A DNA stretch of 37,406 nt from a virus (IMGVR_UViG_2778261667_000012:1-37406); one strand, 5' to 3'. Shown: positions 1-37,406, counted from the stretch's first letter. Translations and numbers: made by a program. The notes: generated by a model from the letters alone, not told the origin.

Positions 1-933
1 TCAGCCCTTAAACACGTTATAGCCGAGTTGTTTAGCGACCGATGCCACCATTTTTTGTCCGCGAACACTGTTGCCTTCTTCATCCAGCGGTGGCGAGAAC
101 GCGGCAATACCCATCACGCCAGGTACGACCGCCAGAATACCGCCGCCAACGCCGCTTTTTCCGGGCAACCCCACGCGATACGCCCAGTCACCGGAGCGAC
201 CATACAGTCCTTCCATCATCATTTCGGCCAGGATGTACGGTACATTATCGGCCTGAAGAATACGTTTTTGGCTTAGCGGATTAACACCGCCCGCCGCCAG
301 CGTCGCGCCAAGCGTCGCCAGTTCAACGGTATTGATAAGCGTGGAGCACTGACGGGTGTACACGTCGCAGGCTTCCATCGCATCGCAATAGAGGTATCCG
401 GAGGAATACAGTAGCCAGGCAATTGCGCGATTGTGGAAGTTGGTGGTCTGCTCTGACTGATTCACTTCATCAGAGAGCGCCACCTGCTCCCCAGCCAGTT
501 GTTGTTGGATGTGTAAAATCCGCTGCCAGCGTTGCTCGGCATTGTCGGCTTTGATCAGACTGGTAGTGGCGATAGCACCTGCATTCACCAGTGGCGACAA
601 CGGTTTGCCGCCATGAAGTTCTAAGGCGATGACTGAATTAAAAGGCAATCCGGTCGGGTCAGCGCCAATTTTGTCCTGAACCGCCTGCGAGCCGACATCT
701 TCCAGCGCGAGGGCTAACGTACAGACTTTCGAGATGGATTCCAGCGCAAAGCGGTAATCACTGTCACCCGCGCGATAGACGCTACCATCGCAAGTCACAA
801 TAGCCACTGCCGCCAGTTGGCTGGGGACATTCGCCAGAAAGGGAATGTAATCGGCATTTTGTCCGCCGCTCAGTGAATGATATTGGGTATATGCCTGGTC
901 CACTGCCTGCTGTAAATTTTTTGCATCTGACAT
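1..933 (-). CDS. glsA: Glutaminase (YbaS/GlsA1-type), complete gene; chromosomal flank
   Basis: 310-aa minus-strand ORF with stop at 1..3 and start at 931..933. Full-length similarity to enterobacterial glutaminase 1 as recalled (e.g. ...SKVCTLALALED..., C-terminus ...QLGYNVFKG). Confidence 0.9.
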   Translation of the reverse strand: MSDAKNLQQAVDQAYTQYHSLSGGQNADYIPFLANVPSQLAAVAIVTCDGSVYRAGDSDYRFALESISKVCTLALALEDVGSQAVQDKIGADPTGLPFNSVIALELHGGKPLSPLVNAGAIATTSLIKADNAEQRWQRILHIQQQLAGEQVALSDEVNQSEQTTNFHNRAIAWLLYSSGYLYCDAMEACDVYTRQCSTLINTVELATLGATLAAGGVNPLSQKRILQADNVPYILAEMMMEGLYGRSGDWAYRVGLPGKSGVGGGILAVVPGVMGIAAFSPPLDEEGNSVRGQKMVASVAKQLGYNVFKG

Positions 934-1156
934 CTTTTGTTAACTCCTTTTTATAGATGCGGGAGGTTATTCCTCACCCCGATGCCAATTTTCAGGCATC
1001 CTGATTTAACTTAGCACCCGCAAATTAACTACAGGAAAACAAAGAGATAATTGTCTGATTCTGATGGAAATTGAGCCAATTTTTTAATCTTCACTGACTT
1101 TTATCCTGGTGATTAATTAATTTCTTGACCTTCCCCTTGCTGGGAGGATCTCAATA

Positions 1157-1182
1157 GGCGCAGTACCGTAACATACTGCGCC
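1157..1182. repeat. Inverted repeat downstream of int (9-bp arms, 8-bp spacer); candidate att-region or recombinase/IHF site
   Basis: ggcgcagta-N8-tactgcgcc read directly, 20-45 bp beyond the int stop, not followed by a T-tract. Confidence 0.3.
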
Positions 1183-1201
1183 AATTCAACATTTTACAGA
1201 C

Positions 1202-2239
1202 TTAACTACCCTCTAAAATCCCCACTTTGCCTCCAAAGTGTGGACACAATGTGGACATTCCTACAAGAGGATTATAATTCACTGCATCCAATAAATAATC
1301 AGGTGCAAAATGAGCATATGTCATTGTTTGTGAAATATCTGCGTGACCAAGAATTCTTTGTAACGCAATTATATTCCCGCCCTTCATCATAAAATGAGTA
1401 GCAAACGTATGACGCAATGCATGAGCTGCCTGACCATCAGGTAAATTAGGTTTTGCCTCTTTCATTTTTAAACGAAAAGTTTTGTAACTCACACGAAAAA
1501 GTCGACCAGATTCTCGATGCCTTACAATATTTACAACCTCCTCTGAAATGGGAACAACTCGTCGGTCGCCATTTTTTGTAAGCGTAAATATCACCCTATT
1601 ACCCACAATATTTTCCGCTTTGAGCTGATAAGCCTCACCCCACCTCGCACCAGTTGCAAGCAAGAGAACAGCAATCCGGAAATAATCACCAGTACATAAG
1701 GATAATAACCGCTTAACCTCAGACTCGGTAAAGTAAGACATCTCAGTTTTTGGCTCTTTTAAAGCAGATATTGCCTCTACAGGATTATCCCCATGAAACT
1801 CATCGATCTCAGCCATCGCCTTAAACATACCGCTCAGAGCAAAAAGATCATGGTTAATCGTTGAAGCCTTTATACCTTGCCCCAATCTATATGCCCGGTA
1901 TTCGATAAGGCATCGACCATCAATCTGGTAAATCATGGGATCCCCCATATCCTGGCAAATACAGCTTAACGCACTAAGCCTACGATTAGCGTAGTTCTTA
2001 TTACGTCCAATGAGCTGCCACCACAAAGCGATAAACTCACTCAGTCGCCGCTTGTCTGCAGGACGACTCAGGTAGTCATGGTTCTGATACTTTGCAATGA
2101 TGCTTCGTTCAAAAGCATGCGCCTCCGCTTTTCTCTCAAACTTCCGCCGGATACGCTTTCCGTCGCGCCCGCGCGGCCTTACATCCACTTCATAGCGACC
2201 ATCTTCGAGCTTCTTAACAGACACAAGAAGCCCCTCCAA
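1202..2239 (-). CDS. int: Phage tyrosine integrase
   Basis: 345-aa ORF with tyrosine-recombinase C-terminal motifs (ATGARWGEA, HALRHTFATH, LGHADISQTMTYAH). Lies next to the repressor as in the P2 C-int arrangement. Confidence 0.9.
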   Translation of the reverse strand: MEGLLVSVKKLEDGRYEVDVRPRGRDGKRIRRKFERKAEAHAFERSIIAKYQNHDYLSRPADKRRLSEFIALWWQLIGRNKNYANRRLSALSCICQDMGDPMIYQIDGRCLIEYRAYRLGQGIKASTINHDLFALSGMFKAMAEIDEFHGDNPVEAISALKEPKTEMSYFTESEVKRLLSLCTGDYFRIAVLLLATGARWGEAYQLKAENIVGNRVIFTLTKNGDRRVVPISEEVVNIVRHRESGRLFRVSYKTFRLKMKEAKPNLPDGQAAHALRHTFATHFMMKGGNIIALQRILGHADISQTMTYAHFAPDYLLDAVNYNPLVGMSTLCPHFGGKVGILEGS

Positions 2240-2293
2240 CAGTCAGTTCGCCATCCTGAAAACAAATGGTGAAAATGTAATGTTTATAAAGCG

Positions 2294-2593
2294 TTAACCA
2301 ATCTGTTTCCCGGAGGGGCCAGATTGTGTTGTCTCTGGCCCAGTGTGTGCAAGAGCCGGGGCGATCTGACCTCGGCTAGGGTCTATACGGTCATACATGA
2401 ACCAATCTTGATACTTATGGAAACGGGGATGACCAAAGAGTTTGATCGCAGCCTCCAATGACATTTTCGCCTTGCCTAGCTCATAACCGTTGTACGTACC
2501 ATAATTTACACCAATCAAATCAGCAACTTGCTTAGATTTAAGGCGTTCTGAATCTCGGATTAACTGTAGTTTTTCATGTTGTGGTATTGACAT
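2294..2593 (-). CDS. Immunity repressor, P2 C-like
   Basis: 99-aa ORF with an N-terminal HTH (SKQVADLIGVNYGTYNGYE) and a C-terminal ...SGQIAPALAH... segment resembling P2 C as recalled. Divergent from the early operon. Confidence 0.75.
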   Translation of the reverse strand: MSIPQHEKLQLIRDSERLKSKQVADLIGVNYGTYNGYELGKAKMSLEAAIKLFGHPRFHKYQDWFMYDRIDPSRGQIAPALAHTGPETTQSGPSGKQIG

Positions 2594-2716
2594 AATATAT
2601 CAGATCTCTCATTGTATACATCAATTGACACTCGCAAGCGGCGTTGACCGCTCACAACACCAAGGGCTTGCTGAGCTAAACATGCCTCAACAAGCCTCAA
2701 GCAGTGGAGTTTATCA
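2594..2716. promoter_or_regulatory. Immunity switch region (early and repressor promoters/operators), inferred
   Basis: Intergenic region between divergent C-like and Cox-like genes; contains a TTGACA hexamer (about 2624). Placed by synteny with P2, individual promoter elements not resolved. Confidence 0.35.
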
Positions 2717-3179
2717 AATGAAAGAAATGCGAGAAAACGAATTAAATATGGAAACTCATTTTTTACGTCAGTTCCCGCTAGACAACGGACGAGCTCTGCG
2801 TACCTGCAAAATGACAGAAACACAAGCTGCGCGTATCAGAGACATCAGCCTAGAAGAGCTACAAAAACAAATCTTCGCCACTCCGGAAGAGTTTGCTTAT
2901 CTAACTGGTCGCACCCTCAAATCGGTGCGCAACCTGATGGATCGTGCGCAGGTGCCAGTTCATAGAGAAGGCATGCCCGGGTCAAAGCGCCCTAAACGCT
3001 TCATCATGTTGCAAGAATACTGGAAAGCTGTTGCTCATTGCCGCGCTCTCATCACTCCAGAAGAAAAACACTACATTGATCGTCTGATGCGTGACAAGAA
3101 GACTTATCGCCGCACAACCGGTAAAGAGCATCGGGTTCTAAAACGCAATAGCATCAGTGCACTGCAGGCAGGACTATAA
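2717..3179 (+). CDS. Cox-like early regulator/excisionase-type protein (start ambiguous: 2625, 2681 or 2717)
   Basis: GGAG-type RBS about 10 nt before the ATG at 2717. Internal segment EEFAYLTGRTLKSVRNLMDRAQVPV resembles the P2 Cox DNA-binding region as recalled. First gene of the rightward early operon. Confidence 0.45.
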
Positions 3180-3181
3180 AC

Positions 3182-3595
3182 ATGAATACTGATAGCACAG
3201 ATAAAGAGCTACTGGAACGACTGGAAACCCTGAAAAACGAAAAACCACACCAGAAGCTTTTGCTGGTTTTTCCGGGCAAACCACAGGTTGAAGTCAGCAT
3301 TGACTACCACGAATTACACAGAACGTTCGCTGACCTGATGGCATTTAAATCAAAGCTTCAGAATGGCGAAGATTTGAAAGATGTCACCCTACGTCCCGAC
3401 GATGAATACGGTCATTTTTGTCGAGATGACGTCAAAGAGACGATTGGAATGATTTTAGAACCAATATACGGCGTTGCGCTCCGTTTTCCCGCCAAAGAAG
3501 TCTTTGAGCTTTATCGACAAATTTTAAGCAGTGACAACATGGTTATTGAGGTCGGAAATGTGCCAGAGAAAATCTCCGGCACTGGAGTTAAATAA
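3182..3595 (+). CDS. Hypothetical early protein
   Basis: 137-aa ORF starting immediately after the previous gene; no family recognised. Confidence 0.5.
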   Translation: MNTDSTDKELLERLETLKNEKPHQKLLLVFPGKPQVEVSIDYHELHRTFADLMAFKSKLQNGEDLKDVTLRPDDEYGHFCRDDVKETIGMILEPIYGVALRFPAKEVFELYRQILSSDNMVIEVGNVPEKISGTGVK

Positions 3596-3778
3596 TCACT
3601 CAGGAAGAATCCATGTACTTGCCTGAGGATATTTCCTTAACGCAAGAGTACGCAAGTCATTCGCGAGCTGACGAATGGTTTTTGATGGCTCCCCTTTATT
3701 CGGAGGATTGATCGGCGCTTCCCCTAACACAGAAATTGCCGCATTTAGCGCATCAATAACCTTTTTATCATAGGACAT
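3596..3778 (-). CDS. Small hypothetical protein (60 aa) on the opposite strand inside the early region
   Basis: ATG at 3776-3778 (minus) with an AAGGA RBS 5-6 nt upstream; convergent, tail-to-tail with 3182..3595. The longer 3596..4012 ORF in the track is probably an over-extension. Confidence 0.35.
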   Translation of the reverse strand: MSYDKKVIDALNAAISVLGEAPINPPNKGEPSKTIRQLANDLRTLALRKYPQASTWILPE

Positions 3779-3860
3779 ATTTATTCCTTTGTGGTTGGTT
3801 GAACACGCGCCCTTTACAGCCCCTTCAAGACTGCGGGCGGTGGAAAAATACCACAAAACC

Positions 3861-4271
3861 ATGCGCCGGGCATGGCTAAAACCCGGCACAAATTCGCAAC
3901 AGCAGCAGGATATTTTTTGTATGAAGCAACGACGTAATTCTTCACGGCAGCGATTCCGCAACGGTGCGGAACGCCATGCTAACCGTTTCGCTACCAGTGC
4001 ATCACGTAGCAACTCTCGCTACAGCCTGAGCGAAACACACGCAACGCCGGATGGCTACCCAGTAAAACAAATCGGCGAGCACGCCTGGTTGATTGAGAAA
4101 GCTGGAATCGTGGTCCACAAATGCCCACGCAATCCGTTTACTGGAAACCGCATTTTTGCACTGAGCAGCGGCGACAATCAGTTCGGGCAGGATTTCACAT
4201 TATACGAAGCACTTCGCACGGTTGATCGTCTGCTTCGCGGACAAAGTTTTATTAAACAGGTTGATTTATAA
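3861..4271 (+). CDS. Hypothetical protein with basic Arg/Ser-rich N-terminus (start uncertain: 3861 or 3921)
   Basis: Open frame with a structured-looking C-terminal half (…KQIGEHAWLIEKAGIVVHKCPRNPF…); no strong RBS, so the start is not resolved. Confidence 0.35.
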   Translation: MRRAWLKPGTNSQQQQDIFCMKQRRNSSRQRFRNGAERHANRFATSASRSNSRYSLSETHATPDGYPVKQIGEHAWLIEKAGIVVHKCPRNPFTGNRIFALSSGDNQFGQDFTLYEALRTVDRLLRGQSFIKQVDL

Positions 4272-4281
4272 CAGGTGATTT

Positions 4282-4560
4282 ATGACCAAAGAGTATGCAC
4301 AAGGTGTATTTATCCGTTTTATTGATTTTCGCGGTGAACTGTTATTACGTGCATCAGCTATTGATGCTGTAGCCCAGGCAGAAAAAAAAGCAGTTACTCA
4401 CGTTTATGCGAACAACGCGCAACTGATCGTGGAGCTTCCGTACCAGACCGTTCGCAAAGCCATTAACGAAGCTGAAAAAGCGCGCCAGGCTAATAGCGAT
4501 GAACCCTATATCGAAATTATTTGTATGGATTCAGAAGCTGAAATTAAGAAAGCAGATTAA
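4282..4560 (+). CDS. Hypothetical early protein
   Basis: 92-aa ORF in the early operon; no family recognised. Confidence 0.5.
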   Translation: MTKEYAQGVFIRFIDFRGELLLRASAIDAVAQAEKKAVTHVYANNAQLIVELPYQTVRKAINEAEKARQANSDEPYIEIICMDSEAEIKKAD

Positions 4561-4568
4561 AGGGCGTT

Positions 4569-4814
4569 GTGATGGGCAAAGAATATAAAACTCTCATTAA
4601 CAAAGCACTTGAGCGTTTTTATTTTCGCTTAAGCGCATCAGGCGCTCATGCTGAACGTGCAGCCCGTGACTCATTGACCAGGGCAATCCGGAGTCTGTAT
4701 GACGTGGCTTTTTACGCTGATGATCTGGATGCACTTAACGAACTTTCCGAGCTGATCTGTGCCGCAGAATGCGGGGAACATATTGAACCGTATAAGCTGG
4801 GGAATATTGCATGA
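4569..4814 (+). CDS. Hypothetical early protein
   Basis: 81-aa ORF, tightly packed after the previous gene. Confidence 0.5.
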   Translation: MMGKEYKTLINKALERFYFRLSASGAHAERAARDSLTRAIRSLYDVAFYADDLDALNELSELICAAECGEHIEPYKLGNIA

Positions 4815-4924
4815 GTATATTTATCTCATGGCTTGTTCTGATTATTTCGGTGGCCTGCGCCATTGGGATTATGCGAATTATTCATTCAGTAAAAAAGATT
4901 GAACGCTTTTTCACTGGTGAATAA
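4811..4924 (+). CDS. Small single-TM membrane peptide (37 aa), not in the ORF track
   Basis: ATGA start/stop overlap with the upstream gene. Translation MSIFISWLVLIISVACAIGIMRIIHSVKKIERFFTGE has a hydrophobic helix and a basic tail. Confidence 0.3.
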   Translation: MSIFISWLVLIISVACAIGIMRIIHSVKKIERFFTGE

Positions 4925-5017
4925 CGATACAAATAAAACATCAAATTAAATAAGAAAACGTGAAAACCATCCGTATTAACGGAGGTATTCGCACACGCAA
5001 ATAACGGAGATACAAAA

Positions 5018-5428
5018 ATGCACGCAAAAGAAGAAGGTATCATCAGAGCACTGAAAGAAATTTCAAAGACAGAAAACGAAGTAGCGAAAAAAGCCGTGGC
5101 AAATGCACATATGGACGTCGCAACCCACACACTGATAGTCGCAAGAGTCACGGCAGAAGCAGCCAAAATTATCGCAAAACAGGATGCTGAACTAACGGTT
5201 CTCAGAACACAACCAGTCACCGGACTGGATTTGTCTAACACCGGACGCCTTATTTACACAATTGGCTCGGAGCCACAGCAATACACCATTATCGCCGGAT
5301 TGCAGGACAAATACCTGATTACCCCTTACCCCATAAGAGAGTCAGAAATTCTGACAAATCTCCGCCTGATAGAGCGCTCTCAAGTTGCATTCATTGATGA
5401 CGCCCAACACACCGTATTTAACGCATAG
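5018..5428 (+). CDS. Hypothetical early protein
   Basis: 136-aa ORF with a GGAG RBS upstream. Confidence 0.5.
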   Translation: MHAKEEGIIRALKEISKTENEVAKKAVANAHMDVATHTLIVARVTAEAAKIIAKQDAELTVLRTQPVTGLDLSNTGRLIYTIGSEPQQYTIIAGLQDKYLITPYPIRESEILTNLRLIERSQVAFIDDAQHTVFNA

Positions 5429-5451
5429 GGTTACTGGACAAAGGGGGCGCA

Positions 5452-5655
5452 ATGGCAATTAAGCGTTTTTCCGTCATTCGTTTCACCTCCAGAGGGCGTG
5501 AATACGAAGTTGACGAACGGCTGATTAAAACGATCGACCGTCACCGTTCGCAACCTGACGCGCATCACATTTATCTCACTGACGACACTTACTTCTGCGC
5601 CACCAACGTGGTGCAGGTGAATCTTATCCGACAGGTACAAGAGTCACGCAGATGA
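5452..5655 (+). CDS. Hypothetical small protein
   Basis: 67-aa ORF, translationally coupled (ATGA) to the next gene. Confidence 0.45.
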   Translation: MAIKRFSVIRFTSRGREYEVDERLIKTIDRHRSQPDAHHIYLTDDTYFCATNVVQVNLIRQVQESRR

Positions 5656-5918
5656 CCATTCTGGACTATATCGCTACTCATCCGGGTTGTAGCGGCGGAG
5701 AAATCGCCGCAGCACTGAATACTCCAACCACAGCCATTAATGCTGAGTTACGCCGACTTTGGCGCAGCGGCTTAGTCATCAGAACAAACCGCAGCACAGG
5801 TGGTCACGCTCGCAAAACAGGAGGCCGGGCTTCTTACCACGTAAACCCGATGCCGTTCGGGTGTGGCAACCCACTAACCCACATGTTTAACCAGCTACTG
5901 AAGGAAGCCAGAGCATGA
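5652..5918 (+). CDS. Putative winged-helix DNA-binding protein
   Basis: 88-aa ORF; the N-terminal segment (YIATHPGCSGGEIAAALNTPTTAINAELRRLWRSGLV) looks like a winged-helix HTH. Confidence 0.4.
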   Translation: MTILDYIATHPGCSGGEIAAALNTPTTAINAELRRLWRSGLVIRTNRSTGGHARKTGGRASYHVNPMPFGCGNPLTHMFNQLLKEARA

Positions 5919-6037
5919 GCACCATCAACCACCAGGAACCACGCGAACTGGCGACTGCCGTACAAAGAATGTCTACCCAAAAATCACTGCCATTCCGTGT
6001 GAGCCCTGTCCGACGGGTACAGGAGTCACACGGATGA
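5915..6037 (+). CDS. Small hypothetical protein (40 aa), not in the ORF track
   Basis: ATGA-coupled at both ends; its C-terminus (…RRVQESHG) and 3' junction DNA are paralogous to the end of 5452..5655. Confidence 0.25.
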   Translation: MSTINHQEPRELATAVQRMSTQKSLPFRVSPVRRVQESHG

Positions 6038-6234
6038 ACAGAAGGAGAATTACACGCAGACATCGCCGCACGCGCCTGAGCTCCCCGCCAACACTAAAGG
6101 AACTCATTCAAAGCGAGATCGGTGATTTCTTCGCTGGGTTTGGATCACCTGGCGAACCAGAAACACCAGAAGCGATGCAGCGCGAACTCATGATGCGCAT
6201 CGACAACGTTTTCGATTTTTTCCTTAACCAGTAA
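6034..6234 (+). CDS. Hypothetical small protein
   Basis: 66-aa ORF, coupled start. Confidence 0.4.
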   Translation: MNRRRITRRHRRTRLSSPPTLKELIQSEIGDFFAGFGSPGEPETPEAMQRELMMRIDNVFDFFLNQ

Positions 6235-6248
6235 GAGAGCAAATCACA

Positions 6249-6800
6249 ATGAAACTCAAACCAATGGGTACTCCTGGTGTGGCTCCGGCACATGTAAAGC
6301 CATGGACACAGCAGGAGGATGAACTTTTAGCCACGTTATACCACTCCCACACAGCGCCGGAGCTGACAAAGCACCTTCAGAGAACCGAGTCAGCAATACG
6401 AAGCCGCATTCGTCTTTTGCTCTCTCAGGGGGTTATTCACGCCAAACGCCCCCACCTGAGCACAAAAGAACTTAGCATGCTCATCAGGAATCGCCACACA
6501 AAAACTATCCGGGAACTCGCGAATGAGTTGGGGCGCTCGCCATCCACGGTGGAACTGAACCTGAGAAAAAGAGGGTATCGGTTCAGGAAATACGGGGAAC
6601 TCCACCACAGAACCAGATACAGCGATCACCTGGTGGAGTTGGTAACTGAACTGCGTGATGAGAAGGGGATGACATTCAGCGAAATCAGGAAGCACATCCG
6701 GGACACAGCCGGGATATCCCTTAAAAGATGGGTTCCCGCCCGGCTTTACGCACGATATACCGCCGCTGACACCGTGCTTTGCGAACTGCTACCGGACTGA
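6249..6800 (+). CDS. Putative DNA-binding protein (Myb/SANT-like or HTH repeats)
   Basis: 183-aa ORF with PWTQQEDELL-type and …TIRELANELGRSPSTV… helix-turn-helix-like segments; the function is inferred. Confidence 0.4.
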   Translation: MKLKPMGTPGVAPAHVKPWTQQEDELLATLYHSHTAPELTKHLQRTESAIRSRIRLLLSQGVIHAKRPHLSTKELSMLIRNRHTKTIRELANELGRSPSTVELNLRKRGYRFRKYGELHHRTRYSDHLVELVTELRDEKGMTFSEIRKHIRDTAGISLKRWVPARLYARYTAADTVLCELLPD

Positions 6801-6816
6801 GTAACCACTATGCACA

Positions 6817-7051
6817 CACAAAAAAACCGCTTGCCATGCCGCAATCAGTCAGGTTACATTTCCGCTGCGCCTCATAAAACGGGTGCCGGGATTGGAACCC
6901 CGCAGACTAACAGAGCGCACAACCGCGCCAGCGGTTTTTTTGTGCGTGCCGTATCGCCACGTCTTTTTCGCGTCAGAATTATGGTGGGGCGTACAGGGCC
7001 AGCATCAGCTGGGCCGGGTCCTCTGTTAGCCGGTAGTTCCAACCCTGTACG
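6817..7051. ncRNA. Structured non-coding region; candidate sRNA or regulatory/ori-like element
   Basis: 15-nt perfect inverted repeat (6817-6831 / 6930-6944) ending in a T7 run, plus a second 9-nt inverted repeat (6990-6998 / 7043-7051). The overlapping ORF 6810..7427 is low-complexity. Confidence 0.25.
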
Positions 7052-7120
7052 TCTCACCACCCCGAGCTTGGAACCTCTGGATGGTGAGTTTTCAAAACTG
7101 ACTAACAGAGAGGCCACATC

Positions 7121-7351
7121 ATGGCAAACCGCAAACAGCACCGCGCTATCGCGGAGCGTCGTCACATCCAGACTGAAATCGACCGCAGACTCACCCGCGC
7201 TGCACACATCGCCTTTATCATGCAATCCAACACATTGCACAGACTCAACAGCACTATTTCAGCCGACTACTGCGCCGCTGTATTCAGCTATCTGGCGGAA
7301 GACCTCCTGTCTCTTCAGGATCTCATCCAGCAGCAAAACAAACTCCATTAA
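7121..7351 (+). CDS. Hypothetical small protein
   Basis: 76-aa ORF with a GAGAGG RBS about 8 nt upstream. Confidence 0.3.
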   Translation: MANRKQHRAIAERRHIQTEIDRRLTRAAHIAFIMQSNTLHRLNSTISADYCAAVFSYLAEDLLSLQDLIQQQNKLH

Positions 7352-7423
7352 TTCCTGTTCCGGGCCTTTCCTGCACCTTGCGGCGGGAGGCCTTCGCACA
7401 TCTGTAACAAGAGGATTGCCGCA

Positions 7424-7789
7424 ATGATTCTCGCCAACGACTTTCTTGAATACCTGCTCAACACAGAGCGTGATCTTGCCGTTCGCGTGCGTGAACGTTA
7501 TGACATGTACCTGAAATCCCTGCCTGTACCGCAGCTCGCTGACGGAAAGATTGTTATTGATGGTCGCTACATGATTGACAGCCACGAGGGAAATTACAGG
7601 CTTTACCGCATTGAAGGTGGCACCCCGTCCGTTATTGGCATTTACCAGCGCCCATCCTCTGCAATCGTCGATGTGATTGCCGACAGCATCCGCATCACAC
7701 ACCACCATGCCGACACAGAAGACACTGTGCTGGAGATTCAGCGGCTGGCTGCCGTTTGTCGTGACACTCTGAACGGAATGACGAAGTAA
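7424..7789 (+). CDS. Hypothetical protein immediately upstream of replication gene A
   Basis: 121-aa ORF; position is analogous to the small ORFs preceding A in P2. Confidence 0.5.
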   Translation: MILANDFLEYLLNTERDLAVRVRERYDMYLKSLPVPQLADGKIVIDGRYMIDSHEGNYRLYRIEGGTPSVIGIYQRPSSAIVDVIADSIRITHHHADTEDTVLEIQRLAAVCRDTLNGMTK

Positions 7790-7795
7790 ATCAGT

Positions 7796-10618
7796 ATGAC
7801 GACAGAGTACATCAGGGACTGGCAACAACCGCGCCACGCAGTAGGACGTGAAGGAACGGAGATCCCCGCACCTGAATCCGCACTTTCCTCCTGGCTGGAT
7901 GCCTACCGGGCAGAGAACGAACGCCGCCAGGAAATGGCTGATGCGGCGTTCTCCGCCACACCGCTGGGCAACCTGATTAATAAAAGCCTGGACGCACAGG
8001 AAAAACAGGACAAAACCATCACACTGGCAGGAGACACCAGAAAGCAGGCACGCGGCGCGGTGGATGAAGCCATGGCCTCGCTGCGCCTGCTGCCGTCCTA
8101 TCTGCGCGATCCGCTTATTCGCCACCTCTCCTTCCTGCGCAAAAAACAGGAAGCTGATCGCCGGAAAGGCAAAAAGAGCTGGCAGGCTGAACGCTACGCG
8201 CGCGGAACCCTGCGCAAAATATTCGAACGCCTGGACCGCACCGACCACCGCTGGCTGACACCGGGTTATCGCTCCCTTGCCGGACACGAACGCCTGGATG
8301 ATTTGCTTTACCTCCCGCAGCTCAACAAACACCAGATACAGACGCTGGCCACCATGACGGCGGCGATGTTCAGCAGCACCTTCGAAAAACTCTGCGATGG
8401 CTTTGGCGCGACTGATGGCGAGCTGACCATGGATGTAACGCTGAAGGCGTATCAGATGCTGGCCCGCATGGCGTTACACCTGCACGCCATGCCTCCGCAT
8501 TATGACGCACTGACAACAGACAAAGACCGGAGGAACGAACCGGACACAGAACTGCTGCCGGGTGCAATCCTTCGCCTGACCTGTGCGGAATGGTGGAAAC
8601 GCAAACTGTGGCTGTTACGTTGCGAGTGGAGAGAAGAACAACTCCGCGCCGCCTGTCTGGTTTCCAGAAAAACATCGCCTTATCTGAGCCAGGACGCGTT
8701 AAGTGAGTTTCGCGCACAGCGCGAGAAAACACGCGATTTCCTGAAAAGTTTCATGCTGGAAAACGAAGACGGGTTCACGATTGATCTCGAGACAGTGTAT
8801 TACGCAGGAGTAAGTAACCCGGTTCACCGTAAGGCAGAAATGATGGCCACCATGAAGGGGCTGGAACTTCTGGCCGAAGCCCGTGGCGACAAAGCGGTGT
8901 TTCTGACTGTCACCTGCCCGTCAAAATACCACGCCACAACAGAGAACGGTCATCCGAATCCCAAATGGAACGGGGCCACCATGCGCGACTCCAGCGATTA
9001 CCTGGTTAACACGTTTTTTGCGGCGGTCCGCAAAAAACTGAACCGCGACGGCCTGCGCTGGTATGGCATCCGCACGGTGGAGCCTCACCATGACGGCACC
9101 GTGCACTGGCATATGATGGTCTTTGCTCATCCGGAAGAAATCGACGGCATCGTGGCCATCACCCGCGATATTGCCATTCAGGAAGACCGCCACGAGCTGG
9201 GTGATGACATAACTCCGCGTTTTAAGGCGGAGTACGTCGACGGCTCAAAAGGCACGCCAACCAGCTACATCGCCACCTACATCGGAAAGAACCTGGACAG
9301 CCGCGCCGTGGATGGCATCGACCCGAAAACGGGCAAGCCACGCGTTGACCACGAAACTGGAAAATCAATGACCGAGAGCGTGGAGCGCGCCATCGGCTGG
9401 GCGCGCCTTCACCGTGTCCGCCAGTTCCAGTTCTTTGGTATCCCCTCCCGTCAGGTGTGGCGTGAACTGCGCCGCCTTGCCAGCCAGATGGCACGCAACC
9501 CGGAAGGCCCACAACGGCTGAAGGATGATGCAATGGATGCGGTACTCGCTGCCGCTGATGCCGGGTGTTTTGCCACCTACATTGAAAAACAGGGCGGCGT
9601 ACTTGTTCCACGCAAGGACTACCTGATTCGCACCGCCTACGACCTCGCAGATGAGCTGAACGATTACGGCGAACAGAGCGTACAGATTTACGGGATCTGG
9701 TCGCCGCTCATCGGGGAATCCTCCCGCGTGTGCACGCACCCGGATAACTGGAAACTGGTAAGACGTAAACCTGAAGCAGAAGACAGCGTCCGCGAAAATG
9801 GTTTTGACCTTCAGGGCGGCCCTGCCGCCCCTTGGACTCGTGGCAATAACTGTCCCCGTGTACAGGAAACGGACAACAACGGGACAGAACAGCCGGAAGA
9901 ACGGCCAGCACCGTGGCCGCAGCTTCCTGACGGCGTTGATGTGGATGAATGGATGCGCTCACTGAAACGGCACAAACGCCGGGCGCTGATGCGTTCGCTG
10001 CGTGACAAACAGGCAAAAAACAGCAGTGATGAAATGCAGAACTGGTCACAGAGCCGCAAACAGCCACAGCCTTTGCCTGATAACCACGAGTTACTCGCTA
10101 AAGAATGGCGGGAATCTGCCGAATCTCTCGGCCTGCATATCGGTGAACAGCAGATGCAGCACCTGTTACGGGGCGGCAGCCTGTACGTTGACGGCAGCAT
10201 CATTGCACCGCAGGGATATGAAATTGTACGTAAACCGGATACCCGCCAGGACAGCCGAATCACGCAGCTCTGGCAACGCCTGAGCCGTAACCACGGCGTA
10301 AGCAGCACGGAGATCCGCCATAACCCGGTCGCCAGCTATCTGGAACAACTAGGGGCATCAGACCCTGAAGCCGCCGCACGCCTGGCATCCACACTTCAGC
10401 AAGACCAGAACACCATGAAAACCCCCGTTACCGTGCTTTCTGACATGCTGCGCGCCATCCGCGACGCAGAGCACGCACAGAGAATCAGTGAAACCACTGA
10501 ACGCGCCCACCGCAAAGCAGACCTGCTGCGGGGTAGCCTGACCAGTGGAAACAAAAAACAGACAGAAACGGGATTCACAAATCCCGTAAATGAGCAAAAA
10601 ACGTGCCGCGATATATGA
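7796..10618 (+). CDS. Replication initiation endonuclease (P2 gpA-like, rolling-circle)
   Basis: 940-aa ORF at the end of the early operon. Contains a VHWHMMVF HUH-type motif, and overall it matches the P2/186 A family as recalled; it has a C-terminal extension relative to P2 A. Confidence 0.8.
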   Translation: MTTEYIRDWQQPRHAVGREGTEIPAPESALSSWLDAYRAENERRQEMADAAFSATPLGNLINKSLDAQEKQDKTITLAGDTRKQARGAVDEAMASLRLLPSYLRDPLIRHLSFLRKKQEADRRKGKKSWQAERYARGTLRKIFERLDRTDHRWLTPGYRSLAGHERLDDLLYLPQLNKHQIQTLATMTAAMFSSTFEKLCDGFGATDGELTMDVTLKAYQMLARMALHLHAMPPHYDALTTDKDRRNEPDTELLPGAILRLTCAEWWKRKLWLLRCEWREEQLRAACLVSRKTSPYLSQDALSEFRAQREKTRDFLKSFMLENEDGFTIDLETVYYAGVSNPVHRKAEMMATMKGLELLAEARGDKAVFLTVTCPSKYHATTENGHPNPKWNGATMRDSSDYLVNTFFAAVRKKLNRDGLRWYGIRTVEPHHDGTVHWHMMVFAHPEEIDGIVAITRDIAIQEDRHELGDDITPRFKAEYVDGSKGTPTSYIATYIGKNLDSRAVDGIDPKTGKPRVDHETGKSMTESVERAIGWARLHRVRQFQFFGIPSRQVWRELRRLASQMARNPEGPQRLKDDAMDAVLAAADAGCFATYIEKQGGVLVPRKDYLIRTAYDLADELNDYGEQSVQIYGIWSPLIGESSRVCTHPDNWKLVRRKPEAEDSVRENGFDLQGGPAAPWTRGNNCPRVQETDNNGTEQPEERPAPWPQLPDGVDVDEWMRSLKRHKRRALMRSLRDKQAKNSSDEMQNWSQSRKQPQPLPDNHELLAKEWRESAESLGLHIGEQQMQHLLRGGSLYVDGSIIAPQGYEIVRKPDTRQDSRITQLWQRLSRNHGVSSTEIRHNPVASYLEQLGASDPEAAARLASTLQQDQNTMKTPVTVLSDMLRAIRDAEHAQRISETTERAHRKADLLRGSLTSGNKKQTETGFTNPVNEQKTCRDI

Positions 10619-10663
10619 AGCGCGCACAAAACAGGCAAAAGCGGGATTTAAAAATCCTGTAAA
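10566..10663. promoter_or_regulatory. Two palindromic about 25-bp repeats upstream of parM; candidate parC-like centromere/operator
   Basis: aaacgggattcacaaatcccgtaaa (10566-10590) and aaagcgggatttaaaaatcctgtaaa (10638-10663), each with a gggatt/aatccc dyad; read directly. Confidence 0.35.
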
Positions 10664-10694
10664 CAATTAATTAATCAACATAAGGAAAAGCGAC

Positions 10695-11654
10695 ATGAAA
10701 ATTTGTATCGACGACGGCTCCACCAACATCAAGCTGGCATGGACTGAGAACGGCGAACGCCGCAACGCCATCAGCCCGAACAGCTTCAAGTCGGAATGGT
10801 CTGCGCCGTTCGGTGGCACGCAGCCCGCGAACTACATGCTTGATGGCGTGCGCTATGGTTTTGATCCGGTCAGCGACCGCTTTGTCCAGACGACCGACAC
10901 GCAATACCAGTACAGCGATGTGAATGTCATTGCCATTCATCATGCGCTGGTCAAATCAGGCATCACGCCACAGGAGGTGGATGTGGTTGTCACCCTGCCA
11001 CTGAGCGAGTATTTCGACACAAACGCACAGCCGGACATGGCCAACATCAACCGCAAAAAAGCGAACGTTATGCGCCCGGTGGAGTACCAGAACGGCGAGG
11101 CATTCACTATCCGTAACGTGCGGGTTATGCCTGAATCCATTCCGGCTGGCTTTAAAGCACTGGCTGACATGAGTCCGTTTGAATCCCTGCTGATTGTGGA
11201 TTTAGGCGGAACCACGCTGGATGTGGCAAAGGTTCAGGGACAACTGGCAGGTATCAGCCAGGTGTTTTGCGATCCACACGTAGGCGTTTCCCTGATGGCC
11301 GATGCCGTGCTGTCGGTGATGGGCACTAACGGTATGCGCACCAGTCACCACATCGCCAATACCATTATCGAACATCGCCATGATGAAGCCTGGCTGCGCC
11401 AGCACATCCACAATGACGCGCATTACGACAGCCTGATGGCGGTTATTCGTGAAAAGGAAGAAACACTGAAACAACGTGTGATCCGTGCGCTGGCTGGTTT
11501 TTCCGGTTACGGGCGGGTGATGGTTGTCGGTGGAGGGGCGGAGATTGTGGCACCCGCTATCCGCGAAGCCTGCGGAGTTAATGCGACTTTCATCGCGGAC
11601 GGGGTGCCACAGTTTGCTCTGGTTAATGGGCTGTACGCAATGGATAAGGAGTAA
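10695..11654 (+). CDS. parM: Actin-like plasmid segregation ATPase ParM/StbA
   Basis: 319-aa ORF. N-terminus MKICIDDGSTNIKLAW… and motifs …QYSDVNV…, …VMPESIPAG…, …LIVDLGGTTLD…, …VMVVGGGAE… match R1 ParM closely as recalled. Confidence 0.9.
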   Translation: MKICIDDGSTNIKLAWTENGERRNAISPNSFKSEWSAPFGGTQPANYMLDGVRYGFDPVSDRFVQTTDTQYQYSDVNVIAIHHALVKSGITPQEVDVVVTLPLSEYFDTNAQPDMANINRKKANVMRPVEYQNGEAFTIRNVRVMPESIPAGFKALADMSPFESLLIVDLGGTTLDVAKVQGQLAGISQVFCDPHVGVSLMADAVLSVMGTNGMRTSHHIANTIIEHRHDEAWLRQHIHNDAHYDSLMAVIREKEETLKQRVIRALAGFSGYGRVMVVGGGAEIVAPAIREACGVNATFIADGVPQFALVNGLYAMDKE

Positions 11655-11658
11655 ATCA

Positions 11659-11973
11659 ATGACGACACCAACCAGACGAATAAGTTTCTATCTGAAGCCC
11701 GCCGTCGTCAAGAGCGAACGGGAGGCGTGCAGTTACCTCGACAGCCTGCCAGCCTCCGAACGCAGCCGTGCACAACGCGCGGCCTTTCTGGCGGGACTGG
11801 CACTCATAAAACGCGCCCCCGCACTGGCGTACTCGCTGGCAGAATGGTCGAGCGATGAAATCCGGTTACCCCCACAGCTGGCGCTCCCGGAGAAACCGGC
11901 ACAACCAGCAACGAAGAACGACAACGCTGCACAGCAGATGAAAAAGAACATTCAGGCTTTTTTTCCTGAGTAG
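11659..11973 (+). CDS. parR: ParR-like centromere-binding protein (start revised from the track's 11524)
   Basis: ATG at 11659 with an AAGGA RBS, 4 nt after the parM stop. …SLPASERSRAQRAAFLAGLAL… resembles the R1 ParR ribbon-helix-helix region as recalled. Confidence 0.7.
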   Translation: MTTPTRRISFYLKPAVVKSEREACSYLDSLPASERSRAQRAAFLAGLALIKRAPALAYSLAEWSSDEIRLPPQLALPEKPAQPATKNDNAAQQMKKNIQAFFPE

Positions 11974-11982
11974 CAAAAAGAT

Positions 11983-12021
11983 AAACTCAACGAGGCGACA
12001 CGGAATCGCCTTGTTGAGTTT
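11983..12021. other. Strong hairpin (16-bp stem) between parR and the ClpX-ZBD gene
   Basis: aaactcaacgaggcga-cacggaa-tcgccttgttgagttt read directly; no T-tract after it, so terminator function is uncertain. Confidence 0.3.
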
Positions 12022-12044
12022 ATACACTGAAAGGGCTGTTGATA

Positions 12045-12416
12045 ATGAAAGAACTGAATAAAAGCAAAATTATATCCATCATTTCTGAAATGGAAGACAT
12101 TATTAATCGTGAAAACATGACATCAGAACAATTACTGAGTTGTGCAATTATTATTGATGAGCGCAATAAAAAAATTCAAAGACTGGCATCAGGGCGATCC
12201 CTGCGCCTGAAAGAGCAACACTTAACTTCATGCAATTCGCAATATCGGGACGGTAAAAAACTATATTGTTCATTTTGCGGAAAATACCAGACTGAAGTGG
12301 AGAGGCTCATTGCAGGGCCTTCTGTTTATATATGCGATGAATGTGTTGATTTGTGTGTGGATATTATTAATGAGGGCAAATCAGACGCCGGAGATAAAAA
12401 CAACAATACAAATTAA
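12045..12416 (+). CDS. Stand-alone ClpX N-terminal zinc-binding-domain protein with an unknown about 70-aa N-terminal domain
   Basis: C-terminal …[39 protein letters not shown]… is near-identical to the ClpX ZBD (Cys4 ligands present), but there is no AAA+ domain. The gene is markedly AT-rich. Start taken at the ATG at 12045 (the track's 12039 is a TTG). Confidence 0.7.
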
Positions 12417-12421
12417 GAAAA

Positions 12422-12462
12422 CCCGGAACGGGTGCGCAAATTCTTTGCGCGCCCGTTCCGGG
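12422..12462. terminator. Intrinsic terminator hairpin, mainly for the minus-strand late transcript
   Basis: About 18-bp GC-rich stem (cccggaacgggtgcgcaaa / ttgcgcgcccgttccggg) with an A-tract on the plus side, giving a U-tract on the minus strand. Confidence 0.5.
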
Positions 12463-12699
12463 TTGGACAAGCGAAGCGCGTCAGTCGCCGTAGCAGGGTG
12501 AATCCACATCGCAAATACGTTTATCGCTGAATTTAAGTTCATCAAACATTGCTTCTCGCTTGCAGACTGTATTTAATATTTTGGGGGTTCAGAGGCGGCT
12601 CCCCAAAAAAGTTGATACCGCCTAGTTGGTCACTTCGTCGTCAGACTGGGACTCCAACCACGCCAACTGAGAGGTTGGCACAATCTTCTCCCAAAAAAG

Positions 12700-12960
12700 C
12701 TACGACCCCGTCTGCAACAATTCCAGCGCCATCTGTTTTTCTTCCGGACGCATCCGCTCAATCAACAGCTTTAACACACCATTCTCCAGCCCGCTGGGCA
12801 CCAGTGTGTGCGAGTAGGTCAGATTCATCACCCAGGTATGTCCGCACTCGAGACGGGTGCAACGGTAATACACATCAGCAAACTGATCGGTTTTCCAGGC
12901 TGTTTTCTCAATCACTGCATGTGCACCGCAGCAATGACACCGCGCCTTCTGTCTGCGCAT
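12700..12960 (-). CDS. ogr: Ogr/Delta-family zinc-finger late-gene activator (start taken at the internal Met)
   Basis: …CHCCGAHAV…YRCTRLECGHTW… has the Cys4 pattern and size (about 86 aa) of P2 Ogr-type activators. Here it lies downstream of the portal gene rather than near int. Confidence 0.65.
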   Translation of the reverse strand: MRRQKARCHCCGAHAVIEKTAWKTDQFADVYYRCTRLECGHTWVMNLTYSHTLVPSGLENGVLKLLIERMRPEEKQMALELLQTGS

Positions 12961-13025
12961 TTTCCACCTCCCGGAACAGCGTTTTACTGCCGCCGATTTT
13001 ACCCGCTCTTTCCCCATACCGCACA

Positions 13026-14060
13026 TCACTCCATGGGTTCATCAAAATCAAGAATAAATTTCACCTCCCCCAGTCGTCTGATATCCGGGTCGCTGTTGAT
13101 CCCCTCCATAATCAGGCGACGCATCGGGATAACCTCATCCCTGTAATATGCCTCGCGGGATTTCAGCGGATCACCAAGCCCGGCCGTATTTGCGGGGATG
13201 ATGCCGGCAAGTCCGGGTGGGAAACGGTGCGCAACGAGCTGATCCTGGGCACTGATGGTTTTTATATTCAGAAACTCATCTTTTGTACCTGAATCCCCGA
13301 TAGGGATCACCTTAACGCCTTCTTTGTCTCCGCCCGGTATATTGATAAACATGGATTTAAAATTGCCCGCCCCTTTTGACGCCTCTATCTTTTTACGGAA
13401 TTCCGCCTCGAGCTCGGGATCCATGTCCGGGTCAGTGGAATACAGGATATAACCAAGATGTGCGCCGTTCTTGTAATACTTGCGGCGAAAGCGGGTGGCA
13501 TCCACATTCAGCATGGCGGATTCCATCCCGTGAATATAATCCGGGACACCGTAAACCTGCTGTTGCGGGTCATAAATGGCCACGAACACCACTTCGCCTG
13601 GCTGATAAACGAGATCTTCCAGTGCTGCCTGCACAATCACCGTGCCACCCTCGTTGTTACGCCGCAGGTACAGAGAAGGTAACGTATGCAGGCGCACCAC
13701 TCGACCGAAGCCATTGCGCACTTTAAGCAACCCCATATCCCCGAATATCAGCAGATTGGTTACTGCTGCCGCCATGGCGGCGTGTGTCATACCACCACCA
13801 CCCCGAAAACCCTGCATGATCATATTGACGCGCGCACGCAATACCGCGCCGTGATACGGTGCGATATTGGACAACATGGCGAGATCCATGCGCTCAATTG
13901 GCGGCGTGTACCAGCCGTTATAGCCATCCCAGAGCGAGCCGTAATAACAGCCCCATGCAGCGACCGGTTCCGGGTCACCAAATTCAATAAACGTCATTTT
14001 GCTGGCTGTTTTTTTTGCCACGCCATCGTGTAACACGGGGTATTTTTTCTTTTTACTCAT
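13026..14060 (-). CDS. Portal protein (P2 gpQ-like)
   Basis: 344-aa ORF, the same length as P2 Q, adjacent to and overlapping the large terminase gene. Confidence 0.85.
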   Translation of the reverse strand: MSKKKKYPVLHDGVAKKTASKMTFIEFGDPEPVAAWGCYYGSLWDGYNGWYTPPIERMDLAMLSNIAPYHGAVLRARVNMIMQGFRGGGGMTHAAMAAAVTNLLIFGDMGLLKVRNGFGRVVRLHTLPSLYLRRNNEGGTVIVQAALEDLVYQPGEVVFVAIYDPQQQVYGVPDYIHGMESAMLNVDATRFRRKYYKNGAHLGYILYSTDPDMDPELEAEFRKKIEASKGAGNFKSMFINIPGGDKEGVKVIPIGDSGTKDEFLNIKTISAQDQLVAHRFPPGLAGIIPANTAGLGDPLKSREAYYRDEVIPMRRLIMEGINSDPDIRRLGEVKFILDFDEPME

Positions 14061-15840
14061 CTGACAGGATCCATGTTGATTTGCGCTTGTGCTTATAGTT
14101 CAGGGGTTCATTACTTGCGGCATGAGCGATGGCAAAGAAGATGTCAGCGTGCCCGGTTTCTTCGCTACGTTCGGCGGTGAAAGTGACTTTATTGCCACTG
14201 TTGGTGGATTCCTGACGAATGGCCAGGAACGATGCCGGAATGTCCGTGGCTTCCTCATCCCACTCAATACGGTTGGCGTAAATCAGATCCAGCATCTTCA
14301 TCACCAGGCGGTTTTTGGATTCCACGCTGTAATGAATGGCCACTGTTTCACGGCGGGCAAATCCCTGAACCAGCTCAAAGACACCGTAGCCAAGACCGGT
14401 GACATCAATGCCGATAAACGTCATGTTATAGCGTGCCTTAATGCTGCGGATACGCTCTGCCATAAACTGGAATGACATGCTGCGCCAGTGGTGTTTTTCC
14501 AGCACGCGGAATCGTTCTGCCGCAACCAGCGGCGGTGCCAGCACAACAAATGTGGCGTTATCGCCGGAGCGCGCAGGGTCAAAGCCGCCCCACACCTCAC
14601 GGTTACCAAACGGCATGGGCTCTTCCGGGTGAAAATCCTCCCACGTACTGACATCAACACCACAACGCACAAGATCATCGAATTTAAAGACGCTCTCTTT
14701 GTCATCCACAAACACACACATAAACAGCATATTGAACGCTGTTTCGTTGTATCGCTCGCGCAGCTCGTTGATATCAGCAAGGTTAAAGCCGCCGGCAATG
14801 GCATCTTCCAGCGTAACCACATAGCGCCACTGACCATCCGGACATTCACGCCCGCCATCGCGCAGCTCATCAAAGGATGGAAACTCAACCCCTTTTCGTT
14901 TCGGATCGCCTTTGCGCCATTCATCGCCAGACCAGAACGGGTAACCCTGGTGTGTTTTGGATGACGGCGTGGAGAAATAGGTAATGCGCCAGTGTTTATG
15001 GGTGGCCATCCCTGATGCCACTTCATTGAGACGGCGAAAACCGGGGATCCACAGGTATTCATCAATATACAGGTGGCCGCTGTTTGACTGCGCTGTGTTA
15101 CTGTTGGTCGCCAGAAAATACAGTTCAGCCAGGTTGCTTAACTTAACCGGATTGCCTTTAATAGGAATGCCAAACTCTGTTTGTGCAATTTTTACAATAT
15201 AAGTACGGAACACTTCGGCCTGACGTTTTGATGCCGATAAAAATATCTGTGTGTCGCCGGTTAATACCGCATCTTCAAACGCCTCAAACGCGAAGTAATA
15301 CGTCGCCCCAATCTGGCGGGATTTAAGCAGATTGCGTACACGGCGGAATTTGTTTTCACGCAGGCGCAACTGATAAGCAAACAGTTTCTTCGTAAACGGC
15401 TCAAAACTTTCAGCAGTCAGTCCGGAAACGTCATTAGCTTTACGGGGGCGCTCTTTCTTGCCTGCACCTTTTTCTCCGCGTTCTTCTTTTCCATAACGGC
15501 CAGGCTGGGGAATGTCCACTCCCATTCGCGCAATCTCAGCCATTCGTTCCGTGTGCTTGTTTCTGACCGACATCAGTTTGACGTGATGACCAATCAGGCG
15601 ATCGAGCTCATCGTGTTCTTCCTGGGTCTTATGGTCACGTTCCGCCAGTACAGCGAGACGCCGGGCGATAACATCTTCCACGCCTTCCGTATTGAGCTGC
15701 GTGTACCACTCAAACTTTGTCGCCCAGTAATAAACAATTCGCGGGCTGTTCAGTCCGAGTTTCTTTTGTATTTCTTTTGGTGTGTGCCTTTTCAGATAGA
15801 GCGATTTTGCAGCAGCAATTACCTCATCAGAATACGCCAT
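14053..15840 (-). CDS. Terminase ATPase/large subunit (P2 gpP-like)
   Basis: 595-aa ORF, divergent from the scaffold gene as in P2; size and order match P2 P. Confidence 0.85.
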   Translation of the reverse strand: MAYSDEVIAAAKSLYLKRHTPKEIQKKLGLNSPRIVYYWATKFEWYTQLNTEGVEDVIARRLAVLAERDHKTQEEHDELDRLIGHHVKLMSVRNKHTERMAEIARMGVDIPQPGRYGKEERGEKGAGKKERPRKANDVSGLTAESFEPFTKKLFAYQLRLRENKFRRVRNLLKSRQIGATYYFAFEAFEDAVLTGDTQIFLSASKRQAEVFRTYIVKIAQTEFGIPIKGNPVKLSNLAELYFLATNSNTAQSNSGHLYIDEYLWIPGFRRLNEVASGMATHKHWRITYFSTPSSKTHQGYPFWSGDEWRKGDPKRKGVEFPSFDELRDGGRECPDGQWRYVVTLEDAIAGGFNLADINELRERYNETAFNMLFMCVFVDDKESVFKFDDLVRCGVDVSTWEDFHPEEPMPFGNREVWGGFDPARSGDNATFVVLAPPLVAAERFRVLEKHHWRSMSFQFMAERIRSIKARYNMTFIGIDVTGLGYGVFELVQGFARRETVAIHYSVESKNRLVMKMLDLIYANRIEWDEEATDIPASFLAIRQESTNSGNKVTFTAERSEETGHADIFFAIAHAASNEPLNYKHKRKSTWILSDE

Positions 15841-16060
15841 AAAATACCTGTGATATTTGTTTCAACCTGTTTTCATCTTTTCTGGATTTTTCCCATAACG
15901 CCCCATTATTTGCCGCAGGATTTTTTTTAACGATTATCTGTTTTCGGTATTTTTCGGATATATGTGCATATCCGAAAGTACCGGAAATTAATCAGATGAC
16001 GACATTTTTATTTCTCCGTTAAATAACGCCAGTTTAATTTTTATCAGCGGGTTAATTCAG
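15841..16060. promoter_or_regulatory. Divergent late promoter region with a 10-bp-arm dyad (15952-15977)
   Basis: AT-rich intergenic region between the minus-strand terminase operon and the plus-strand head operon. Dyad tttcggatat-N6-atatccgaaa read directly; a candidate activator (Ogr-type) site. Confidence 0.4.
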
Positions 16061-16951
16061 ATGTCGAAACTGAAAACAGACTGGGTGGTCGTAGCCACTT
16101 CAGGCCCCACCATCGACGGTCGGGAAATTGATCCAAAGTGGCTTACGGATGCCGCCGAGGTTTATAACCCGGACGAACACACCGCCATGCTCTGGCCGTT
16201 TCATGCCAGCGCCGGCTGGCGTGCTTTCACCAATAACTATGGTCTTGTTGATGCACTGAAGGCGGAAAAAGTCGGTGATAAAGTGCAGCTGAAAGCCCGC
16301 CTGATACCCAACCGCTTTCTGACCGAAGCCAACGAGGCTGGACAAAAACTTTTCACCTCCATAGAGGTAAAGGAAAACTACCTGGGAACAGGCAAATTCT
16401 TTGTATCCGGTATCGCCGTGACTGACACACCGGCCAGCATCAACACCACCCGCCTGCAGTTTTCCCAGGGCGAAACCATTCGCATGGGAAGTATGGAAGA
16501 GCTTTGCTTCACATTACAGTCAGATGACGAGATAGCAAAAAAGGGGTGGTTCTCACGATTATTCTCATCCGAACCCTGCAAACAGGAAAACGATATGAAC
16601 GAAAAACAGTTCGGTCAGTTGATGGACGCCATCAACAAAACCGGCGAACGCCTGGAAAAACTGGAAGAAAACGTCGCGCAGTTCAGCGCGAAGAATGCCC
16701 CGAAAGATACCGGTGATAACAAGCCGGAAGGCAGCACCGGCGATCAGGGACAGGACAACGCAGAACAGAACAACAAGGACGACAAAACCTTCACGCTGAC
16801 CACCGGGCAGGGCGAAAAGCTGTTCTCCACAGTGAACGCCATCGCGGAGAAGGTTACCAGTATGGAAACCGCATTTGCTGAACTCAGCAAGGACGCCACG
16901 AAGCTGCCGGGCAACAATCCGGCCGGTGGCGAAACTTTTAACCTGGTGTAA
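16061..16951 (+). CDS. Capsid scaffolding protein (P2 gpO-like)
   Basis: 296-aa ORF, first gene of the rightward head operon, with an acidic/Gly-rich C-terminal half typical of scaffolds. Confidence 0.8.
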   Translation: MSKLKTDWVVVATSGPTIDGREIDPKWLTDAAEVYNPDEHTAMLWPFHASAGWRAFTNNYGLVDALKAEKVGDKVQLKARLIPNRFLTEANEAGQKLFTSIEVKENYLGTGKFFVSGIAVTDTPASINTTRLQFSQGETIRMGSMEELCFTLQSDDEIAKKGWFSRLFSSEPCKQENDMNEKQFGQLMDAINKTGERLEKLEENVAQFSAKNAPKDTGDNKPEGSTGDQGQDNAEQNNKDDKTFTLTTGQGEKLFSTVNAIAEKVTSMETAFAELSKDATKLPGNNPAGGETFNLV

Positions 16952-16965
16952 CCGGAGAGAACGCA

Positions 16966-17979
16966 ATGAACATGACACCAGAAGCACAAAAGCTGGTTAA
17001 TCAGTACATCAGCGAACTGCAAAAAACATTCAGTGACTGCGGGAAATCAAGCGATCGTTTCTTTTCGCTGACCGAGCCACGCAGTATTGCCCTGCGTAAA
17101 GCCCTGCTGGAAAGCACAGAGTTTCTGAGTTTCATCACCTGCATGGACGTTCCGCACCCGCAGGGGCAGGTCGTCACCGTGGGCGAATCCACGCTGCGCA
17201 CCGGTCGCGTGAAAAGCGGTCGTTTCGCTAAAGGTTCGGGCATCAAAGGCAACGAATTTAAACTCGTTGAAACTGATTCCTGCTGCGTGATCACCTGGGA
17301 ACAACTCGCCATCTGGGCGAATGCCGGCAGCCCGCAGGAATTTTTCAACCTGATGAACTCCGCCGCCGTCACCAACTTTGCGCTGGACATGCTGCGCATT
17401 GGCTTTAACGGTAAAGAGGCTGCTGAAAACTCTGACCCGGAAAGTCACCCGAACGGCGAAGACGTCAACATCGGCTGGCATGAAATCGCCAAAAAGTGGG
17501 GAGAACAGCCCGGCAATACCTCCCGTATTCTGACGGACGCCGTTACCCTGGGCGAAGGCGGTGATTATGTCGGCCTTGATGCCATGGCCTCAGACCTGAT
17601 CCGCACTTATATCCCGGCGCAATATCACAACGATCCTCGCCTTACTGTGCTGGTTGGCGCAGACCTTGTGGCTGCTGAAGAACTACGCCTCTACAACAAA
17701 GAGGACAAGCCCACCGAAAAAGTGGCCGCACAGTTGCTGACGAAGAACATCGCAGGCCGCAAGGCCATCATTCCGCCGTTTATGCCGGGTAAGCGTATGG
17801 TGGTGACCATGCTGCCAAACCTGCAGATCCTGACGCTGAAGGATTCCCGCCGTCGTAAAGCGGAAGATGTGGGCGATCGCAAACAGTTCGAAAACTCATA
17901 CTGGCGTTACGAGGGGTACGCCCTGGGCGATCCGGATTTATATGCTGCCGTGGATGAGTCTGCGGTCACTATCGCCTGA
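16966..17979 (+). CDS. Major capsid protein (P2 gpN-like)
   Basis: 337-aa ORF following the scaffold gene. Confidence 0.8.
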   Translation: MNMTPEAQKLVNQYISELQKTFSDCGKSSDRFFSLTEPRSIALRKALLESTEFLSFITCMDVPHPQGQVVTVGESTLRTGRVKSGRFAKGSGIKGNEFKLVETDSCCVITWEQLAIWANAGSPQEFFNLMNSAAVTNFALDMLRIGFNGKEAAENSDPESHPNGEDVNIGWHEIAKKWGEQPGNTSRILTDAVTLGEGGDYVGLDAMASDLIRTYIPAQYHNDPRLTVLVGADLVAAEELRLYNKEDKPTEKVAAQLLTKNIAGRKAIIPPFMPGKRMVVTMLPNLQILTLKDSRRRKAEDVGDRKQFENSYWRYEGYALGDPDLYAAVDESAVTIA

Positions 17980-17996
17980 TAAACGGAGCGCACGGT

Positions 17997-18707
17997 ATGC
18001 CAACGCCAATGCAGCGACAACGTGCCCGACAGATGGATGAGCGCCGTGCGGCGCTCATGACCACAACGGACGGACGCGCCATCAGCACAGAGAGTCAGCA
18101 CATTAAACTGCTGGCACTGGATAACGACATCAGACAACTGCACAACATGGAGCTGCTGTCTGACAAGCTGGAATTCAAGCGGAGCACGCTGCTGCCCCGC
18201 TGGCTGCCACACGCACAGGCTTATCTGGAGGGGGAACGCGTCTATCAGAATCCCATTCTGGTGTACTGCATCATCTGGCTGTTCGATACCGGGCAGTTTG
18301 AGATGGCGCTGCGGTGGACTGACATTGCCATTGAGCAGGGGCAAAAGACGCCGGAGAACTTCAAAAGCGAGCTGCCAACGTTTGTGGCCCATTTCATTCT
18401 TGAATGGGCAGAAACCGAAGCTGAACGCGGGAACAGTATCGCGCCATATTTTCAGCAGGTGTTTGAAAAAATCCGTGACAAATGGCGCGTGAATGAACGC
18501 CTTGCTGCCCGCTACTGGCGCTTTGCAGGCGTCCTGCTGCTGCGCGGCGATGACGGTAAACCGCTGGCCAGTGCAATTAACGATCCGGAGAGACTGCAAC
18601 AGGCCGACCAGTGTCTGGAACGGGCTGCCTGGCTGCATCCCAAAATTCAGGTGAAAACCCTGCGCCAGCGCATTGCCGCAAGACTGCGCGCGTTGCAGGG
18701 CACGTAA
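17997..18707 (+). CDS. Terminase small/endonuclease subunit (P2 gpM-like)
   Basis: 236-aa ORF following the capsid gene; position and size match P2 M. Confidence 0.75.
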   Translation: MPTPMQRQRARQMDERRAALMTTTDGRAISTESQHIKLLALDNDIRQLHNMELLSDKLEFKRSTLLPRWLPHAQAYLEGERVYQNPILVYCIIWLFDTGQFEMALRWTDIAIEQGQKTPENFKSELPTFVAHFILEWAETEAERGNSIAPYFQQVFEKIRDKWRVNERLAARYWRFAGVLLLRGDDGKPLASAINDPERLQQADQCLERAAWLHPKIQVKTLRQRIAARLRALQGT

Positions 18708-18805
18708 ACGACTCCCAACAACCGGGCGGGCGCGGTGGAGGTGTGCCGGCAAAAGCCATCAGCACACTGCGGAAACCGGTCAGCCCGCCTTTCCCCGGAG
18801 TGAGC

Positions 18806-19300
18806 ATGTTTGACGGGAAAAGCATTCACTATCAGCAGGCCATTATTCAGAACGATGGATTCTGGCCGGATATTGATGCCGGCGATTTTGAAAAGAGCCG
18901 CAGCATCCCCGCCGTCACGTCACACGAAACGGTGCTGACGGCGCTGCTTTGCGCGGTAACAGAGATTAACACTGAACTGGCTGCACGCCGTGAATACTGG
19001 CAGGAACAGGGCTACATCCGGGCCGCTGATATTCCGGGTTACACCGTGTTGCAACCAGAGCCGCGCAATACAGGCGCACAACCTGAACGGATGCAGAATC
19101 ACATTACAGCACTGTACACCAAGGCCGTGTATGCACGCGCAAAGGCCGATCTTTTGCCGGAATCTGCCAGCGTGGGGCGGCGCGAGGCGCAACCCTCATC
19201 AGAAGCCAGCGAGAGTCGCCGGACGTTGCTGGCTGAAGCGGCCATGGCGGTGCGGGCGCTGCTGGGCCGACCACGTGCATCCATCGCGCTGATTGATTAA
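18806..19300 (+). CDS. Head completion/stabilisation protein (P2 gpL-like); start at internal ATG
   Basis: About 165-aa product from the ATG at 18806; the track ORF 18611..19300 begins upstream in the same frame. Confidence 0.7.
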   Translation: MFDGKSIHYQQAIIQNDGFWPDIDAGDFEKSRSIPAVTSHETVLTALLCAVTEINTELAARREYWQEQGYIRAADIPGYTVLQPEPRNTGAQPERMQNHITALYTKAVYARAKADLLPESASVGRREAQPSSEASESRRTLLAEAAMAVRALLGRPRASIALID

Positions 19301-19309
19301 GGAAATGGT

Positions 19310-19783
19310 ATGACGCAACTCGCCAGCCTGACGGCATTCATTGAAAACAATCTGCCGGCACGCGCACGCATTCCGTTCACCAGTGACATGGATGACATCA
19401 CGCTCGTTCCGTTTACGAAGTCGCTGGGGCACGGGCAGTTATGTACGCAGGTTCGAAAATATACGGCTTTTCTGCGATGGGACGCATGGCCCTACCGCAA
19501 ACTGAATCCGGATTTGGTGTTTTCTCTGGTTGAAGCCTGGCTGGCAGACAACGGCGGCGACCTGCGCCAGCGCCTGGCACCGGATGCGCCAGCCGTTGAC
19601 GTCGAAGTGGATGATGAAAATGAAGTGGCATGGCTGGAAATCAGTCTGCCGCTGGTTGATCCCATCACCCTGGTTGAGGACGAAAACGGCCCCATCCCCA
19701 GAGGCGGGAAACGTTACCAGCTGGAAAAGCCTGAAATCTGGGTGGCTCAGGCGCATCAGCTTCACTGTCAGGTGATGCCATGA
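19310..19783 (+). CDS. Tail completion protein (P2 gpR-like)
   Basis: 157 aa; segments …LVFSLVEAWLADNGG… and …ISLPLVDPITLVEDENG… resemble P2 R as recalled. Confidence 0.6.
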   Translation: MTQLASLTAFIENNLPARARIPFTSDMDDITLVPFTKSLGHGQLCTQVRKYTAFLRWDAWPYRKLNPDLVFSLVEAWLADNGGDLRQRLAPDAPAVDVEVDDENEVAWLEISLPLVDPITLVEDENGPIPRGGKRYQLEKPEIWVAQAHQLHCQVMP

Positions 19784-20493
19784 CGCGCCCCGTGATTAAC
19801 GAGTCACAACTCCGGCAGGTTCGTCGCGCCATCAGAGAGGCAGAACTTCCGCCGGCAAAGGCCAGAAAGCTGTTGGTTCGCATTGCGAAATACGGCCTGA
19901 TACCGGCTGCACGACGCAATGTGAAAGCACAGCGAACACCGGAGGGGGCAGCCTGGGCACCACGAAAAAGACCGGATAAAGCCAGCGGCAGGTATAAAAA
20001 CAAAATGCTGCTGGGACTGCCGAAACTGCTGGCCATCAGGGTTGATGGCAGCGGGAAAAGTGTCCGCCTTTTCTTCAAAAAAGGGGATTACAACACCGGC
20101 TCTCATGGTGGGGCGGTTGCGTGGGTGCAACAGCACGGCGCAACCATCAAAGGCCGCGCCACAAAACGCCGGGACAGCGAAGCCATGCGCACCCGTCCCG
20201 CCACACGACGGCAGGCAGAACGCCTTCTTTCTCTGGGCTTTCGCGCCCCCGTCGGCGCGGTCAGCAAAAAAACCGGACGCAGGGGATACAGAAAACCTTC
20301 CCTGAAATGGATTATGGAAAACATGAGTATGGCGCAGGCCGGGCTGGTGATCAGCATTCTGAAAGGCGAGCAGAAAAAACGTGTATGGGAAATCAAAATT
20401 CCCTCCCGCGCATTTCTGGGAGCCAGTAACGCTGAATTTGCCCGCATTCTGGAGGCGCAATTGCGCAGCCTGCATTACGGCGGCACGAGATAA
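19780..20493 (+). CDS. Virion morphogenesis/tail completion protein (P2 gpS-like)
   Basis: …TPEGAAWAPRKR… resembles the gpS motif (…APDGTPYAPRK…) as recalled; ATGA-coupled to R. Confidence 0.6.
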   Translation: MTRPVINESQLRQVRRAIREAELPPAKARKLLVRIAKYGLIPAARRNVKAQRTPEGAAWAPRKRPDKASGRYKNKMLLGLPKLLAIRVDGSGKSVRLFFKKGDYNTGSHGGAVAWVQQHGATIKGRATKRRDSEAMRTRPATRRQAERLLSLGFRAPVGAVSKKTGRRGYRKPSLKWIMENMSMAQAGLVISILKGEQKKRVWEIKIPSRAFLGASNAEFARILEAQLRSLHYGGTR

Positions 20494-20512
20494 CAAAATC
20501 AGGAGACAAATC

Positions 20513-21661
20513 ATGACCTGGCCATCTGTCACGATCGAACAGTACAACACATTCAGCAGTTCACCGGACGGCGTGGAAAATACACTGCTGTTTGTGGGCA
20601 ATGCACAAAACAACAAAGGTAAGGTTCTGCCGGTTAACGCTAACAGCGATCTGGATGAACTGCTGGGAACGAACGCCAGCCCGCTGAAGAATTTCCTTCA
20701 GTCCGCACTGACCAATGCCGGGCAGAACGCCTTTTTCTATGTTGCCGTTCTGCCGGAAGCAGGCAGGGGCAAAGAAGCGACGCCAGCCTGCCAGGCATGG
20801 CAGAACGCCATACTGGCGGCTCAGGAAACTGTTTCAGTTGAAGGCGTGGTGATCACCGAACCGGTCAGCACGAAGGATGACATCAACGCCATACAGGCGT
20901 TACGTCAGACCATCATCAATAAATATCAGCGCCGCATCTGGTTCATTCTGACCATTGCCGCCAATAACTGCAGCAAAACCTGGGCAGATTACGTTGCTGA
21001 ACTGACCACGCTACAGGAAGGCATCGCCGCCCCGCAAATCATGCTGGTTCCGGAAATTTTTGGCTTTGAACCGGGCGTTCTTGCCGGCCGTCTGTGTAAC
21101 AGCGCCGTCACCATTGCTGACAGTCCGGCGCGTGTGGCAACCGGGGGCCTGTCCGCACTGAAAACCACTGAACGCCCGAAGGACAGCGCAGGGCAGGCAA
21201 TTGATCTCGCCACCCTGCAGGCACTGGCAACCGCCCGCTACAGCGTGCCCATGTGGTATGCCGACTATGACGGCCTTTACTGGGCTGACGGTGTAACACT
21301 TGAAGTGGAAGGTGGGGACTACAACGTCATTGAGCATGTCCGCATTGCTGATAAGGTGGCGCGCCGCGTGCGGCTGATAGCCATCCCCAAGATTGCAGAT
21401 CGCTCGCTGAACAGCACGCCGGGTAGCATTGCCGCACATGAAACGCTGTTTGCCCGCCCACTGCGTGCCATGGCGAAATCCACGCAAATTAACGGCATCA
21501 CATTTCCGGGAGAAGTGAAATCGCCCCGGAAAGGCGACGTGGTTATCACCTGGCAGGACGAAAAGACGGTCAGCATCAGCATTGTCGTCCGCCCTTACGC
21601 CTGCCCTAAAACCATCAAAGTGGGCATTCAGCTGGATAAATCTCTGGAGGAAAACGCATGA
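20513..21661 (+). CDS. Putative tail sheath protein (start at 20513, not the track's 20381)
   Basis: 382-aa product with an AGGAG RBS; sits between the tail-completion and tube genes. Assignment is mainly positional. Confidence 0.55.
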   Translation: MTWPSVTIEQYNTFSSSPDGVENTLLFVGNAQNNKGKVLPVNANSDLDELLGTNASPLKNFLQSALTNAGQNAFFYVAVLPEAGRGKEATPACQAWQNAILAAQETVSVEGVVITEPVSTKDDINAIQALRQTIINKYQRRIWFILTIAANNCSKTWADYVAELTTLQEGIAAPQIMLVPEIFGFEPGVLAGRLCNSAVTIADSPARVATGGLSALKTTERPKDSAGQAIDLATLQALATARYSVPMWYADYDGLYWADGVTLEVEGGDYNVIEHVRIADKVARRVRLIAIPKIADRSLNSTPGSIAAHETLFARPLRAMAKSTQINGITFPGEVKSPRKGDVVITWQDEKTVSISIVVRPYACPKTIKVGIQLDKSLEENA

Positions 21662-22113
21662 CGACCCGCATTAACGGCATGGCGTTTGACACTTTTATCG
21701 GTGGAACGGATATCCATGTGAAAAGCATCTCACTGGACATCAGCGATGAAAGCGCCGTTGCCAAAACCCGTGGCATCCCTGACGGCAAACTGCGCGGCCC
21801 TGTCAGTGCCGAAGGTGAAATCGAAATGAGTACCCGCAGCTTTAACCAGCTCGGGGAAGTGGCTGCTCAGGCGGGATCGTGGCGTGACCTGCCGCCAATG
21901 GATTTTGTGTTTTACGCCAATACGGGAACCGAAGAAATCCGCGTTGAAGCCTTCGGTTGTGAGCTGATGCTTTCCGGCCTGTTAAGCATTGACACCGAGA
22001 GCGCAGATCTGACCACGCACAAAATCAAGTACGTGGTGGCAAGCCCTGACTTTGTGCGTATCAACGGCGTGCCCGTTCTCTCAGAGAACGACGTGCGCGG
22101 ACTGATGGGGTGA
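21658..22113 (+). CDS. Putative tail tube protein
   Basis: 151 aa, ATGA-coupled to the sheath candidate; positional assignment. Confidence 0.5.
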   Translation: MTTRINGMAFDTFIGGTDIHVKSISLDISDESAVAKTRGIPDGKLRGPVSAEGEIEMSTRSFNQLGEVAAQAGSWRDLPPMDFVFYANTGTEEIRVEAFGCELMLSGLLSIDTESADLTTHKIKYVVASPDFVRINGVPVLSENDVRGLMG

Positions 22114-22116
22114 ACC

Positions 22117-22413
22117 ATGCAGGAGCATGAGCGCACCATTATCACTCTGGGCATTCTGGGCGGAATCGCTGCCGCAAGTCGGGTGCTGGCTGGCGCAGAG
22201 CCGATTACGTTGCGGTTGTTTGTGGGCCGAACCCTGCTGGGGAGCGCGCTGGGTGTTTCTGCCGCTGCCCTGCTGGTTCGCTACCCGAATCTTGACCCAC
22301 TGGCCATTGCCGGCGCAGGCACCGCAATGGGCGTTGCCGGTTACCAGATTGTTGAAATCTTCCTGCGTCATATGCGCCGGAAGCTGGACGAGAAAGAGAA
22401 CAAAGAGGAGTAA
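22117..22413 (+). CDS. Putative holin
   Basis: 98 aa with 2-3 hydrophobic helices and a highly charged C-terminus (…RRKLDEKENKEE), immediately upstream of the endolysin. Confidence 0.5.
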   Translation: MQEHERTIITLGILGGIAAASRVLAGAEPITLRLFVGRTLLGSALGVSAAALLVRYPNLDPLAIAGAGTAMGVAGYQIVEIFLRHMRRKLDEKENKEE

Positions 22414-22418
22414 CCGCA

Positions 22419-22526
22419 ATGTTGTCCCGCAGGGAACAAAAAGCCGCTGCCATTGCCTGGAAAATTATCCGGGCACTGTGGTACTGGCTGCGCAAACCTC
22501 AGCAACCTCATAAGGAGCAAAAATGA
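22419..22526 (+). CDS. Small basic amphipathic ORF (35 aa) between holin and endolysin; not in the ORF track
   Basis: GAGGAG RBS 8 nt upstream; ATGA-overlaps the endolysin start. Translation MLSRREQKAAAIAWKIIRALWYWLRKPQQPHKEQK. Confidence 0.25.
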   Translation: MLSRREQKAAAIAWKIIRALWYWLRKPQQPHKEQK

Positions 22527-22864
22527 AACTCTCCGATAAGCAACAACAATTTACCGTCATGATCGGAAAACTCATCCAGTTTGCCCATCAGCGCGGTTAT
22601 GGCCTGACGTTCGGTGAGGCGTACCGCACGCCAGAACAGGCAAAACTCAACGCACAAAAGGGATCCGGCATTGCCAACAGCCTGCACTGCCAGCGGCTGG
22701 CCGTGGATTTTAATCTGTTTATTAACGGTGAATATCAGACCCGCACAGAGGCCTACCGCGAGCTGGGCGAGTACTGGGAATCCCTTGGTGGCGCATGGGG
22801 CGGTCGTTTTAAAAACCGCCCGGATGGCAATCATTTCAGCCTTGAGCACGACGGCGTGCGCTGA
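22523..22864 (+). CDS. Endolysin, peptidase M15 family (L-alanyl-D-glutamate peptidase-type)
   Basis: 113 aa with zinc-ligand motifs SLHCQRLAVD and …GNHFSLEHD characteristic of M15 peptidases. Confidence 0.75.
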   Translation: MKLSDKQQQFTVMIGKLIQFAHQRGYGLTFGEAYRTPEQAKLNAQKGSGIANSLHCQRLAVDFNLFINGEYQTRTEAYRELGEYWESLGGAWGGRFKNRPDGNHFSLEHDGVR

Positions 22865-22870
22865 TTTTAC

Positions 22871-22902
22871 GCTTAATAAGCCTTCCTGCAGGCTTATTAA
22901 GC
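22871..22902 (+). terminator. Hairpin after the lysis cassette (12-bp perfect stem, 8-nt loop)
   Basis: gcttaataagcc-ttcctgca-ggcttattaagc followed by a pyrimidine/T-rich tail; read directly. Confidence 0.4.
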
Positions 22903-22928
22903 CCTCTTATTCTTGACTTTAAAAGGAA

Positions 22929-23222
22929 ATGATGATGAACGATAAAAACACCCAGACTACCGCAGAGAACACCATCACTTTACAGGTCGGCGAGCATGAA
23001 CTGACGTTTATCCCGACCGTAAAAGCCTACAACGACCTGCAGAACGACTTCATGCCGGATAACAAAATCGCGCCGCTGAAAAACTACCTGCGCCGTATCG
23101 TGATTAAAGAGCACCGCGATCTGCTGAACCAGCTGCTGGAAAAACCAGGAATGCCGGCCAGCCTGGCAACAGCCGTGAATAACGAGTTTGTGCCGGAAGT
23201 GGAAATCACCGTAAAAAAATAA
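22929..23222 (+). CDS. Tail assembly chaperone (P2 gpE-like), zero-frame product
   Basis: 97-aa ORF immediately upstream of the tape measure gene, ending in an A7 slippery site. Confidence 0.6.
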   Translation: MMMNDKNTQTTAENTITLQVGEHELTFIPTVKAYNDLQNDFMPDNKIAPLKNYLRRIVIKEHRDLLNQLLEKPGMPASLATAVNNEFVPEVEITVKK

Positions 23223-23410
23223 AAAGCCATCTGGGAGCCATTGATCGCAATGACCTTACCCGGATGCTGATTCTGCGCCGCCACTGGCTGCCCGGCGAGG
23301 ATGACTCGCCGCAGTCACTGGCTGCCGCCGTCTGGCTGGATAACCACTACTGGGAAAATATGAGCATCGCCGTCAATAACGGCATTATCCGTGCTTTTAA
23401 GGGATCGTAA
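22929..23410 (+). CDS. Frameshift-extended tail chaperone (E+E'-like) via -1 slip at A_AAA_AAA (23213-23219)
   Basis: The -1 frame is open from the slip site to TAA at 23408-23410 (I traced it codon by codon); its stop overlaps the tape measure ATG by 1 nt. Confidence 0.5.
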
Positions 23411-25584
23411 TGTCACAACAGCGCCTTGAATTACTTCTTGAACTGACAGACCGCCTGACAAGGCCGTTGCGTGCAGCCGGGCGACAGGTTCAGGGATTTG
23501 CTGCAACAAGTCGGGGAGCCTTTCGGGACATTGCTACCGGAGGCGCTGCGCTCTGGGGAGTGGGTGCAGCCATTCAGGGGGCACTGATGCCAGCCATTGA
23601 AATGGACAGGGCGCTCGGTGAGGTGAAATCACTGGGCGTCGCAGAGTCCGGATTGCGTAAACTCAGCCGCGCCGCCGTTGATTTCACTATGGAATACGGC
23701 GGGGCTGCGCAGGATTTTGTGCGTGCGTCATACGACATCCAGTCAGCCATTGCCGGGTTAACTGACGATGAGCTGTCCCGCTTCACCACCGCATCAGCAA
23801 CGGTGGCAGCAGCAACCAAATCCAGCAGCCAGACCATTACCGCCTACATGGGCACCATGTACGGCATCTTTAAAGACCAGGCTGATGCCATGGGAAAAAG
23901 CAAATGGGTGGAGCAGGTCGCCGGGCAAACCGCCACCGCCGTGCAAATGTTTAAAACAACCGGCGATAACATGTCAGCGGCGTTCACCACGCTGGGTGCC
24001 AGTGCAAAAGCGGCCGGTATTGATGCGGCTGAACAGTTCGCCGTGCTGGGACAACTACAGGCCACCATGAGTGGCAGCGAGGCAGGGACGAAATACAAAG
24101 CATTTCTTGCCGCAGTAGGCAGCGCCCAGAAAAAGCTGGGGCTTAATTTCGTGAATAAAGACGGCACGATGAAAAGTGTTGTCGAGATCATGAAACTTAT
24201 CAGGGGCAAATTTGGTGATCTGTCAAAAGTGGCTGATTCCGATTTGCTGAAAAGCGCCTTTGGCTCCGATGAAGCTGTGGCCATGATTAAATTACTCAAT
24301 GCGGACATTGGCGGACTTGAAAAGAATATCGCCACGCTGGGCAATATCAAAGGTATGGATAAGGCTGTCGAAATGGCACAAGCCATGGCCGATCCATGGG
24401 AACAGGCCGCTGCAATTATTAACGGCATTCGCATCGAAATTGGCACGCAGTTGTTGCCTGTTCTGTACCCGTTTATCCAGAAAAGCAACGAAGGCGGCAA
24501 ATCCTTTGTTGCCTGGTTACGTCTGTATCCAAACATCACGCGCGCAATTGGTTTACTGGCGGGGACTTTTCTTAGCCTCGCAACCGTTGGCGCTCTCAGC
24601 AATATCATCATGGGACTGTTCAGCTTTGTAACAAAAGGGCTGATTGCCCCCGTAACAGGCTTAATAAAGCTTCTCAGGTTAAGCGCATTGCGAAATACAC
24701 TGGCCGCTGCTGCAACAGGGGCTTATGCCGCTGCACAACAATATCTGAACAGGGTCATGCTGGTTTCAATGCTGACAGGACGCGGCTTTCTTACCACCAT
24801 GCTGATGATGAGCGGGCCCATTCTGCTTATTGGTGCAGCCATTGCAGCAGTTGTTGCTCTTGTCTGGAAATTCTGGGAACCCATCAAAGCGTTTTTCAGC
24901 GGATTCATTCAGGGGTTCAGCGATGCATGGAAGACTATTTCACTTGGCTCTCCCATTCTGGCCGATATCGGCGCTGTTTTTGGTTTTGTATGGGATGCCA
25001 TCAAAACAGCATTTAACTGGCTGATGAATTTACTCACACCGGTAGAACTGACGGGCGAAGCGTTCGGACGCGCCAGCGATGCCGGTGCGTCTTTTGGCCG
25101 TATCGTTGCCACAGCAATCAACTGGATCCTGACGCCCACTGAAATCATGCTCGGACTGTTATCAAAAGTGTGGCAGGCCCTGCTCATTATTCTGCAGGGG
25201 TATAAGGATATCTGGAACAGCCTGGATATTACTCACCCCCTAGATTCACTGAAAAATCTGGCTTCCGGGATCCTGGCTATTTTCAGCAACCTCTGGGAAC
25301 TGGTGAAACAGTCCTTCAGTGATTCATGGGGCTGGATTGTGGACAAACTCAACATGATCCCCGGCGTTAACATCGGCACATCAGAAAGCACAGGAAGTGG
25401 CGAAGGCTCCGTATTAACCGGCGGTAAAGCCATCAGCGCGGGGCCGGGTGGCATTGCGGCAGAAATGCAGAACAACAGCGAAAACCAGACCACCATCGAC
25501 AACTCCCGTCGTGTGGTCAACGTCAATGTGCAGGATCCATCCCCTGCCCGTCTTAACGAGTGGATGGAGCTGCATGCATACTGA
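23410..25584 (+). CDS. Tail tape measure protein
   Basis: 724 aa, Ala/Gly-rich and helical, with a C-terminal hydrophobic region; follows the chaperone frameshift pair. Confidence 0.85.
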   Translation: MSQQRLELLLELTDRLTRPLRAAGRQVQGFAATSRGAFRDIATGGAALWGVGAAIQGALMPAIEMDRALGEVKSLGVAESGLRKLSRAAVDFTMEYGGAAQDFVRASYDIQSAIAGLTDDELSRFTTASATVAAATKSSSQTITAYMGTMYGIFKDQADAMGKSKWVEQVAGQTATAVQMFKTTGDNMSAAFTTLGASAKAAGIDAAEQFAVLGQLQATMSGSEAGTKYKAFLAAVGSAQKKLGLNFVNKDGTMKSVVEIMKLIRGKFGDLSKVADSDLLKSAFGSDEAVAMIKLLNADIGGLEKNIATLGNIKGMDKAVEMAQAMADPWEQAAAIINGIRIEIGTQLLPVLYPFIQKSNEGGKSFVAWLRLYPNITRAIGLLAGTFLSLATVGALSNIIMGLFSFVTKGLIAPVTGLIKLLRLSALRNTLAAAATGAYAAAQQYLNRVMLVSMLTGRGFLTTMLMMSGPILLIGAAIAAVVALVWKFWEPIKAFFSGFIQGFSDAWKTISLGSPILADIGAVFGFVWDAIKTAFNWLMNLLTPVELTGEAFGRASDAGASFGRIVATAINWILTPTEIMLGLLSKVWQALLIILQGYKDIWNSLDITHPLDSLKNLASGILAIFSNLWELVKQSFSDSWGWIVDKLNMIPGVNIGTSESTGSGEGSVLTGGKAISAGPGGIAAEMQNNSENQTTIDNSRRVVNVNVQDPSPARLNEWMELHAY

Positions 25585-25924
25585 TAAAACGCTTTACATT
25601 GATTTGCTCATCACCGGCCGCAATCTCACGCTGAACAGCGCCAGTGAGCCGGTGTTATGCAACAACAGGGAAAGTATTGCCCAGGACTGCCAGCACGCCA
25701 TCATTGAGAGCGGACTGGCAACGCGCCTGCTGGCTGAAAAAAGCCCGACGCTTCGTGCCGACATCATGATGCAGATGACACTGCTGATTGAAGATGATGA
25801 GCGTATTACGCCTGGCACGGTCAGTGTGACAGAAGAAACCCCGCTTTCTGGTCGCCTGCTGATTAGCGCCCACACCGAAGATTTTTTTGAACCCCTGACT
25901 TTTACGGTATCTCTTGATGATTAA
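25574..25924 (+). CDS. Small baseplate protein (gpW/gp25-like?); start at internal ATG
   Basis: 116-aa product with a GGAG RBS; located between the tape measure and the J-like gene. Family assignment is tentative. Confidence 0.4.
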   Translation: MHTDKTLYIDLLITGRNLTLNSASEPVLCNNRESIAQDCQHAIIESGLATRLLAEKSPTLRADIMMQMTLLIEDDERITPGTVSVTEETPLSGRLLISAHTEDFFEPLTFTVSLDD

Positions 25925-27101
25925 CGGCAAACCTACTGCAGATTACGAGCGCATTCTGGCTGATAATGGCATGCCGGTAACCGAAGAACAGGCTCGCGCT
26001 GAATTTGAAGCCATTGTCAAAGACGAAGGGCTTATCACCAACACTTCCCGCATGTCGCCGTTCTGGCGACTGATTACAGCTATCACCACAAAACCCGTGA
26101 TGTGGCTGAAAGATGCGCTGGTTAATGTGGTGATGAAAAACCTGTTTCTGGCTGATGCCAGCGGTGTATTCGTTGATGTTTTTGCCTGGGCGGTAAACCT
26201 GCAACGCAAGGCCGCCACGCACGCAGCCGGCGAGATTCGTTTCACCAAAAACGACATTGATCGCGCAGTTACCGTGTCGGCCGGTACGCAGATTCAGACA
26301 GAACGCATTAACGGCGTGATTTATACGCTGACCGTTGTCAGGGATACCGTTATTCCGGCAGGAACACTCAGCATGAACATCGATGTTTCTGCGGAACAGG
26401 CCGGAGCCGGCTTTAACCTTGCGCCGGGATATTACCGCATCCTTCCGGTGGCGATTGATGGTATTGCCGGCGTTGAGAACGATGAAAACTGGCTGACCAC
26501 ACCGGGTGCCAACGAAGAAAGCGATGACGAGTTGCGTGATCGTGTTCGCAATCAGTTTAATCTTGCCGGCGCTTATCACACCGATGCAGTTTACCGGGGA
26601 TTAATTGCCGGCGTTGCCGGCATCAGTGCCGACCGCATCTATTTTCTGCATGACGCACCACGCGGCCCCGGCACAGCAAATGCTTACATTCTGCTGGATA
26701 CCGGCATCGCATCCGAACCGTTCGTTGATGCAGTAAACGCATTCATTAACGATGAAGGTCATCACGGACACGGTGATGATCTGCGCTGTTTTTCCATGCC
26801 TGAAACACGCCACACCCTGACCGTGACACTCTGGTTATATGCAACGCTGAACCTCAGCGATGAGGAAATTCAGACGTTATTGCGCAATGTGGAAAATCTG
26901 GTTCGCTGTGCATTTCGAGAAAACAGCGATTATGACGTTCAGAAAACATGGCCGTATAGCCGTTTCAGCATGTCCAGACTGGGCGAAGAGATCCACCAGG
27001 TATTTCCACAGGTGGAGTCGGTTACATTTTCTCTTCCGGATATTCTCAGTGATCTGGCTGTTCCTCGTCTGGAATCCCTTACTGTGGAGGTGAGCGCGTG
27101 A
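25914..27101 (+). CDS. Baseplate J-like protein
   Basis: 395 aa immediately upstream of the gpI-like gene; fits the baseplate J family by size and context. Confidence 0.7.
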   Translation: MMINGKPTADYERILADNGMPVTEEQARAEFEAIVKDEGLITNTSRMSPFWRLITAITTKPVMWLKDALVNVVMKNLFLADASGVFVDVFAWAVNLQRKAATHAAGEIRFTKNDIDRAVTVSAGTQIQTERINGVIYTLTVVRDTVIPAGTLSMNIDVSAEQAGAGFNLAPGYYRILPVAIDGIAGVENDENWLTTPGANEESDDELRDRVRNQFNLAGAYHTDAVYRGLIAGVAGISADRIYFLHDAPRGPGTANAYILLDTGIASEPFVDAVNAFINDEGHHGHGDDLRCFSMPETRHTLTVTLWLYATLNLSDEEIQTLLRNVENLVRCAFRENSDYDVQKTWPYSRFSMSRLGEEIHQVFPQVESVTFSLPDILSDLAVPRLESLTVEVSA

Positions 27102-27733
27102 AACTTCCGGAGATCCCTGAATTCCCGCTCCCCACCTGGATGAATAAAGGCGAGCCGTTAACGCTGGCACATTCATCGCATCGCTACTGGGAAAAGGTAT
27201 ACAGCTGGCTGACGTGGCCACTACAGCAGATTGATGTCGACACCTGCGCAGAACCTTTACTTAACCTGCTGGCTTATCAGCGCAATATCACCCGATTTAA
27301 AGGAGAGCCGGTTTCGTTATTTCGCTTAAGGGTGAAACACGCGTTTATTAACGCTCAGGACTCTGGCGAACGCGCCGGCTTCGAACGCATCTTTAAGCGT
27401 CTTGGCGTGGGAGACGTTAAAACACTGGAACGGCAACTGCAGCATGACTGGGACGTTATTTTACTGCGCATTAATGACACCCAGTTAAGTGAAAACAACG
27501 CGCTGATGATGCAGCTCGTGCGCCAGTATGGTCGTACCTGCAGGCGCTATTTCTTTCAGGTAATCAATACAACCACTGCCCGGCTGACAGCCGGCACATT
27601 TGATGGCCATTACAGGTATCACACAGCAGAAGCAACGGTGAGAAAGGACACCATCTGGTTAACCGCTTCGCTACAGGCAGGACATTACGGCCTGTCCGTG
27701 GAGCATTACACATTACAGGCAGACGAAGCATGA
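27098..27733 (+). CDS. Tail protein I-like (baseplate wedge)
   Basis: …VDTCAEPLLNLLAYQRNITRF… resembles the conserved gpI N-terminal motif as recalled. Confidence 0.65.
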   Translation: MKLPEIPEFPLPTWMNKGEPLTLAHSSHRYWEKVYSWLTWPLQQIDVDTCAEPLLNLLAYQRNITRFKGEPVSLFRLRVKHAFINAQDSGERAGFERIFKRLGVGDVKTLERQLQHDWDVILLRINDTQLSENNALMMQLVRQYGRTCRRYFFQVINTTTARLTAGTFDGHYRYHTAEATVRKDTIWLTASLQAGHYGLSVEHYTLQADEA

Positions 27734-29556
27734 GCACGATTATTACTGAACAGTACGAACACTGGTGTGCGAATCAGCTCATCAGTGGAAAACCTGCGCG
27801 CCCGGATACATTTGTTTTTGCATATATTCCGGGACAGGATGAATCCGCAGAGATCCCCCGCGATGAGATACTCCCTGATGAATCCATGATTCAGTATCGT
27901 GCGCCGGTCACCCAGTACGGCCTCCTGTCGCCGAACGCGACCGCGTTTTCCATCATTCTGGACACGACAGTCGGCGACTTCGAATACAACTGGATCGGTC
28001 TGCTGAACGAAGAAAGCGGCGTGCTCTGCATGATTGCGCACACACCTCGTCAGCAAAAAATTAAAACAGCGAACGGCGTGCAGGGAAACAACCTGATCCG
28101 CACATTTTCCATGGAGTTTGACGGCGCAGCCGCAGCAATGCATATCGATGTCAGTGCTGATGTCTGGCAGATTGATTTCACTGCACGCCTTGCAGGAATG
28201 GATGAGGCCCGCCGGCTGCTGGCGTTTGATCACTACGGTGAAGCCGCTTTTCTGGGGGATGGTTTTCAGGTCAGCTATCAGGATGGTACCGCTACTGTTG
28301 CCGCCGGCGTGGGTTATGTGGGAGGTCTGCGCGTCAGTCTGCGCGAACCTTACAGCCTGCCGGCTGCGGTCGGGGATACCATTTGGATTGATGCAAGCTG
28401 GCAGGGATTTGTTACCGGCGAATGGAATACCGTTTTTACGTTCTGCGCCCGCCAGGAACATGCGTCCTATACAGACGGTAACGGCTTCCGACACTTTGTC
28501 GCGCCACTTGCGAAACTGACATCAGAAGGCTTACAGGATTTACGTCCACAGACGCCCGATGAAGAACAAAGCAATGCACTGGCAGAGCACGAAAAATCCC
28601 GCCGTCATCCGGACGCAACACTGAAGGAGAAAGGCTTTGCGCAGTACAGCAACTCCACCGACAGCGACGCAGAAGACCGCGCCGCCACATCAAAGGCAGT
28701 AAAAGCCGCAATGGATAAGGCAAAAGGCGCTGTTGAGCGTGGCGGCGACACCATGACCGGGGAACTGAAAATCCGTGGTGTTAATGCGCTGAGGATTTTC
28801 AACGAAGCCTTTGGTCTGATTTTTCGTCGTTCGGAAGAGTGCCTGCACCTTATCCCTACCAGTGAAGGTCAGGGCGAGAATGGCGATATTGGTCCACTTC
28901 GGCCGTTCACTATTAATCTGCGGACGGGTGAAATATCCATGTCGCATAAAGTGTCTGTTGGCGGCGGTTCTCAGGTCAATGGTGCGCTGGGTATCGGCGT
29001 TCAGAACGCGCTGGGCGGAAACTCAATTGCTTTCGGGGATAACGATACAGGTATAAAACAAAACGGCGACGGCATTCTGGATGTTTATGCGAATGGACAG
29101 CATGTATTTCGTTTCCAGAATGGTGTGGCGATAGCGTTAAAAAATATTCAGGCCGGAAATGCTAAAAAATTCACGTTATCCAGCGCCAACAACTCCACGA
29201 AAAACGCAACGTTTAATTTATGGGGTAATTCATCCCGACCTGTAGTTGCAGAGCTTGGTGATGATTCCGGCTGGCATTTTTACAGTCAGAGGAATACGGA
29301 TAACAGTATAACGTTCGCTGTAAACGGGCAGATGGTTCCATCAAACTACGGAAACTTTGATGCCCGCTATCAGACCAAAACAGGCGGTGTGCAGGATGTG
29401 CGTCTGGGAAGCGCCATTGGTATTGGGCGTGGCGGGAATGCACCATCAGGTCACCTTATCAGCGGTCTTGATGGTGGTGAAAGTATGGACTGGGCCAATG
29501 CCCGCCCGGTGCAGGTTCTGATTAATGGCGTCTGGCGGAATGTAGCGAGTTTGTAA
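27730..29556 (+). CDS. Tail fibre protein 1
   Basis: 608 aa; the central …EHEKSRRHPDATLKEKGFAQYSNSTDS…TSKAVKAAMD… matches the conserved P2 gpH-type fibre segment as recalled. Confidence 0.8.
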   Translation: MSTIITEQYEHWCANQLISGKPARPDTFVFAYIPGQDESAEIPRDEILPDESMIQYRAPVTQYGLLSPNATAFSIILDTTVGDFEYNWIGLLNEESGVLCMIAHTPRQQKIKTANGVQGNNLIRTFSMEFDGAAAAMHIDVSADVWQIDFTARLAGMDEARRLLAFDHYGEAAFLGDGFQVSYQDGTATVAAGVGYVGGLRVSLREPYSLPAAVGDTIWIDASWQGFVTGEWNTVFTFCARQEHASYTDGNGFRHFVAPLAKLTSEGLQDLRPQTPDEEQSNALAEHEKSRRHPDATLKEKGFAQYSNSTDSDAEDRAATSKAVKAAMDKAKGAVERGGDTMTGELKIRGVNALRIFNEAFGLIFRRSEECLHLIPTSEGQGENGDIGPLRPFTINLRTGEISMSHKVSVGGGSQVNGALGIGVQNALGGNSIAFGDNDTGIKQNGDGILDVYANGQHVFRFQNGVAIALKNIQAGNAKKFTLSSANNSTKNATFNLWGNSSRPVVAELGDDSGWHFYSQRNTDNSITFAVNGQMVPSNYGNFDARYQTKTGGVQDVRLGSAIGIGRGGNAPSGHLISGLDGGESMDWANARPVQVLINGVWRNVASL

Positions 29557-29558
29557 TC

Positions 29559-30113
29559 ATGATGCACTTAAAGAATCTTACGGTACAAAACCCTAAAACA
29601 ATTGAGCAATACCAGCTGGCGCGGCAGCATAAATTTTTATTGTGGCTGTTCTCAGATGATGGCCAGGAATGGCACGAAGCCCAGGAAAAATTTCAACCAG
29701 ACACTCTGAAAGTTATTTATGTCGAAACTGGCGAAGTGGTCTGGGTCGGAAAAGACATCACCTCAATCTGCCCGGAAAATAAAAGTGTGATTGAGTTGCC
29801 GGATATTACCGCTAATCGTCGCATTGAGGCGTCGGGATACTGGTTTTACCGCGACGATAAATTTGTCTTCGACTACAAACTTAAAGCGGAAGATGAACGC
29901 GATGCCCTGTTACAACGGGTCAGCATCATGACCAGCGAATGGGAAAAGGACCTGCTGCTGGGATTAATCAGCGACGAAGACAGGGAGAAATTGAAAGCCT
30001 GCCGTATTTATACAAAAACGTTACGGGAGATGACATTCAGCCAGGTTACAGATAAAGCATCGTATGCCGCGATTGTATGGCCAGAATTACCGCAGAACAT
30101 TAGCGAGAATTAA
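29559..30113 (+). CDS. Tail fibre assembly chaperone 1
   Basis: 184 aa immediately after fibre 1, with a C-terminal …AIVWPELP… Tfa-type motif. Confidence 0.7.
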   Translation: MMHLKNLTVQNPKTIEQYQLARQHKFLLWLFSDDGQEWHEAQEKFQPDTLKVIYVETGEVVWVGKDITSICPENKSVIELPDITANRRIEASGYWFYRDDKFVFDYKLKAEDERDALLQRVSIMTSEWEKDLLLGLISDEDREKLKACRIYTKTLREMTFSQVTDKASYAAIVWPELPQNISEN

Positions 30114-30119
30114 GAAGTA

Positions 30120-32057
30120 ATGAGCGCACTGTTGACGAAAGCATTTGAAAAGTGGGTTGCTGAATGCACAGCCAGTAATTTACCTGCGCGCCCTGACGCT
30201 ATTATTTTTGCCCTGATGGAGCGGGAACCAACGCGCGAAGATAATACCGTTCCGGAAGAAAAAATCACATATGCTGTGAATGAACTGACCTACGGCCAGT
30301 TAAGCCCGAACAATATTGTGTGTAGCGCGGTTGTTCCTGATGACTGTGCATTCAGTTATGACTGGATTTGTCTCATCCATCAGGCCAGCGGAACACTATG
30401 CGGCGTAATAAAAACGCCTGTTCGACAAAAAGTGACAGGCGAGTCACTTATTCGTAATTTCACGATTATATACAGTGGCATTGCTCAGGCTGCGCAAATT
30501 ACCGTTCCTCCACAGAGCTGGCAGGTAGATCTTTTCCCTGAAATAAACAAAAAAGCGCCACTGGACAGCCCGGCGTTCACCGGCACGCCAACCACACCAA
30601 CTCCGCCAGACGATGCGGTCGGGCTGGAGATGGCGAACGCAGCGTTTGTTCGCAAACTGCTCGCCGCACTGGTTGACTCATCACCGGAAGCCCTGGACAC
30701 ACTGAACGAACTGGCAGCGGCGCTGGGCAATGACCCGAACTTTTCGACGACGGTCATTAACGCGCTGGCGGGTAAACAACCGCTGAACGATTTGCTGACG
30801 GCAATCAGTGAACTGACGAAACGGGCAGATAATCTTCTGTACTTTAATCAGGACGGGAATGTTTCTCTCTCTCCGCTGTCAGAAAAAGCCCGCGCATTAC
30901 TGGCACTGGACACACCTGAAGCCATGCGCACGGAACTTGAACTGAAAGCGGCTGCAACGATGGAGTCCCAGAGCAATATCCGCGACCGCACACCAGGCAG
31001 GCTGGCGCTGCCGGGGGCATTTGGATACGGAATGACAGAGCACGAGGGGATGGTGCTCGGCATTACAAATCTTGATGAGCTTGCGTTGATATGCATGAAC
31101 ACAGAACCAGGTCGATATTACACATCATCAATGTCATCAGGTGATTTAACTGGTGTAGTCGAATTTATCTGGCTGGACAACTGGCAGAATGACAAAACCA
31201 GCCAGACAGCAACAAAACTTATTCTGTTTTACGGAAGAGACGGACGTATTCTTTCCAGCGTTCGCGGCTCTGACTACGGAGCCCCTGTTGTATGGAGAGA
31301 TCTTACCCCATTAACTGGCAACACAACTGTAAAAGACGCGCAATCGGATATCCGGGATCGTACACCTGGCAGGCTGGCGCTGTCCGGCATGTATGGATTC
31401 GGCCAGGCATTTACCAGCACCGAAGCCCTGGCATTTAACGGGCAGGCCGATTTTGCTGAATGGCTGAAAGAGGCCACCCCGGGGCGTTATGCGGTCAGTA
31501 TTGCGGACTCTTCCACACTACTGGCGGGCACCACGAAATTTAACGGCATCATTGATGTGATGTGGTCACCCTTTGATAACGACGAGTCAGACACAACGCG
31601 CAAATTCAAAACGCTGCTGTGTTTTAACCAGTATTACGAAGGTGAGCACAGTATTCATCGCCTGACTTACCGCTGGAGTGGAAACAACTGGAATGCAACA
31701 GTAAGCCCCATTATTTACGACGGCGATTCGCTGGCGTTCCTGCTGTCCAGGACAGCTGGCTCAGGCTCATATTTCAAATACCCGGCAGTGGGTGTTCCGG
31801 TGCTGGCTGTTTATCGCGGAACAACTTCCGGGGATAAAGAAATCAAAATTGGCCTGGGTGATGTGGTGCAGGGGTCACTACTGGGCGGAGTTAATCTTTC
31901 GTGCACAATATCTTCTGCGGGGGCTGGCTCCTACGGTTCCACACCGAGTGCAGGAGCTACAGGGTACACTTTTCCGGGGCGTTATATGGCGTTATCCGGG
32001 GTCAGGGACTCTTACGGAACAAGCGGTCGTATCTGCCTGTTTGTGCGCATCGAGTAA
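30120..32057 (+). CDS. Tail fibre protein 2 (paralogous N-terminus, different distal part)
   Basis: 645 aa; the N-terminal about 150 aa is homologous to fibre 1 (…LPARPD…, …L(I/C)RNF(T/S)…). Contains an internal repeat …IRDRTPGRLAL… twice. Confidence 0.7.
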   Translation: MSALLTKAFEKWVAECTASNLPARPDAIIFALMEREPTREDNTVPEEKITYAVNELTYGQLSPNNIVCSAVVPDDCAFSYDWICLIHQASGTLCGVIKTPVRQKVTGESLIRNFTIIYSGIAQAAQITVPPQSWQVDLFPEINKKAPLDSPAFTGTPTTPTPPDDAVGLEMANAAFVRKLLAALVDSSPEALDTLNELAAALGNDPNFSTTVINALAGKQPLNDLLTAISELTKRADNLLYFNQDGNVSLSPLSEKARALLALDTPEAMRTELELKAAATMESQSNIRDRTPGRLALPGAFGYGMTEHEGMVLGITNLDELALICMNTEPGRYYTSSMSSGDLTGVVEFIWLDNWQNDKTSQTATKLILFYGRDGRILSSVRGSDYGAPVVWRDLTPLTGNTTVKDAQSDIRDRTPGRLALSGMYGFGQAFTSTEALAFNGQADFAEWLKEATPGRYAVSIADSSTLLAGTTKFNGIIDVMWSPFDNDESDTTRKFKTLLCFNQYYEGEHSIHRLTYRWSGNNWNATVSPIIYDGDSLAFLLSRTAGSGSYFKYPAVGVPVLAVYRGTTSGDKEIKIGLGDVVQGSLLGGVNLSCTISSAGAGSYGSTPSAGATGYTFPGRYMALSGVRDSYGTSGRICLFVRIE

Positions 32058-32070
32058 CGGGGAATAAAAC

Positions 32071-32652
32071 ATGAAAATCAGAGCAGTAAAAGGCATCAGA
32101 AACGCCCATTATCTCGAAAATGGTGCGGTTGACTGCGAGGTGTTATTTGAAGGTGAAACGGAATTCGTCCCGTATACCGCCATGCAGGACGATAGCGCCC
32201 CGACAGGCCAGCGCATCTGGGAAGAGTTACAGAGCGGCAAATGGGGAGAAATAACCCCGTTCACCGTCACGCCGGAACTTATCGCCGCGGCGAAGGATGC
32301 CAAAAAGCGGGAAATAGAGGTGTGGCGCACAGAACAGGAGGCGCAGCCGTTCACGTTCGAATGGAACGGTCGTAGCTGGAATGCTGGCCCCAGCTCACTG
32401 GCCCGTATCTATCCGGTGGTAATGGCATCAAAATCCGACACAGCGCGGGACGTTATGACATGGGGTGATGCCGATAATCAGCAAGTGAAGATGTCGATGA
32501 CAGAGCTTGAGGAGCTGGCTACAGCTATGGCGCAGGCGCAGGTTAACCGCAATGATGAAATTTATCGACGTCAGCGACAGATGAAGGACGTGCTGGATGG
32601 CCTGAATAATCTTGCCGACATCCGCGCTTTTCAGAGTGGAGAGTCAGAATGA
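32071..32652 (+). CDS. Putative tail fibre assembly/chaperone protein 2
   Basis: 193 aa immediately after fibre 2; weak family resemblance, so the call is mainly positional. Confidence 0.35.
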   Translation: MKIRAVKGIRNAHYLENGAVDCEVLFEGETEFVPYTAMQDDSAPTGQRIWEELQSGKWGEITPFTVTPELIAAAKDAKKREIEVWRTEQEAQPFTFEWNGRSWNAGPSSLARIYPVVMASKSDTARDVMTWGDADNQQVKMSMTELEELATAMAQAQVNRNDEIYRRQRQMKDVLDGLNNLADIRAFQSGESE

Positions 32653-33362
32653 AATGGGAAAAGGCAATTCTGCGTCCGTCAGCCATGCACATTAAATGCT
32701 CTGTGGTTTGCCTTCATCCATGGTCAGAAAATACCGGAAACATCAAACCATCGGGGCGTTATCTCAGCCCCGAAAATGCTGTATCTGCACTTTTACCCTA
32801 TCTGAAAGAAAGCACAGAAAAAGACATTGTGGCGCTGTTATTTTGCGCCCCTTCTGCTGGCGAGTTTTTATCACTCGCCAGGCAATTTTCAGGCGCATTT
32901 CCGTTGCCGGAGGTGGGACGAATGTCCCGCATGATCTCCAGCCAGCTTTCACTGGCCATCAGCAGAATGCAAATCCCCGCCAGACCGGCAACATCACTTC
33001 CGGAACCGATAATGCTGTCGACACAGACCACTCGCAGCATGTCGCTGGCAGCAACCATTGCACAGGCAGCCACTCCTGCCGCCACATCACCGGAAACATT
33101 GTCATCATCGCTGCATCAGTTCATGAATGCGAGAGATAAAGCCTTACAGGAAATCGCTGATCAGCAGGCCGCACTCCGGCAAAAATTTTGCCCGGTGTGG
33201 CGCTTTTGCTACAAGGGAGCTCTTAGCCAGGCTGCAGTGCTGATACAAAAAAACATCCCACACCCAGAGTGGGTTTTTACAGCTGTGATGCTGTTCGTCG
33301 GCGATAATCTCTCATCACTAAGGGAAGCACTACATGACCCAGATGATTGTCCTTGCGCTTGA
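32649..33362 (+). CDS. Hypothetical protein (possible tail/baseplate component)
   Basis: 237 aa, ATGA-coupled to the upstream gene; no family recognised. Confidence 0.4.
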   Translation: MKWEKAILRPSAMHIKCSVVCLHPWSENTGNIKPSGRYLSPENAVSALLPYLKESTEKDIVALLFCAPSAGEFLSLARQFSGAFPLPEVGRMSRMISSQLSLAISRMQIPARPATSLPEPIMLSTQTTRSMSLAATIAQAATPAATSPETLSSSLHQFMNARDKALQEIADQQAALRQKFCPVWRFCYKGALSQAAVLIQKNIPHPEWVFTAVMLFVGDNLSSLREALHDPDDCPCA

Positions 33363-33909
33363 CGGGGAAGCCATTCTGCTGCGCAACATCACCGTCAGCG
33401 CCACCATGCAACTACCGGACAAAGATATGTCCGGACAGTCAACCAGCACCACGAGCGCCCAGCAGGGAAACAAGGCTAAAGAGCTGCGCGTGTCGGGGGT
33501 TATTGATTTTAACGATGAAGCTATTCTGACCCGTATTTTTCAGCTTGCGGAGGCAACAGAAAGCAACGGTGCTAAAAAAACATATCGCATTGCTAACGCT
33601 ACCGCGAAGGCAATCAATATGCGACAGGGGGTATTTTCTGGTGGCATTGATGCCACGGAACAACAGGGAAAAATGCACTGGCAGGTCACCTTTACTCTCA
33701 GGGAAAAATTAAGCGTGCCAGAGAAAGCATCAGCACGTAGCGGTTCACAAAAAACCATCGCCAGACAGCAGACCCAGAATGGCAGCGAACAGGCACCAGA
33801 CAAAGGCATGAATACGCAAAGTTCGTTCTGGAAAAAAATCAATGATGCCGTTGGCTCTGGTCTGGATGCTGTTGGCATTGGGAGCGTGAAAGAGGAAGGG
33901 AAAACATGA
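33334..33909 (+). CDS. Hypothetical protein (possible tail/baseplate component)
   Basis: 191 aa with an AAGGGAAG RBS; overlaps the upstream gene by 29 nt. Confidence 0.4.
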   Translation: MTQMIVLALDGEAILLRNITVSATMQLPDKDMSGQSTSTTSAQQGNKAKELRVSGVIDFNDEAILTRIFQLAEATESNGAKKTYRIANATAKAINMRQGVFSGGIDATEQQGKMHWQVTFTLREKLSVPEKASARSGSQKTIARQQTQNGSEQAPDKGMNTQSSFWKKINDAVGSGLDAVGIGSVKEEGKT

Positions 33910-35603
33910 AATTGATACAACGCTGCATGATTAATGGCGAACGGGTGGAAATTGCCGATATAAACCTTGTTCTTACCCTGAATGCTGCCGGTCGTGGCTT
34001 CATTTCTGTTAACAATCTGTCACCCGAACACAGCCTTGCCGGCGCAATGGTACAAATTGATCTCGGCCGTGACGGTGAAGCATGGCGCTATTTCTCCGGC
34101 TACATTGAGCGCGATCAACCTGCTGAAAATGGCTCACGTCGCCTTTTTATCCGTGAAGCAGCTGCTGTGCTGGATTTTGATTTCCCTTGCTCCATGCAAC
34201 ACCCGACGTTGCGGGGGGTACTCGATAATCTGGGGCGACAAAGCGGTATCGTTTTTATCACTCCGGATGCGGATTATGCCAGTATACCAACTCCCTACAT
34301 CACCCACAGCGGCAGCGGAGCACAACTGCTCAGCCAACTGGGGCGAGCATTCAGTATCAACGATTACGTCTGGCACCCTATGCCGGACGGTTCTGTATTT
34401 GTGGGAAGCGCAGCTGATTCACGATTTGCCAGTATTACAATGCCGGATATTCCGCAACAGTACACACTCGGGCAAAGCGGCGGAAACAGCATCGACATCA
34501 TGTTTATGGAAACTGTGCGACCGGGCGTGAACCTACCGGCCGGGCGCATTACCCGTGTAGCCCTCAACAACGAGAAAATGACCCTGACATGGGAGCGCCT
34601 TACCGCCACGGGTAGCCCTGTTTCCAAATCACCATTACGCAGACAAATGGAAACACAGTTCCCGGAACTGGTCAGCGGTACGCTACATACCCGGCTGGCG
34701 CGCGTCATTGCACCAACGGAGCCCGCCACCCTGGGCGATGTGGCCGACAGTTTCCGCCCACGCTACGCCGTCGATGTGCAGTTGCTTGATGAGAACGGCA
34801 ACGATAAAAGCGATACGCCCGTTTACCCGGCAGTACCGCTCCCCGTCCCCATGGCTGGCAGTGAGGCGGGATGTTTTGCCTACCCGCCGGCAGGCACCAT
34901 CGTGGAAATATCCAACATTGAAGGACGACCGGATAAACCTGTCATCAGGCAAATCTTACCCGCTGGTCATAACCTGCCTGATGTAAAGCCCGGCGAACAA
35001 TTGCAACAACAGCGCGCAGAAGTGTTTCAGCGTGTCACGACTGACGGAAGCTGGCACAGAGAAACCGACCAGCAAATCAGGGAGCATTCAGCCAGGCGAA
35101 CCATTAACAGCGATCAGGAAGAACGCACAACAACAACCAGAACAACAACAGTACAGGCAAACGACATAACCAGCGTTCTGGGAACCAGCAAGCTGATGAC
35201 AGGTCAGACAGAACACATTACTACTGGCCATTATGCGATCGCAGCCGGTGAGCATATCCAGATGGTAGCGCAGGATTTGCTGACTAAACTCAAAGGGGCG
35301 ACATCCACCATCGAGCATAACCTCACCGAAAACGTGGGAGGCCGCAGAACATGCCGGGCGGACGGCGGCCTGGAATTTACCGCCCCGACTGTATTTATTG
35401 GGCGCGGTGGCTCACGGGAAAAATCCGGACTTAATCTGCTGACGTTGTTGATTGATATTCTGGATCTGGTTCAGTTGCTGGCCACACACACTGCAAACCA
35501 CACCCACAGCAACACTGGCGCACCAACAAACAGCAGCGAACTTGCCGCAGACGCCCAACAGGCTACGAGCCTGCGCGAAAAATACGGCGACCTTATCGCC
35601 TAA
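33906..35603 (+). CDS. Putative baseplate hub/central spike protein (gpD/gpV-like fusion?)
   Basis: 565 aa with a beta-helix-like repetitive C-terminal region and a His-rich apex (…THTANHTHSNTGAP…) reminiscent of P2 gpV-type spike tips. Confidence 0.45.
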   Translation: MKLIQRCMINGERVEIADINLVLTLNAAGRGFISVNNLSPEHSLAGAMVQIDLGRDGEAWRYFSGYIERDQPAENGSRRLFIREAAAVLDFDFPCSMQHPTLRGVLDNLGRQSGIVFITPDADYASIPTPYITHSGSGAQLLSQLGRAFSINDYVWHPMPDGSVFVGSAADSRFASITMPDIPQQYTLGQSGGNSIDIMFMETVRPGVNLPAGRITRVALNNEKMTLTWERLTATGSPVSKSPLRRQMETQFPELVSGTLHTRLARVIAPTEPATLGDVADSFRPRYAVDVQLLDENGNDKSDTPVYPAVPLPVPMAGSEAGCFAYPPAGTIVEISNIEGRPDKPVIRQILPAGHNLPDVKPGEQLQQQRAEVFQRVTTDGSWHRETDQQIREHSARRTINSDQEERTTTTRTTTVQANDITSVLGTSKLMTGQTEHITTGHYAIAAGEHIQMVAQDLLTKLKGATSTIEHNLTENVGGRRTCRADGGLEFTAPTVFIGRGGSREKSGLNLLTLLIDILDLVQLLATHTANHTHSNTGAPTNSSELAADAQQATSLREKYGDLIA

Positions 35604-35945
35604 TCACCGGGCATAAAATCCACATAAACGCCCCATCACGCAACGCACGGTTCAGGCCGTGCGTTTTCATATCTGCCACCTGATTAATGCGTTCTGCGTG
35701 CCATTCCGGCGCTGTATGCGCACACCACGTAAACGGTGTGACGTAAAGCGTGAGGTGACGTAAACCGCGCTACCCCCTCCAACCCGCGGGTTTTGTGTCG
35801 AAACACTTTTTCAGTTTTCTGCCGTGCAAAAATGACCGTCAGCCCGCGCTGCGACTGAGGGAAAGGCGAGGATCTGAAATTTCACGTTTTGAAATTTTTT
35901 GCAGTTTTCAGAGAGGTTTTTACGATCGCACAAATGGTAGGAGCA

Positions 35946-36083
35946 ATGAAACCGCATGATATTAAAAGAGTTTTCATACTTTACGCGAGACGAGAAACGA
36001 TCACGAAAGGATCGCATCAAAAAATCGTCAAACAACGAAGCCTGACGCAGCACGGCCTGCGTAAAATTAAGAGTCAAAATTAA
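35946..36083 (+). CDS. Small basic hypothetical ORF (45 aa)
   Basis: AGGAG 4-5 nt upstream of the ATG at 35946; translation MKPHDIKRVFILYARRETITKGSHQKIV…; low support. Confidence 0.2.
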   Translation: MKPHDIKRVFILYARRETITKGSHQKIVKQRSLTQHGLRKIKSQN

Positions 36084-36433
36084 ACTGAAAAAAGGATCAA
36101 TACCGCGCCTCGATCACGCATGACGATCTACACAGCAACAGGGCGAAAAAAAACCGGCGCGAACGCCGGCGGAAGCATGTATCAAATGCGTGACTGAATA
36201 ATGTCTACGGTCGGGAATTTTACATCAGAAGGCTGATAAGTCTCAACGGATTGAAACAAGGGAAAAAACCAGGCTAGAATTCGCGCGGGTGCCTTTCGGC
36301 TGATGGCTGGAGGGAATACCTGAAGGCCGGATGTGGAAAGGCCCCGGAAAACATTTTCTGTTTAACCGAGGCCCTAACCGCATTACCTTCGCAAGTGATA
36401 GGTTAGCGCCTCTCCAATAAAGGAGCAAGCGCT

Positions 36434-36574
36434 ATGTCGCAAAAATCGCTTATGGCCATCACGTTCTGCGTGACGGCAATCCTCATCATCTGGATGCTGC
36501 ACGGTTCGCTGTGTGAAATACGGATGAGCTTCTGGGGAGCGGAGTTTGCGGCGTTCTTACAGTGTAAACAGTAA
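36434..36574 (+). CDS. Hok/Gef-family type I toxin (46 aa), not in the ORF track
   Basis: AAGGAG RBS. Translation MSQKSLMAITFCVTAILIIWMLHGSLCEIRMSFWGAEFAAFLQCKQ has an N-terminal TM helix, the LCEIR motif and an E(V/F)AAF C-terminal motif typical of Hok proteins. A 9-bp-stem hairpin follows at about 36586-36607. Confidence 0.55.
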   Translation: MSQKSLMAITFCVTAILIIWMLHGSLCEIRMSFWGAEFAAFLQCKQ

Positions 36575-36714
36575 GGAAACCGCGACGGGGGAGCAATCCC
36601 CCGTCAATCGGTTGCTAAGGCAAGGTCGTAAAGGCACCCTATCTCACAGGCATGTCCCCACGGCGCAAATTTTGTCTCCCTTATGAATAGGGACGACATC
36701 TGCAGTTCGTCTAC

Positions 36715-37230
36715 TTACTTAGGTTTTGCAGAAAACCACAATCCTGCCACTTGAGTAGCAATCATTGTATAACGCACTCGCTGGGTATCAAAGCGGGCCC
36801 CATTTTCATCATGATCAGCGGCAGCTTTAATCATCTTAGAAAGATGTTCGCCACGACTTTCTGCTGGAATTTCCGGTGAAAATATTTTCATCAAAACAGC
36901 CTGCAATAACAACGCCCCTAAAGCCCCGTCACCATTAGGCGATGCAAAAATAGCCGTCACATCTTTTATTTTCTTACTACCCTTATCCACAGCAACAACC
37001 AAGGCGGTCGTTTCACTTAAATTAATTTGTGCAACATCATTAACCTCACCATGTGAAATACTTACCTTTTTACTCAATTTAAACCCAAGAGCCTTAGAGG
37101 TGCTTTTTAATTCACTGTTAAGTTTTTTATTAAATTGTTCTGCTGTTAGATCAAATGTTGAAGAGGCTAAAGATAAACCTGACCAACAAATTAGAAAGAA
37201 CAAAACCACATATTTAATAACTCTACTCAT
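36715..37230 (-). CDS. Secreted/periplasmic hypothetical protein (Sec signal peptide)
   Basis: 171 aa; N-terminus [24 protein letters not shown]… is signal-peptide-like. The gene is AT-rich. Confidence 0.5.
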
Positions 37231-37406
37231 TCACTACACACCTTTTTAGAGCGGCTGATTGAGCCATCATTACAAACAAATTTTCCATCCTTAGTACAAT
37301 GTGACACCCCACCTTTACTACCAGAACATGGCTTCCGCCCACGCCCAGCATCAGCGTTCATTGACAAAACGAAACCGATACAAGCAATCACTAAAAATTT
37401 GTACAT
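37227..37406 (-). CDS. Small secreted Cys-rich peptide (59 aa); start codon at the window edge
   Basis: Translation [59 protein letters not shown]: signal peptide plus a mature region with 4 Cys. ATGA-coupled to the downstream gene. Confidence 0.35.

Follow-up and report, generated by a model that had tools for sequence, protein, structure and literature searches.

In temperate phages, the slot between the repressor and the integrase gene is the classic position of superinfection-exclusion genes. A common target of the encoded Sie proteins is the outer face of the cytoplasmic membrane, with Glo being a soluble periplasmic example (PMC3952083). Glo of Vibrio phage K139, a member of the Peduoviridae, is a small Sec-exported protein encoded beside int/attP within the lysogenic transcription unit; the K139 record describes it as 'periplasmic protein; involved in phage exclusion' and gives the gene order cI-orf2-glo-int-attP. 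In Gram-positive hosts, Ltp of phage TP-J34 and the Sie proteins of lactococcal P335-type phages are products of lysogeny-module genes, which are expressed from the prophage and located at the outer face of the cytoplasmic membrane (PMC3952083).

Two protein families are relevant here as well. E. coli YdcA (PF27300, PRK10040, b1419) consists of a signal peptide and a mature four-cysteine domain of ~37 aa, and YiiQ/DUF1454 (PF07305) combines a Sec signal peptide with one alpha/beta domain of ~145 aa. Deletion of ydcA renders E. coli W sensitive to 300 mM 3-hydroxypropionate, and the gene is reported to be YdcI-controlled and acid-induced (PMC7642389). The sole characterised YiiQ/DUF1454 member, GM000287 of Klebsiella, is a Sec/SPI envelope protein that the bacterium needs to survive in human serum and to be virulent (PMC13623161). 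Being the sole experiments on the two families, these indicate stress or serum tolerance and not phage exclusion (PMC13623161, PMC7642389); additionally, both ydcA and yiiQ appear in RpoS genomic-SELEX lists (PMC5493296). A third protein of interest is Legionella Dis2 (Lpg0823), a periplasmic, outer-membrane-proximal protein in the cap that the Dot/Icm system forms at the outer membrane, for which no fold relatives are known (PMC8486379).

Here, a pair of overlapping genes is described, which encodes a YdcA family member of 59 aa and a remote YiiQ relative of 171 aa at the right end of a viral stretch of 37,406 nucleotides (IMGVR_UViG_2778261667_000012:1-37406; this whole stretch is referred to as the window). 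The pair very probably represents prophage cargo encoding two exported envelope proteins. The full reading preferred here, according to which these proteins are made by the lysogen and serve superinfection exclusion or envelope shielding, is more tentative and is given a probability of roughly 0.4. For the present, the locus has to be classed as an ordinary accessory cassette of a prophage and of a known kind, namely AT-rich lysogenic-conversion genes (morons) at a prophage end beside hok/sok. What is modestly new is that the pair lies inside attR, that its genes are mobile independently of each other, that YdcA is strongly associated with lysogeny modules and the 171-aa family linked to YiiQ, and that the modelled fold has no solved relatives. 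If the exclusion reading is true, a testable function would be gained for the uncharacterised YdcA and YiiQ/DUF1454, both of which belong to the E. coli core genome.

Position of the gene pair in a P2-like prophage

With its Phage_GPA replication, portal, terminase, capsid, baseplate J, tail fibre and HP1_ORF34 genes, the window is a P2/HP1-like (Peduoviridae) prophage. The following features, given in window coordinates, are relevant to the gene pair:

1-933: glsA (glutaminase), a chromosomal gene at the window's left end, not an integrase
1118..1143, minus strand: attL core CCAGCAAGGGGAAGGTCAAGAAATTA of 26 bp, located by aligning an empty site (L009) with both junctions
1202-2239: integrase
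36275..36654, plus strand: hok/sok-type type I toxin-antitoxin locus, convergent with the pair and part of the same att-proximal cassette
36434-36574, plus strand: Hok ORF of 46 aa with Hok signature and HOK_GEF Pfam on record
36583..36606, no strand assigned: G+C-rich hairpin TGACGGGGGATTGCTCCCCCGTCG, which follows the stop codon of hok at a distance of 9 nt and separates hok from the convergent 171-aa gene
36715..37230, minus strand: 171-aa exported-protein gene (predicted signal peptide plus alpha/beta domain of ~145 aa)
37227..37230, minus strand: stop/start overlap of the 59-aa and 171-aa genes, 4-nt ATGA, GTGAATGAGT, read from the sequence
37227..37406, minus strand: 59-aa ydcA-like gene, an ORF with its ATG as the window's final triplet

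The original prediction had described two coupled minus-strand genes of exactly this kind, with signal peptides on both products, four cysteines in the mature part of the smaller one and markedly low GC content; all of this is borne out, the signal peptides by inspection and by homologues. It had also placed the upstream region outside the window, and this region was recovered from contigs with the identical gene (L001-L008). In contigs with an identical 171-aa gene, copA follows just past the right window edge. Prophage-free strains (L009, L011, L012) carry copA, 261 bp and glsA in direct succession, and the gene pair is absent from these empty sites. A second copy of the 26-bp core was found at 9606-9631 of L001, i.e. 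~194-219 nt past the right window edge, between copA and the 59-aa gene. This core is unique within the window, with 0 matches expected by chance, and arm-type repeats TGTCCACA lie beside each of its copies. Empty sites and duplicated core together place attR beyond the pair, and hence the pair and hok/sok lie inside the prophage as attR-proximal cargo; the side of attR on which they are found, left open in the original prediction, is thus settled. Judging from these alignments, attR falls in the copA promoter, ~195 nt past the window edge, and the phage is integrated in E. coli between copA and glsA, in the promoter region of the former. A P2-like phage using the CueR-controlled copA promoter as its integration site is thereby documented.

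The same cassette (YdcA-like, 171-aa and hok genes) was found with 82% identity in Salmonella, at one end of the same prophage type and with the same tail genes, at a site beside fieF-pfkA; in a metagenome it again adjoins these tail genes. A megablast search against 5,426 complete E. coli genomes yielded no match. These relations make the view of the original prediction that the pair is not phage structural content a sound one: it is accessory cargo of a P2-like prophage. They also reduce to a virtually negligible probability the explanation that ordinary chromosomal periplasmic genes outside the prophage were included by imprecise boundary calling, as the window's left end with chromosomal glsA (1-933) and the core-genome relatives of both proteins might suggest, since the pair is missing from empty sites, is enclosed by the att core, occurs in Salmonella at a different locus with the same tail genes and has no megablast match.

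Both genes are compositionally foreign and under purifying selection. The GC content of the pair is 39.2% compared to 51.8% for the window, which is the minimum among 735 sliding 692-bp segments, and GC3 amounts to 0.29-0.35 versus 0.55 in the adjacent tail gene. When the copies from E. coli, Salmonella and the metagenome were compared in all three pairs, at dS values of 0.5-2.5, dN/dS ratios of 0.04-0.13 for the 59-aa gene and 0.10-0.20 for the 171-aa gene were obtained. Sequence comparison further revealed that the ATGA overlap and both reading frames are kept in the Salmonella (82% identity) and metagenome (73% identity) orthologues, and both ORFs have family-level homologues. Based on the dN/dS ratios of 0.04-0.20 and the kept frames and overlap, both ORFs are regarded as real, selected genes; the ATGA overlap implies that their translation is probably coupled.

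In the extended sequence (L001), an AGGAGG ribosome-binding site precedes the ATG of the 59-aa gene by 5 nt. The sole upstream sigma-70-like match obtained in a promoter search is weak (TTGACC-18-CATATT, 9/12) and overlaps the Shine-Dalgarno region. Within the ~190 nt between attR core and start codon, a block of ~30 nt is kept in E. coli, Salmonella, Yersinia and the metagenome, with diverging flanks. At the other end of the pair, the hairpin, which was obtained from a terminator scan of L001 (10625-10648) and recalculated to window coordinates, is a terminator-like site for the pair. It belongs to a stretch common to the hok loci of P88-like phages; the hok/sok locus as such shares 91-94% nucleotide identity with 'MokW-like host killing' loci of these phages, and its Rfam sok score of 44 bits lies below gathering.

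The two products and their families

Signal peptides were called by eye, based on n-, h- and c-regions and the -3/-1 rule, as well as from homologues. In both products, the n-region is basic, the h-region hydrophobic and the cleavage motif of the small-x-small type, with cleavage predicted at ADA|G (after residue 20) in the 59-aa and at SLA|S (after residue 22) in the 171-aa product. Both are hence predicted to be exported in a Sec/SPase-I-type manner.

The 59-aa product is composed of a signal peptide of ~20 aa and a basic mature peptide of 39 aa with 10 Lys/Arg versus 3 Asp/Glu. Its mature part contains the four cysteines C27, C37, C45 and C57, and a fifth one lies in the signal peptide. The homology searches envisaged in the original prediction assign it to the YdcA family: NCBIfam PRK10040 models match (NF007462 with an E value of 3e-25 over residues 1-58, 57 profile positions), phrog_6000 matches with an E value of 1e-23, and PF27300 (YdcA) is precomputed on an identical protein (P0004) and on all 86 matches. 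A direct Pfam search gave no match for either the 59-aa product or K-12 YdcA, with a Pfam set that seemingly did not include PF27300. The scores of 88.2 versus 118 bits and 79.2 versus 93 bits remain below the NCBIfam equivalog cutoffs for YdcA, so that the 59-aa product is best classified from its sequence as a family member and paralogue of YdcA and not as its orthologue. Like E. coli YdcA, it belongs to the same length class and combines a signal peptide with a small four-cysteine domain; in contrast to the chromosomal copies, to which it is ~63-67% identical, it is phage-borne and coupled to a second gene. In an alignment of 35 diverse members (A4), ranging from Enterobacterales to Legionella, Chromobacterium, Oceanisphaera and an alphaproteobacterium, the core that opens with PCSGSKGG[VI]SHC-x2-3 is almost invariant, while the signal peptide varies freely. 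All invariant or near-invariant columns of this and a further alignment (A5) are found in the 59-aa product.

The best PDB sequence match of the YdcA profile is Legionella Dis2 (PDB 7MUC/7MUD). Both disulfide-pinned lobes of Dis2 show the pattern CS-K-GG[IV]xxC...G..VCN[DN]G..S; the protein differs, however, in having two lobes and in being part of a secretion machine, the Dot/Icm T4SS. The match reached an E value of 3.9e-4 with the signal peptide included in the profile and 0.046 with the mature domain alone, where it is comparable to the noise of LDL-receptor repeats at 0.06. As significance was lost once the signal peptide had left the profile, homology of YdcA and Dis2 is not established and the match is a lead only. 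The idea that YdcA is a circular permutation of DUF3761 was dropped, as the concatenated mature sequence gave no such Pfam match.

In case of the 171-aa product, no Pfam match (no DUF1454 even at E<=1) and no NCBIfam match were obtained, and phrog_23546 matches with an E value of 1e-27. Close relatives form 3 clusters only, and a scan of IMG/VR with a narrow alignment of the family retrieved one locus (L123). An exhaustive HMMER search gave 71 remote homologues, in which the ~145-aa domain lies at the C-terminal side, preceded by a signal peptide, a lipobox or a TM segment with a linker; such an N-terminal signal peptide, lipobox or TM anchor precedes the domain in 49/66 family members, and some relatives carry cytoplasmic zinc ribbons. 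Pfam DUF1454 is matched by 10/66 relatives at E<=0.01 (best 1e-5). Comparison of the family profile (A2) with E. coli YiiQ by hhalign gave a probability of 97.2% and an E value of 4.1e-11 over 146 columns (residues 23-171), at an identity of ~21% between the 171-aa product and YiiQ. Profile similarity of this kind places the 171-aa product in a remote branch of the YiiQ/DUF1454 superfamily that is largely associated with phages, with relatedness at the superfamily level only. Both consist of one alpha/beta domain behind a Sec signal peptide; the 171-aa product differs in belonging to a separate phage/prophage branch (phrog_23546), the members of which are often TM- or lipobox-anchored. The original prediction had conceded that the two might turn out to be well-known housekeeping periplasmic proteins, an objection which does not hold: neither is a housekeeping protein, though they are relatives of chromosomal YdcA and, remotely, of YiiQ/DUF1454.

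An AF2 model of the 171-aa product, calculated from a 66-sequence alignment (pLDDT 91.4, pTM 0.82), predicts two short helices behind a detached N-terminal one, then a four-stranded sheet, a pair of long helices and three further strands; no solved structural relative of this fold was found. Residues 1-19 form the low-confidence helix apart from the domain. The well-conserved columns of the family are T29, F33, N38, G61, V63-N64-D65, K83, P119, G127, Y154, G163, F166 and P170. These include no Ser, His, Cys or Glu and no recognisable catalytic motif, which suggests that the family may have a binding or structural role rather than an enzymatic one.

Distribution of the two genes among temperate phages

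YdcA-like genes were detected by tblastn in Haemophilus phages HP2/S2, 20 Moraxella phages, Acinetobacter Vieuvirus phages and a Pseudomonas phage. In IMG/VR, at least 523 viral contigs encode a YdcA relative, usually beside an integrase gene. The commonest context is repressor, YdcA-like gene, integrase and contig end; among the best 80 of these at least 523 contigs, 50 have the gene no more than 3 kb from the contig end. In HP2/S2, an unannotated intact YdcA-like ORF of 60 aa stands between cI and exported orf1(S), followed by int, and in HP2 its start overlaps the cI stop. In a Yersinia prophage at the same copA att site, as well as in an E. coli P2-like prophage beside pgsA, the YdcA-like gene is the first gene inside attR. 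Other copies are located within the tail-gene clusters of Moraxella Mcat phages and E217-like prophages.

Homologues of the 171-aa gene take up comparable positions. A Yersinia P2-like prophage carries a homologue of 170 aa between repressor and int, 7 nt before the latter; in the IMG/VR locus L123 the order is repressor, a gene for 213 aa, 171-aa homologue and int; and a further family member (P0128) is encoded between two HTH repressor genes, beside an integrase. None of these three contexts contains a YdcA gene. If K-12 yiiQ is counted, four contexts of the 171-aa family without YdcA are known, and among ~8 independent YdcA contexts the 171-aa partner is found in the window lineage only. 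A conserved two-gene module was rejected, as the YdcA-downstream neighbours in HP2, Moraxella Mcat13, Acinetobacter Ab11510-phi, the Yersinia prophage and the E. coli pgsA-site prophage are unrelated to the 171-aa protein (BLASTP and hhalign all negative). The majority of them are not exported proteins; the weakly Sie-like HP2 orf1(S) is likewise unrelated to the 171-aa protein.

As each gene is found alone or beside unrelated neighbours outside the window lineage, the pair is treated as two presumably independent cargo genes that happen to form one small operon. Each family moves independently among temperate phages and is repeatedly found in the repressor-integrase slot or at the att-proximal end. 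Of the horizontally acquired secreted module originally proposed, acquisition, AT-richness, coupling and predicted export stand, and an obligate module is not borne out.

The same distribution bears on the bacteriocin-like character that had also been suggested for the module. Here, a cationic four-cysteine toxin would be co-translated with a periplasmic immunity or chaperone protein. The mature peptide is indeed small and basic with four cysteines and tightly coupled to the gene of a predicted periplasmic protein; the HP2 YdcA-like gene also precedes an exported-protein gene, and a weak fold resemblance to Rhs-type immunity domains was noted. However, YdcA occurs without a 171-aa relative in K-12, in Yersinia and E. 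coli P2-like prophages, in Moraxella and Acinetobacter phages and in repressor-int slots, and the 171-aa family is also found without YdcA. Bacteriocins tend to diversify, whereas the mature peptide hardly varies between Enterobacterales, Legionella, Chromobacterium and an alphaproteobacterium. Moreover, no export, processing or lysis genes were found nearby, the neighbours being copA, hok/sok and tail genes. Independent occurrence, near-invariance of the peptide and missing export or immunity genes thus render a bacteriocin very improbable, and this part of the original prediction is not supported.

Role in the lysogen

The most likely role of the pair, as far as position and sequence can tell, would be protection of the lysogen's cell envelope. 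The lysogen would synthesise both products and export them to its periplasm; their target would be the envelope and not the virion. The proposed sub-mechanism is superinfection exclusion or envelope shielding against incoming phages, similar to Glo and Sie/Ltp, with the two proteins acting separately and not as a complex. This explanation is favoured because a repressor-integrase slot and predicted export are hallmarks of superinfection-exclusion genes: the pair lies inside attR, and homologues were found between repressor and int in Yersinia, HP2/S2 and IMG/VR contigs.

In the window phage, the pair is not part of the repressor-int operon itself. After excision, C, int, attP, the ydcA-like gene and the 171-aa gene follow each other on one strand of the circular genome, which is the layout of Yersinia and HP2 except that the pair has its place across attP, and transcription from the lysogenic promoter might perhaps also reach the pair while lysogeny is being established. 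As integration splits the pair from this promoter, an own promoter would be needed in the prophage state, presumably in the ~190 nt between attR core and start codon. Compared to Glo, homologues of both window genes occupy exactly the glo slot in other phages, while the window pair lies across attP and is separated from the C-int operon in the prophage. Ltp and Sie are comparable insofar as TM or lipid anchors are common among the relatives of the 171-aa protein; they differ in their Gram-positive background and in the lack of homology, and the 171-aa protein itself has a predicted cleavable signal peptide and no anchor. Homology of the 171-aa family to K139 Glo was rejected (hhalign 0.4%). 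PADLOC defence-system models gave no match for either protein, neither showed homology to characterised exclusion or defence proteins, and the matching PHROGs are labelled 'unknown function'.

Alternatively, the pair might act in host-fitness conversion, with extra, diverged copies of YdcA and YiiQ reinforcing or modifying the envelope against stress other than phages, e.g. serum/complement or organic-acid/acid stress. Lambda Bor is a comparable case of envelope conversion. The existence of conserved chromosomal members in both families (E. coli ydcA and yiiQ) argues for a role in host physiology, and together with the sole experimental data on both families this gives stress or serum tolerance a real, albeit minor, share of the probability. 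Tail-gene clusters, such as those of the Moraxella Mcat phages and E217-like prophages with their YdcA moron, are moreover a typical place of host-fitness morons. The experimental data in question are the requirement of Klebsiella GM000287 for serum survival and virulence (PMC13623161), the 3-hydroxypropionate sensitivity of the E. coli W ydcA deletion together with YdcI/acid control (PMC7642389) and the listing of ydcA and yiiQ by RpoS SELEX (PMC5493296). Nevertheless, the YiiQ relation is remote (~21% identity, no direct Pfam match, 97% by hhalign only), the phage-borne YdcA copy stays below the NCBIfam equivalog cutoffs, and a location between repressor and integrase is classic for exclusion genes. 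Phage exclusion is therefore slightly favoured over stress or serum tolerance.

Still less credible than the bacteriocin is the view that both genes are hitch-hiking remnants without current function, carried along with the hok/sok addiction module. The pair is AT-rich and rare (3 close clusters and 1 IMG/VR locus for the 171-aa subfamily), and no clear promoter was found upstream, as might be expected of such remnants. Against this stand strong purifying selection (dN/dS 0.04-0.20 at dS 0.5-2.5), intact signal peptides, the kept ATGA overlap, the strong AGGAGG ribosome-binding site and an upstream block that is kept in four lineages.

Returning to envelope protection by exclusion or shielding, a more far-reaching version can be formulated, which is considered improbable as a whole. 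It would regard the YdcA mini-domain as a widespread, phage-spread periplasmic effector with a near-invariant disulfide-pinned fold, perhaps a single-lobe form of Dis2, that docks to some conserved structure of the envelope near the outer membrane and, together with DUF1454-like proteins, constitutes a new envelope-level anti-phage or exclusion class encoded by lysogeny modules, with ydcA-hokB of K-12 as a domesticated P2-like prophage end. In E. coli K-12, ydcA is convergent with hokB and thus displays the same ydcA/hok topology as the window. The arrangement of ydcA, variable genes and hok was seen in four contexts, and K-12 ydcA-hokB is, on its own, likely to be a relic of such a prophage end.

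Prophage ends and the copA promoter

Both junctions of the prophage carry a copy of the attachment core, the second of which lies on L001, a contig that holds an identical 171-aa exported-protein gene and extends past the right edge of the window:

Window 1118-1143: attL core
L001 9606-9631 (about 194-219 nt past the window's right edge): second att core copy (attR)
Window 1-933, minus strand: leftmost ORF, chromosomal glutaminase gene glsA (ybaS)

The prophage boundary call reached too far on the left and fell short on the right, and the leftmost ORF was ruled out as a phage gene. The att core overlaps the copA promoter, containing its TTGACC -35 hexamer together with half of a CCTTCC-N7-GGAAGG dyad in the extended spacer, the binding sequence of CueR. 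Binding of CueR to the -35/-10 spacer is described in the literature (PMC5329002). The copA promoter is restored at attR; the attL junction has a near-copy, CCTCCC...GGAAGG plus TTGACC, which is directed into the prophage, antisense to int. The same att site is used by a Yersinia prophage.

Partition genes and the hok/sok locus

Window 10695-11654, plus the next ORF to about 11973: ParM/StbA-like and Plasmid_stab_B-like partition genes
Window 36275-36654, plus strand: hok/sok-type toxin-antitoxin locus (Hok ORF 36434-36574)

The partition genes follow the gpA replication gene directly, here in an integrating P2-like prophage. A stretch of about 670 nt (window 35604-36274) separates the last tail gene, which encodes 565 aa, from the hok locus. 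It has no ORF that convinces, nor is ogr evident in it; the equivalent stretch of L001 contains several terminator-like hairpins. P88-like E. coli phages have "MokW-like" loci with which the hok/sok locus itself shares 91-94% identity. The order of ydcA-like gene, variable genes and hok is seen again in P2-like prophages of Yersinia and E. coli as well as on the K-12 chromosome (ydcA/hokB), which suggests that the K-12 ydcA/hokB locus is what remains of a prophage end.

YdcA-like genes, their upstream block and relatives

L001 9750-9780 (about 45-75 nt past the window's right edge): conserved block GCTATCTnnTTGAT(A/T)TAGATC(T/G)(C/T)TTTTT
L013 2980-3162 (minus strand of Haemophilus phage HP2, about 2486-2668 in NC_003315.1): intact, unannotated YdcA-like ORF of 60 aa
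L015 3135-3458 (Acinetobacter Ab11510-phi) and L040 5219-5710 (E217-like enterobacterial prophage): DUF4236-type genes beside YdcA-like genes

Upstream of the ydcA-like gene, E. coli, Salmonella, Yersinia and a metagenome share the conserved block within divergent flanks; it is a probable promoter or operator element. In HP2, cI and orf1(S) flank the YdcA-like ORF, whose start overlaps the cI stop codon, and the same 60-aa ORF is present in phage S2. Export is also predicted for the product of HP2 orf1(S), which weakly matches a "Sie-like" PHROG. The two phages with a DUF4236-type neighbour are unrelated; such genes may be recurrent neighbours of YdcA-like genes.

Set against YdcA profiles A4 and A5, Dis2/Lpg0823 of the Legionella Dot/Icm outer-membrane cap (PDB 7MUC chain AN) carries the YdcA-like motif CS-K-GG[IV]xxC...G..VCN[DN]G..S in both lobes, a match of marginal significance after the signal peptide is left out of the profile.
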